Source: Picochlorum sp. SENEW3 (taxonomy: Eukaryota). Taken from it: a stretch of 64,000 nucleotides of DNA. Positions 1 through 64,000 of this stretch are shown piece by piece (the stretch's first letter is position 1; every line of letters begins with the position of its first letter). The notes under the pieces are model-generated. The model worked only from the letters and a program-made list of their open reading frames with translations, was not told the origin of the DNA and did no database searches. A program made the position numbers and the translations under genes. The stretch spans positions 434,001 to 498,000 of the forward strand of contig CP120455.1 of the NCBI GenBank assembly GCA_034226945.1. Direction: 5' to 3'.

Positions 1-221
1 TGAATCTCTCTATGCAGACACACATAGTGCCATTGATCAATGTGTTGCAATCTTTATTCCTCTGCATTCACCGCCAGTTGGTAACTGTTTGGGTCCCTCT
101 CCAGACTGCCACGTCCCTCAGCGTGCTCTTCTTGACAGCTGCATTCATTGTATCATCATGACACGCGAGTAGCTAGCACATGTTCTAGTGCATGGACCCG
201 TAATCTTCTAGTATCGATAGA

Positions 222-1067
222 TTATTTATCGTGAGCATTGGCCCCTGCTTCTATCAATGCGTTGACCCTCTCAGCATGACCATGGTGCACAGCTGCCCTC
301 AAGGCAGTCCACCCATCACTGTCACAATAATTCACATCCGCGCCTTTTTCAATCAATGCATGAACCCTCTCAACATCACCATATCGAGACGCCTCCATCA
401 ACGCAGTCCACCCATGTTTGTCGCAAGCATTCACATCAGCACCTGCTTCAATCAAGGCAAAAATTCTCTCAACATCACCATGTCGAGATGCCTCCATCAA
501 CGCAGTCCACCCCTCCTTGTCACACGCATTCACATCAGTCCCTGCTTCAATCAAGGCACAAACTCGTTCTACATCACCACCATCACCAGAGGCAGCCATC
601 AAAGCAGTCTTCCCATCTTTGTCAGGAACATTCACATCAGCTCCTGCATCAATCAAGGCATTGACCCTCTCAACATCGCCACCACCTCCAGAAGCAATCA
701 TCAATGCAGTCCAACCATGCTGATTTTCAGCATTCACATCAGCCCCTGCGTCAATTAAAGCGCGAACTCTCGCAAGATCGCCACCATCACCAGAAGCAAA
801 CATCAACGCAGTCCATCCATCATTGTCACATGCATTCACATCTGCGCCTTTTTCAATCAAGGCACAGACTTTCTCAACATCTCCAGCTCCAGAAGCATGC
901 ATCAATGCAGTCCTTTTATTATCATCATCATGACGAGCATTCACATCTGCCCCCTCTTCGATCAAGGCATACAGTCTCTCAACAGTATCATTTCCAAGAG
1001 CAGAAAACAAGGCAGCCACATCATGCCGTGTTTGGGCACCCGACTCCCTGAATTCTTCCATGTTCAA
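222..1067 (-). CDS. Ankyrin-repeat protein (about 7 tandem ANK repeats)
   Basis: 281-aa ORF built from repeated GWTALMxAS..GDVERVxALIEAGADVNA units; no introns seen. Confidence 0.93.
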   Translation of the reverse strand: MNMEEFRESGAQTRHDVAALFSALGNDTVERLYALIEEGADVNARHDDDNKRTALMHASGAGDVEKVCALIEKGADVNACDNDGWTALMFASGDGGDLARVRALIDAGADVNAENQHGWTALMIASGGGGDVERVNALIDAGADVNVPDKDGKTALMAASGDGGDVERVCALIEAGTDVNACDKEGWTALMEASRHGDVERIFALIEAGADVNACDKHGWTALMEASRYGDVERVHALIEKGADVNYCDSDGWTALRAAVHHGHAERVNALIEAGANAHDK

Positions 1068-1245
1068 TCCCTATCCCCCATATTTCTTTTTTTTTATTTC
1101 AATCTATTGATATGGCTGCTCGAAACCTTCCATATACGAGAGGTTGGCATCTTTTTAATTTTCAAAATTTCAAAATTTCAAATTGGACAGGTAGATGACA
1201 AGGAGCAGATGGGGCCATGTTTGTGAACCACCGCACCGCACGCCA

Positions 1246-1270
1246 ATCATCATCATCATCATCATCATCA
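1246..1270. repeat. (ATC)n microsatellite
   Basis: Direct reading of about 8 ATC units. Confidence 0.9.
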
Positions 1271-1503
1271 GTTCCAGTGTTATGTAGTAGTACTCAAGTA
1301 CTGGGTCGTACTCTAGGAAACCAGTCCGTTGTCAATGGAACGTATGATTGTTTGGATACTGGATGGTGTCATCAGATGTGGATCTGTTGACAATACTCAT
1401 AGACGTACTTACTACTACAGTATAATTTATATAGGACCTAACCAAATAAAGCAGTATAATTTAATTTTTTGGCAGAATTAGGTATCGTTTTCTCATAACT
1501 CAG

Positions 1504-2076
1504 GTCCATTTAAAAAAGGAGCTTGTAACGTCGACCTCAACAACGTCCTCAAACAGTGTCCCAGACCAGAAGGAAGAGCTCGCAAACGAACTCTATGATC
1601 TGTTTTTATTGAAAAAAGAGGTTGAGAAAGAGAAGGAGAGGATTAAAAGAAAATGGAGGCCAATATTGGATATTGATGGGCTGTTGGAGGAGGCCTTCTC
1701 TGAATTTCCAAGGATTCCTACAACTGCGGCAATGGAGCAATAGTTGTACCAACAGACAGAGACACGCAGAGATTCAAAGGAGTTGGATGGAGGGTTTGAT
1801 GCACTTGATGGAAATGAATATGACCGCAGTACGGCTCCCGAGGAGGCACCTGTTTGGCACAACAAGACAATGCCCTGAAGGACAAGGATACACCACCAGG
1901 GTATCATGAGCTAGAGAGTCTCAACAATACTCGAGAGCATCAGAGAATCTAAAATAACAGAAGCGCTAGAAGTAAGGAACAAGAAGAGAAAGACTGCTGC
2001 TTTTCAAAGCCTACAACTTGTACAGTGGTTGAGGAAATATGTCCCTGTTGTCGCCCTGGATTTCCTTACCATGTGA
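1504..2076 (+). pseudogene. Probable pseudogene: one protein-like reading frame interrupted by three in-frame stops
   Basis: After a CAG acceptor-like site the frame reads VHLKKELV...TAAMEQ*LYQQ...KTMP*RTRI...IMS*RVSTILESIRESKITEALEVRNKKRK...DFLTM*; stops at 1741, 1876 and 1912. Confidence 0.5.
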
Positions 2077-2339
2077 TGGGGCATCTTTCAATCCCTGCTG
2101 ATAGATCCTATGTAAGATGCAAAAGACCGTATATAGGAATTTCAATACATCATATCAACCTTTGAGTTGGATGTCGTGACCATACATTCCTCCAATTGGA
2201 GCTTGCTAGGACCTTGAAAGGTCATCATGTGTTCAAGCCAAGTGTTTTTGCCATGAATACTGATGGCCATTTGGAATCGATTGGTATCTATTGCATGCCA
2301 AATGATACATAATATATTATATTTTATTTACAAGTAGCT

Positions 2340-3260
2340 ATGAAGGAAAAGAAGAGGCGAATAGGTACCGAGGAAAAGATTTCTGAAAATGCAATGAAAG
2401 ACGAGACTCTTCGTCTTTCAAGGGCTGATTTGGATGCACTTGTCAAAAATACATTTGATAATAATACTACTTTAGGAATAGATGATCTAGAAGTGTATCC
2501 AAAGGATGTTTTGCGAGAAAAAGCCCGGGAACTTCAGGTGAGTGATAGCAAACCTATGACTAGTATTTGAATAAAAGATTGATACAATCATTCTTATCGC
2601 ATGATCCTGCAATGCTGTATGTAGCATTCTATCGAGAATCTGTATCAGGCAATAGATGATGCGCATGCGTCGGTAGGGATGCGTATTCATGGTAATACGG
2701 GTGTGTCTGCCCATGACATCTTGGCATACTCGCATCGTCTTAGTTACACGAGCTTTGCGCCCCCTGGGTACATCCCAGGGAAGAGTATGCTGTATATGCA
2801 CAAACCCCCTGCTCCTCAGACGGCACAGTTTCAGAATTCTATTCTGTATACACTGCGATCACAGGAACAAGAAGATGCTCTGTATGCACCAGCTGTGGCT
2901 GAGAAGAAGAAGGAGGAGGATGGTGGCCGTATTGAACAAGAACAAACCAAATATGTGGGTGGTATTGATCCAGAATTGCTGAAAAATTTGCCTCCGATGC
3001 CAAAGGAATGGTCCGTTGGGGACCCAATTCCTGGGCTGGATACTGCTGCCAAGGAAAAGATGACAACAACAAAGGCTGCTGCCGAGCTGGTTTTAGAGAA
3101 GAAACCTATTGATATAATAAATTCGAAAGAAGCAAAGGAGCAAACAAAGAAGAAACCTGCGTCAGGATTTGCGTTTGCACTCAATCCAGATCTGGATGCT
3201 GACATTGAATTTGGTGTGGATAGTGACGAAGGCAGCAGCAGCAGTGACGATGACTTTTAA
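2340..3260 (+). CDS. MED4: Mediator subunit 4; intron 2538-2624
   Basis: DILAYSHRLSYTSFAPP...PPAPQ..FQNSILY matches the plant MED4 signature; acidic tail; GT-AG intron joins the two ORFs in frame. Confidence 0.8.
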
Positions 3261-3322
3261 ATTATTATCATTACAACTCGTGTACGAATGAATTATAGTA
3301 ATAGTATACAGAATCATTCTTC

Positions 3323-3910
3323 TTACACGGCAACCGCCGTCCTCTCCTTTTTCCCACTCTTCTTTCCAGACTTTTTCTTCGAGCTGCTGCTTGAATTCTT
3401 CCTTCGTCGTCGTCGTCGCTCTTCGTCATCATCCTCGTAATCCCCCAACTCCCTCATCGTCAACTGTGGCTCTCCACTTTGGGGTCCAAAGTTATTACCA
3501 CCACCACCACCGCCTCCTCCTCCTCCTCCTCCTCCTCCTCCACCACTTCCTCCTCCTCCCCCAAAGATGCCACCACCACCGCTATCTACCAAGAAGTATA
3601 TTCCTAAAAACAATGCATTCAGAGCTAAATTTCGAGCAATCTTCCCTCCATCCCATCCTCCACCGCCCCCTCCACCATCATTCGTATTGATAGGTGGCAA
3701 CCCTGGAGGCCCAGACAGCCTCTTTTTCGTCGTCGTATTACTTCGCTCCACATTCGCCTCCACGACCAATGCACGACGGCATACTTTATTATCTCTAACA
3801 TATGTATAAATACCACGCCCTCCTCGTACGAGGCCGTGTCGTGGCCCAATGCCTCGACTGCCACATGTGGACGGGCTCCACATGCCATTCTGCACGACGA
3901 CAGTCTTCAT
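3323..3910 (-). CDS. Gly-rich protein with putative plastid transit peptide and one TM helix; function unknown
   Basis: MKTVVVQ start, R/V/S-rich N-terminus, poly-Gly tracts flanking hydrophobic NLALNALFLGIYFLV, basic tail. Confidence 0.6.
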   Translation of the reverse strand: MKTVVVQNGMWSPSTCGSRGIGPRHGLVRGGRGIYTYVRDNKVCRRALVVEANVERSNTTTKKRLSGPPGLPPINTNDGGGGGGGWDGGKIARNLALNALFLGIYFLVDSGGGGIFGGGGGSGGGGGGGGGGGGGGGGNNFGPQSGEPQLTMRELGDYEDDDEERRRRRRKNSSSSSKKKSGKKSGKKERTAVAV

Positions 3911-4367
3911 ATTTCCAGACAGAAGCACCGTGAACAGATACAATAAATGAAATAATGCAAATGTACATACCATTCCAAACCATTCCATGATGCTCATGAA
4001 AGAAAAGTAATCTCTTTTCTTATGTATCCGAATTACGGAGTTTCCCGACACCCGCATCGACGATATCATCCACGCATGGCTGTCGACCAGGCGGTGGTAT
4101 ATGCATTATGAATTATTTTTTATACAACAAAAATCACGAGTATTTTTACTCTGTACGAATGAGTGGCTGAGTGGGGTTACATTTCGTTCATCCTGAAGCC
4201 AGCTCTCTCGCTCGAATTCGACTGAGAGAGGGGTAGAGCAGGAGAGACATACCAAAGAGAGATAGTTAAAGAAGAAGCGAGAGAGAGCAGAAGGAAGAGA
4301 TTACGTTGCTGGTTGTTGCGTGTGGTGGTGTTGGTAGTGGGTAATTCATTGAACACTGGATACGACC

Positions 4368-5030
4368 ATGGTTGCGTGGTGGAGGAATTTCTATTCGTCC
4401 AACAGAGAGTCAGAAGAACAGCAACACCAGTATAGTGCGTCTTCGTATGACGCTGCAGAGCTTCACGGGCTAGGCGACGAGGGGAGTGCAACCGTGGACC
4501 TGTACAGTTTGCTGGGTGTGGGGGTCATGGTGCGTTTCTATCTGTTCTTTACGTGTATACATGCTGCGATATGAAACATACATATGTCCTGTCATGTGAT
4601 GGTACAAGTACTCATCTGAAGAATGCATGCAATTATGGTGCAGGCGTCTGATGAAGAGCTGCGGCGATCATGGAAGAAGAAGGCATTTGAACATCACCCA
4701 GATAGGCATGCAGGGGATCCGAACTCTACCATTCGGTTCCAAGCTATTCAACACGCATATAATGTGTTGAAAGATAAGAATAAAAGGAATGAGTATGATA
4801 AAGCCTTGTTGCATCGATTCTATGTAGAAGAATATCTCTATCGATGTGCAGACCTCATACTCACCTCGTCCGGATTGCAATTGCCCATTCATTTTTCCAA
4901 GAGTGCGGATCAAAGTGGGTCATATGGCACCGAGAAGATTGGAAGTGATTCTCAGTTCTTTCTCACAGCAACCTCGATGCATCCAGCTGCATCTCGGACC
5001 ACCACCAACGCAACTACATCATCTTTTTGA
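4368..5030 (+). CDS. DnaJ/J-domain protein; intron 4530-4643
   Basis: DLYSLLGV...ELRRSWKKKAFEHHPDRH..FQAIQHAYNVL with HPD motif; in-frame GT-AG intron. Confidence 0.88.
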
Positions 5031-5238
5031 TTGATACCAACATTGATGATTGGGGGATTGTTTGTTTGATGCGTGTATTTATATATCTAATTATATACTA
5101 CAGTAGTATTGCATTGTTATTTGTTTCATAGTGACATATTTACATCCATCATTATTTTTATCTCTCTCTGTATGTGAATGTATATTCATGTACATCACCT
5201 TGAGATGACATGGACAATACCACAATAAAACATTGTAA

Positions 5239-5520
5239 TTATCCACCCCGAGCCTCCCGTCTAGTAGCATCATGCAACAGCTCTGTATCAACACTACCCA
5301 CTGGCAACTGAATATACCTCACAACACTGCCACGAACAAAACAATTCCTCACTGACAACATGTGAGGATACAGCTCTGGATCCTTCACCTGGATCTTGTT
5401 CAATTTAATATTGAGATACTGATCTATAGAGTGCACAGTACCGGTAATGCACAAATCATTCTTCAGTTCCACAGTCACCTCCTTTCCCACCACTGTCTTG
5501 AAATAGCTATAAAACAGCAT
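5239..5520 (-). CDS. LSM2: U6 snRNA-associated Sm-like protein LSm2
   Basis: MLFYSYFKTVVGKEVTVELKNDL...RNCFVRGSVVRYIQLP...LLHDATRRE. Confidence 0.97.
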   Translation of the reverse strand: MLFYSYFKTVVGKEVTVELKNDLCITGTVHSIDQYLNIKLNKIQVKDPELYPHMLSVRNCFVRGSVVRYIQLPVGSVDTELLHDATRREARGG

Positions 5521-5882
5521 CTTCTACGGTTATCTGATCTTTATTTCTATAATATGACTACTCTAGCATTCATATATATCGATGGAATGGATTAGGAAGT
5601 GAAATGATTCCTGAATCTTTTCTTGAATTTGATTCTTCTTCCTCTGCGTGGGTGCCTTCTGAAAAAAAGGATTCTCTATATTGCGATGGTATATGCAAAT
5701 GTTTTTATTTCAAAAAAGCGGTTGATACATGCGGACTGATGAGGTGGATGAGAACGCTTTGGTTTTTAATGTATCATTTACAGAGTTTATGCAGCTCGGC
5801 CCTGCAAGGCACATCACTGCTACTTCTGTATCACGAAATATCTGTATTTGAATTGATTCTTTTTACAAACCAATTAATACCC

Positions 5883-6842
5883 ATGAATTTTTGTATAGAG
5901 TCCTTGCCTGGAAGGACGAGGGTGACGACGACGAGTGGTAGAGGAGACTGTTGTCTGCAGAAGAACAAGTCAAGAAGAGAAGATTCAAGGAGCATCCTGT
6001 TCGCTCGCCACAGTCCTGCTCAGCATCACGATCATAGTGGTATCAATAGCGTGACATGGTGGCGTTGCTCTTCAGGGACACGCGATGATGAGCATGGTGA
6101 TGCCCAGCAAGAGCATGGAACTGATAGGCTGCAGGAATACAAGGATGAAGAAGAGTCATTCCCTACAACAGTCACGTCTTCGCCAGATATGAGAGCTGGT
6201 ACATCCACTGGTCTTGTCAAGGCAACCTTTGAACCATATGTATTAGAAAAACATAATGCTGGAGTCATGCAGAAGTTACGAGATGCGCCATGGGAATTTG
6301 GGTATCATGTGAATGAACGGAATGTGTATTGGAACGACGAGTTGCAGTCTCGTCTGTATAGTAAAGTGGCATCGGAAGAATTAGGCATGTCTGAGGAGAC
6401 TTTAGATATGTATTTGACGCAGTTACGGTTTCTCATGCCAGATGCGTGTGATAAAATGAAAAACATGTCTGTGGGGACTCTGGCAGATTTGGTGAAGCAT
6501 ATAGATGATATTCCACATCGTCTCATGGTGCTGAAGAATGTATTTCCAAATGCAAATGCATGCCTTCTTGGTATCCGAAACCCACAGGTACTCTTGCATG
6601 TAGAAGAGAGCACGCTGCAGAGCATGGCAGATGAGCTGCATGAGATGTTTCCAAATTTAGATGTGGATCGATTGGTTGAGGAGAATCCAAGTATGCTGGA
6701 TATACAAGGGATTAAGAATGCTATAGCAGAAGCGAAACAAATCATGCCGTCGTTGGATATACAGCATGCAATGGGAAGTGATCCTCAGTTAATTTTAGGG
6801 TTCCAAAGAGGGTCTGATATGATCTCAGGTGGGTTTGATTGA
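5883..6842 (+). CDS. Conserved-looking hypothetical protein, probably plastid-targeted; 3' end may extend via an intron
   Basis: Long ORF with transit-peptide-like N-terminus from MNFCIES and a helical C-terminal domain. Confidence 0.6.
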   Translation: MNFCIESLPGRTRVTTTSGRGDCCLQKNKSRREDSRSILFARHSPAQHHDHSGINSVTWWRCSSGTRDDEHGDAQQEHGTDRLQEYKDEEESFPTTVTSSPDMRAGTSTGLVKATFEPYVLEKHNAGVMQKLRDAPWEFGYHVNERNVYWNDELQSRLYSKVASEELGMSEETLDMYLTQLRFLMPDACDKMKNMSVGTLADLVKHIDDIPHRLMVLKNVFPNANACLLGIRNPQVLLHVEESTLQSMADELHEMFPNLDVDRLVEENPSMLDIQGIKNAIAEAKQIMPSLDIQHAMGSDPQLILGFQRGSDMISGGFD

Positions 6843-7018
6843 CGGTGTAATCTCTGTCTTTTGGGTGATCTTTTAATATATACAGCAATGATGCGTGTGT
6901 ATCATGCACAGGAGGTGGCCTGCTGTCGTGACGTGGTTTCTCATATTCATTGTTGTTGCTGTTGTTGTTATGTGGTGGTGTATCCCAAGGAGTCAATAAA
7001 TAATCTACTACTCGTCCA

Positions 7019-7038
7019 TGTGTGTGTGTGTGTGTGTG
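7019..7038. repeat. (TG)n microsatellite
   Basis: Direct reading. Confidence 0.85.
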
Positions 7039-7478
7039 GCACAGGGAACTGCGATTGATGTAAATCTCCACAGACCATTCCAGCGTGTTATATATCCACA
7101 AGGTACGGGAGGTTCTTCTCAGCAACAAAACATGCTGCAGTGCTCAACGTCTTCTAGTCTTCCAGTCTTCTTATGTGGCTGTATACATGCAGCTCGAAGC
7201 AGTCCTGCTCAACGGGAGGGGATGCAGCTGATCAGCAATATTGCTTGATGAATCATGATTTAGAAGAAGAATTCTTCAAGATCTTGGGAAGGAAGGAACA
7301 CGAATGCCACGTTCTCCAAATTCTAAACATGAGAAACCGTTTCTCTTCCATGCAAAATTAATTATTGATATTCCAATTCGTGTAATAAATAATAAATCAA
7401 GATATGGTATGGCGAGAGTAGAAGAGAAACACGAGAGCGGTACCGCATCCAAGTAGCATACAAGACTCTATTTTGGCA

Positions 7479-8990
7479 ATGTCCAAGACAACGGCGTCAG
7501 ACCTGGACAATCCCCGGGTGTTTTTTGATATAGAAATTAATAATGAAGAATTAGGAAGGATTGTATTTGTGCTGTTTGCGAATGTCGTCCCGAAAACGGT
7601 GGAAAACTTTCGAGCGTTGTGCACTGGGGAAAAAGGAGTAAGTCCTCATGGACATAGGCTGTGGTACAAAGGCTGTGCGTTTCACCGCATCATCCCTGGG
7701 TTTATGTGTCAGGGAGGAGATTTCACGAATGGTGATGGTACTGGAGGGGAATCAATCTACGGCAAGGTATTTGACGATGAGAACTTTATTGAAAAACACA
7801 CAGAGGCTGGATTGTTGAGCATGGCGAACGCAGGTCCGGGTACGAATGGGTCTCAGTTTTTCCTGACAACAGAGAGTACCCCATGGTTGGATGGGAAGCA
7901 TGTTGTGTTTGGAAAGGTGGTGGAAGGGATGGCAGTGGTTCGGAGAATTGAGAATTGTGGGTCTCGGAGTGGAAAGCCAACCAGTCGGGTAGTGATTAAA
8001 GATTGCGGTGAGCTGGCGAGCCGTCGGCAAATTTTATCAAAAATTGAGGCTGAGAAGACTGAGGAAATCAAATTGAGACAAGATCCCACTCTTGTGGACT
8101 TGGAAGCTGAAGCAAGGAAGAGACTGGAAGCCTTAAAAAGTGGCCGCGGTGGCACCAAGGCGTTTGTGACTGCCCAGGAGGAATTGAAAAAAATTGAAGA
8201 GCAGGAAAAGACTAAAGCAGCTCAGGTTCAGCATGAAGAAGAGTCACAGGAGGAGGAAGAAGAACACGAAGAACACGAAGCAGAAGCAGACAAGGCGGGC
8301 ACCAAAGAGCCAGTATCGGATAAGATGGCACGATTACAGCAATTGAGGGCGAAAATGAAACAAGCTCAAAAGTCGAATGAGTCTGCCGTAGTGAACGAAG
8401 CCAAATCATCAAAACTAAAAGCCATGATGCAGCGTGATATGGGCATCCAAGACGATGGTGATGGGAGGAAAAAGTGGCACCAAGAAAAGGTAAAGAAGCG
8501 ACAAGAGGAGCTCAAACGACTAGGTTTAACGGAAGATAAATCATACCTGATTCAAACGGCAGAAACAGCCGAGGCAGTGGATAAGAAGAAGAATAAAAAG
8601 AAGAATCCACGTGGATGGGAATCCTTCAATCAAGCTGCACTATACGAGGCATATGAGCAGAGGACAGAAGGCATCAAACCTGATATCAAAGAGTACGAGG
8701 CAGCGAAAGCGAAAGATCCCGAGTTCTATAGAACATCTGACAGTATGTTGTACGGCGGGGCTGGTGGTGCACCAAAAGAAGCAGTTGATAGAATGGTGGC
8801 AGAGTTGGAGGACAGAAAGAAGAAAGCATCCCAATTCTCCAGGAGACGAAAACATCGTGAGGATGATGATATTGATTATATCAATGATAGAAATGCACAT
8901 TTCAATAAAAAGATTGAAAGAGCTTTCGGTGCATACACCAAGGAGACCAAGGCGAATTTAGAACGTGGATCTGCTCTCCCAGAGAATTAA
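7479..8990 (+). CDS. Cyclophilin-type PPIase fused to a SYF2 splicing-factor domain
   Basis: N-terminal [15 protein letters not shown]...[14 protein letters not shown]...[11 protein letters not shown]-terminal [34 protein letters not shown] (SYF2). Confidence 0.92.
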
Positions 8991-9091
8991 CTATTGAATC
9001 ATTTGATCAGTATTTCGCGTGTTTGTAAAAAAGAAAGAGGCTACTATGATAAAATACATGATGATTACATATCACGAGCAATACGGATGAA

Positions 9092-10540
9092 TTAATCAGC
9101 GATATTCACCAGACTTCTGAGGGGTGTCTTGCTCTCACCTCGAAGACTTGGAGAAAACTTTTCAGTTGCCCTTGAGAATGGCACACCAGCATTCTCCTTG
9201 TTCAGAGCCGTATTCGTTTTCTTATTCATAATTCGTCCTTCAGCTGCAGAAAGTGCATACTTGAGCTCTTCAATGACATTGCAAAGAGCTTCCTTTTCAT
9301 TCTGCAGCTGTCTATTCTCCACCCTACTGCTCTCCAACCGAGCCTCTGCCGCCTTCAAAGCCTTCAGGGCTTGTTGCTCTTTACGATTTGATTCTTCAGC
9401 TGTGATCTTGATCTTTTTCAATGACTCTTGTAACATGTTTCGTTCGGTGGAGATGCCTTGTACCTCCCTCTCATGCTCTTCCTTTTGAGCATGCAATGCA
9501 GATGCCACTGCTTTGCCCAACTTTTCTGTATACTCGTCCTCCACCCGCTCCAATGCCATTTGCAATTCTCTTTGAGACTCTTCCTTCATTCTATTCAGCC
9601 GTTGTTCCACAAATCTGTCCGACATGCCACTCTGGTGTTCCCTGAGTGTAGCATTCTCTGCTCTCAAGTCCTCACACATCATCTTGGCAGCCAGATAATC
9701 TTCCTCCATGTCATGCAAACGCATCTCAAGATCCTCCATATCTTGCCGCTGAGCTTCAATTCTAAGTTTATGCTCACCATGCTCCACAACAGATTGCCCA
9801 ATAGACCATTGCGGCGATACAGTATTGTTACTACCCTCCTTTGACACCACATTCTTCAGCGCCGATAGCCGTGTATCCATATGCTGAAGTGATGCTACAC
9901 TAGAATTGATAGCACTGTGATATCGAGACTCAGCCTCCTCCAACCTATGCACCAATGATGCATTCTCCTTTTCAGCATCCAAGGCCCTCCCATGATACTC
10001 TGCCGCATACTCCTTCAAACACGCCACCTGCTCCACCAAATCCTCAATCCTCCACTCTTTTGATTGCAAATCGGACAAAGCCGCATTCAACTGCTCTTTT
10101 ACAGCACCGACAGGCTCCGTGTCCTCATAGGCTTCCAGGCGAAGCTCTGCTGCAGAAAGCTCATGCTCCAAACCCAGAGCCACGCCATCCAATCTCGCCA
10201 CCTCATCCTCCAATTCTTTATTCTTCCGTCTCATATCCCGGTTTTCTCCGAGATAATGCTTCTCACGCGCATGGCACCCTCGAAGCTCCTGACACACTGA
10301 AGCCAACTCTCCCTGAACCTTGCTCACATGCTCAGACATCTCCTGACAATCACGCTTTGCCTTGGCCAACTCATCACGTACACGACCAAGATCCTTCTGA
10401 GACATCTCTTTATCGCCCTGCAGCGCAGCAGCTCGAGCTGACAACTGCTCCATCTTGCTCGCCACCTCCTCTGCCTGCTGCTCCAGAGCGACCAACCGAC
10501 GACTCCCATCATCATGCTCTTTCTCTTGAATAGACCCCAT
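9092..10540 (-). CDS. Long coiled-coil protein of unknown function
   Basis: 482-aa E/L/K/A-rich heptad-like ORF. Confidence 0.8.
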   Translation of the reverse strand: MGSIQEKEHDDGSRRLVALEQQAEEVASKMEQLSARAAALQGDKEMSQKDLGRVRDELAKAKRDCQEMSEHVSKVQGELASVCQELRGCHAREKHYLGENRDMRRKNKELEDEVARLDGVALGLEHELSAAELRLEAYEDTEPVGAVKEQLNAALSDLQSKEWRIEDLVEQVACLKEYAAEYHGRALDAEKENASLVHRLEEAESRYHSAINSSVASLQHMDTRLSALKNVVSKEGSNNTVSPQWSIGQSVVEHGEHKLRIEAQRQDMEDLEMRLHDMEEDYLAAKMMCEDLRAENATLREHQSGMSDRFVEQRLNRMKEESQRELQMALERVEDEYTEKLGKAVASALHAQKEEHEREVQGISTERNMLQESLKKIKITAEESNRKEQQALKALKAAEARLESSRVENRQLQNEKEALCNVIEELKYALSAAEGRIMNKKTNTALNKENAGVPFSRATEKFSPSLRGESKTPLRSLVNIAD

Positions 10541-10956
10541 GATTAATTTTTTAATATTTATTGCAAATATCTGAATGCATCACAACAGACAGCGGTTATC
10601 AGGGTTGGACGAGGTAACAGATCTCATGGCACAACGGAGCAACCAACCGTTTCACCCGTAGGTGACATAGATATCATGAATAGCCAGTAATACGTATGCT
10701 TTCATGGATACAATATCAAATAGTCGTACCTTGTGTCAAAAAAATCCAGAGAAATTCCATTCTGGTCGGTATCGACTCGGGCGATTGGGTCTCGTCTCTG
10801 TTGTCGTCACGATGCGTTTTGGGCGCCACCTTGAGAGAGACCATTGCTATCGAATTACCAATGGAAATCATACTCTGCTCATTATGGATCCAATTCTCTG
10901 TCTGGATACACAAACATTGTGCTATTCTAAGACATTGTTGTTGATTCTGTGCTGTG

Positions 10957-13157
10957 ATGGTGTGGAATGCTGGATTGACATGTGGGGGCACGACCCACAT
11001 GTCATGTCGCCTCGGGCGATGTTCAATGAATGGCTCTCATTGTGCCTCATATATCTCTAAAACTACCAAATATCGACTTGAGAGGAGTAGATTGGTAGGA
11101 GGCTCGCACGCATTCAAGAGGAATGGCCTTGTGGTAGATGAGCACGCAGTGGTGCGACTGCAGAGGTCCACAGGTAGTACGCAGATCCCAGCTGGGGTTT
11201 GTCGGGCGGCTGCCGTGGCGGTGGTCCATCATCAACCAGAAGAGTCGGCTGGGAAGAGGGCGGCACGCATGGCTTGGTCAATGTTGGTGCCTGATGGGGC
11301 TCTCCTTGGTTTGACAGTGGTTGCCTTGACACTAAGCGTGACTGTGACGCTCGGCTTTCCCCTCGCGCTGGGTGAGCTGTTCGATATTATTCGGCAGTAT
11401 ATTGCTGATGGAGGGTCGGCTGTTCCGGAAACACTGCCTGTGTGGAATACAGCGTTTGGAACATATGTAGATTTGGTGAAGAGGGCATGGAACTCAGCAC
11501 CGCCTGGGTTCTATCCTGTTCTTGCACGGTTGTGTGGATGTCTTGTGCTTTCTTCTATTGGAAATGCATCTTCAATATACTTGTCTTCAATGTTGGGTGA
11601 ACGATTTGGTAATAGGCTGAGAAAGAGGACGATGGCAGCGCTGATGTCAAAGAATCAAGAGTTTTTTGATAGTCATACAAAAGGAGAGCTCATGTCGAGA
11701 CTGAATACGGATTGTGCAGCTGTGCAAACTACATTGGTTGATTTCTTAGGTCAGCGAGGATTGAGATCTGTTATTGAGATTGTATTCAGTCTCATGGTCA
11801 TGTATGTTGTTGTTGTCCTATTCTTTCATGGTGACTATCGTTGTATTGATGTTTTCATAAAATCGTCATCTGTTTGGTGCTGTGCAGTACGATAAAGAAT
11901 CCATTGTCTGCGTTTGTTTCAATCATCGTAACTCCGTGTATCACGCTCGCCATGAGAGGTATTATAAAAAAGTCAGCAGCATTGACTGTGGAGAGACAGA
12001 ATGCTGCTTCGGCGTCCATGAAGTTTGCCTCAGAGAGGATTTCAAATATTCGCACTGTGCAATTGTTTGGAAAGGAGGATTCAGAGAGTGAAGAATACCG
12101 AAAATTAACACAGAAAGAGTATGATATGGCGTCGCAGTGTGCGACGTTTCAAGGATTGGTGGAAGGTGCAGGAAGATTTGCCGTCAATATGGGAGCCTTG
12201 TCGCTGCTGACAGTCGGGGGAGTTCTTGTGCTGAGTGGCAAAATGCAAGTGGGGACATTGCTTGCGTTTCAGGTGTATAATTTCTTCTTGTCGATTGGAT
12301 TGTCGTCGCTCTCTGCGTCCGTGGGTGATTTAGGAAAGGTTTCTGGATCTCTCCAGCGGTTGGAGACTGTCTTGAATGATTCATACAGTAGTACAACACC
12401 TACTGAACATGTTGCTCATCACAGTTCACATGATCCATTTAGTATAGAGTTTGAAGATGTATGGTTCAAATATCCCAAATCGGATGAATGGACCCTGAAA
12501 GGGGTGAGTTTCCGTGCTGCCCCTGGGTCCTCCTTGGCACTAGTTGGTCCTTCAGGCAGTGGGAAATCAACCATTGCTGCTCTCTTATTGGGGTTGTACA
12601 CGCCTCAGAAAGGACATATTTATATTGGAGGGGAACTCTTGACGGAAGACTCCATGGATAGAATTCGACGAGGCATTGGCACCATGTTCCAGCAACCAGG
12701 ACTCATGTCTGGGACAATTGAAGATCAAATACGGCTGGGAAAGGCGGATGCTTCACTCAAAGAGATACGCCGGGCTACAAGCATGGCGCATTGTAAAGAG
12801 TTTTTGAGCGATCTGAACAATGGGATCGAATCTGACGTGGGAGAAGGAGGATCAAATTTGAGCGGTGGTCAACAGCAACGGGTTGCCCTTGCAAGAGCTC
12901 TGGTAAGAGATCCACAGCTGCTTGTTCTTGATGAACCGACAGCTGCATTAGACATAAATTCTGAGAAATATATAGACATGGCGTTATCAGAGCTGGATAG
13001 GAGCACGAAGCTCATCATCGCACACCGCTTGTCGACAGTTCGAAGAGCAGATTGCATCGTCGTGATGGACCATGGGAAAGTGGTCGAAATGGGCACGCAT
13101 GACGAACTCATGAAGCTCGAAAATGGCGATTATAGATCCATGGTTGCTATTTCATAA
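10957..13157 (+). CDS. ABCB-type half transporter (ABCB28/NAP8-like), organelle-targeted; intron 11802-11887
   Basis: TMD plus NBD: Walker A GPSGSGKS, LSGGQ signature, Walker B LVLDEPT, AHRLST. Confidence 0.9.
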
Positions 13158-13167
13158 ACGTATCTAT

Positions 13168-13947
13168 TTATGCAACAAATGTATCCCAATCACTGTGCAT
13201 CACCATGGGGCCAGCAACCTGCTTCATCTTGTCTGGCCCAAACAATCTCCCTACAATAGTCAAAGCAAACTCCATCGCTGTCCCCGGGCCTCTCGACGTG
13301 ATGATATTCCCATCAATAACAACTCTATCAGAAACACGCTCCTGATTTCCCAGCTTATCCGAGAATGCTGGATGAGCTGTCGCGTGTCTGCCTTCCAGAT
13401 ACCCTTGTGTGTTCAGAACTACCTGCGGTGCTGCGCATATCGCAGCCAAAGGTTTATCAGATGCCTGATGCTTTTTGAGAATAGATGACAACATTTCCGA
13501 GTCCGCAAGGTTCTGAGCACCTGGCATCCCGCCAGGCAGAGCAATCAGTTCAAACTGCTCCTCAGCACACTCACCAATCAACTGCAAACGAACACAATGA
13601 ATGAGATAAATCTCTCTTTGCCTGTATCCAAAACCCCTACATACCTTGTCTGCCACAATGTTGACGCCCCGTGAGCATATAACCTGTGTCGTCTCTTCCA
13701 CAGAAGCAAGTGTTACCTGTGCCTCAGCTCTCCTCAGAACATCGGCAATGATAATTGCCTCCATCTCCTCACTCCCATTGGCAATAGGTATCAACACAGA
13801 TGGATTTTTCGATGCTGATGCCATAATGATCGCGTATTTGCGTGGTGTTCTATTGCAAACCCTTCGGATTGCTGTGGAATGCCTTGGACGTTGTATTTGA
13901 CGCAACCCAGATTGAAATGGCAGCCTCAAGGACACTGTAACCACCAT
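13168..13947 (-). CDS. DJ-1/PfpI family protein with transit peptide; 63-nt intron 13582-13644
   Basis: ANGSEEMEA, LPGGMPGA, AAICAAP (catalytic Cys), TSRGPGTA. Confidence 0.92.
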   Translation of the reverse strand: MVVTVSLRLPFQSGLRQIQRPRHSTAIRRVCNRTPRKYAIIMASASKNPSVLIPIANGSEEMEAIIIADVLRRAEAQVTLASVEETTQVICSRGVNIVADKVCRGFGYRQREIYLIHCVRLQLIGECAEEQFELIALPGGMPGAQNLADSEMLSSILKKHQASDKPLAAICAAPQVVLNTQGYLEGRHATAHPAFSDKLGNQERVSDRVVIDGNIITSRGPGTAMEFALTIVGRLFGPDKMKQVAGPMVMHSDWDTFVA

Positions 13948-14814
13948 TGAAATATCTACGAGTATATGAAATATAAAAATGGATGATCGCGCGTGTTTCT
14001 CTGGTTTTGAATGGATCTGGGATCTCTAAAATTGTGTGGGATCTGTCCTTCATCATGAAAGACAAGATGCAGCCTGCAAGCTTGTAAGGCACCATACTCC
14101 CCTGGTTGGCAGCAGCGCTACAACTATTACACCCAATCCTTACGTCTCATCGTTAGTTGTAGACATCTATCCCAGCAGACTGCCACGAAAGGCTCCTGAA
14201 ACACAGCATGGTGTTGCCACCAACTCCTCAAAAGTCACTTGTCGCTATACAAAAACGCTTTGGTCGCTCCATCTGAACAGAAATTTCTCATACCAGCATG
14301 GCATCTCCGCTCATACTTTTCCAACAGATTGGCCAGAATCAAACTGGACAAACTCCTTCTCGGACACCCAAACCCTCTGAGGCTCAAGGTGCCAAGAGGA
14401 TGGGCTTGACGATTGTATCCTTCCATACGTGCTGCTCCAAATTAAAAATGACATTGCATCACGTTGCTTACAAAATAAAAGTCCCCGCATGGAGCAGTCG
14501 GAGTTCCACCACCGGGAATGCAGCAGCGAGCCCTTGAGTACGGACGATGATCTGATAAAAGTGTGCTGTGACTCGTGCTAATTCATTCAATTGTTCAGTC
14601 CTTCTACAGTACAAAATATTCAATCTTTGACGAATTTAATACTTATTCTACGACAATATTTGCCTTTGCGGAGTTTAAAAACAATTTTGCTCCGTGTTGT
14701 GGCGCGACTGTCCAGGTACGACACCAACAGGAATTTTCCATCCCTGTCACTCGTAGGATATTACTAAAGGCGAGGCATGGTTTTTACAGATACTTGGGTA
14801 TAACTGTATCGAAT

Positions 14815-16224
14815 ATGACTGGTCTGAGAGTTGTATGTGTGCTGATCATTGCTGTTTCGACAGCCCAAGCTATCCCGTCGCCCCTGTGTGGTTTTGGCAA
14901 CGGGGAAACCTGCAAAGTTGGCAGCAAGCGCTGCATTAAGATCAACTATCCACCAGCAAGAGCTGGGGATTGTGCTCCGTGTGAAATGGAGGGCTGCAGT
15001 TCCTGCAGTTCTGCAAAGGACGACTGCTCCAGATGTAAGGCTGGCTACTACCCTGTTGAAAAGAAGAGGCCGTGTTCAGAGGAGTATGGTGAAGGTTCTG
15101 AGGGCACATGCACATATATTTCTACATGTAAGCGCTGCAAAGGATCGTGTGGATTCTGCTCCGGGCCCAAGTGCCAGGAGAGAGCCTTGGAATGCAAACC
15201 ACACAAAGTCAAAACTGCACCAAATGCAGAGCAAGTGAGATGGAGAGGCAATGCATGTGTAAATAGGATGGGATATTATGGTAATGGCTACACTAGATAT
15301 TACCACGCATGGATCAAAAATGGCAAATGCATGGACTGTGAACATGCCATCCAATATGTTCATTCGGATCTTGATAAAACAATGGCTTGTCGAGTTTATA
15401 ACAGAGCACTTGATGTTGCTGCGAACGCATGGAAGGGAATCGATTGCGTGGATGAGCCTTCATATACACTAGAAAACTGGTGCTATGGTGGCTTGGCTAA
15501 TTTTCCTTTTGGAATAAAATCCTTCTCCGTAGTCTTCTCCTCCAAATGCAGGACGAAAACCAATGGAAATGTGGAGAAATCCATTTCATCAAATGGAGCA
15601 CTGAGAGTAGACGGGGACCCCAGTAATAAAAACCCAGTGTCTCTCGTTCCTACAAAAAGGTGGACATGGGCTGAAGCGCCTCCTACGACTTCATCAGGCA
15701 CGTGCAAATTCGCCAACAAGTACAATCTGTCACCAGTATCTTGCCCACGGTTCCAACTTGTCACCCATCGCAATTGCAAGCTGAATTCTGCAACCCTAAC
15801 AAATGGAGAATATTTCACCAATGTATTCGAAAGTTTTGTTCCCAAGTGGACAATATCTGGAGATTCGTCATCTGCCACGCTGGAATCAGTGCGGAGCTGC
15901 CAGAACAAAACGTTGACCACACAAGTCAATTCAAAGTCTGGCAAGATTTCCTTGTCAAGAAATTCCTCGGGAAAAGACACCTCATTCAAAATTCAGCCAA
16001 TTGGATCATTTTGCACGTTAGTGCAGTTGATGAGAAAGTCTGGTGGACAGAATGAATTCCTTACAGTTGATAAGGACTGCGTCAAGGTATCCTGGAAAAC
16101 CAAGGCTTCAGAGCGATCCCAATTCAAACTTGAGAGAGACTGCTTGGACCCCAACAAATCTTTCTATGGAGATCAATATGGATGTCCTTTCACCCACTAT
16201 AGGATTGATGACTGGCGTATGTGA
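14815..16224 (+). CDS. Secreted cysteine-rich protein
   Basis: Signal peptide MTGLRVVCVLIIAVSTAQA, furin/EGF-like CxxC clusters, beta-rich C-terminus. Confidence 0.75.
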   Translation: MTGLRVVCVLIIAVSTAQAIPSPLCGFGNGETCKVGSKRCIKINYPPARAGDCAPCEMEGCSSCSSAKDDCSRCKAGYYPVEKKRPCSEEYGEGSEGTCTYISTCKRCKGSCGFCSGPKCQERALECKPHKVKTAPNAEQVRWRGNACVNRMGYYGNGYTRYYHAWIKNGKCMDCEHAIQYVHSDLDKTMACRVYNRALDVAANAWKGIDCVDEPSYTLENWCYGGLANFPFGIKSFSVVFSSKCRTKTNGNVEKSISSNGALRVDGDPSNKNPVSLVPTKRWTWAEAPPTTSSGTCKFANKYNLSPVSCPRFQLVTHRNCKLNSATLTNGEYFTNVFESFVPKWTISGDSSSATLESVRSCQNKTLTTQVNSKSGKISLSRNSSGKDTSFKIQPIGSFCTLVQLMRKSGGQNEFLTVDKDCVKVSWKTKASERSQFKLERDCLDPNKSFYGDQYGCPFTHYRIDDWRM

Positions 16225-16720
16225 TGATCTTTCTTCTTTCCTCCATCCCTGTGTAATAATAAGAGTGTTTTTACTTATTTCTTGCTTCCAATGGCCCATT
16301 GATCTTTGCCGCCATGATGATGCAAGAGCTTTGGGACGATTTTCCACCTAAATAACGCCTTGGAATGCCTGCCGCTGGACAGTCGTGAAGGGATTCAGAT
16401 TGGGTAATGAATGAACAGAGGCCTGTGATTTGCTCACGTGCTGTCACTGTCTTGGAGACAGAATGTGAAGGATGACACCGTGGTATAGTTCTTATCAACA
16501 CATGTATCGCTCCGATACAGTATAGATACCATGGTGTGTCCCATGCGGGGGAGAAGCCGGACGCTTTGCAACACATGAGCCACAAGCATGTGTCTGTAGA
16601 TAGATTTGCGGGACCATAAACATGAGGAGGTTGCAAATCTGCCTCTGTAGGGGACCTCCTCGAGGTAAAGGTACAATTACAGCATCATATCACATTTCAT
16701 CAACAAAAAAATAAACACGT

Positions 16721-17849
16721 CTACCCTCTCTGAGGCTTTTGTGATTTCAAAAGACCGCCTACAATGGAAGATGCTATGGCAAGTCCTGCAAGCTCAGCGA
16801 CGGCAACACCTCCTGCCTGAACAGTTGCATCACCAAGGCCAGCTGATGATGTTGATGATGGGGCAGGAGAAGTTACCTTCTCCACTGGTGCTTTGACTGC
16901 TGGTGCTGCTTTCTCCACAGCCTTTTCCACAACGACAGCTGCAGTTCCAGCTCCAGCCAAAGCAGCCTTCTTTTTGCGAGCAAGAGGATTCTCAGCAGCT
17001 GCTGGCTTTGGATCAGCAGATACTGGCTTTGGCGCCTCCACAGGCGCTGGTGCTGGAGTTGGAGCCGCAGCCTTCTTTTTGCGAGCAAGAGGATTCTCAG
17101 CAGCTGCTGGCTTTGGCGTGGAGGTGGACGCAGCTGGCTTTGGAGCAGCTGGCGCAGCTGGCTTTGACTTTGGAGCAGCAGCCTTGGTCACCTTTGCCTT
17201 TGTCACTGCTCCCTTTGGCACTGGTAGTTCCACTCCAGCTGGTGCAGACCCTTGTCTACCGATTGATGCCTTTTCAGAGAATTTCAATGGCTTGCTACTG
17301 CTGGATGCCTTTTTCGCTGGCTTTGAAGCACTAGGTGCTGCTGCCTTTTTCGCTGGCGCTTTTGTCGTCGCAGCAGGCTTTTTCACAGCACTTTTATTCT
17401 GCTGTCCATACACAGCCTTTTGACTTGGTGCAGACTTTCCTTGAATAATCTTGGATTTGATCTCTCCCTTCTTCTGCTGCTCAAGAATCTGGTCAAAAAA
17501 CTGACCCTGTGTTGGGGCTGGTGCCGTCTTTGCAACAGCAATGGATGGCTCTGCCATCAGCAATGCAGCAGCTCCAGCTGCTAATGCCATTCTCTTCAAC
17601 TCCTCGACTGGCCTGCATGGCAGAATCCCCGTTGTGAGTATTTGTGTCTCTTTCAAAAGCACCGAATATTGAGGCAGAGACCCATGCGGAATCCCATCAT
17701 CTCCAGATGATTCCCAAACAAATTACTATGAAATTTAAAAAAGACACGCACCCTTTGCGATCAGGCCTGGCAGTAGCACGGCATTGAACCACAGATCGCT
17801 CTGTACGTGCCTGTGTTGCCTGTGTCTTGGAAACAACCGATCTCTGCAT
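16721..17849 (-). CDS. Ala/Lys/Pro-rich thylakoid-type protein with bipartite transit peptide and C-terminal TM helix; intron 17613-17751
   Basis: MQRSVVSKTQ...VVQCRA stromal transit peptide, hydrophobic LAAGAAALLMAEPSIA lumenal signal, C-terminal GGVAVAELAGLAIASSIVGGLL. Confidence 0.72.
16962..17116. repeat. Identical 50-bp direct repeat within CDS (16962-17011 and 17067-17116)
   Basis: Both copies encode PKPAAAENPLARKKKAA. Confidence 0.9.
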
Positions 17850-18175
17850 CGTTATAGTGTAAGAAAAACAATTAATCAAAAATGAAATCTAATTTGAGGA
17901 AGAATGGGCGCGAGAGGGAATTGTGGGTTCAATCTGGGTCCTCCAACAGGACAGGATAAAATCAGGATTTATCCATTGTCGCGGTCAATGCAAGGGCGCC
18001 TTGGCCAAGGCTCCCATGGGAGGCTAGGTGGATGGCACAGCACTGCCATTCAGGGGTACACATCTACTGCGATGAATCCATGAATGATTCTATACATGTC
18101 AAATATCAGCACACCCGCTCACGCTGGTGACCTGCATGTTTATTATTGTTACCGCAATGAAAAAAAAACTGCCGC

Positions 18176-19747
18176 TCATAAGGGTCTACGTCTATATCTG
18201 ATTCTGCAAGGTTTTGGCCCAATCACCATTGACGTGAAATCTGGTTCTGGGAAAGGATCAAGCATTTCAAACTCAAATTCTCGGATGAGCACACTCCAAA
18301 TTGTTTTGATCTGGAGCATGGCAAACTGCTGTCCCATGCATGCATGGCGCCCTCCACCAAATCCAAGATACGAGAAAGGCTTTGCCTTGTCCTCTGATCG
18401 TGGTGGAGCAAACCTATCTGGCTGGAATTCATTTGCATCCTTGAAAACTTCAGGAAGACGGTGAGAGAAGGTCGGTGATGCTGCGACAATGTGACCCTTT
18501 GGAATCACATACTGTGTGCCCTTGGATGTTGTAACAACAAAGTCCTCCTTGGCATACCTCATCACCATAATCAATGGCGGACCCAATCTCAATGCTTCAT
18601 GAATACTTCTATGAAGAACATCCAATGATGTCAACATATCAAACGTAATCTCCGGCCCTTGCTCAGAGATGACCTTTTTCTGCTCTTCCTCTGCTGCTTT
18701 CCACACCTCTGGATGAGAAATCATCTGAAGTCCAGTCCACGAGGATGTAATTGTGGATGTATGCTGTCCAGCAAAAAGAATTGCAATCAACAGACCAGTA
18801 ATCTCCTGATCATTCAAATGCCTTCCTCCATTCACTTTCTGGTACTTGGCATCAATCAACACTTGCAACATATCTGGCTCTGCTGACTTTGCTGCTCTGC
18901 GAGCAGCAACAATCTTTCCAAAAATCTCAGCCATCCTAGCCCTCGCCAAATCACGCTTTCTATGATATGGTGTTGGAAGATATGGGAAGAAGACGGAGAT
19001 TGGCCTCATCCCATCATCCAAATCATGATACAAATCAGCAACTTCTTTGAACATGTGTTCTCTCACCTCTCGCCCAAGCAATGTCCTGGATGCCGTCAAA
19101 ATAATCAATTCTCCGAAAACATCTGGTAAATTCACAACTCCAGTCTCCCCCCATTTGTCAAAGTATGCCTTGGTCTCCTCCACAAACTGTGGAACATATT
19201 CCTTCAGCTTGGCAGACCGTAATGCTTCTCCAACAATCCTAAACTGCTCAGCTCTAATCTTCACATCAACGTCATACACAACACCTTTCCCAAAGGTCGG
19301 GACATTGAAGTCATACACCTCGGTCTGAGACATTTTATCATCATTCGCATTAAAAAAGTGAGGTGACACAGAAGGACCAAACAAAAATGTCATCTTCTTG
19401 TGCAATAAAGGCACAGTCACAACTTCGCCATGCTTTTTGTAAATCTCATTCATCAGCTCCCATGGTCCCTGCACACACAGTCAACGTGACATGATCCAAA
19501 AACCGTCCACGTGTCCCTCAAATCAGCAGCCTGCTGTACTCCCACTCACCTTGCTAAACTTCAACAGTCCACCGATGAACGGAATACCCTCCTCCACGGG
19601 TGGTTTATTTCCATGGAATGTATTAGATAAGACTCGAACAGCAACAGCAACCACAACCGTCGTCACAGCGACCAGCGCCACCAGAGTTGGGAGGGGCAGT
19701 TGAAGCAGCACAGAATCAGCCGACTGAACAGCAGCACTGATTACCAT
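18176..19747 (-). CDS. CYP51: Sterol 14-alpha-demethylase; intron 19469-19549
   Basis: FNVPTFGKGVVYDV, AGQHTS I-helix, EALR, FGGGRHACMG heme motif. Confidence 0.96.
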
Positions 19748-20024
19748 CCTCACTGTTGTTCCTATATATGAATGAAAATATGTAATATTTTGAATGAAAT
19801 ACAAATGCTTCCTCGTTGTAGTCGATCATGGGATTTAGTTTTAGAGATTCCATCACACAGACGTGCCTCTGGCATGGATTTTTTTAATGTTTAATTTCAG
19901 AGTACTCGACCATAATTTTGAAATCTTGAACGGCAATCACGATGTTAATTGCCTGGTATTATTATTCGTATCTGACAGTAATAGTAATAGTAGTAGTAGG
20001 TATACCATATAATTTCTTCATACC

Positions 20025-20876
20025 ATGGAGACGTTCAGGGTATTGTCTACAGGCGATGAGCTGAAAGAGCACAAAATGGTGCTGCAGTGTCAAACCTGTA
20101 GGACTATTGTCGGGGATAGCAATGAACTTGTGTGTGTGTATACTGTGGGAACTGATGATCATAGGAGTAGTGATGGGGATGATGAGGAGGTACAGTACAT
20201 CTCCATTGCATGTACGTGTATATACTATGTTTTCTGTTGTGTGCTTTTCTTTTTTCCTCCATCTCTGAACTGAACTGTGGCATGTTCAGACATTGATCTA
20301 TATACCACAATGTTTAGTATTATTACCCAGATTGTAACTGTTTGTATAGGTGCATCAAATGTGAGGCTTGAAAGTCAAGAGATGCCGAGCAGCACCACAA
20401 AAGCAATGCAAAAGAAGAAGACAAAGAAGACAAACAAGAAGAGAAGGATGAGCACTGACAACGATGATGATTCTTTGGCGGAACAGCAAAGCATCATTAT
20501 CGTATGTGATACATGCTCGAATCATATTGGTAGAATGCATCGCGGTGACAATGATGATGATGCCTCGTCAATCGTCAAGGACACCTTCTCCTTCCGCTTG
20601 GATGCTGTTGACAGGTATTTCTTTGGCAGCGGAGATTTACGAGTCATTCCTCCTCCTCCTCCTCCTGCTGACAATGCATCAGCCGGTGATCGTCAACAAG
20701 ATTCTATAGAAGAAGAAGAAGAAGAAGAAGATACAAAGAACAACACAGAGGTGGACAGGATGAAACAAGACTTGGATGATGTGAAAAAGACGGTGGCCAA
20801 GATGCAAGAGGAATTGTCTCTTCATCAAAAGAAATTGGCTCAATACGATGCCCTTTTCTCAGAATCTGCAGACTGA
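20025..20876 (+). CDS. Mis18/Yippee zinc-binding kinetochore protein; intron 20212-20349
   Basis: LQCQTCRTIVGDS...CDTCSNHIG pair of CxxC motifs plus C-terminal coiled coil. Confidence 0.72.
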
Positions 20877-20951
20877 TGATTTTTTAATCAAATGTAAAGT
20901 AATAGTATCTGATTCGTCGTCATTAGCAGCGTAGAAAATATCGAACGAACA

Positions 20952-21582
20952 ATGTCAGAAATCCTGAGAGATATTAATCCGACAATTTCCGTCTACAAGT
21001 ACGTCTATATCTCGCCTTCTCAACGCATATTAGTACTACTATTCAAATAATAATAATCACCATACTATGGATGCATATGGATGCAGGGATCGTCGGTTTG
21101 CTGGGACTCAGGAAGAATTTGAAGAAGCATTGAAACAATCCACAACCGTCTATGTCGGTAATGTGTCTTTTTACACGACTGAAGATCAGATATACGAGGT
21201 ATTTAGCAAAACGGGTGACATAAAGCGAATCATCATGGGCCTGGATAAGAATAAAATGACTCCCTGTGGGTTTTGTTTTGTGGTGTACTACACACGCAAG
21301 GATACAGAACACTGCGTCAAATATTTAAATGGTACCATGCTTGACGATCGACCTATTCGTGTGGATTTCGATTGGGGATTTGTCGAGGGACGGCAGTTTG
21401 GTCGCGGCAAGAGTGGAGGGCAGGTTCGTGATGAATATAGAATGGACTATGATCCTGGGAGAGGAGGGTTTGGAGGCATCTTGGGACAGCATGTGACATC
21501 GCAGGGCGATGGTGATGGCAGTCTTCCTCCTGTGAATACAGAAAAGAGATTCCGACGAGATGATTCAGATAATGAGGATTGA
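20952..21582 (+). CDS. CBP20: Nuclear cap-binding protein subunit 2; intron 20999-21086
   Basis: YKDRRF...[23 protein letters not shown]...PCGFCFV...[14 protein letters not shown]. Confidence 0.96.
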
Positions 21583-21632
21583 GAATGTAGAATACAGAAA
21601 AAAGAGCAACATAATCTAATGCATACATCTAC

Positions 21633-22451
21633 TCACGCCACTTCTGGCTTTAATCCCTTGAGATCCACCTTTCCTACCTGAATATCCTCCGCCTTGACCA
21701 CCTTGCCAATCTGATCTTCAACAGTCTCTCTAAGACCAGTCACGTGCTTCATGTACATGTCCAGAACAGCATCATCCTTCACCTTGGCAATATCCTGCAG
21801 CCCATATTTCTTCTCAATTGCTGCAATCTTGCTACTCAACGCTTTCCATCCCTTTTCATTCGATGCATCCAATTCTTTCCCGGACGCCTTTTCTGCCTCC
21901 TGAATAGCATCCATGACATCTTGGCCAATGCCCTCATATGCCGTCTTGGACACATCCATATCCCCAAGCACAGAACTGACAAATTTCTTCACATCATTAC
22001 CAGCAACAGACATGGCATATGCCATCTCGGCTTTCACAAGGGATTCATAGTCTGGCATGCCAACCTTTTTCTTGAGCTTTTCCACCTCGGTAGCATATGC
22101 CTTGACTGCCTTCTCATCCCCTTCCAGAGGCACGTCAATCTTCGATAGCCCCTTCATAAGCTCTGTATACCGAGATTGCTGCTTCTTGAACGCAGACATG
22201 ACCACATCATCCGCCTTCTCCGCCCGAGACACAGCACTGCTGTGATATCCCACCGTGACCTGCAACAAAAGATTCGACTCCATCATCAAGCAAACCCTCC
22301 CAACCAGGAATCCATATGAATAATTCTAATCGTGAATAATACGATCCCAAACACGTACATTCGACTCAACAGTCTCTGCCGAGCAACGTGATGCCGCTGG
22401 GGCTCCAAGACCCTGTCGACGCACAACCTGCTGCAGCGCACGTCTCATCAT
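21633..22451 (-). CDS. Probable mitochondrial ATP synthase 24-kDa (FAd) subunit; intron 22260-22358
   Basis: R-rich mitochondrial presequence; DVVMSAFKKQQ...PLEGDEKAVKAYA resembles the plant FAd subunit (recalled similarity). Confidence 0.6.
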
Positions 22452-22802
22452 TATGAATTCAGTCTAAAAGTACTTGTATTCCTGTTTTCTGTCTGGCAAT
22501 AACCGTCGATCAGCGCTGGATGTGAATCCGACGTCTGGGGATCAACCATGATGCTCGTTGCAAGGATGGCGTTGATGGGACAATACTGCTACGGATGTTC
22601 TTCTTCGTCTAAAATACTCCAAGAAGGAATTAAAAATCATGCTCCAAGTCTCCTTCTTTGGTTGGAAGAATAGATACCTCCTCCTGTCACTTGGGACATG
22701 AATATATACTAGATACTTCTTGTTTTTGGTGGTGGAGTAGTAGTAGTAGGCAAAGCAAGCAAAACAGCGTCAACAAGACGATAGGAATTAACACAACGAA
22801 AG

Positions 22803-23789
22803 ATGACTGGCGATCAGGAACTCGAGAAGAACAAGGACGGAGACACAGTGATGCAGGAGGATACTGGATACGAATCCACTGCCCATATTGTCAAGTCTAT
22901 TGCGATAGAAAAGGTGTATGTGCATCCGTTGGTGCTCTTGTCCGTCGTGGATCATTACAATAGAGTGGCCAAGGACACGAAAAAGAGGTCTGTCGGGATA
23001 TTGTTGGGGGAACGGAGGAAAGGAGGAGTGATTGAAGCTACTAATAGTTTTGCTGTGCCGTTTGAGGAGGATGAGAAGAATACTTCGATTTGGTTCCTGG
23101 ACCATAGTTACTTGGAGAATATGTATCGAATGTTTAAAAAGGTGAATGCAAGGGAGAAGATTATTGGTTGGTATCATACGGGTCCTAGATTGCGAGAAAG
23201 TGATATGGATATTCATACATTGGTGTCCGAGTATTGTGAATCATTGGGGAATCAGGCAGTCTTGGTGATTTGTGAGGTCAAACCAAAGGATGTGGGGTTG
23301 CCTGTGCATGCGTACAAGGCTGTTGAGGACGTGTCTGATACCAAGGGTGCGACGTCTGCGCATATGACGCAAAGTAAGCCCGTGTTTCTGAATTTACCGA
23401 CGGAAGTGGGTGCCACAGAAGCAGAAGAGATTGGGGTGGAGCATCTGTTGCGGGATGTGAAGGATGCTACTGTGAGCAGTCTGTCGTCGGAAGTGGGAGA
23501 GATGGTGACTGGTTTGAAAGGGCTTCGGATTCGGTTGATGGAGATTAAAGGGTATTTGGATGCTGTTGTGGCAGGCAAGATGCCAGTGAATAATGACATT
23601 ATAAAGAATCTGCAGGATATATTTAGTTTGTTGCCCAATTTGAATATGGAGCATGTAGTATCGTCGTTTGCAATGGAGACGAATGATATGATGATATCCG
23701 TGTATGTGGCTTCCTTGGTGAGGTCTGTGGTGTCGCTGCATTCGCTGATTGAAAATAAAGAGGTGAATAGGATGGTGTCATCAACATAG
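22803..23789 (+). CDS. RPN8: 26S proteasome lid subunit RPN8
   Basis: VHPLVLLSVVDHYNR, NSFAVPFEED, GWYHTGP, EAEEIGVEHLLRD. Confidence 0.96.
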   Translation: MTGDQELEKNKDGDTVMQEDTGYESTAHIVKSIAIEKVYVHPLVLLSVVDHYNRVAKDTKKRSVGILLGERRKGGVIEATNSFAVPFEEDEKNTSIWFLDHSYLENMYRMFKKVNAREKIIGWYHTGPRLRESDMDIHTLVSEYCESLGNQAVLVICEVKPKDVGLPVHAYKAVEDVSDTKGATSAHMTQSKPVFLNLPTEVGATEAEEIGVEHLLRDVKDATVSSLSSEVGEMVTGLKGLRIRLMEIKGYLDAVVAGKMPVNNDIIKNLQDIFSLLPNLNMEHVVSSFAMETNDMMISVYVASLVRSVVSLHSLIENKEVNRMVSST

Positions 23790-23796
23790 ATATGAT

Positions 23797-24905
23797 ATGG
23801 CTGAGATGTCTTCATATCGCCTGCGTGCGTTTATGGTATTTTATATAAATGCAACACCTGTGTGTATCTATGTAATGATTAAAAACACATGCGATCGTGG
23901 GCTGTTTGTGGATGGTTGTTGCAGCTGCAAGGACATGTCCATGGATCGTCACAGGTGACTTGGTATCCGGAATATCCAGGCGAATCAGCCAGTTCGATTG
24001 AAATATGTAATGGTGGATTTGGGTTTTCTGTGATTCGCTCGAACAATGGGCTTGTTGTGCTTGTTGGACATGGATTTCAATCTCCATTACCAGGAATTGG
24101 CTCTGTGGAGCCTGTTGTTGGGGTGGCGATCGGGTTTGACCAGATCTATTATGTAAAATTAATAGATGACATAGAATGTGAGATATATAGGGTGACTGTG
24201 ACCAGCCCTGAGAGCATCTGTGCTCCACATGTCAGGACAACAGCTCCACTTCATGTGAGGACCCTGCCGAGGATCAAAAGTATTGCTGCTGGGGAGTCTC
24301 ATTGTGCAATGGTTACGCATGATGGAAGGGTGTTTCAGTATGGGGAAAAAAGTTCTGGGGAGGAGGTGGATATTGGGTGTACAGTGGTTCATGTGTGTTG
24401 TGGATCCCATCATACAGTGGCCTTGTCCAAGGATGGGCAGGTGTGGACATGGGGAGATAGTCTGAGGGGACAGTGTGGACGAGGAATACGAGAGAGTGCT
24501 CCTGGAGTGGTGGACTTTGGTCCTGTGAAGATGCGGCATATTGCTGCTGGGTCTTCGTTTACCCTGTCATGTTCAGATACAGGTGATGTGTATAGTTGGG
24601 GGACGAATGCCGAGGGAGCGTTGGGTCAATCTTTTGAAGGCGTGTCGTCGGCGTACGAGCCCATGTTGGTTGATTTTTTTGGTGTGGATGGTAGGGACGT
24701 TGTCAAACTGGCTGCAGGATCCAGCCATGCTCTTGCTCTGACTGCCAATGGGGTGGTCTATGGGTTTGGAAGCAATCGATTTGGTCAGCTGGGTGTCGGA
24801 CAGCACGTTACAAAGACGCATACGCCGATACAGATCGGTCTACAGAAGACGTGTCATGATGTAGCAGCTGGATGGTGGCACTCTGTATTTGTTACAGAGG
24901 CATAA
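23797..24905 (+). CDS. RCC1-repeat protein; start and first intron (about 23825/23836-23924) uncertain
   Basis: Repeated AAGESH, CGSHHT, VWTWG..GQCG, AAGWWHS RCC1 units. Confidence 0.8.
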
Positions 24906-24921
24906 AAAATGATTCATTTAT

Positions 24922-26031
24922 TTATATTATTTGATCAGAGGTATTCCGAGGGACGACAGATGCATCGAGTTGCAACGTGTCATAAAACCATGCCCATTTC
25001 TCTGGAGAAATATCAGCACCCATGCATTGGATGACGGCAGATCCAGAGAGAGAACCCAGCCGCAGTGCTGTTGTCAGTTCAAAGCCTTGCAGTAAACCCC
25101 ACAGCACGCCAGCGGAAAAGGCATCGCCTGCTCCTGTGACATCTTCAATTGATTCAACTTTGTATGCTTCCTGATGAAATCGAACGACGGCATCGCCGTC
25201 TTTGTAGAATAAAGATGACCCATCTTTGCCCTGGGTGACAATCACCTTGCTGGCACCATGGTCCAGCAAGCATTGTGCACCTTTTTCAATTGTCGGATTG
25301 ACACACTCTTGTCCAATCATGGCAACTTTTTTTGCTTCGTCTTCGTTGCAAAAGCAAATCTCCACGGGGGACTTTTCTAGAATGTTCAATAATCTGTCCC
25401 CAAACTTCTCAACAATGTCCCAGGATGCAAGATCACATACAATGTGGCATCCTGCTGCCTGCCCTAATTCAACGATTTTCTCCACCAATCCCTGTTGGTA
25501 GAAGCAGTATAAAGAAACGAACACGTATCGTGCACCTCGGATGTGCTCTATCGTCAAGTTCTCAGGTGTCAACTTTGCTGCATTCTCAAACATGGTCCTC
25601 ATGGTTCTCATTTCATTGCAGGTAACGACACAACAGCACCCTGTGTTGCCTTCCTTTTCGTACAGACATGAAGTATCGACTCCTTTGTTTTTCATACTCT
25701 GTTCAAACAGAGCTCCCCACTCGTCTGCACCCATTGCACCTACAATCTTCCCCTTGACTCGACCAACCCCACGTCCAACAAAACTTGCCAGAGTCCTCAG
25801 CACATTCGACGCCGACCCACCCGGTCTAGATTCATACGAAGCAGCTTTTGAGAGTATAGTTTTGAGTTCCTGGGCTGATACCGGTCGAGATCCTCCTACA
25901 TCATCGGATGAATGGATCAACTCTTTCATGCTGAGCATATCAGGTACTTTGATAATGTGATCTATTATGCTGACTGGTTGCACCGTCACGATATCGCATC
26001 GATTCGATGACGATGGTGGATTCTGGTCCAT
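24922..26031 (-). CDS. pfkB/ribokinase-family kinase
   Basis: PGGSASN, NEDEA, VTQGKDG, DVTGAGDAF. Confidence 0.9.
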   Translation of the reverse strand: MDQNPPSSSNRCDIVTVQPVSIIDHIIKVPDMLSMKELIHSSDDVGGSRPVSAQELKTILSKAASYESRPGGSASNVLRTLASFVGRGVGRVKGKIVGAMGADEWGALFEQSMKNKGVDTSCLYEKEGNTGCCCVVTCNEMRTMRTMFENAAKLTPENLTIEHIRGARYVFVSLYCFYQQGLVEKIVELGQAAGCHIVCDLASWDIVEKFGDRLLNILEKSPVEICFCNEDEAKKVAMIGQECVNPTIEKGAQCLLDHGASKVIVTQGKDGSSLFYKDGDAVVRFHQEAYKVESIEDVTGAGDAFSAGVLWGLLQGFELTTALRLGSLSGSAVIQCMGADISPEKWAWFYDTLQLDASVVPRNTSDQII

Positions 26032-26500
26032 CCTTTTGTGTGCTCCGATAGGACTGGGTGTGTAAAAATAATTGAAGGCTTCCCAGCAACAGTGAATGAT
26101 CCAGGTCTGACAAGACGCTCGTCAATTCATACTACGCCTGGTTTCCTTCTCATTGGTGCCCACGTTCACCAAGAGTTTAGAGAATATCGCAGGGAAGGGA
26201 AAACGATCCCATTTGATGCACATTGCCGCAGCATGTGCCGAGGAGTTCCGTTGTTAAAATTTAAAAACACAAGAGGCGGTTTATCCAATTGAGACCACTA
26301 TCACACCCGTTTGGGCATTATGTGATACAATAAAAATTAAAAAATAGTCCTGCTTCTGTGCTCATCATCCCAGTGGGGAAGCTGAGCGGCAGCGACGATT
26401 AAAGAGACAAATTCGAGGTTGCAAGGATAGATTTGCATGGTAGAGACAAGAAAATGCAATAGCGCACACCGAATAGATTGATAAATATTTATAAAAAGTT

Positions 26501-29299
26501 ATGGAAGAGAGTCAAACGCCGACAACGACAACGTCGAGTTTTGACGACGTAGTCCTGCCTGCCCCAGCTGTAAGGCAGTTTCCTCTGATTGGCGATGATC
26601 CAGGCCCAAGGTATGTCGATTAAATTAAAATATTGTACTGAGTGAAACGCCCCGTGGGGGTTTGTTTGAGGAAGGGGCGTGGAGTGTGTCTCATGTGATT
26701 GTTTCTTTTTTCATTTTTTGACTTCAAACGCAGGTGCGGACATACGTTGACGACGATTCTGGGACCTAATGGGGATCCCAGTTCAGCAAAATTGGTACTT
26801 TTTGGAGGGGCAACGGCTCTGGAATGGTCAGGGAAAGGGAGCCCGAATGGCCCACCCACGCCTTCTCCAAATGCTTCTGGCATTCGCTTGGCAGGAGCAA
26901 CCAACGACGTCCACATATTTGATGTTCGTTCGGGTGAATGGAAAAAAGTTGTTCCTCAAGGGGATCCCCCATCTGCTAGGGCAGCGCACGCTGCGGCAGC
27001 TGTTGGAAATATGGTTGTGATTCAGGGTGGCATAGGGCCATCAGGGCTGTCTCCTGAGGATTTACACGTCTTGGATTTTACAGATTTCAACAAACCAAAA
27101 TGGCATAGAGTAATTGTACAAGGTGGGGGTCCAACTGCACGGTATGCGCATTCGCTGGCGCTCGTGGGGAATCGCTTCTTGGTTGTGAGTGGGGGTAATG
27201 ATGGGAAGCAAACATTAGGTGATTCGTGGGCCTTGGATACCTCAGAGAAGCCGTATCAGTGGCGAAAAATAGTACCTGAAAATGGAAACGAGCCTTCCCC
27301 AAGAATGTATGCTGCAGCTGCATCACGTTCTGATGGTTTGCTCTTGTTGTGTGGAGGCAGAGGTGCAAATGGAAGTCCCTTGGCAGATGCATTTGGTTTG
27401 GCTCGCCATAGAGATGGTCGGTGGGAATGGGCAGCGGCCCCAGGGTCTATGCCATCACCGAGATATCAGCATGGATCTGTTTTTATCAATGGGCGTTTGC
27501 ATGTGATGGGTGGCGCGATTGGTGGTGGAAGAATGGTGGAAAAGGCACCGGCAGTTGTCACGCTGGACACATCTCCAGGCATGTGGGTCGGACAGGCTGA
27601 TCCTGGAGCTGAAGGAGATCTCATGAGACGTTGCAGACATGCAGTTGCTTCTATAGGACCATATATATTTATTCATGGTGGTCTGAAGGGTAGCACACTG
27701 CTTGAAGATTTTCTTTTGGCTGAAGATGCAACTGGAGCAGGGGAGCTTTCCGTATGTGACCCAAGGGCTCCTCCCTGGCAGGAATGGATTGCTGCAGCAC
27801 ACGGGGCAGCTGCTGCGCAGCATTTAGCTTCTGCTGCTGCCGAGGAAGCTGAGGCTGCGGCGGCTTTGAATATAAAAAGAGTTGATAACTCTGGGGATTT
27901 GAAGCAAATGGATGCAAGCATGCCTGGTGCAAGAGGATCAGAGCCTCCTGGCTCTGTGAGTCTCGCCCAAAGGCGAGGAGAATTCCCAGCAGGTAGAGAT
28001 ATGCCAACTCCAGATATCCGATTGTATCATAGGGCAGTTGTTGTCGCGCAGGAGCCAGATGGTCAGTTGAGAGGACTCGTTCGGCAGTTGTCAATTGAGC
28101 AGTTCAAAAATGAAGGACGGCGTGTCAGTCTTCTTGATAGCGGTAACGATACACCGGGTGAGCAAAAGGTTTCCCCGGTTTTAGATAGAGCATACTCGGA
28201 AGTGGGAGTTCAGAAGTCATTTTTGCAACTACTGAATCCCAGAGAATGGAGAGAGTCTGAAGATACCAGAGACTTCCCCTACACCTACGAACAAATTGCA
28301 TTGTTATGCGATGCCGCAGAGATCTTGTTCAAATCGGAGGAGACGGTTCTAACGCTTCAAGCACCTGTGAAGATATTTGGTGATTTACATGGGCAATTTG
28401 GAGATTTGATGCGCTTGTTTGATGAGTATGGCACTCCGTCAACTGCTGGAGACATTACATATATTGACTACTTGTTCCTGGGTGATTATGTGGACCGAGG
28501 AGCTCATTCGCTCGAGACAATTTGTCTCCTTCTAGCTTTGAAAGTTGAACATCCCGATCATGTTCATCTGATCAGAGGTAACCATGAAGCTGCAGACATT
28601 AATGCCCTGTTTGGATTTCGACTTGAATGTCTTGAAAGGCTGGGCGAGATTAATGGCATCAAAGCATGGCAGCGGCTAAATGATTTGTTCAACTGGCTTC
28701 CATTGGCTGCCGTCATTGAAGATCGGGTCATATGCATGCATGGCGGCATTGGCCGATCAATCACAACCATTGACCAAATACGAGAGTTGCAGAGACCGCT
28801 GACAATGGAAGACGGTGGCATGGTCTTGATGGATCTCCTATGGTCTGATCCTACCGTCAACGATGCTGTGGAAGGGGTGCAGCCTTCTCCTAGAGGTCCT
28901 GGGCTGGTGACATTTGGACCAGACAGGGTCATGGAATTCTGTGAGAACAATGGGCTGCAAATGATTGTTCGAGCACACGAATGTGTGATGGATGGCTTTG
29001 AAAGGTTTGCGCAAGGTCATTTGATCACTCTGTTTTCGGCTACAAACTATTGTGGAACAGCTAACAATGCCGGTGCAATTTTAGTTCTGGGCAGAGATAA
29101 TGTCATGGTACCAAAATTAATCCACCCTCTACCTCCATCGACTCCTCGTGGAAGCCCAATCAATTCTGATTTAAAGCTTGAGGAAGAACCTCCAACTCCA
29201 TATGCTGGCGCTTCAGACACATGGATGGCATCTGTCAATGAAGAGCGGCCACCAACTCCACCAAGAGGACGTCCAGGAGGCCCATCTGTTTTCATCTAG
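26501..29299 (+). CDS. BSL: Kelch-repeat Ser/Thr phosphatase (BSU1/BSL, PPKL family); intron 26611-26733
   Basis: PGPRCGHTLT kelch start; GDLHGQ, GDYVDRG, RGNHE, SATNYCG phosphatase motifs. Confidence 0.95.
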
Positions 29300-29367
29300 T
29301 ACAACCATACATATTTCCAATAATTTATTGACGTACATCCATACGATTTCTGTAAATTATTATCCAT

Positions 29368-30795
29368 TTACTGCAAGGTAATATCATCCATGTATGGCAA
29401 ACCAGGGCGAGCACCCAGCTTGCAGCATTTCACAGCAGCCACAAGACAACCCAATTCAGCCCCTTTGACTGGAGGCATACCGGCAGCAATGGAGAACAGC
29501 ATTGATCCAATAAAAGCATCCCCAGCTCCCGTAGTATCTACAATTCTCTCGGGAGGAATCTCAGCCGACTCAATGGCAGTCAGGCACAGGAAACGCTGTG
29601 ACGTTGCACCATCACTTTCCAATGGCGACGATTCGTACTTTTCCGGATTGGCAGAGTCTGCATTCATGATTGCAGCCAATTTTGCCGATTCTTTCGCTTT
29701 TCTAATCTCTTCTTCCCTCTTATTCTGATCATTCTCAGATCCAGAGAACATGAAAGGTCCAGATGAGGCAATGGATCTGCTCTGTACTTGGCACTCACTG
29801 TCAATGGTGACAAATGACTTGGTCGTCGTGTTACCTGAAATTTCCCTCAATGTCAACGCTTCTTTGAACAATGACTCTGCGAAAGATCCATCCAAAGCGC
29901 CGACACACGCTGCTTGTCCATGGCACTCGGAAGCATCCAGTTGTTCCAGCAACAAGGCCCCCTTTGAGCCCAGCGTTGTTGCAATCCAGGAGACGTGGGG
30001 GAGTCGATCCATGATGGAGACCATGGCATCATCTATATTATCTTTCCCTGTCCATTCCCTGGGGAACTTTGCTGACGTGACAATGTAATCTGCCTGTTCC
30101 AAAAGCTCATCCAACCCTGGCCGCAATCGCTCTGCTTCCACCAAAATTGGAATATCACGCGCCTTGGCCTCCTTTGCCAGCAGTAAAGCAGCCTCTGCGA
30201 GCCTTCCATCAAAATACACTGCAGATGCATCCTGTAGAATAACATTGATGAGCTCTGATGTCATTTCATCCACAGAAAATGCTTCTCCAGGTGTATGGAT
30301 ACATGTCCTTGTATTTGTCTCTCGATCAACAATAATATACGTGAATGGAGATTTTCCGCTTTTGGATCGCAGCATGTAGTCTGTGTTTACACCATCTGCC
30401 TCAAATTCAGCCAAAATAGCATCTCCCACAGAATCTGCTCCTATTTTGGAGACAATTGTTGGGAGCATCCCCAGCCTTGCAGCCGCTGTGAGGGCATTTC
30501 CACAATTCCCTCCACCTTGCAACTCTAGATTCTCAGTTCGCATCTTGTCATCTGGCTTTGGGAACGAAGCAACTTCTGCCAGATAGTCCATGCCAGCGCT
30601 CCCCATCCCCACAACTTTTTTTACCTGCTGCTTTGGTTCACCCTGAAACTTTCCAGCCATACGGATCCCGTGCGATTTTTTCATTATAAAATTATTACTG
30701 TGATGCATCTGCCCCACATTATGAGCAACATTGGCCCGATGAGAATGAGAAGGAAAGATGAGTGAGCCACATGTGAGTGCCATTGACATTGACAT
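29368..30795 (-). CDS. Plastid-targeted pfkB-family sugar kinase
   Basis: GGGNCGNALTAAARLG, TTLGSKG, DTTGAGDAF; transit-like N-terminus. Confidence 0.9.
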   Translation of the reverse strand: MSMSMALTCGSLIFPSHSHRANVAHNVGQMHHSNNFIMKKSHGIRMAGKFQGEPKQQVKKVVGMGSAGMDYLAEVASFPKPDDKMRTENLELQGGGNCGNALTAAARLGMLPTIVSKIGADSVGDAILAEFEADGVNTDYMLRSKSGKSPFTYIIVDRETNTRTCIHTPGEAFSVDEMTSELINVILQDASAVYFDGRLAEAALLLAKEAKARDIPILVEAERLRPGLDELLEQADYIVTSAKFPREWTGKDNIDDAMVSIMDRLPHVSWIATTLGSKGALLLEQLDASECHGQAACVGALDGSFAESLFKEALTLREISGNTTTKSFVTIDSECQVQSRSIASSGPFMFSGSENDQNKREEEIRKAKESAKLAAIMNADSANPEKYESSPLESDGATSQRFLCLTAIESAEIPPERIVDTTGAGDAFIGSMLFSIAAGMPPVKGAELGCLVAAVKCCKLGARPGLPYMDDITLQ

Positions 30796-31038
30796 GTAGT
30801 ATGTGGGGGGATGATGATGCGAGATTCTTCTTTTTTGGGGGATGGAAAGAATTTCTTCTTTTATTTGACAGCAACGCTCATCCTTGCTTATTATGTATGC
30901 AGTACACATCACATGTGAAGTGCCATCTATGAACTCATTACAGGTAATAGTAATAAAACGTACAATGTATGTAATATGTATGTAAGTATATCAATATAGG
31001 TACCCTATGTCCGCACAAGGGACAAGAATATGAACATT

Positions 31039-33018
31039 TCATGCTACTACTGTCTGTGGAGGACAGACAATCTTTCCATGATTATAGTGGCACACTTGGC
31101 CTTTGGAGAGTTTGGTTCGTTCCTGTGGATGCTCAGATACATCAACAACCATGTGAATTCTCATCTCATCGCCATCATTCTTGACAAAGTGCTTGAGCCG
31201 ATTATTCAACTCAAAGACAATCCCTTCTTCTGTGTGAAGTTTCAGGCATGATGATTGCTCGCACACCTTGAAGGTGACATTTGGATTTGACGCAATGACC
31301 ACGTGAATCCGATGACCCTTTTCCGAGTATCCTCCAGAATCAACATGCGGCTTGATCTCAGAGTGCGCCGGCATTTTCGCGAATTGAACCCTGATGATAT
31401 TTTGGACATCATTCCCGAGCAACCTATGGAGGATTGGTTCCACATGGGTCGAAAACTTTTCTGAATACCATGGGAATTCAAATACATCTTCACCTTGACG
31501 ATCTGAAAAAATCAAATGAATTGCCGACGTTCCTGGCTTGAATTGATTTAAATTTCCTTCCCGCCCTGCCAAGAATGCATTTTCCTTCTTCTGCACCTCT
31601 GGGCTCCACCAATCCTCTGGCATCTGAAGCAATGCCTGCTTCAGTTTGCTCACATCCTCCTTGTACAGGAGCATTTGAACACCACCTGCAAACCCTGTTT
31701 TCCTATTTTTCAGACCATTATCCAGTCGCGGATGCCCACTGTCCCAATATCCGCCGATCTGAGGAGGATATGCCAGCAACGGGTCACCAGGTGGCAGTTC
31801 CATTCCTTGATTCTTCTCTACACCATGCTCATGCGTTGTCATCACTGCTTTCGCAGTACTTTCAATATCCAAATGGGGTGCAGAGACGACATTCAACAAT
31901 CCTTTCGTCGGCAACACTCGTCTCCACAACACCGACTTTGTGTTCAAATCAAATGCCGCAAGCTCACAATTCAACGACTCATCTGCGCGACTCTTTCTCT
32001 CCTGAGAAATGGCTATACCAAAGTACGCAATATCATCCACAATACACAGCCCTTTCAAGTAATACTTTTGCTCAGATATATCAACACTCCACAGGATTTC
32101 TGGACTGGCAACATGTTCCTCTTCGGTGCTCACAATCTGTACTCTTGCAAGAGACCCATGATCAGAATCCAAATAGATCATGTAATCATCCTTCCATCGA
32201 ACAACCCCATGCGCACGAAGCCCAACATTTTTAATACGTTGAACAACCTTTCCATTCCGCACATCCACCTTTACCATGGCAGACTTGCCAAGATTGTGGA
32301 GCATGGCCCACACATGCCCATCATCCGTTGGAGAGAGCGTATTCACGTGCTGTTTCAGTGTAAACAGCTTTAATCGCGACCTCTCCTTCATACTAGGAAA
32401 ATCAAGTACGATTATATCCCCATGTCCTGTGTCACAAACATACACACAATTGCCTTTTCGAACCACATCATGTGTAAACTTTGACTGGATCTGAACCTCG
32501 CTCAGCTCTTCCCCAGTGACGGCATCAATCTCCAGCAAGTATTCTGCAGTACTATCAGGCCTCCAATTATGAGGCCTCGACACAACCCATAAAGTATCTG
32601 TATCCTCTCCTGGAAAACCACCATAATAGATTCCTCTATTCTCATGAAGCACATCCACTGTATCCTGCTGGATGTTGTACCACATGACCCTCCCATGACT
32701 CACAATCAACAGCCTGTCATTGGGACGTTTTCTTCTTCCTTCAGAAGAGTCTCGTTGTTGTGTGTTGCTTCCTGGCTGATCCGACCATCCAGTCGCAAAG
32801 CTCCTTGAAAAATTCCCCTCAGGCCCCCCATGAAATCTATTCACCCCAACGATGAGAAGACATAGCCCACAGAAGAGTGACCCCAAAATTACAGCATGCT
32901 TGATCAATGACCCTCTCTGTCCACCACTCCCTGGATGCACACCTCCTCCTCCTTTGCTCCGCAGTATTATTCCACCCTTCTTCTTCTTCTTGTTGTTGTT
33001 GAAGCTCACAGGAGCCAT
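31039..33018 (-). CDS. Type II membrane protein: beta-propeller-like domain plus Asp/Asn beta-hydroxylase-like 2OG-Fe(II) domain
   Basis: N-terminal TM; C-terminal IKPHVD...RIHVVI...FELNNRLKHFVKN...RIHMVVD. Confidence 0.78.
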   Translation of the reverse strand: MAPVSFNNNKKKKKGGIILRSKGGGGVHPGSGGQRGSLIKHAVILGSLFCGLCLLIVGVNRFHGGPEGNFSRSFATGWSDQPGSNTQQRDSSEGRRKRPNDRLLIVSHGRVMWYNIQQDTVDVLHENRGIYYGGFPGEDTDTLWVVSRPHNWRPDSTAEYLLEIDAVTGEELSEVQIQSKFTHDVVRKGNCVYVCDTGHGDIIVLDFPSMKERSRLKLFTLKQHVNTLSPTDDGHVWAMLHNLGKSAMVKVDVRNGKVVQRIKNVGLRAHGVVRWKDDYMIYLDSDHGSLARVQIVSTEEEHVASPEILWSVDISEQKYYLKGLCIVDDIAYFGIAISQERKSRADESLNCELAAFDLNTKSVLWRRVLPTKGLLNVVSAPHLDIESTAKAVMTTHEHGVEKNQGMELPPGDPLLAYPPQIGGYWDSGHPRLDNGLKNRKTGFAGGVQMLLYKEDVSKLKQALLQMPEDWWSPEVQKKENAFLAGREGNLNQFKPGTSAIHLIFSDRQGEDVFEFPWYSEKFSTHVEPILHRLLGNDVQNIIRVQFAKMPAHSEIKPHVDSGGYSEKGHRIHVVIASNPNVTFKVCEQSSCLKLHTEEGIVFELNNRLKHFVKNDGDEMRIHMVVDVSEHPQERTKLSKGQVCHYNHGKIVCPPQTVVA

Positions 33019-33312
33019 GGAATAATTAATAATTAATGAATGAATTCAACGTTCTTCTTTTTCTCCTTCTTCTTCTTAGTTGTAGTAGTAGAAGTACCTA
33101 ATGTTTTTTGCTTTACATATTCCATATAAAAAGTCGCATTGCGATGTAATGATTGAGAGACAAACGTAAGTAACAGCTGCAGTAGCGATCTTCCATAATA
33201 AGGAAAAAAAGACAAAGGAGATTCTTTTTTGGTTTCGTACCGCCAAAGCCCATCACATTGGATGGGTATCGTGTCCTTCTAGATACATTTTGAAAATACA
33301 GTGTCATTCTAG

Positions 33313-35331
33313 ATGGTGCGTCTGGCTGGGCTCTGTAAAAGCGGAGCACCCACTCTTCTTCTCACAGTGTGTGGCGCTCAGCAACACCCATCATCATTTC
33401 CATCATCACGTCGAAAGGCGGCACATTGTGTTGTTCATAGAAGTAGAATACTACAATCACCACATAAATATACGAGGACGACCAAGGCATCATCATCATC
33501 ATCCGTTGCAGAGAATTGGTCAGAGGTTGCTTGGGACTTTTTTCCTAGACAGGACAAGCTCATGGTGGCAGCATGCTTGGGTATCAATGTGTTGAGTGTG
33601 ATATCGTACGTGTTGGTAGCACCGTGTTTGGGGCGAGTGATTGATGTGATTTCGAATTCATCATCGTATGGAGCATTGGCCAAGGCTGTGGGTGCCTTGA
33701 CCTTGGCGTACATTGTATCCAATTCAACCTTGGCTGCTCAGGTTCGGTTGGCATCGTGTGTTGGTGAGAGGGTGGCGAGCAGAGTTCGCTCGAAATTATT
33801 CGGCACAATGATGTGGACCGATCACTCCGTGGAGGCGGACTCTGGGACCATGATGTCGTGGTTGTCTAACGATGTACAGGTATTACAGACAACCATAACC
33901 AAGCTTCTCGGCGCGCGAGGTATTCGTTCAGGGTTGGAAACAATAGGCATCATATGCGTGCTGATGTGGTTGAACTGGGTGTTGGCGCTCATGCTGTTGA
34001 TATCTGCTCCTGTGCTGACACCCCTTGTGTTGTCTGCTGCCGCCAAGATTAAAAGCTTGTCTGAGAATGTGCAAGCGTCGACGGCACAGACATCGTCTGC
34101 GGCAAGTGAAATCATAGAAAATCAAAAAATAATTAGAGTGAATCAGGCTGAAGATGCTCAGATTGATAGGTTTAGAGGTCTCGTTGATGAACAGAGCAGG
34201 GTGAATACGCAGCTGATTGTGTACCAGTCGCTCTTGGATGTGTCTGGGAGGCTGAGGAATGTATTTTGCGTGTTATTAACGGTAGGATTAGGAGCTCACT
34301 TGGCTCTGATGAATCAAGTGTCGATAGGAACGTGTTATTCGTTTTTTATTTATGGGTTTGGTTTTGCGTTTGCGCTCAGTAATGTTGCGCAGAGCATTGG
34401 GGAAGTGTTCAAAGTGGTGGGGACGATGAAGCAAGTCATGTCTCACTTTATGTCGGACATCTCCTCTTCCAGGAAACAGACATCCAGTGAGAATAATAAT
34501 AATTTGATCAGATCGGGACTGGATGGTATTACTGTCGAGTTTAGGAATGTCTCGTTTACGCACAAGAGTAGTAGTAGTAGTGAGGAGGGGGATTCCTGGT
34601 CCATGGAGAATTTGAACTTTACCATGCCAGCACATACAACCACGGCACTCGTCGGGCCCAGTGGGGGAGGAAAGTCTACAATTGCTTCCTTGCTGCTAGG
34701 ATTTTACAAGCCAACGTCTGGGGAAATTTATGTGGATGGCGTCCCGTTGTCAGAGATTGATCAATCGTGGTGGAAGGAGCAGATTGGCATGGTGGAGCAA
34801 AAGCCTGGGCTCTTGGTCGGCAAGGTATCTGACGTTGTCTCGTATGGAAATGAGGATGCCACGCGTGAGGACATTGTAAAGGTCTTGGAGCAAACGCAAG
34901 CACTGAATTTTGTCAATAATTTACCCAAAGGATTGGACAGCCTTGTTGGTGGTGATGGTATTGGGATCAGCGGAGGACAAGCCCAGCGGCTTGCCCTTGC
35001 TAGAGCATTACTGCGAAAGCCTCGACTGCTGATTTTGGATGAAGCAACCTCGGCGCTGGACGTGAATACAGAGTCTGCTATCAATATATTTGATGCTTCT
35101 CAGGATGACTGTCCAACAACGCTGGTGATTGCCCATAGATTGAACACAGTTCGGGATGCAGACAATATCATTGTTGTCGCTCATGGAAAAATTGTAGAGA
35201 CGGGAACGCATGACGAACTTGTATCAAATACTGATGGCATCTATGCCAGACTTGTCCAAGGAAATAGCACATTCCTTGATGAGGAGGAACATGCCAATGA
35301 GGAGAATCCTGCTGCTGTGGTCGTGTTTTGA
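33313..35331 (+). CDS. Second ABCB-type half transporter (ABCB28-like)
   Basis: TMD plus GPSGGGKS, ISGGQAQR, LILDEAT, AHRL. Confidence 0.92.
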   Translation: MVRLAGLCKSGAPTLLLTVCGAQQHPSSFPSSRRKAAHCVVHRSRILQSPHKYTRTTKASSSSSVAENWSEVAWDFFPRQDKLMVAACLGINVLSVISYVLVAPCLGRVIDVISNSSSYGALAKAVGALTLAYIVSNSTLAAQVRLASCVGERVASRVRSKLFGTMMWTDHSVEADSGTMMSWLSNDVQVLQTTITKLLGARGIRSGLETIGIICVLMWLNWVLALMLLISAPVLTPLVLSAAAKIKSLSENVQASTAQTSSAASEIIENQKIIRVNQAEDAQIDRFRGLVDEQSRVNTQLIVYQSLLDVSGRLRNVFCVLLTVGLGAHLALMNQVSIGTCYSFFIYGFGFAFALSNVAQSIGEVFKVVGTMKQVMSHFMSDISSSRKQTSSENNNNLIRSGLDGITVEFRNVSFTHKSSSSSEEGDSWSMENLNFTMPAHTTTALVGPSGGGKSTIASLLLGFYKPTSGEIYVDGVPLSEIDQSWWKEQIGMVEQKPGLLVGKVSDVVSYGNEDATREDIVKVLEQTQALNFVNNLPKGLDSLVGGDGIGISGGQAQRLALARALLRKPRLLILDEATSALDVNTESAINIFDASQDDCPTTLVIAHRLNTVRDADNIIVVAHGKIVETGTHDELVSNTDGIYARLVQGNSTFLDEEEHANEENPAAVVVF

Positions 35332-36519
35332 TTTGTGATTCCTCCAGCGAAGATTTGAGATTGCTAGACACAAAAAACCCTATATCCTCACCAAGTACTG
35401 TCTTGAAACTTGAAATGACTGCTTTCACGTCTACCTTGTTCGTGAGAAAAACGATTTTGTAATGACAAAGTGGCAGTGATACATCATTTGGAAGACAAAA
35501 CATGTCTCTGGTATACGAATCAGATCCACCGAGGATGGTGCACCTTTCTGTGATTCCATTTTCAGACAGTATCTTGTGGAATGTCTCGCTGCAGATGCCG
35601 TTGGTGGTGGCCATGGTTTGTTTGTTCGCTTGGCAAAGAAGGAAGGAGAAAAACCCGAAAAGCACTCTATGCTATATCACCGTTCCCTCTGCATATCGAA
35701 AATAGCAACATCATGTGTCTATATAAATCGTTGTGAATCCATCCGATTCGAGATAGAATAAGCCGCGACAACAAAGTGTTTGTTGACTGCTTCAACTAGT
35801 AGTAGTAGATGTTTCCGGCAGCGAGCTCGCTGCACTTGGAACCGTTTCGAGCGGTGATCAGCTTAAAAAAAAATAGATTCCAGCCAAATATATATGTGAT
35901 ACTAATAATGACGAATACGATTGCAAGTACACGAGATTCGGTCTGAAAGTTGACTTCCGTGGCCTTTGGCTACTTTACTGCTCTCGATATCCTCTACTCT
36001 AGGTGAGAAGAATAGATAGTCGGTATTTGGAGAGATAATTATGTATTTAAATTGGAGGGGGTAACAAGATGTACTCATAATTCTGTTGTTTGCTGCAAAT
36101 TCATTGAATAAAGCGCGCTTAAATTCAAATCCGCACTGGGCGGGCGGGAGAGCGTTTGGCCTCGTGATTTTCGTGATTGGGTGCATCGCGGAGCGTCATC
36201 GCGTGGACCAGTCCACTATATAAGAATGAGAAAGTCGCAACAAGAAGTGCCAGCCCTTTTTCTTTGCTGGTACAGCCTATCAAAGGCCACCAGGAAGAAC
36301 CACTTGCCACTTGCCACGTGCACGTGGAGGGTTCTCATTGACATTATTATACTTTACCACGGAAGTAATACCATAGAAGGCATGTCTGTATCGACTTGTG
36401 AATGTAACATACAAAGCTGGAAGCAATAAGTGGTGTACTTCCTTCTGGAAGGAAGTACATCACTTGTTGCTGGAAGCTGCAACGATGTACATATTGCAAA
36501 AAGCTTCTCTCTTTCCTTC

Positions 36520-36536
36520 AAAAATATTAGCAAAAA
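36520..36536 (-). terminator. Pol III T-run terminators downstream of the permuted tRNA
   Basis: Two TTTTT runs on the minus strand (36532-36536 and 36520-36524), beginning about 26 nt after the 5' half. Confidence 0.6.
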
Positions 36537-36562
36537 TTTTAATCCCCTTTCCTTAATTAAAT

Positions 36563-36674
36563 CCTGACCCAAGCCCCTTGACCACTCGGGCACACGATCG
36601 AGTTGAACTCGGGACCTCACGAGGTCTTGTCATGATCGTGACAGGATTCGAACCTGCGCTCTTTCGAACTTGGA
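36563..36674 (-). tRNA. Permuted tRNA-Leu(CAG): 3' half 36633-36674 precedes 5' half 36563-36599; 33-nt spacer 36600-36632
   Basis: Halves rebuild a cloverleaf: acceptor GATCGTG/CACGATC+A, D-arm CCCG/AGGG, anticodon stem CTTGG/CCAAG with loop GT-CAG-G|T, long variable arm, T-arm GCAGG-TTCGAAT-CCTGT. Confidence 0.85.
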
Positions 36675-36742
36675 TATTCTAGGAAACAGTACAAAAGCGG
36701 AATTCTTCCATTCTCAATAAGCCTTTTTTTTTTTTTTTTTTT

Positions 36743-37162
36743 AGCCGTGTTTTCTGCACGCCAAGGCCCTGGAACAGCGGATCCGACCGCCCCTTGGTGT
36801 GCTGAAGAAGCAAGAGAGTGAGAAAATCTGGGCCGACACAAAGTTGCTGCTTGCCTCTAATCCTTAGCCAGGACCTTATAAGCGAGGTCTTATACGAAAT
36901 TTCCTCCGTCCACAGTGCATTATATTCACTACAATAAATATATTATTAATTTGTGTTGCATTCTACGTCTTCTGATATAATATTTAGCAAATATTGTGTA
37001 GTATACGCGGAGAACGAAGCCAATGTTTCTAGGCCCAAGTCATACGGTCGTTTCCATCCGTTGATGTGCGCAATCTGAACTTATTGGTCAATAATTTTTA
37101 TTTTGAGCCGTGTTTTCTGCACGCCAGGGCCCTGGAACAGCGGATCAGACCGCCCCTTGGTG
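36743..37162. repeat. 57-bp direct repeat: 36743-36799 and 37106-37162 (2 mismatches)
   Basis: agccgtgttttctgcacgcca(a/g)ggccctggaacagcggatc(c/a)gaccgccccttggtg, both copies preceded by T-rich tracts. Confidence 0.9.
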
Positions 37163-37585
37163 ATGGTCAAAGGCATGCCCTTCAATCGCAAGAATGGCCA
37201 TCACTTTCGTTGTTAAACGTCTTATCAGGCAATCACGAGCACTTTTATATTCTAGTTGATGTAAATATCGACCATGACGACGTGGGAGCGACTGATCTGG
37301 AAGTTCAACTCGCTCTTGGGTTTGAAAGTTTGTGCGAATGTCTTCGGGACACTGTGCGTGGGCAAAGACGCACTGATATCGATGCAAACCCCATACATTC
37401 TTAATAAATAGAAGCAAATGAGGTCTAATGGCTCGAATGTGTTGCTGATACGAACGAGAAACTCACCCATTGCCTATGAGTTTTCAATGTTTTTCAACGC
37501 CTAATGCCCACACATCCAGGAGGATAAGTCAATGTTATTAGCATCAAGTGATTAAGAAATCTGCTTTAGCCACGCTCCACTGTCG

Positions 37586-38371
37586 ATGATGCTCAATCGA
37601 CAGTACGAGGAGATTGCCAACCATTATGAGCGTGTCTTTGCCCAGATACCACCGCAGGGACGTTTCCAGCCCAGCTGTAATGCTCCGAGGGCCAAGATAA
37701 AAGAGTGCACTGAAACCATAGAAACGCTTCAGCTTCTTCATCACGTATCAACATGCGCCTCGGATCCTTGTCGAGGAAAGTATTGCCCACTAGGCTTGCA
37801 AGAGTGTGACAGGCTCAATGCCTTGGGGCATCACATCCGAGGTTGCCAGGATCCTCAATGCACATTTCCAGAGTGCCAAAAATGGAACGTGGCTATGAAA
37901 ACGCATTGGAAAGATGTGGAAAGCGAGAAATGCAGAGACAGCGGGTGTCTCATGTGCGCACTCAATCGGCCGACAACTTTGGATACTGGTGAGAGAAACA
38001 GGATTGGTGGAAACTCTTTCCATACCTGCCGCGGGGGGATCCGATCTCAACTGCTCAGAATTTACAATGAGAAAAGGAAAATCAATCAAGAACAGGCAGG
38101 AGGAAGCCGGAGGATCAAAGAGCATACGTCCAAGTGCCGCTCTTGTTTGATGCATGCAATCCAACTCATGCCAGCAGAGAATGCACACAAGACCTTTTTG
38201 TGGTCCTTGGACGGGTATGCTGGCAAAACGTCGAACAACAATTGTGACATTCTCAAATCTATGATTCAGAACATCATCAATCACCGAGGAGAGATTTTGG
38301 CACTCTGGAACAATGGCCAGGAAGATGATGTGTGGGACACGGTGACATCTCTCATGGTCTTTGGAGGATAA
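37586..38371 (+). CDS. Stand-alone TAZ-type zinc-finger-like protein
   Basis: LLHHVSTC...C...C...HIRGCQDPQCTFPEC...HWKD...CRDSGCLMC fits the TAZ His/Cys pattern. Confidence 0.65.
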   Translation: MMLNRQYEEIANHYERVFAQIPPQGRFQPSCNAPRAKIKECTETIETLQLLHHVSTCASDPCRGKYCPLGLQECDRLNALGHHIRGCQDPQCTFPECQKWNVAMKTHWKDVESEKCRDSGCLMCALNRPTTLDTGERNRIGGNSFHTCRGGIRSQLLRIYNEKRKINQEQAGGSRRIKEHTSKCRSCLMHAIQLMPAENAHKTFLWSLDGYAGKTSNNNCDILKSMIQNIINHRGEILALWNNGQEDDVWDTVTSLMVFGG

Positions 38372-38430
38372 TGTTTGCATCATCAGGAATATATATCTAT
38401 ATATCGTGAAAATTTTCTGTAAAATTCTCA

Positions 38431-39138
38431 TCACAATGTTTGAAGCACAAAAAAGTCCTCCACAAACGACTGATTCTGACCCTTCCTTCCCTGCATTACA
38501 TAATTTGCATTACATAATGCAGCATCAGGCCCAACGACTGAGCGACCACCACCATACGGCCGTTCTTCCATTGCTCTATCCTGTGCCACCTTGAGCAACT
38601 CTGATGATGATGACTCTTCTTCATCGTGAACGACAACAATACAAGGTGCCGCTGACCGCCGACCAAACACATCAAATGTGACCACCATCGATGATGTCTC
38701 CTGCTCTGCTTCCAACATTCGCATCCTGGATGCCATGTCCTGCCTCTCTTCATCAGACAACCACGCATTGGCCTGAAGAATGTCATAATAATCATTCTGA
38801 TCATCAATCACTTTGGTCCGCGACGCTGAATCTCTATCATACTCTACCAAACGATCCTTCAATTCATACGCCTCATCTTGCCTGTCGCTCACTGGCATGG
38901 GCATGTCTGAAAAGAGCTCTTGTGCTATTCGTGGGACTAGACTGTTACAAAAGGTACACACACCCCCATTCTCCACCACCCTTCTGTCCACTCGGCAGTC
39001 ATATATTTTGCCACATGATAAACAATTACATACAATATCCAGAGGGGCCTGATCCTTTTCCTTGTGTGAACGAATGGTTGTCGTTTTAATGTTCACTCCA
39101 AAATCGATAATAATATCCTCTTTTTTTTCCTTCATCAT
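38431..39138 (-). CDS. ASC-1/TRIP4-like (zf-C2HC5-related) protein
   Basis: NCLSCGKIYDC...CTFC; KDRLVEYDRDSASRTKVIDDQNDYY...WLSDEER. Confidence 0.75.
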   Translation of the reverse strand: MMKEKKEDIIIDFGVNIKTTTIRSHKEKDQAPLDIVCNCLSCGKIYDCRVDRRVVENGGVCTFCNSLVPRIAQELFSDMPMPVSDRQDEAYELKDRLVEYDRDSASRTKVIDDQNDYYDILQANAWLSDEERQDMASRMRMLEAEQETSSMVVTFDVFGRRSAAPCIVVVHDEEESSSSELLKVAQDRAMEERPYGGGRSVVGPDAALCNANYVMQGRKGQNQSFVEDFFVLQTL

Positions 39139-39160
39139 TGAGTAATAATTACACTTGTTG

Positions 39161-40090
39161 TTATAAAAAATATTCCGAAAACAATGTTGCTGGTCGCCCT
39201 TGTTGTTGTTGAATCAAATACTGGTGATGAGTTGCCGCATGGAAGACGCTGTAGCGTCGCTCCAGGTGCTCATCGAGAGTCAAGATGGCAGCTACATTCC
39301 CACAACGATAGCAATAATTCGGTGCAGACCACACCGTGACCAGCCTATCATTAAACATGGATTTATATCCTTCCATCACGAGCTGATGTGCGCGCGCAAT
39401 CAGATCAATTCCATTGTAGTTGCAAAAGGCATTTGTCATTTCTTCGCCAAACAAGTAGCCAGCCCCGCGCGGACTCAGTCCCCACTTTTCAATCCCTTCC
39501 TCGGGGTCAGACCATAGTAAATCACACATGGGGCCTTCATGAGGAACTTCCTGCTTTCTATCAATCCATCGTATTCGATCTATCGACTGCACGCTCGGAG
39601 ACAAGCCGCCGTGGACACAAAATACCTTGCCATCGACAAGGGCAGCCAGCGCCAGGTAATCAAACACTTCTGTGCAATATCGCCACACGCTCGCAGAACT
39701 ATACTTTTTCACGCATTCGTCATAAAATCCATACACTTGTGTAATCTGTCTACTCTCGTGGTTTCCTCGAATCAACGTGACGCGATCGGGATACCGGACT
39801 TTGAGGGTCAATAAGAGCAGAAAGGTTTCCACGCTGTACAGCCCTCTGTCCACAAAGTCGCCTAAAAATAAGTAATTTGTGCCCGGGCAGTCCCCTCCTA
39901 CCTTGAATAATTCGCATAAATCATAAAATTGGCCATGAATGTCTCCGCATATAGTCACAGGGCTATCAACGTGCTGTACATTTGATTCTTCAACCAAAAT
40001 CTCAATGGCCCGATCACACAAGAGTTTGACTTCGAATTCCTTCAAGCATTCGCATCGTTTCAGCCGCTCTATCCAATTATCTAGATCCAT
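39161..40090 (-). CDS. PPX: Protein phosphatase 4 catalytic subunit
   Basis: [44 protein letters not shown]-terminal YFL. Confidence 0.9.
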
Positions 40091-40246
40091 TATTATGAAT
40101 TTCTACCACGCAGCGTGTATGGAATGGTGGGCATTTTTAATGAATCGCACATTTTCTTCTTTTTTTAAGGACGACACGACCCGCGATGAACTTCGTGTTC
40201 TTCTTCTTCTTCTTTGTCGAAACCAAAAAAAAAACAAGTAATCATC

Positions 40247-41059
40247 ATGGTAAATCTCAAGATATTGGTGTCGAATGCTAGCGTTGGGTGCATCATTGGA
40301 AAGGGTGGACGGACCATTTCAGAGATACAGGCGGATACTGGGGCAAAAGTGGTCGTATCCCGGTCGAATGAATTTTATCCTGATGCGATTGGTAATAAAG
40401 ATAGGGTTGTGTTGATCAGTGGGGATGTGGCTGAGATTGTAAAGGGATTGACAGCTGTGTTGGACAAGTTGCAGCAGGAGGAGGGTTCTGCTGCGGTTGT
40501 GGTTCGTTTGCTGGTGCACATGCGTCTGTGTGGTGCGCTGATTGGTAAGAATGGGTCGACGATTAAATCATTATCGGAACAGGGTGGTGAGTCGGTGAGT
40601 GTCAAGGTGGGATCTCCTCCTGTGGGTGTTCCTGGGCTGCATGAACGGGTGGTATGGGTTGAGAGTTCTGATCCGGATCCTGTCGCACAGACGGTGGGTG
40701 CCATACTGAACACGTTATTGGAGACGCCACAAAGTGCCTCATTGATGGATGATGTGGTGAATTATGGGTCTGCCAATCACCATCATCATCATCATCATGC
40801 ACCTGCCGACAATGGTGGAGAGATGCACGAGGTGCATCTCAATGTTCCAGAGAGTCGTGCGGGGGCAGTTATCGGTAGAAATGGCCATGTTATGACTGGT
40901 ATTCAAGATTTGTTGGGAGTGACAATGTCGATGAGCAAAAAGGGAGAGTTTGTTGATGGGACAGAGGATCAGAGGAAATGTACCATCAAGGGGCATGCTG
41001 AAAAAGCTGTAGAGCTCGCTGAGCGCATCGTTCAACTCAAAATTGAAGGCGTGATATAA
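40247..41059 (+). CDS. Three-KH-domain RNA-binding protein (NOVA/BTR1-like)
   Basis: GCIIGKGG, GALIGKNG, GAVIGRNG GxxG loops. Confidence 0.88.
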   Translation: MVNLKILVSNASVGCIIGKGGRTISEIQADTGAKVVVSRSNEFYPDAIGNKDRVVLISGDVAEIVKGLTAVLDKLQQEEGSAAVVVRLLVHMRLCGALIGKNGSTIKSLSEQGGESVSVKVGSPPVGVPGLHERVVWVESSDPDPVAQTVGAILNTLLETPQSASLMDDVVNYGSANHHHHHHHAPADNGGEMHEVHLNVPESRAGAVIGRNGHVMTGIQDLLGVTMSMSKKGEFVDGTEDQRKCTIKGHAEKAVELAERIVQLKIEGVI

Positions 41060-41078
41060 TATATTATTTCTATTATTA

Positions 41079-42159
41079 TTATTCCCCACCTGAATCCGCA
41101 TACGGATTTTCTCTAAATGCACGTCCATCCTCCAAGGATGCGGTTGCGTGTCTCATGTCTGCATCTGTGGTCACCTGCTCTGCCTGTCCAACTCCAGCAA
41201 CGGCACTCATCGCGCGGGCACGGGCTTGTTCTTGCGTATTCACGCGTCTACGTGACTCGTCATTCTGCTCGTCATCATCGCTATCATCATGTGTGTCTGC
41301 TACCTTGTTGTTATCCTGACCCAACAGTCTCAAATCTTCATATCCATGTGCAAACGTGCACGCATTACCCTTCACGCAATATCCGCTCTGCATGAATCTA
41401 ATACAGAGTCTAGTCTTATAATACATTTGCGACTTTGTTTTCTGATCTGGGTCCTCCTGCACGTGTCGCTGAGGATGAGCATCTTCCTGCACCTGCGCCA
41501 ACAATTCTGGGGACACCCTTCTCAATTCATGCTGCCCGTGTGCATACGTACACTTATCTCCGAATGGGCACGATCCACTCCTCCACTTATTACACATCCT
41601 TGTCTTGTAAAACACATTCCCTTGCGGCTGGACCCCCATCTGTGCCTGTGGCATTCCACCCATCATGGTTGCCTGGGGCATTGGCATGGGAACTGGCATC
41701 ATATTCCCTGGATATGTTACCATTGCAGCGGGCCCATACGGCTGGAACTGTGGCATCATCATTGGTTGCTGCAAGAAAAAGATGAACGTGTTAGAGTCTC
41801 CTCTGACACGTAAGCCCAACCCAACCATGGGCGAATCTACCATTCCCTCCGAGGGACACCATTGCCTTTAGAGTATTATTTAAACACATTATAACCCGTT
41901 TCTACGCAACTCGCACGCGTGCCGAAGAGAATTGGGTTCGATGACCTCAAAAATCCACGTGGTTCACGTGCGTGTCACCCCAAGACAACCGTACCTGCAT
42001 CATTTCTGGATGTCTCATGTGTTGTGGATGCATCGGAGTACCCATATGAGGCATGTATCCCATCTGTGGGTAGGGTGCCCCACCTTGCTGCTGCTGCCCG
42101 GAAGTTCGCCTTTTAGGGGACTCCCTGTGCTGCTGCTGTTGGGTTCCATCCTCTTCCAT
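41079..42159 (-). CDS. Tandem CCCH zinc-finger protein; intron 41769-41994
   Basis: YKTRMCNKW..GSCPFGDKCTYAHG and YKTRLCIRF..GYCVKGNACTFAHG. Confidence 0.9.
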
Positions 42160-42481
42160 AATTACATATATATCTACTAAATCTAAGAAGTAACGAACGC
42201 ACTGCCAATTGTTGAGTTCGTTCTGGCCTCTGGGTGGACGTTGACAAGGCTTTCTTTCAATGAATGTTTCGGTCGGACGAGAGGGTACCATCCGATTGGA
42301 TCTCCATCGCAATGGGATCCGCTAGCGGAACGCGCCTGGAGATGAATTGATTCAATACCAATTTGATTGGGCGTCTCGTAATAATACTCATCCACTCGGA
42401 GCGGAAAAAACCAGGATTTTTTGCATGCTCTTTGGTTTTTTATTTCCTCATAGAGATTAGTAACGAATTGATACAAGGAGC

Positions 42482-43918
42482 ATGGTCATACACAATGCAT
42501 TGGCGTTGGGTGCCGTTGCTGGACTGTTGCTCCTCTCCGTGCTAGTTGTGGCCAGAGGCCAAGCGGAGACGCAGCAGTGCTTTGGTTTTGTAAATGGTGG
42601 TAAATCTATTGCACAGACGACGTTCGAGTACTACGTCTCGGATGAATCATCGCTGGCATTGGCCAACCAGGGTGATGTCATAGAGCTGGGTTGTGCATCA
42701 GTGATATGCCCCATGCCACCCGTGCGGGATTGCTTTTTTGACTCATCCGTCTGCTCATCGTCTGAATGGTGCATGGTTGACACAGAGACAATGTGGGGGC
42801 CTTGGGCCATGGGGAATGGAGGGCAAACGCCTGGTGCCAATGGGCGTGCTGGGCTGCAGTGCTCGCAGGCAAAAGAATATGGCATGGACTATTGGTTTGA
42901 TACCGTGTGTTCTCGGAATACAAGTTGGGGACCTTGGACGAGTATGAGAGGTAGATGTGTTCCATATAGAAACGAGCAAGAATCGTGTCGGGAGGAACTG
43001 AGTATTTCTCCATACGGGCCTCTCTATACTGTCTCTGCAGACAAGGGCAAGCTCATGACCAGACCGTTGCTGTGTCGACCAGATCTGATATGCACTGGCG
43101 ATGCAGAGCCGACGCCTCACACATGTGTCAAGAGGAGACCGCCAAATGTGTGCTTCATAGGGCCTTGGTGGGATAGCACAAGCTGGTGCAAGGTTGGTGC
43201 AGAAGAAAATGTGGGTGGGAATTACGAAACTGGCCTTCCCAAGGATGTTCTCATGGATGCTGCTCAGGGTATTTTGTTGCAAATACCCCAGGAACATATG
43301 GTGGCAACCGAAGCCAATTTTTGGTACTCTGCTGAAGGGAATCGCTCGAGAGATCTCATTCAAGGAATTGTAGAGACACTGTGGCCGGATGTGTACAGAG
43401 ATTCCACGACGTTTCCCCTCCCAATACCGGATCCAAGGCTCACGGGGCCTCCCTATACACAGGCTTGGAATGAAACAGCATCGCAAGCTCAGTCCATCAT
43501 GATACAGACGCCTCGAGTGTGGAGCACTGTGCATTCTCTCATTGCCAATGTGAATGATGTCATGACACAAGACCAAGTCTCGGCATCGCAAGGACTGGCC
43601 ATGTTTTTATCTCAGAGCTTTATATGTCCTGATTGTAGGGGATTTTGGCGGGCAGAGGTGCTAAACACAATCGGAATACCGCCAATGACTACAGAAAAGG
43701 AAGCTCATGAGAAATGGTGGTGGTTGGCTCACAACATGGTGAGTGAACATACAGCTGCTACTCGGGGAGGGTATCCATGGATTTATCCATCTCTAACAGA
43801 TGCTCAGTTCAAAGAATACTTTGGAAACTTGGCCAATAATACAGAACTCTTGAATTGTCAGAATCCATTCTTCCTATCGTACAGCGATGCCAAGGCCATG
43901 TGGCGGATCGTCGTGTAA
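42482..43918 (+). CDS. Secreted Cys-rich protein with C-terminal ERV/ALR sulfhydryl-oxidase-like domain
   Basis: Signal peptide; VWSTVH...FICPDCRGFW...WWWLAHNMVSEH. Confidence 0.7.
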   Translation: MVIHNALALGAVAGLLLLSVLVVARGQAETQQCFGFVNGGKSIAQTTFEYYVSDESSLALANQGDVIELGCASVICPMPPVRDCFFDSSVCSSSEWCMVDTETMWGPWAMGNGGQTPGANGRAGLQCSQAKEYGMDYWFDTVCSRNTSWGPWTSMRGRCVPYRNEQESCREELSISPYGPLYTVSADKGKLMTRPLLCRPDLICTGDAEPTPHTCVKRRPPNVCFIGPWWDSTSWCKVGAEENVGGNYETGLPKDVLMDAAQGILLQIPQEHMVATEANFWYSAEGNRSRDLIQGIVETLWPDVYRDSTTFPLPIPDPRLTGPPYTQAWNETASQAQSIMIQTPRVWSTVHSLIANVNDVMTQDQVSASQGLAMFLSQSFICPDCRGFWRAEVLNTIGIPPMTTEKEAHEKWWWLAHNMVSEHTAATRGGYPWIYPSLTDAQFKEYFGNLANNTELLNCQNPFFLSYSDAKAMWRIVV

Positions 43919-44170
43919 TACATGATATCCCATTGGGCAATGTGTTTGACCGAGAGTAATTCGCATCGAATCGCGATCCAATCTCTTGCCTGTGCAAATC
44001 TCAGTCATCATCCCGAGATTTCGTAGACATGTCCATCGCCACAACAAATTCATATAATTCCATCCAAGGTAGGTTGTGTATCACCAACTCTGATGGTGTC
44101 CCTGCGTGTCGATTGTGTTCTCACGACTTGTAATTCGTTCATTGCAGTGTATTATTCCAAGAGAACAACA

Positions 44171-44587
44171 ATGATTGCCACTGCCCCAGTCGCTAGAATG
44201 ACCTCTATGGTCCCAACCAACACAAGACGTGTCGGAGGAATGAGCAGCTACAAGCCAATGGCTGCCCGCAAGGTCACCACCAAGGCCATCTCTGAGGTGA
44301 ACCTCGTGGTTGGAGGAGCCACCATGGCCTCTCTTGCCTTGGGACGCTTTGTGTTCTTGCCATTCCACAGAAACTCTTTGGCCAAGGCCGGAATGCCAAA
44401 GCAGAATGGAATGACCCACTTGGAGGCTGGTGACCGCCTTGCCGAGGAAGTGACCTTTTTCACAAACACCAATGATCCAGCTGGATTCTCTCTCGTCGAT
44501 GTGATGGCATGGGGAGCTCTTGGTCACGCAGCTGCCTTTTATATTTTGGCCACTGCCTCTTTGAGCAAGAGCCCAATCCCATTCTAA
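44171..44587 (+). CDS. psaG: Photosystem I subunit G
   Basis: LALGRFVFLPFHR...PKQNG..HLEAGD..NDPAGFSLVDVMAWGALGH. Confidence 0.94.
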   Translation: MIATAPVARMTSMVPTNTRRVGGMSSYKPMAARKVTTKAISEVNLVVGGATMASLALGRFVFLPFHRNSLAKAGMPKQNGMTHLEAGDRLAEEVTFFTNTNDPAGFSLVDVMAWGALGHAAAFYILATASLSKSPIPF

Positions 44588-44678
44588 ATTCTTCTTCCGT
44601 ATCAATTCTACAAGTACACCATGTAATTGATATTGGTCTTGTTACATCATCCTATGTATATGTGTCACGATTATTAAT

Positions 44679-45725
44679 TCAGGTGAATGTACTACTTCGT
44701 ATCCATCGAGTCGCAATCCACTTTTCCCCCTTTTTGACAGGGCACCCACTATGCTGTGCTCCTGGGACTGGCGTTGCCTGAGCGTCTTCAGGCTTTGCAG
44801 TATCCCCAGGATCAAGCGGTTTATAGTCCCAGAAGAGAATACCGTCTCCAGATTTTGGTGTCACGCCAAGGATTTCCTCCTGATCACAGTACCAGTCTGC
44901 ACCTGACACGCGTTTTGCGCCAGCCATTCTCTTATTGGAAATATCTGCCACTGGAAAGACGGTACGCCCTCCTTCTTCTGGGGCCTGCAGAACCAGGATG
45001 AATGTCGCTATTCGATCCCCGCAAGACACCCCTCCATGGCCTGGACCACATTGTGGCCCACCAGCTCTCTTCAAAAAGTCTTGGCAGGCAGAATCCAGTA
45101 TTCCTCCTTTATGAGACACACAATTATCTTCGTGCGGCTTGTACTGCTGACCCTGCTTGTAATCTAAAACATATATTCCCTCACCAAACTCGTTCGGTAT
45201 GCCCAAGAGGCGATGGATCCTATCCTCCAGCATCTGCATGAAATCATCATGCTTTGGCCAGGACCCGTATGACGTCCGTGCGTCATTCACCTGTTCTGAC
45301 ACATTTGATGACACGACATGCGACCGATGCAAATCACGCTTTGCGAGATTAATCAAATGTGTCCTCTCCTCCGCCGACAGAAACGATGGGAACTGAATCA
45401 ACCTGGGATTGTCCTCACTCACGACGTGTGCATTCGGATGATTGAACGCCGTGTCATACACCTCCCGTGTCAATTTCCACGACCCAGTCCGCTCTTCCAT
45501 CGACGCTGCTTGCAACGGTGCCATGTTCAGGTACTTTGAATGCACAGCATGCTCCTTGTACTCTGGAGAATTCAAACTAGACACTCTGGTATAGATCATA
45601 ACAAGACTTGCTATAATCAATACGACAAGCAGCGCCCATGGCGTGGGATTACGCTGCTTTCTCTTCGCTTCTACATTCCTAAATTTGTGATACTTGATGG
45701 ATGACGCCGTGATTGTCGGCAACAT
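44679..45725 (-). CDS. Prolyl 4-hydroxylase (type II membrane)
   Basis: GQQYKPHED, RIATF, EGGRTVFP, HSGCPVKKGEKWIATRWIR. Confidence 0.92.
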   Translation of the reverse strand: MLPTITASSIKYHKFRNVEAKRKQRNPTPWALLVVLIIASLVMIYTRVSSLNSPEYKEHAVHSKYLNMAPLQAASMEERTGSWKLTREVYDTAFNHPNAHVVSEDNPRLIQFPSFLSAEERTHLINLAKRDLHRSHVVSSNVSEQVNDARTSYGSWPKHDDFMQMLEDRIHRLLGIPNEFGEGIYVLDYKQGQQYKPHEDNCVSHKGGILDSACQDFLKRAGGPQCGPGHGGVSCGDRIATFILVLQAPEEGGRTVFPVADISNKRMAGAKRVSGADWYCDQEEILGVTPKSGDGILFWDYKPLDPGDTAKPEDAQATPVPGAQHSGCPVKKGEKWIATRWIRSSTFT

Positions 45726-45804
45726 GCTGTTGGTCTGCCAATGGAATCGCGAAAAAGGATGCGTTACTTGTAGACAATCATACCATAGATATTTGTGTAT
45801 AAAT

Positions 45805-47159
45805 TTATAATGCACCAAAGAATGGATTATTCAGGGCACTGTCCAGGGATTCTAAAGCACTCTGCAGGGTAGGGAGACACGTGTCGCCTTCATCCATGGT
45901 CATCACCGAGTCATGGAGACGGAACCCAGCGATTTGAAGAAACTCGATGGCCTCTGGAAACTTGCCAACCCGTTTTTGGATTGCTGGATTTTCTAATTTG
46001 ATCGTCCGGAATTTGGGATTGTCGGGTTGCGCAACGACATTGCCAACGAGTTTGTTGAGCGTTTCAAATCCAACTCTGGAATCCTCATGTGCCTTTTTCA
46101 TGGCAACAAGAAGATTTCTCATCGCGTCAGCCTTTTCCCTCGATTTGATTGGGAGTTTTGCTTTGGCCTCTTCTTTCGCCTGCTGTTCCAGTCGGCGGCG
46201 CTCTTCCTCTTTTTCCTCCTCTGTCAGTTCTGGGGGCAAGCCCATGGCTGCCCTTCGCTCCATCCGATCTTGCTCTGCAATACAGGTGTAAAACGAATTG
46301 CCATGGCTGTTTGTTTCTTATTTTCTGCGAAATCAAACCAAAATACATACCTAATTTCTTTTTAATCTTTTCCTTGGCCCGCAGAGCTTCCTCCTTCTCC
46401 CTCTTGCGCTCATCTGCCATCCTCTTCAACCGCTGCTCCTCCTCCTTCCGTGCCATCGCCGCCAACTCCTTCCCACTCCGTATCCTCTCTGCCTCCCTCA
46501 ACTTTTCCATCTCCCTTTCTTCTGCCTCTCGTTTCGCTTTAGCCTTCCGGAGCAACTCGTCTGCCTTGGCCTTGGCCTCTTCTGGCGTCAGCTTTGGTTG
46601 CTCCTTCTTTGCAGGCACCAACAATGGCTCATCAGAATTCTTTGGATCATCCTCATGAGATGATATCCATTCCAATGCCCCCTCCACCCCAGTAGCATCT
46701 GGGGAGAAATATAACGATCGAATGGCCTTGTTCTTTGAAAATCCCATGGCCACCAACTGTTCCACCCACTCCTGATTCACCTCTGGCTCCACCATCATCA
46801 TGTCAGTATCCTCCTCCTCCTCCTGCTCTTGGCGTAGAAGAGACATTTCATTCTCTGTATCCACCCCATCACACGTCTGATCCTCAAAGGTTGCGTGTTG
46901 TGTAAATCTGGTGTGGGATTCTTCCTCGACCGTCGTCCGGCACACTTTGCCGCATTCCACACATTTCCTCACAGTCAGCTTTTCCGCACTCTCCTCGAAA
47001 TTACTATGACCTGTAGCCTCAGCATGAGCCTGCAATGCAACACCCAGGTGTCGGATCATCCCCACGGATGAACATGTTCAATTCAAATACACGCACTTCT
47101 GCCTCTTTGACAGAGGCGAGACTACAATGACAATCTTTACACACTAAACTTCCAGCCAT
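45805..47159 (-). CDS. C2H2-type Zn fingers plus UBA plus PUB domain protein; introns 47030-47096 and 46275-46350
   Basis: MAGSLVCKDC..H..TGHSNFEES, LVAMGFSKNKAIRSL (UBA), GNVVAQPDNPKFRTIKLEN (PUB). Confidence 0.85.
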
Positions 47160-47177
47160 CAAATACAGAAATAATTA

Positions 47178-48264
47178 TTATGACGCCGCGGCGGGGGCGT
47201 GCTTGTCCAACAGATGAGCTATTGGCAGGATGAACTGCTTGTACAGCAATCGCAAGGATGATCCATTCTTGCCTATATTCGACTCTTCCATGTGAAACTG
47301 TCTCGCTATATTGGACCATGATTTGTCTTCAACAGATTTATCATACCCTCCATGATCCCGTACGACCAAGAATAACCGCAGATAATTGATTTCTCTTCTA
47401 TTCACCGTGGGGACGCTAAACTTGCCCACCAAGGCCCAGACTCGATGATTTTCACTCTTCCACGCCCGAACAATCTTCTCTACTAATCTTTCTTTATCTT
47501 CAAGAGACATATCTGCAATTTGGGCACCAACAGAGCTAGCCTTCTTTGCCGCTTTCTGCATTTTCTTCTCCTCCTGCTCCCGCTTCCTATGGGCATCCAA
47601 TCCTGTGAATGCAGACACCTTGCCCTTCTTCACACCCGCGCTCTTCTCCAACACGGGAGGTACACTATTACTTGTTTCTGTCAGTAGTGCCATTTCATAC
47701 AAGCTTTGCTGGCTGTACGCGTTCACATTCACCACATCATATCCATCAACAACCTCTTGATAGCATACTGCCTCTTGAGACATGCCTGCTTGTCCATCAT
47801 TCATGATCGTATCGCTCTCCAACGGCTCCCCCGGTCTCTTCCCAATCGATCTACACACAACAATCATAATGATGATGATGATGGGTAATATTCTATGAAT
47901 GAGATGTTACGAATCGTAAATGCATTCACAGGACGTACATTTTAGCCAAGTGCTTTTCAATCCATTCCACATTCTTCTCCTTCTTCGTCGGCCTTCCAGG
48001 ACGACGCAAGGACTGAGGACCCTCTGACATCTCATATGAACGCCACCGAGGTGGCTTTGGGACTCGCTTCCCCGCACCTCGACCAGCTGCTAACGACCCA
48101 TCGCTGGATGTCCCATCCGCATCACCAGCAATCTCCGCACGGAGTGCATCAGGGACAGCGTTCTTCTTCTTTTTCTTTTTCTTCCCAACAACAACAGTTT
48201 TTGCACTCAAAAGAGTCAGCGCAGCGTCCTTGTCGGCATCAGAAATGGACATTTCCCGGTCCAT
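47178..48264 (-). CDS. ARID/BRIGHT DNA-binding protein; intron 47851-47938
   Basis: INYLRLFLVVRDHGGYDKS...WSNIARQF...SSLRLLYKQFILP; AT-hook-like RPGRP. Confidence 0.82.
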
Positions 48265-48609
48265 GTTGTGTCAAATTGTGCCTTGTGTGTATGCAATCTC
48301 TGCCTGCGCGGAGACCTCTCCTTACAAAGGGTCTATTCTTATTTCTTGTACATCAGTCAATGAAGATGGCATTGATTGCATCGAGACGACCTTGTCTTCA
48401 TTTGTTTTTTCCTTGATTGAAGACTATAAGAAAACGAAATCAGCATGTGGAGCCATCGCATGGCATTGTTCTTCGTTATTATACTCGAATACAATCAGAA
48501 TAAAACTGATACATCTTCTGCATATATTCATGATAGTCTAGTTCATGATGAAGAAGCGGAACATAGTGTCAATGACAACGCAGGACAAGGGACACCAGCA
48601 GCAACCACA

Positions 48610-48915
48610 ATGACACCCTCAGTCTTGCCAGTTGAAGTCTATGGGTTCCTTGGGTGGATCACCTCCTCTACATTCTACGTTGTATTCCTCGTCTGGGCAT
48701 TCACTCCTGATTTCATCCTTCATTGGTATGGGATAACATATTATCCGAGTAAATACTGGGCTATTGCTCTGCCGACATGGTTGTGTGTTACTGTTGTCTG
48801 TGTCCACCTAGCCTACATGTGGTATGTGAATCATGCGGATTTCTTTTTTTAAAATTGGTTTCTTGTGGTATTCAACAGTATTCCTGCTCAAAAGAAATAT
48901 CAAAAAGACACACAA

Positions 48916-48987
<72 letters not shown>

Positions 48988-49287
48988 CATGCTGCTGTGT
49001 TGAAGATGTGGTGGTCTCAAGAGTAATAGTACGACTGTTACATGTGCAGTGTGAATTCAATGCTCGAGTCTCGAATCAAGACTGCCAGAGCAGAACACGA
49101 GGACATACAGATTGGTGGGAATCATCAAGATTCCAACGAATGCTTGTTTTTCAATACATCTTCTGATCAAGGCATCTTGCCTCTTGTTGAACTGCCACCA
49201 GATATTGTGAGAATGGTCATGGAAGAATCATTGCCTCCCCTGGGTACGTGTCAGATTGCACCTTTTTTTGTATACAATAGCGATTGA
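48610..49287 (+). CDS. PIGP: GPI-GlcNAc transferase subunit P; intron 48822-49049; start uncertain
   Basis: EVYGFLGWI...FLVWAFTPD..LHWYGITYYPSKYWAIALP. Confidence 0.85.
48916..48985. repeat. Compound (CA)n(TA)n(GA)n microsatellite in the PIG-P intron
   Basis: Direct reading. Confidence 0.95.
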
Positions 49288-49523
49288 TTGCTGCTGCTGA
49301 TGGTGGTGCATGGATGTGTAGAAGCTGAGAAGAAGTATCATCTTGAGAAGAAGAAGAAATTATAGGACAGTCGTGAGCAGAATGAATTGAATTGAATTGA
49401 ATTGTTTTATGCGCGTCTTTTCTTTTTTGTCTCCCTCTCTCCATATATATATGATATATCATTCATGAGTTCTATTCCTGAGTGAAGAAAAAACAAAAAC
49501 AAAAGAGAGCTGAAAGAAATCAT

Positions 49524-50792
49524 ATGCAATTCTCCCCTTTGAAAGCGCACGCGTCTCTACTGTACCCGTACGTCTGATTATTATTAACATTTGCATGGCA
49601 TGGATGGTCTATAATGCAAGAATGGCGTTTGTGATGCAGTCGTGATACTCAAATTGAAGAACTTGGTCGCGTGTTTTACATTTCCTCTCGTCTTATCGCG
49701 AATGATATAGAGACGATTGAAATTCCATTTGAAACGAACATATATTCGAGACGAGAAGGGAGTATTATCGTCAGATTGTTGCCCTCGTTTCCTAGAAGAA
49801 GACCCGACGTGTTTGTTCTGTCCTCTTCTTCTGCCGAGAGAACAACAAGTAGTCCCAGAGAGAGGCGAGGAAGACAAAGGATAGCTGACGACGACAACAA
49901 AGAAGAAGAGCGTATAGAGTTTGCGTGGGGGGAGCCTCATATACGATTGGTGACTGTTGTGTCTGATATTTGGGCTTCTCTTGGGTGTGTGGAGTCTCCC
50001 AGAAAAAAGGCATTTCGACAGCGTGAAGAAGAGAATAGAGCATTGAATACTAGGCTCGAGTTGCACTCTGTTAGAAACAGTATGGATCGGTTGGGATTTG
50101 CGTTTTATGGACAGAGTGGGACGTCTACAGAAAGGGAACAGGGTGGATCTCGAATAGTGAGTCCTGTGCGGCGAGCACAGGGAGAGGATTCCCTGGGTCT
50201 TGGTGGGCTCGCGTTGGATGATGATGATGATGATGGTAAAGATCCTGCACTGCGTGAAACAGATTCTCCTGGTGTTCCAGAAATACCGTTTGACCGAGTG
50301 GATTCGTTTGTTCGGTCCATGAGTAAGGATGCTGTTGTGGCTGCTTTGTCCAGTCGGGCCGAGTTTGACCGTATTCTGGGAGATGGCCTGGGAGAGTTCG
50401 GTCGAGCGGAAGAGAAACGACAGCGCGTGATAGATATAGCAAGGAAGAATACCGATTTGGCCGCCGAAGTGAAAACGCTCAAGCAGCAGGTGGCGATTCA
50501 GCGGTCAGAGTATGATGAAAAGATGGCAGAGTTTCGGAGAAAGCATGCAAGGCAGGAGAATGCACGGGCAGGGTTTGGTCCCGAGTCGTTGATACAACAG
50601 CTTTGCATGTCGATAGATGAGTCAAATAGAAGAGTATCGTTGCTTGTGGAACGATGGAAGCGGCGTGAGATTAGTAATGATGTGTTTGTGAGAGAGTACA
50701 TTGAACACAAGTCTGTCAGCCATGCTCGTGCCATGAAATATCAATGGGCGAAAGAGAGTATTCCAATTCCAATCCAATCAAACATGCATTAA
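49524..50792 (+). CDS. ESCRT-I subunit VPS37-like; intron 49568-49639
   Basis: UEV-like LPSFPRRRP N-terminus; Mod(r)-like C-terminus ARKN..LA...FVREYIEHKSVSHAR. Confidence 0.7.
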
Positions 50793-50816
50793 TAATAATA
50801 ATACCGTAACAATGAA

Positions 50817-51647
50817 TCAATCAAGGGGATATCCTTTGTAGCGCCATTCTGAGAGTCCTCCTTCCAAATGCACAACATTTTTATATCCGGCACGGAGCAG
50901 TTCATAGCATGCTTTCAAGGATCTCGATTCCCGTCCAAACGATCGATCTTTATCCGTCTTTGTCAATTTCCCAGTCGATGCAACCTTGATCACTGTATCC
51001 AGAGTTCCCCCAATATTGCACATGACAATAATCTTTCTACGCTTGTTGTTCTTCACAAGTGCATTCACATTCTCAATAAAATCAGGATCTCTCTCAGTCG
51101 CCTTCATATTCAATCCCGCCATAACCACTCGCTTCACATTATCCCAACTAGAATTTCCAGCAGTGATTCTAAACAGGGGAACATTCTCTGCCCCCTGTGC
51201 ATGCTGATTTTCAAAATCCATTGCCAAGCGGACATCCAAAAGAAGAGCACCTTTTTTCATTTCTGCGAGAGCTTGATCCTGATTGATTGACTTCAACTTT
51301 TTCCTCGCCAAATATGTATACATCACTGGCCAGACAGTATACGGCATGCCACTCTTGGGCGTCACAACCAACATGGATCGATCAATCTTTTTGTTAGGTG
51401 CTCTAACCCATCGCTGCATAGATGGATCAAAGACAAACCCTTGCATCATCTTTTCCAACTCCTCATCTTCATCTTCCTTTTGACCTCCAAACAAGAATGC
51501 TTTGGTAGGAGGAATATGTCTCATCGTCGTGTGTTGCCTGATTGTATGACGATGGTGGTGCAGCTGAGCAGCAGGACCACCACCACCACCACCCAGTGGC
51601 TTTGATGTGAGGGTGGTGGCAGAACGTCCTAGAGTCAAGGGCATCAT
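50817..51647 (-). CDS. Chloroplast rhodanese-like domain protein
   Basis: LLDVRL..FENQHAQGAENVP, IVMCNIGG, HLEGGLSEW. Confidence 0.88.
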   Translation of the reverse strand: MMPLTLGRSATTLTSKPLGGGGGGPAAQLHHHRHTIRQHTTMRHIPPTKAFLFGGQKEDEDEELEKMMQGFVFDPSMQRWVRAPNKKIDRSMLVVTPKSGMPYTVWPVMYTYLARKKLKSINQDQALAEMKKGALLLDVRLAMDFENQHAQGAENVPLFRITAGNSSWDNVKRVVMAGLNMKATERDPDFIENVNALVKNNKRRKIIVMCNIGGTLDTVIKVASTGKLTKTDKDRSFGRESRSLKACYELLRAGYKNVVHLEGGLSEWRYKGYPLD

Positions 51648-51890
51648 GAATATTATTGTAAATAAAAATTACCCTTATACAACAGAAAGGATGAGAGACT
51701 CGCTTTTTGGGATAGTATCTCTCTAGGTTTTAGATTCGAATCCACTCTGACACGCTAATCTTCCTTCTTCTTAATTTTCAACGTGGATATATATATAACA
51801 CGCGTGTTTTTGAATTCTGAATGATTGGGCCGAGGCTTGTGCGACTCAAGAGAATTGAGAGAAAATTAAAACACCCGATGCCATCTGGAT

Positions 51891-51928
51891 AGATCTCTCT
51901 AGATCTCTAGAGATCTCAATTGAGATCT
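51891..51928. promoter_or_regulatory. Four AGATCT palindromes in a divergent promoter
   Basis: AGATCT at 51891, 51901, 51911 and 51923. Confidence 0.5.
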
Positions 51929-52032
51929 TTAAAGACTCGGGGCGTGGAATCCATTTCAAGTAGGTGTCGAGCACCCTTGTAGCGAGGCAATTTTAATTAC
52001 GCATTGTTAAAAAAATTAAAGATTCCGTCGAT

Positions 52033-53751
52033 ATGGATGTACATCGACAATCAATTCGGCATGTGTCGATGGCCCACCTGTCGAACGAACGGTCAATATG
52101 CAGTTTTCCCTTCTCAAAGAGTCCTATAGTAGCTCGGAAATATGTCAGAGATACTGATCGAGTGTTTCATAATGAGATGTGCATGAGCGATCGACGTGAG
52201 ATTGCTTGGAAAGGCAAGTCTGTGCTGGCTGTACAGAGTGTCAGTGGCTGTCGCAGTCATGATGATGGTGAACCTGAGTCGTCTTTTGATTCTCTGGATG
52301 TATTGCATAGCGTAACGGATGAGAGTGGGACTCAACGCCAGAAGAGTGCGGCAGTTGGGTGGGTTGCGTTGGTCGTCTCTCTAGGCACAGTTGGGGTCCC
52401 AGCTGCAAGGGGCAACGAATGGTATCCGAGACGTCATAGCCGTAGGATGAAATCTCAAAGTAGTCTTGATGCCCTTTTGTTGAAGAATGATCGAAGAAAG
52501 AAGAGACAGAGAGAGCGGGAGAAGAAACTGGCACAGCAAAAGGAAGAGGAGGAGTTGCGATTGAAGATCAATGAGGCTCGGTCTGAAGATGCTCTTGTTG
52601 CACATGTGAAAAAGGCCATGTCAAATGTATTTGGAGGAAATCAAGGTCATAAAAGGGCAGTGCATTCTGTTGGCGTGTCTGCAAGACCTCCCCCTTCGGC
52701 GTATTATGGACATGCTATTCGCCAGAGGGATTCTCCAGTGTCTGGTGGTATGCTGCTGGTATGGGGTATGGTGGGACTTGGTACTTTTGTCGTGTTAAAA
52801 AATAAGTTTGGATGGACGTTTCCGTTTGGTGGAATGCGACAGGGGACCCAGAAGAGTGGGAGATGGGTTCGTGATAGATCACTTGGAGGGAAAATGGTGT
52901 TTATTGAGGACTCGCCTTCGTCGTCGCGAAGAAATCAGCCTCGGCCGTTGTGGGAAGATTTGCCTGGTGATGAGGATGATATCACGGTTGGTGCGCTTCC
53001 TAGGTATGGTTCGGATGATGTAGCTGAAGAACAGCAGCAGAGTGTAAAAAAAACACCCCTATGGTATGCCCCTCCATCTGGTGCGACATATGTGAGTGCG
53101 AGTAGAAGAGAAGAATTACAGAAACAAGCAAATTCGTTGGTGAGACAGTTACAGAATCAGAAAATTGAGTCTGGATTGGATTATTCACTCTCAGAGCTTG
53201 TATCGTTGCGGTTGACGTGTCATAAAGGTGGTGGTCTCACGGTGACGCCATCTACCCAGAGTGGACGGGATTCTATGTTGCGTATGGCAGTGAAACAATC
53301 TTTGTCGAACCCTAGTTCCTCGTTGGGAGGGTACGAGCCCGCGAGATTTGTGAGTGGTATTGCGAGTGATCTAGGAGTGCCGCAGGAGAGGGCAATAACC
53401 ATTGTGCATGCGGAAATTGCGTCCTTGTGTAGAAATGCGTTAATTGACGCAGAAGCGGCATTTAGGTCTCAAGATGAGCCTCTCGTATCTAGGTCGTTGT
53501 CAAAGGTGATTCATGCACTGCAGAATTTCCCCATTCCAGTGGGTTCCGCAGAAATGGATCTGGTTGGAAGATCTGTGATGCAGTCGACATCGCTTGAATT
53601 CAGGAAGGCAGTCTTCTTTTCGGCAGGGTCAATAGACATGTCCATTGCGCCAATCATTGCAGAGGCTGTAGGGTTTGATCCAGACTTGGTCATGCCCCAG
53701 CTGTTGGTGGAGATGCAGAGCAGACAACAGGCTCAAAAGGGTGAGGAATGA
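52033..53751 (+). CDS. Hypothetical plastid membrane protein
   Basis: 572-aa ORF, transit-like N-terminus, two hydrophobic segments. Confidence 0.75.
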   Translation: MDVHRQSIRHVSMAHLSNERSICSFPFSKSPIVARKYVRDTDRVFHNEMCMSDRREIAWKGKSVLAVQSVSGCRSHDDGEPESSFDSLDVLHSVTDESGTQRQKSAAVGWVALVVSLGTVGVPAARGNEWYPRRHSRRMKSQSSLDALLLKNDRRKKRQREREKKLAQQKEEEELRLKINEARSEDALVAHVKKAMSNVFGGNQGHKRAVHSVGVSARPPPSAYYGHAIRQRDSPVSGGMLLVWGMVGLGTFVVLKNKFGWTFPFGGMRQGTQKSGRWVRDRSLGGKMVFIEDSPSSSRRNQPRPLWEDLPGDEDDITVGALPRYGSDDVAEEQQQSVKKTPLWYAPPSGATYVSASRREELQKQANSLVRQLQNQKIESGLDYSLSELVSLRLTCHKGGGLTVTPSTQSGRDSMLRMAVKQSLSNPSSSLGGYEPARFVSGIASDLGVPQERAITIVHAEIASLCRNALIDAEAAFRSQDEPLVSRSLSKVIHALQNFPIPVGSAEMDLVGRSVMQSTSLEFRKAVFFSAGSIDMSIAPIIAEAVGFDPDLVMPQLLVEMQSRQQAQKGEE

Positions 53752-53767
53752 TTCTTCTTACACGGGT

Positions 53768-56761
53768 TCAGGGCATTTTATTTTGAATTTGACGATGTAA
53801 GAAACACAAATACTCAACATACGACATTCCTGATAACAAATGTCTATCTTCAACGAGGGCAGTTTGGAACAACGTTTCATGGGGGTGGCCTTTGGCAACA
53901 AACCTCATATGCATGTAACTCCGTCGCAATCTTCTCATATTTGCAATCATACGTCTCGTCAGATCTGATACAGGATTATTCTGGTTCGGGAAGTCTGCAA
54001 AGCTGGATGCATCAATGGCCTCGAGAGATGATGTACCGAGGACTGCTTCCATGGTGTTTGGAGCCACATCCCGGCCTACCAATACAAAGAGATCGAATCC
54101 ATTCTCGAGAACGTAGATGCTATCTAAGGAAAGCTTTTCAGCAGAAAGAGGTAGGCGCTCAGGCATCGGGACGTCATTCTCGCCGGCAAGTTCCACTGGC
54201 ACTCTTACAAATCGTGGGTGGACAGCTGGGAGCAGGCGGTCAATTGGCAGTGATAACAATCTCGACATCCACACTGCCCGTGCATCCGCTCGAGAATCTG
54301 TTCTAAAACATGGTAATTTCATCAAACCCAAACAAAAGAGCGGGAGAAGCTTCAATGATTCAGGCAAGATGAGCTGCCCTGACGATGAAGATGACGCACA
54401 CTGCACAAGTATCATCAATCAGTCACTGGATGAGGCAAATTATGGCAATGCACAATAACATACATGTTTTCTATACGCTAAAAGAGTTCCTATGGCAGAC
54501 TTGTGAATGATGTCTTTGCTAAACGAAAGGCTCTTCCCTGGAATTCCCATTGACACTTTCCGAGCAAGGTAACTCAAATAAACCTCCAAATCCGCACCCC
54601 GGAAAACAGAGCCAAGCGATCGAGTCACAGGCAGAGCCAACGAGTGTACTCTGACTCTTCGCTGTCCAGAAGTCGTGGAATACAATACTGCAAACTGGAA
54701 ATATGCTTGTGAACCTTCTTTTAGACGCTCTTCATGCACAATCTTCACGCAGAGAGCTGAATCAGATGTAATGGCTGGAAACTGAAGATCTGTTTGACCA
54801 GCCCTATGGAACGAACCCAATGTCTCATCCACTGCCAAGCCTGAAGAAACACGCATCCTTCCAACCGCCTCAAAGCCTATTGGGCGAGTTAAATTCCATC
54901 GGAGATCGTCAAAGAACCTGGCCGAGTCTGCAATGCACGAGAATGGACTATACCGGTATACGCTTCCGCTTGTCCCTGATGATAACAGCGAAATAGTGGC
55001 AAGATCGATGTACGACTTTGACAATGCAAACACGTCAATAGAAATCTGATGCTGCGCAGCTTGCTTTGCAATATCTGAATACTGCTTTCCATTCCCAACA
55101 GGAGTCATGATATCCAAAGCATCCTTCTCAGATGGAGGCTTTCCCGCCTCTCGAGGTCTCAGTGACAATGCACCTTTGTGTGGCAGGGAGCAGATGAAAG
55201 ACAGCAGCTTGCCACCTCCAACGACACGCAGTGCATCAATGCATGACTGGATTGCTGCCCCTCCAGCACTCTCTGCGGTCTTGGTGTCTTTATAAAGCTC
55301 TGGTATCCGGGCCAGCAATTGCTTCAGTTTGTTTGAATGTCCTTCCAAAGGTACAAAGGCATTAGCACCAAGAGGACAAAATGGATCCTGGACATCACCC
55401 ATCACAAACATTTTGGGATCCTCGCTCGCCGAGAGTAAATCATAAAATTGGACGGACGAGTCAAATGTCACAATTGCAATCCTAGCCCGTTCTTTGCCGG
55501 CGACAGAATCTATCAGCGACGACAGGGCAGAGCACACAGTTCCTGTAACACCTGTGGCCACAGAATCCAGCGTACAGTCAATCAAAAAGACATACGTAGG
55601 AAGCATGGGCTCTCTAATCTGGTACTTTCCACTCACTATATGTTCCACAGTACCGAATGAGAATTCTGGTTTGACATCTCCATCAACCCGTCTACCATTC
55701 ATTCCTACTTGACCAACATGCTCTGATGGAACTTGCGTCTGTGACCCACAGAAACAGCACGTCATCGTTGTACCATTTGAACTAAATTTCATGAAAGGAC
55801 ACGCATATGCATTGCAATTTGAGCATCGAAAGGGCCCATCTGATGTGCTGTCTATCAAGGGGATTGCAGAATCCCCTTTTCCTTGTAATGCAAGAGGCTG
55901 AACAGCAACAACAAACGGCACAGAAGATGACTTGACTAGATCATTCCCTTGAGGAACTGAGTTCATTGAGCTTCTCATGAACCGTGGCCCAGCATTGCCA
56001 GTATCCCGTACGGCAATGGGCACCTCTGTACTGGGAGGAACACTATGCATCCCATCCTTCATGGTCTCAAACACTTGCGTCGGCAATATCTTACTCGGTG
56101 GTCGAGGCATTTGATTCGGATCTATGCTTTTACTCTGCTGTGTAGGTGCTGGCTTACTGGGAGATGTCACTGAAAATGGAGGAGGGGCAATCATGCTGTT
56201 CATACTTGGCTGTGCTGTATTTCCAGTTGCTGGTGGTGGTTGAAACTGTGCTGCATTCCCAGTTGGCGGTGGTGGTTGAACCTGTGCTGAACTGCCAACT
56301 GGCGGAGCTGGCTGTGGTCGAAACGCATTTCCCATTGGTGGAGGAGCCTGCATGGTACTGCCCATTCCTGTAGTAGTAGTAGGAGGAGGAGGAGGAGGAC
56401 CCTGTGCCGGCATTGTATTTCCCACTGCTGATACTGCACTCTGCCCAAATTGTGGCGCTGACTGTCCTTGCCTCCCAGGATGAATACCCCCATACCCCTG
56501 CGGTCCCACTGCACTGCCTCCAAACCTATTCCCTGGACCCTGAGCACTCTGCCCTGGATTCACGTGGGCACCACCATTCTGCTGCACAGGAACTCCACCA
56601 AACGGAGGCGGTCCAACCCTTGTCTTGATTGGAGGCAGCCCATGCTGCTCCTGACCGCCTCCGCCAGGAGTCACACCAGCACCAGGTGGTCCTGCAAACT
56701 GTTGCTGCTGATAAGGAGCCGCAGGCTGCCCTCCGCTATGCATATATCCTTGTTGAGTCAT
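53768..56761 (-). CDS. SEC24: COPII coat subunit Sec24-like; intron 54401-54463
   Basis: P/Q/G-rich N-terminus, RCSNC..CCFC Zn finger, trunk FLID, GQRRVRVH, GQLILPESLKLLPL, YVEYLCFLHRQI. Confidence 0.94.
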
Positions 56762-57116
56762 TCAAACATAAGAAAAACCGATGAACCACGCCGTAAAACG
56801 AGTTCGCGTGTCAACGAGTCAACGAACAATGAAATCAACTACCGCAGAGTCCGTTGGTACGCAGAATTCTGCGAGCATACCAGGTCCAGAATTGGGTACT
56901 CTGTACTACAAGAGCAATATGAACCAAATAAATGTACTCAATCAGGAGGCACCCATGCTCATGACATGTAAGACCAGCGTCCCATAATATATCTATTTAC
57001 GGACATTTCCCCGCGGTCGGTGAAATCGCCTCATACAGTCTTGTAACCATCACTCTGTTCCATAAAAATTACGTAGTATATGCATCTATTGTTTTCTCTG
57101 TAAAGAAATCAACAGA

Positions 57117-57975
57117 ATGTCAAACCCAGAGTATGATTATCTGTTCAAGGTTCGTGATCATTGTCGTTGGTGTTACTGTCAGCCTCTCCATGCCTTGGCA
57201 GGGCAAGGAATCTGGTTTTAGAATCCGTATTTGCAACCAAGTGTACCATATGGGGTATAATGTGGGCAGAGAGTAGGAATGAAACGTGTTTCACTCGACT
57301 GTTCGTGTTTGGGATTCTGATCCGACCGCACGGGCGGATGTGTGGGGTTTTTATTCCCATGGGACTTACTATGGCATATGAATGATTGTGCAGCTTTTAC
57401 TTATTGGGGATTCAGGGGTAGGGAAGTCGTGTTTGCTGCTTCGGTTTGCAGATGATACCTACACAGAGAGTTACATTTCAACGATAGGGGTGGATTTCAA
57501 GATTCGCACTGTAGAATTGGACTCTAAAGTGATCAAATTGCAGATCTGGGATACAGCTGGGCAGGAGCGATTTAGAACCATCACGTCCAGTTATTACAGA
57601 GGGGCACATGGCATTATTGTCACGTTTGATGTGACTGACCAGGAGAGTTTTAATAATGTGAAGCAGTGGCTGAATGAGATTGATAGATATGCGAATGAAA
57701 ATGTGAACAAGTTGTTGGTGGGAAACAAGTGTGATTTGGAGGATAAGAGGGTTGTTGATCAGGCGACTGCAAAGGCATTTGCCGAGGAGATTGGAATTCC
57801 GTATATCGAGACGTCTGCGAAGAATGCGACGAATGTCGAAGAGGCTTTTATGACCATGGCTGGGGAGATTAAAAACAGGATGGCAAAGGAGCCTGCATTG
57901 GCGAATGCGCCAGGAAGTACAATTCGGCCAGGGGAAGGCAAGTCTATTGCAGACCAAAAGTCAAGCTGTTGCTGA
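57117..57975 (+). CDS. RAB1: Rab1/Ypt1 (RabD) GTPase; intron 57150-57393
   Basis: [43 protein letters not shown]-terminal CC. Confidence 0.97.
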
Positions 57976-58033
57976 TCAGGGTCTCTCTTGTATGCATGTT
58001 TTGAAGTATATATAAATCTAGTGTAATGATGTA

Positions 58034-59031
58034 TCACTGTGTTTTCTTCTTTGGATTCTTGTATATGATGATTTGCATGACAACAATGCCATTCATCACC
58101 ATGGCTGCATATATGCAAGGAATCATGTGAGTTAGTACCAGGACCGACTCTATTCTATATGATTCAAACCACAATAACGAAAAAAAAATCACGTACACAT
58201 GATGACACCGCGAAGCATGGCTGCCCCACCCTGTTCCTGAAGTGTGGTGAACACTCGTGCCATGGTTCCCAAAAAGTTCATCAAGTAGGTGATGAAACTC
58301 AACTGCCCTGTACTCTTTGATCGATAATTCTGAGTAATCTGTGGTATCCTCGATACCAACAAGATGATGGAGTTGAGGTCAAAGAGCTTGTTGAGCAGTT
58401 CTGCTGTGAGATGACCTCCCTGTGCAGCAGCAAGCCAGGTCATGAGGCCTACGAGAACGACCACCCTTCTACCCAGTGACCTCTTTTGATATTTATAGAT
58501 GAGGAATAATAATACAATGTTTTGCAGCCCAATAGCCTACAGAAATATGATGGTGATGATCTCGAATCACAATTTTTAACATCTCGAAACATGTGTGACT
58601 ATACGTCAGTCAACCGTTTTGAACAACAACATCAGGCTGCTGTCCATCACATATACAGAAGACGTACCACACTCTCTCCGAATGCATTAAATGAAAGCTT
58701 GTGAACAAAACCGTATGTTGCCGCCACTGTTGCACAGAATGTTTCTATTTCAAACGAGGTTGGATTGAGTCCTTGAGCACTGCTTGAAGAAACAAGTTTG
58801 ACAATTTGAGGCACCTTGACCAGGCATGACGCTGCCACAATCCCTAATCCAAGCCCCTATAAATACAAAAGTGATGATTTAATGGCACTGTGCTGATGGA
58901 ACGTGTCCATATCGGTCAGACGTGCGTACCTCGCTGATTATGCTCTTGACGAGATCAGTTGGAGGCACATGTCCTCGCAATACGTGCTGTAATGCTATAG
59001 ATAGCAGTGTAATTACTCTGATTTCTACCAT
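58034..59031 (-). CDS. MPDU1: Mannose-P-dolichol utilization defect 1-like PQ-loop protein (4 exons)
   Basis: GLGIVAASCLVKVPQI, SRIPQITQNYRSKSTGQLS, ARVFTTLQE, KKKTQ ER-retrieval-like tail. Confidence 0.85.
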
Positions 59032-59975
59032 GGTGATATATATTTTCGCACTATAATTGCATCAAGGACGCTGGTTTCGTTGGACGACAATTCGTAAGAC
59101 AATGGGCATTGACTGACTGCCTCGTTTGCATCGAAAGAATCTGTCCAATCTGTCCGATATGCATATGCATATACTGGACCACATCTAGATGTCTATGCTG
59201 CATGGGAATGGTTGCTGTGGCGTTTGATGCAATTGCCTAATCTGCAGTCATGTTTCTTGGTAGATGGGAACCCATACTCACTCACTCACCCAGAGTTTGT
59301 GTTTGCCTTCTTCTTCAAAGTTGCAGATTTTTATTAGATCGCGATGGAATCACATCGCATCGTTGCTGCATTTTCTTGGTGGGTTGAGAATACACGCGTG
59401 TGTCAATGTGCATTCCCAGATCTTTAGATGCAGCCTTTCGTATCCGTTTGGAAATCATCTGGAGACAAGAAACAAACATGGAAGAGAGCTACTACTAGAT
59501 CTTCCAGATGCGCCTCTCATGGTTGGCCACGAAGGAATGATTGTTACGTTACGCATATAGATGTGTGTCTCAAGAGAGCCTTCGAGAGCAATGTCTCGCG
59601 TAAGAGACTACTGCTAAGGCTTGCCTGCAGGCAACCAGCTAGCTGGTGTACGTGATCACCATGGATCGTGGCCCTAGGAGAGGGGGCGTAAGCGCCAACG
59701 ATGCTGAGATCCTTGTCATGGAATCTTTGCACGCCTTGTGTACAGAAACTTGGTCGAGTTTTTAAAATGAATTTTGATAGCGTACAAAAGATATAATCTT
59801 GTGTTCAATGCGCATGTGAATCGAGGCACACGTGACGTACAACACGGGGCTATCTTTTGGACTCTCTGTAGGTCGAGCAGGAATTATACACGGTTACTAC
59901 TTCTCAGGGTACAGTTTCTTACTTTAATAATACTTTAAATTGATAGGAATAGATGCAAACAAAGTTTGAGGTGGA

Positions 59976-60959
59976 ATGGTGAGGTGGCTGCTGCTCCTGA
60001 CAAGTGTCCTCTTCTTGGCATCTAGCGCTGTGATACCCGTCATAGGGATTGATAATTCTTCACCGACGTCAGCAAATGCTTCTGTTGCTGAAATATCCGA
60101 TACAGCAACGCGGGAATTGCAGCAGCGAGGTGGTTTCGAAGCGAGACAGAGGAAGGTGGACGAAGATGAAGAACTAAGGCAACAAATCGAGCAAGCACTT
60201 CGTGCACAGGAGGCAGAAAAGGCGCATCGAGAGATGGAAGAGAAGCATATGAGAGAGCTCGAAGAAAAGCATAAACAGGAGTTGGAAGCGCGGCGGAAAA
60301 GTGATATGGAGGTGGAAGCAAGAAGAAAAAGGCAGGAGGAATTAAAAAGAAGACTAGAGGAGGAGATTAATAGAAGAGTAGAGGAGGAACTACAAAGAAG
60401 ACTGGGAGAGGAAGAGCGTCACAAGAAGGAAGAGGAGGAAAGACAAAAGAGGGAGGAAGAAGAGAAGAACAAAAAGGAGGAGGAGGAGCGTCAAAAGAAG
60501 GAGGAAGAAGAGAAGAAGAAAAAGGAAGAGGAGGAGCGCCGAAAAAAGGAGGAAGAGGAGAAGAAAAAAAAGGAAGAGGAAGAAGAAGAACTGAATTTCC
60601 AACACATCTTGGATACTAAAATTATCCCAGAATTAAAACAGAGGTGCAGTACATTCCCAAAATGGACTTCAGCACAAGTTGAACGATGCCTGAGCTTTGC
60701 TGAGGATGGCATAGAGTACGATCCCCTCATTTTTGATTTAGACGACGACGATTTTTCCTTCACCATGAATCCAGTTGAAAACACTATGGACCATGACGGG
60801 AGCACAATGCAAACCATTATGCTCAAGGTGATGTTTGTTGTTACCCTGATTGTGGCATACCTGAGGCATGTCAACTGGTTCAGGAAGAGCCAGATGTGGA
60901 ATTTGGCCATTCTGAAGATTCGGACTATTCTCAACTCAAAGCACCGGCATACTGGGTAG
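59976..60959 (+). CDS. Signal peptide plus E/K/R-rich helical region plus C-terminal TM; function unknown
   Basis: MVRWLLLLTSVLFLASSA; repeated KKEEEE units; hydrophobic VMFVVTLIVAYL. Confidence 0.75.
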   Translation: MVRWLLLLTSVLFLASSAVIPVIGIDNSSPTSANASVAEISDTATRELQQRGGFEARQRKVDEDEELRQQIEQALRAQEAEKAHREMEEKHMRELEEKHKQELEARRKSDMEVEARRKRQEELKRRLEEEINRRVEEELQRRLGEEERHKKEEEERQKREEEEKNKKEEEERQKKEEEEKKKKEEEERRKKEEEEKKKKEEEEEELNFQHILDTKIIPELKQRCSTFPKWTSAQVERCLSFAEDGIEYDPLIFDLDDDDFSFTMNPVENTMDHDGSTMQTIMLKVMFVVTLIVAYLRHVNWFRKSQMWNLAILKIRTILNSKHRHTG

Positions 60960-61309
60960 TAACCATTAATGTCGGCAAAGATCTTGTGCCTTTGTGATGT
61001 ACCAGAAACGGTTGCTATGGCACACACATCCTTCTCTCTGATACAAACATGACAAAGTATTCTTGTACATATATATACATTTCGTTGTTCATATTGGTTA
61101 TATATCTGTTTGTAAAGTTATTCATGTATAAAAGTGACTTGAGAAGAAGAATACAAGAAGTGTCACTATCAATTGCAATTGCAAGTCATTGACTGATTTC
61201 ATATTTATGTAGATCTCCACTAGTATTGCAAGGAGATGTGGCGAATGGCAATCGTGACATACAAAACCCTTGCATAAATTAGATCAGTAATCAATTTTAA
61301 ATCAATGTA

Positions 61310-62847
61310 ATGGCAATGGAGGGTAAAAAAAACACCAGAAGAGTTGCGGTGCTCGATCGACACTTACGTGTCGATTCGAGTTCAAGGGAGCAAACCTCCG
61401 AAAGCGACCATTTTCATCAGAATACAACATCGTCCATGCCATTATTCCGAACTCCAGAATTCTTATTCGCTGATTCGATGAAAAAGTTTCCCGAATCAGC
61501 AAGCAACGCGCTAGATTACGAATCCTTGCTCGGCAGGGAAGAGAAGGAGATTATTGCTCGTGTGAGGAGGTTTTCAGAGGAGCACGTGGCTCCTGTGATA
61601 TCTGACTACTGGGAAAAAGCTGAGTTTCCGTTTCCACTGCTTGGTAAATTTGCAGAACTTGGGATTGGTGGGGGCTGTTTACCAAGAGAGTATGGCTGCC
61701 AAGGATTGAGCCTTTTGAGCTGTGCCATGGCTGTTGTGGAGCTTGCTCGGGTTGATGGAAGCATGAGTACATTTTTCCTGGTACATTCATTCCTAGCGGC
61801 ATTGACCATTGGGATGCTGGGTTCCGAAGAGCAGAAGAGGGAGTTATTGCCAGACATGGCAACATTTGCAAAAGTGGGCTGCTGGGCGTTGACAGAGCCT
61901 TCGCATGGTAGTGATGCGTCTCACCTCTTATCAACTGCAAGAAAAGTGTCTGGTGGATGGGTTTTAAATGGAAGGAAGCGATGGATCGGAAATGGAACAT
62001 TTGCTGATATTGTTGTTGTTTTTGCCCGTAATGAAGGCACAAAGGATATCAATGCCTTTCTGGTGAGAAGAGGAAATCCAGGTCTCAAGACGACCAAGAT
62101 TGAGAATAAAATTGCGCTTCGGTGTGTTCAAAATGCTGATATCGAGCTCACTGATGCTTTTATTCCAGAGAGTGATCGATTGTCTGGTTTGAATTCCTTC
62201 AAGGATGTCAACAAGGTACGAATGCTACACGGGTTTGTCCCTTGACAAAAATACTTGCATATGATTTGAAACGATGACGGTGTGTGTGATTCTGTGTAGG
62301 TGTTAGCAGTGAGCAGAATCATGGTTGCATGGCAGCCAATTGGCCTGGCAGTGGGCGTGTATGACATGTACGTGATGCATCTTACGCATACACATTGCAT
62401 TCTCAGTGAATTACAATATAATCTTATGCTAAAGAAAAATTATTCTGCAGGTGTGTTCGGTATACAAAACAGAGATCTCAGTTTGAAACCCCAATAGCAG
62501 CATTTCAGTTGATTCAGGAAAAGATGCAGCGGATCTTGTCGACAACATCTGCCATGTGGCTCATGGCGTGGAGGGTGACACAGCTTGCTGAAGAGGGTGT
62601 GATGACACATGAGCAAGCGTCTCTTGTGAAAGCGTGGACCACACGTCAGGGAAGGGAGGTTGTGAGCTTGGGTCGAGAAATTCTTGGAGGGAACGGGATC
62701 CTATCAGACTTTTTGGTTGCCAAAGCATTCTGTGACTGCGAAGCATATTACTCATACGAAGGGACCTATGAAGTGAATTCATTAGTCGTTGGACGAGGGA
62801 TCACGGGCATATCTGCCATCCGTCCAAAACAACAACAAACCAGGTGA
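61310..62847 (+). CDS. ACX4: Short-chain acyl-CoA oxidase (ACX4-like, acyl-CoA dehydrogenase fold); introns about 62216-62299 and 62368-62450
   Basis: WALTEPSHGSDAS, KRWIGNGTFAD, KIENKIALRCVQN, YSYEGTYEVNSLV. Confidence 0.88.
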
Positions 62848-62875
62848 TTTGTCTTCTTACCTCATCATTATTATT

Positions 62876-64000
62876 CTATATCAATTTCGTCAGCTTCATA
62901 TACAGCATAATTCCGTAGAATGTCAGCAGACAGCATACTGCAGCAAAAATGTTCACGCCAAAAAATTGTGATACACTGCTGGTTATTTGTTCTGGAATGA
63001 TGAGGTTCTCTCCCAAAATGCCTGCAACCAAATTGAATGGCATGATTGCAAACGTTGCAACGGAGAGGATAATGTCCATACGAATCAACCTATTTCTAGA
63101 AGAATCCAATTCGATATTGATATATTCCTCTGTATCCTTGATGTACTCTCCGACAGATACGAGCTTGTCATACATGGCATCCACTTGCATAAAATAACTT
63201 TCCAGCAGATTTTCCACCTCAAGATGCGCTTCAGCATCAGCCTCTGCATCTTCTTCTTGAGCAAGGCTAGTAGAAATACCACCCTGCGCTTGAGCAGCAA
63301 CAGATGGGTGTGTTGACATGCTAGAGCGTGCAAGAAATGGCCGCCGTAGACTAGATGATATCAGACTCCTACTCATGGCAGGGTGCAGACCATCACCTAC
63401 ATCATTCAACGCTCCCACATCTGGCTGTGATGTGACTCGTATCGCTTCCTCCTCAATTTCCTTTCTCCTTGTCAAGCACATCTTGTCCATATCCTCATCA
63501 TCCTGTAAAAACCTTTCCAATTCATCCCGTACAGCTTCACACCGCACCGTAGTCCGCTGCAACCGAGTTTTAACTTTTCGCACTCGCTCCAAATTCGACG
63601 GATTCACTGCTTTTACGACCGCATCCATGGCTGGCATAATGACGCCTTCAATGTCGGACGCCTGCAGAGAAATTGAGGATATCACTTCCTTTAATGCTGC
63701 TTCTAGCACAATCAATTCAAAGGGCAGCGGCTGAAACTCTTGTTGAACATCTTCACTCATCGAAAGCGTTTCATCATGATGCTCTGGACTCGATGAATCA
63801 TCAACCTGGAACACCTGATTTCCCCTTTCAGGAGATGACTGTGCCAGCTGATCTGCAACCCGAGCCTTGTGATCCAACCATTCATGAATAGCCTCCTCCA
63901 GCAAGTCCAAAAACCTCGCCGTTAAAGGATTTTCTTCGATCTCGTTCCGCGGAAGAATCACCCTATCACACATGATGATGACCCGCACATGCTCCAACGA
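62876..64000 (-). CDS. MRS2: MRS2/CorA-family Mg transporter, 5' end beyond the window
   Basis: PFELIVLEAAL, EVENLLESYF, DTEEYINIELDSSRNRLI, two C-terminal TMs. Confidence 0.9.
   Translation of the reverse strand, partial: SLEHVRVIIMCDRVILPRNEIEENPLTARFLDLLEEAIHEWLDHKARVADQLAQSSPERGNQVFQVDDSSSPEHHDETLSMSEDVQQEFQPLPFELIVLEAALKEVISSISLQASDIEGVIMPAMDAVVKAVNPSNLERVRKVKTRLQRTTVRCEAVRDELERFLQDDEDMDKMCLTRRKEIEEEAIRVTSQPDVGALNDVGDGLHPAMSRSLISSSLRRPFLARSSMSTHPSVAAQAQGGISTSLAQEEDAEADAEAHLEVENLLESYFMQVDAMYDKLVSVGEYIKDTEEYINIELDSSRNRLIRMDIILSVATFAIMPFNLVAGILGENLIIPEQITSSVSQFFGVNIFAAVCCLLTFYGIMLYMKLTKLI

Follow-up and report, generated by a model that had tools for sequence, protein, structure and literature searches.

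A permuted tRNA-Leu(CAG) gene, probably functional, in the trebouxiophyte alga Picochlorum

Permuted tRNA genes encode the 3′ half of the molecule upstream of the 5′ half, the two being separated by an intervening sequence that measures 1-74 bp in the known cases covered by a review (PMC3978253). The table of the same review comprises 34 genes of this kind, distributed among Cyanidioschyzon merolae, Ostreococcus, Micromonas, the Bigelowiella nucleomorph and Thermofilum, a list that agrees with the hosts named in an earlier note on the DNA described here; its entries include a type II tRNA-Leu(CAG) gene in C. merolae and tRNA-Leu(TAA) in prasinophytes. In red and green algae, the pathway outlined there starts from an RNA polymerase III transcript, which is cut by the endonuclease at a motif of the bulge-helix-bulge (BHB) type and ligated into a circle; RNase P and tRNase Z then remove the intervening sequence and CCA is added (PMC3978253).

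Among green algae, the type II genes of the Mamiellophyceae are characterized by intervening sequences of 11-64 bp, an over-representation of the class II tRNAs for Ser and Leu and a relaxed hBH motif (PMC3978253; PMC3673656). In particular, 7 of the 33 tRNA genes of Bathycoccus are permuted, and permuted genes also occur in its viruses (Michely et al. 2013, PMC3673656). More recently, permuted tRNA genes have been described in a trebouxiophyte, Auxenochlorella UTEX 250-A, where they were found because the tRNA set was incomplete, tRNA-Pro(UGG) being the example displayed in Fig. S1 of that work (Plant Cell 2025, PMC12636532). The earlier note, which knew of no report from a trebouxiophyte-type genome, is thus superseded on this point by the 2025 publication.

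The locus described here lies in a window of 64 kb, that is, the whole stretch of DNA that was analysed. The window is gene-dense, with long open frames and 42-49% G+C, and carries genes with eukaryotic or plant-type domains such as a Kelch-phosphatase and a TAZ finger. The directly upstream neighbour of the locus, an ABC transporter gene at 33313-35331, encodes a protein with 95% identity to a protein of Picochlorum sp. BPE23, 86% to the JGI Picochlorum set, 47% to Nannochloris and 42-44% to Chlorella and Micractinium. The first of these values assigns the host to Picochlorum (Trebouxiophyceae) and bears out the trebouxiophyte-type genome that had been guessed from the letters.

On the minus strand of the window, a 42-nt 3′ half of a tRNA-Leu is followed by a 33-nt spacer and by a 37-nt 5′ half of the same strand, which is the order and the short intervening sequence of a permuted gene. 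The features of the locus are the following, with negative numbers counted upstream of U38 and positive numbers downstream of G37:

36675..36692, minus strand: predicted leader, no longer than 18 nt, with TTTT at 36696-36693 as its upstream limit
36686-36681, minus strand: TTTCCT of the leader at −12 to −7, complementary to AGGAAA of the trailer
36683-36681, minus strand: CCT of the leader at −9 to −7, complementary to A35-G36-G37
36633..36674, minus strand: 3′ half of tRNA-Leu(CAG), nt 38-73, 42 nt; it holds U38, the 3′ strand of the anticodon stem, an 11-nt variable arm, the T arm with the B-box-like element GGTTCGAATCC and the 3′ strand of the acceptor stem, and ends in discriminator A
36600..36632, minus strand: intervening sequence (spacer) between A73 and G1, 33 nt
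36563..36599, minus strand: 5′ half of tRNA-Leu(CAG), nt 1-37, 37 nt; it holds the 5′ strand of the acceptor stem, U8, an A-box-like D arm, the 5′ strand of the anticodon stem, G32, U33, CAG and G37
36537..36562, minus strand: predicted trailer, with AGGAAA at +10 to +15 (36553-36548) pairing with the leader
36520..36536, minus strand: two TTTTT runs (36536-36532 and 36524-36520), located 27 and 39 nt beyond G37, where RNA polymerase III probably terminates

On re-reading of the window, the coordinates and letters of both halves and of the spacer were the same as those first reported. Joined by script in the order 5′ half, 3′ half, they give a 79-nt molecule that ARAGORN calls tRNA-Leu(cag), which reproduces the cloverleaf proposed beforehand, including its perfect 7-bp acceptor stem, 5-bp anticodon stem, long variable arm and discriminator A. 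Specifically, the joined halves form a canonical class II tRNA-Leu(cag), with U8, A14 and GG in the D loop, a D stem of 3 bp with a G13/A22 mismatch, and G26 preceding the anticodon stem, whose loop reads G32-U33-CAG-G37-U38. The 11-nt variable arm contains a 3-bp stem, the T stem has 5 bp and its loop, TTCGAAT, carries the TTC that accompanies U33 and G37 as a conserved feature, while A73 is the discriminator; CCA is absent from the encoded 3′ half. As to the demand for such a molecule, CTG accounts for 157 of the 679 Leu codons (23%) in 15 long open reading frames of the window, and a reader of CUG is therefore needed.

The gene is invisible to standard scanners, as had been anticipated. ARAGORN finds no tRNA in the intact 64-kb window, and the Rfam tRNA model touches the 3′ half only, with 17.2 bits against a gathering score of 29. 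When the same 42/33/37 geometry was joined at 127,776 combinations of position and strand in the window, 13 ARAGORN calls were obtained, all of them offsets of the single permuted locus. A more general rotation scan, based on a T-arm-like hairpin followed by an acceptor strand with its complement 0-120 nt downstream, yielded 139 candidates with T arm and acceptor hairpin and 211,836 rotations in the window, and again only the tRNA-Leu(CAG) locus was called. The permuted arrangement is not a product of chance. Neither ARAGORN nor the rotation scan detected another tRNA gene in the window, and no second copy of either half is present elsewhere in it; therefore the locus is not the middle of a tandem pair. 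It should be kept in mind that ARAGORN is permissive with respect to the join point, many joins being called once the acceptor, T and D arms are good; its call therefore shows the body of a tRNA and cannot decide between a 37/38 and a 38/39 junction.

With regard to the junction, the earlier note had placed the break at the canonical 37/38 site. Its position in the anticodon loop after G37 is confirmed, G32, U33, CAG, G37 and U38 having been verified letter by letter; the sequence of the window is also compatible with a 38/39 junction in which an A of the trailer would serve as nt 38. A T precedes the anticodon-stem strand in all three 3′ halves available for comparison (that of the window and those of two metagenome loci, L001 and L003, described below), and for this reason a 37/38 (type II) junction is favoured on sequence grounds.

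A strict bulge-helix-bulge does not form in the window gene. The central helix is expected between nt 32-35 and positions −3 to −6 of the leader, where only two of the four pairs are made (U33:A−4 and C34:G−5, with G32/A−3 and A35/A−6 left unpaired), while in L003 three pairs are made and the expected bulge of 3 nt is present. In addition, the leader CCU that is complementary to A35-G36-G37 is common to the window gene and L003, and pairing of anticodon and leader is of the kind displayed by substrates of the eukaryotic endonuclease. Green algal permuted genes show the relaxed hBH form only, and the eukaryotic splicing endonuclease also measures from the mature domain (PMC3978253); the weakness of the motif is thus a caveat and no refutation.

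Comparison with the described systems shows both likenesses and differences. The C. merolae tRNA-Leu(CAG) listed in the review shares with the window gene its anticodon, the type II junction favoured for the latter and the lack of an intron, but belongs to a red alga and has an intervening sequence of 9 bp versus 33 bp; an independent origin of the two is likely, because the permuted tRNA species are not conserved among organisms (PMC3978253). The Mamiellophyceae (Ostreococcus, Micromonas, Bathycoccus) are likewise green algae with small gene-dense genomes and a 37/38 junction, the site favoured here (Maruyama et al. 2010 via PMC3978253; PMC3673656); they represent, however, another class, the Leu gene listed for them is Leu(TAA) and not Leu(CAG), and against their relaxed hBH (PMC3978253) stand two of four central-helix pairs at the window junction. 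Auxenochlorella belongs to the same class as Picochlorum, with the 3′ half before the 5′ half and genes missed by standard tRNA scanners; it is nevertheless another genus, and the example given there is a tRNA-Pro(UGG) (PMC12636532).

Neither the spacer nor the unit as a whole contains a run of four or more T; TTTT is found at −22 and TTTTT at +27 and +39, which agrees with one short RNA made by polymerase III whose leader would not exceed 18 nt. Upstream of the 3′ half, a clear TATA box is lacking and only a 19-nt A run is found at −68 to −50. The 33-nt spacer folds no better than its shuffles, and a scan for sigma-70 promoters and intrinsic terminators, signals that are irrelevant to a eukaryote, returned no site. 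Folding brings leader and trailer together through a 6-bp helix between TTTCCT and AGGAAA. The energy of this duplex, −10.4 kcal/mol, is equalled or exceeded by 2% of 2,000 shuffles and by 12.9% of 18,089 genomic controls of the same geometry, and its use as evidence was dropped, the value not being significant against the genomic controls.

By analogy with the algal pathway, expression of the gene might proceed as follows. A single RNA polymerase III transcript would start at most 18 nt upstream of U38, extend from the 3′ half across the 33 nt of intervening sequence into the 5′ half, and end at the T runs 27-39 nt downstream. The anticodon stem would form between the ends of the transcript, with leader and trailer pairing beside it, and the tRNA-splicing endonuclease would cut both off at −1|38 and 37|+1. 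A tRNA ligase would then join G37 to U38, giving a circular RNA from which RNase P and tRNase Z would excise the intervening sequence at G1 and A73, prior to the addition of CCA.

Independent sequence data were available from 24 public runs holding part of 36300-36950, of which four were compared over 36400-36850; runs X1-X4, from organism A, fall outside this comparison. In run X6, which derives from organism C and from a separate study, a contig of 483 nt aligns to 36564-36685 without gaps and with a single difference in 122 nt, spanning the 5′ half, the spacer, the 3′ half and 11 nt of the leader in permuted order. The same order of half, spacer and half in an independently assembled contig means that the arrangement is no assembly artefact of the window, and a misassembly, the risk raised at the outset, is thereby dismissed. 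The surroundings of this gene core are unlike the window on both sides. In addition, the contigs of organisms B and C (X5, X6) that match the downstream flank do so only up to 36567, that is, five letters into the 5′ half (36563-36567), and continue with unlike sequence. This divergence around the gene indicates that the flanks are not conserved with it in these organisms; the break at 36567 could represent an insertion with a short duplication at the boundary of G37 and trailer, or another copy of a flank repeat.

In run X11 (organism D), a contig matches 36427-36599, from the downstream flank through the whole 5′ half, and diverges in the spacer; here too, the 5′ half adjoins the trailer and not a 3′ half. 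The spacer of the organism C contig is almost the same as that of the window, and that of organism D differs from it. As for the trailer, no difference is listed for organism C and a single one for organism D, the trailer contigs of organisms B and C being unjoined to the 5′ half. Where the 3′ half begins and in the adjoining part of the leader, depth in X6 is 3-8 times that of single-copy sequence, and paralogues or haplotypes are suggested by this excess. Among the runs compared, the metatranscriptome X19 is the only one that is certainly RNA, and it has no contig on 36400-36850, which is not evidence of absence, and no joint of any kind is reported across the four runs over the same interval.

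Relatives of the gene were also found in metagenomes. A 22-nt pattern of T arm and acceptor matched four metagenome loci, two of which, L001 and L003, are permuted genes for tRNA-Leu that have their acceptor stem and T arm in common with the window gene. In L003 (51.6% G+C), 9 nt of spacer separate a 3′ half of 42 nt from a 5′ half of 37 nt; joined as 37+42, these give a complete tRNA-Leu(aag) by ARAGORN. In L001 (45.6% G+C), the 3′ half is followed by a 68-nt spacer whose end resembles that of the window spacer, and the contig breaks off 5 nt into the 5′ half. Together with the organism C contig, these loci provide the same arrangement in data from other organisms, a comparison that the earlier note had proposed for related algal genomes. 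The two remaining matches, L002 and L004, were rejected as permuted relatives. No exact match to a 25-nt stretch of the 5′ half was found in the metagenome contigs, and in viral contigs neither the 3′-half pattern nor a degenerate 5′-half pattern had any match.

As a separate observation, L002 (1286-1491) and L004 (1450-1655) are ordinary clusters of tRNA-Arg(TCT) and tRNA-Met(CAT) on contigs of 40% G+C, the exact 22-nt stretch in them being a coincidence of conserved tRNA sequence.

Both permuted metagenome loci have the same neighbour: upstream of the tRNA, the opposite strand encodes a methylmalonyl-CoA mutase (1-1083, minus strand, in L001; 88-657, minus strand, in L003). The gene is intron-less in L001 and present as exon-like pieces in L003, with identities of 77% and 65% over two pieces. 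The permuted locus is therefore syntenic between two algae in spite of spacers as different as 68 and 9 nt. The best named relatives of the L001 mutase are those of Prototheca (75%), Micractinium (70%) and Auxenochlorella (69%), with 72-73% for other algae; the L001 organism is best described as a green alga, probably a trebouxiophyte.

The comparison between the window tRNA and that of L003 is informative with respect to function. The two molecules differ at 13 of 79 positions. Ten of these lie in stems, where they combine into five pair changes, each fully compensatory; the D stem and the anticodon stem hold two apiece and the variable stem one, and no pair is broken. The other three fall in the D loop, the first anticodon base and the variable loop. 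Moreover, in both anticodon-stem changes the paired bases belong to different halves, one to the 5′ half and the other to the 3′ half. In other words, the separately encoded halves evolve as one folded molecule, and this pattern argues that the cloverleaf is under selection across the two halves. Such a pair of isoacceptors with compensation across halves provides a clean comparative argument for selection on permuted genes as one molecule. The same comparison bears on G32, a base that is unusual among tRNAs in general and that had been pointed out as atypical: it is indeed present, but it is no defect of this copy, as tRNA-Leu(AAG) of L003 carries G32 too, which makes it a trait of this tRNA-Leu lineage and no lesion.

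Structure, chance controls and conservation with compensatory change in relatives thus support the permuted tRNA-Leu(CAG) reading put forward in the earlier note. On the present analysis, the locus would be a functional type II (37/38) permuted nuclear tRNA-Leu(CAG) gene, matured by the splicing machinery via a circular intermediate, a reading to which a probability of about 0.8 is given and in which transcription, circular intermediate and enzymes are inferred from experimentally studied algal systems. A rather unlikely alternative is that of a relic without function, which might for instance be what is left of the inside of an old tandem duplication of a tRNA-Leu gene with an intron, unexpressed and kept by chance. 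The silence of the RNA run X19 on this stretch would fit such a relic, as would the missing strict BHB, the non-significant pairing of leader and trailer and the position of the gene in an unusually long (2,254 nt), repeat-bearing intergenic region. Against it, every stem pair is intact, with all 10 stem differences from L003 compensatory and two of the pairs reaching across the halves; in addition, data from other organisms show the arrangement preserved, with spacers of 9, 33 and 68 nt, and the outer halves of a tandem pair are absent from the window.

It is also conceivable, and very improbable, that the locus is a split gene, whose halves would be made as two separate transcripts and joined in trans as in Nanoarchaeum, with no circularised single transcript. 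A start site inside the 33-nt spacer is compatible with the sequence taken by itself; this spacer, however, contains neither a T run nor an AT-rich, promoter-like stretch, the 9-nt spacer of L003 is too short for a terminator plus a promoter, and every eukaryotic case studied and covered by the review uses one transcript and a circle (PMC3978253). Finally, the probability that an assembly artefact or a chance resemblance has been mistaken for a gene is close to nil, given the near-identical contig assembled from the run of another study (1 difference in 122 nt, same order) and controls that are negative everywhere else in the window. The functional permuted gene therefore remains the preferred reading.

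A broader possibility, of a tentative kind, is that all tRNA-Leu isoacceptors of Picochlorum and its trebouxiophyte relatives, namely CAG, AAG and one or more others, derive from one ancient permuted gene, which would have multiplied and changed its anticodon while permuted. The window gene, L001 and L003 hint at a whole tRNA-Leu family that has stayed permuted through speciation and anticodon change, and such common ancestry would be marked by G32 and the leader CCU as well as by a common acceptor stem and T arm. If this holds, permuted tRNA genes would represent a stable heritable architecture of core green algae and not sporadic accidents, an architecture which the Mamiellophyceae may have inherited from the same ancestor.

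Strains of Picochlorum are used in biotechnology and have been sequenced widely, and their tRNAs are annotated by means of standard scanners. In two Picochlorum genome papers, tRNA annotation is described as relying on tRNAscan-SE only, and Table 1 of one of them gives 24 nuclear tRNAs for SENEW3 and 42 for P. costavermella (PMC6141220); the supplement of the latter paper has no list of tRNA anticodons. As ARAGORN and the Rfam tRNA model miss the gene, the tRNA lists of Picochlorum are probably incomplete, which affects codon-usage analysis and expression design. No published report of a permuted tRNA gene in Picochlorum was found in the literature covered, most subscription journals lying outside it; a full-text literature search with Picochlorum, Trebouxiophyceae and Chlorella returned Auxenochlorella as the only trebouxiophyte with permuted tRNAs, and the PlantRNA 2.0 preprint mentions neither Chlorella nor Picochlorum. 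What is new here is the genus Picochlorum and, among green algae, probably the isoacceptor, permuted tRNA genes themselves being already known; together with the Auxenochlorella genes reported in 2025, the Picochlorum gene extends permuted tRNA genes into core chlorophytes.

The permuted gene sits in an intergenic region whose 2,254 nt are long when compared to the mean intergenic lengths of 220-364 nt listed for two Picochlorum genomes (Table 1, PMC6141220) and which bears repeats of more than one kind. A 68-nt element without significant fold occurs twice in it, at 36732-36799 and 37095-37162, with 94% identity. The copy next to the tRNA is followed by the 19-nt A run (36742-36724), which ends 50 nt upstream of the gene; A run and repeat together might represent the tail of a retroposon that landed upstream of a polymerase III gene. 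A contig of organism D matches the segment 36751-36850 without any difference, and the depth of this segment is at least about 7 times the single-copy level in three runs. On the other side, some 80 nt downstream of the tRNA unit, a near-perfect long hairpin extends over 36405-36490 (core 36422-36471), with a minimum free energy of −32 kcal/mol and a z-score of −5.7. Its matches to microRNA families are sub-threshold look-alikes only. In run X6 the depth over this hairpin rises to about 15 times the single-copy level, which identifies it as a multi-copy palindromic repeat, perhaps MITE-like, common to Picochlorum relatives.
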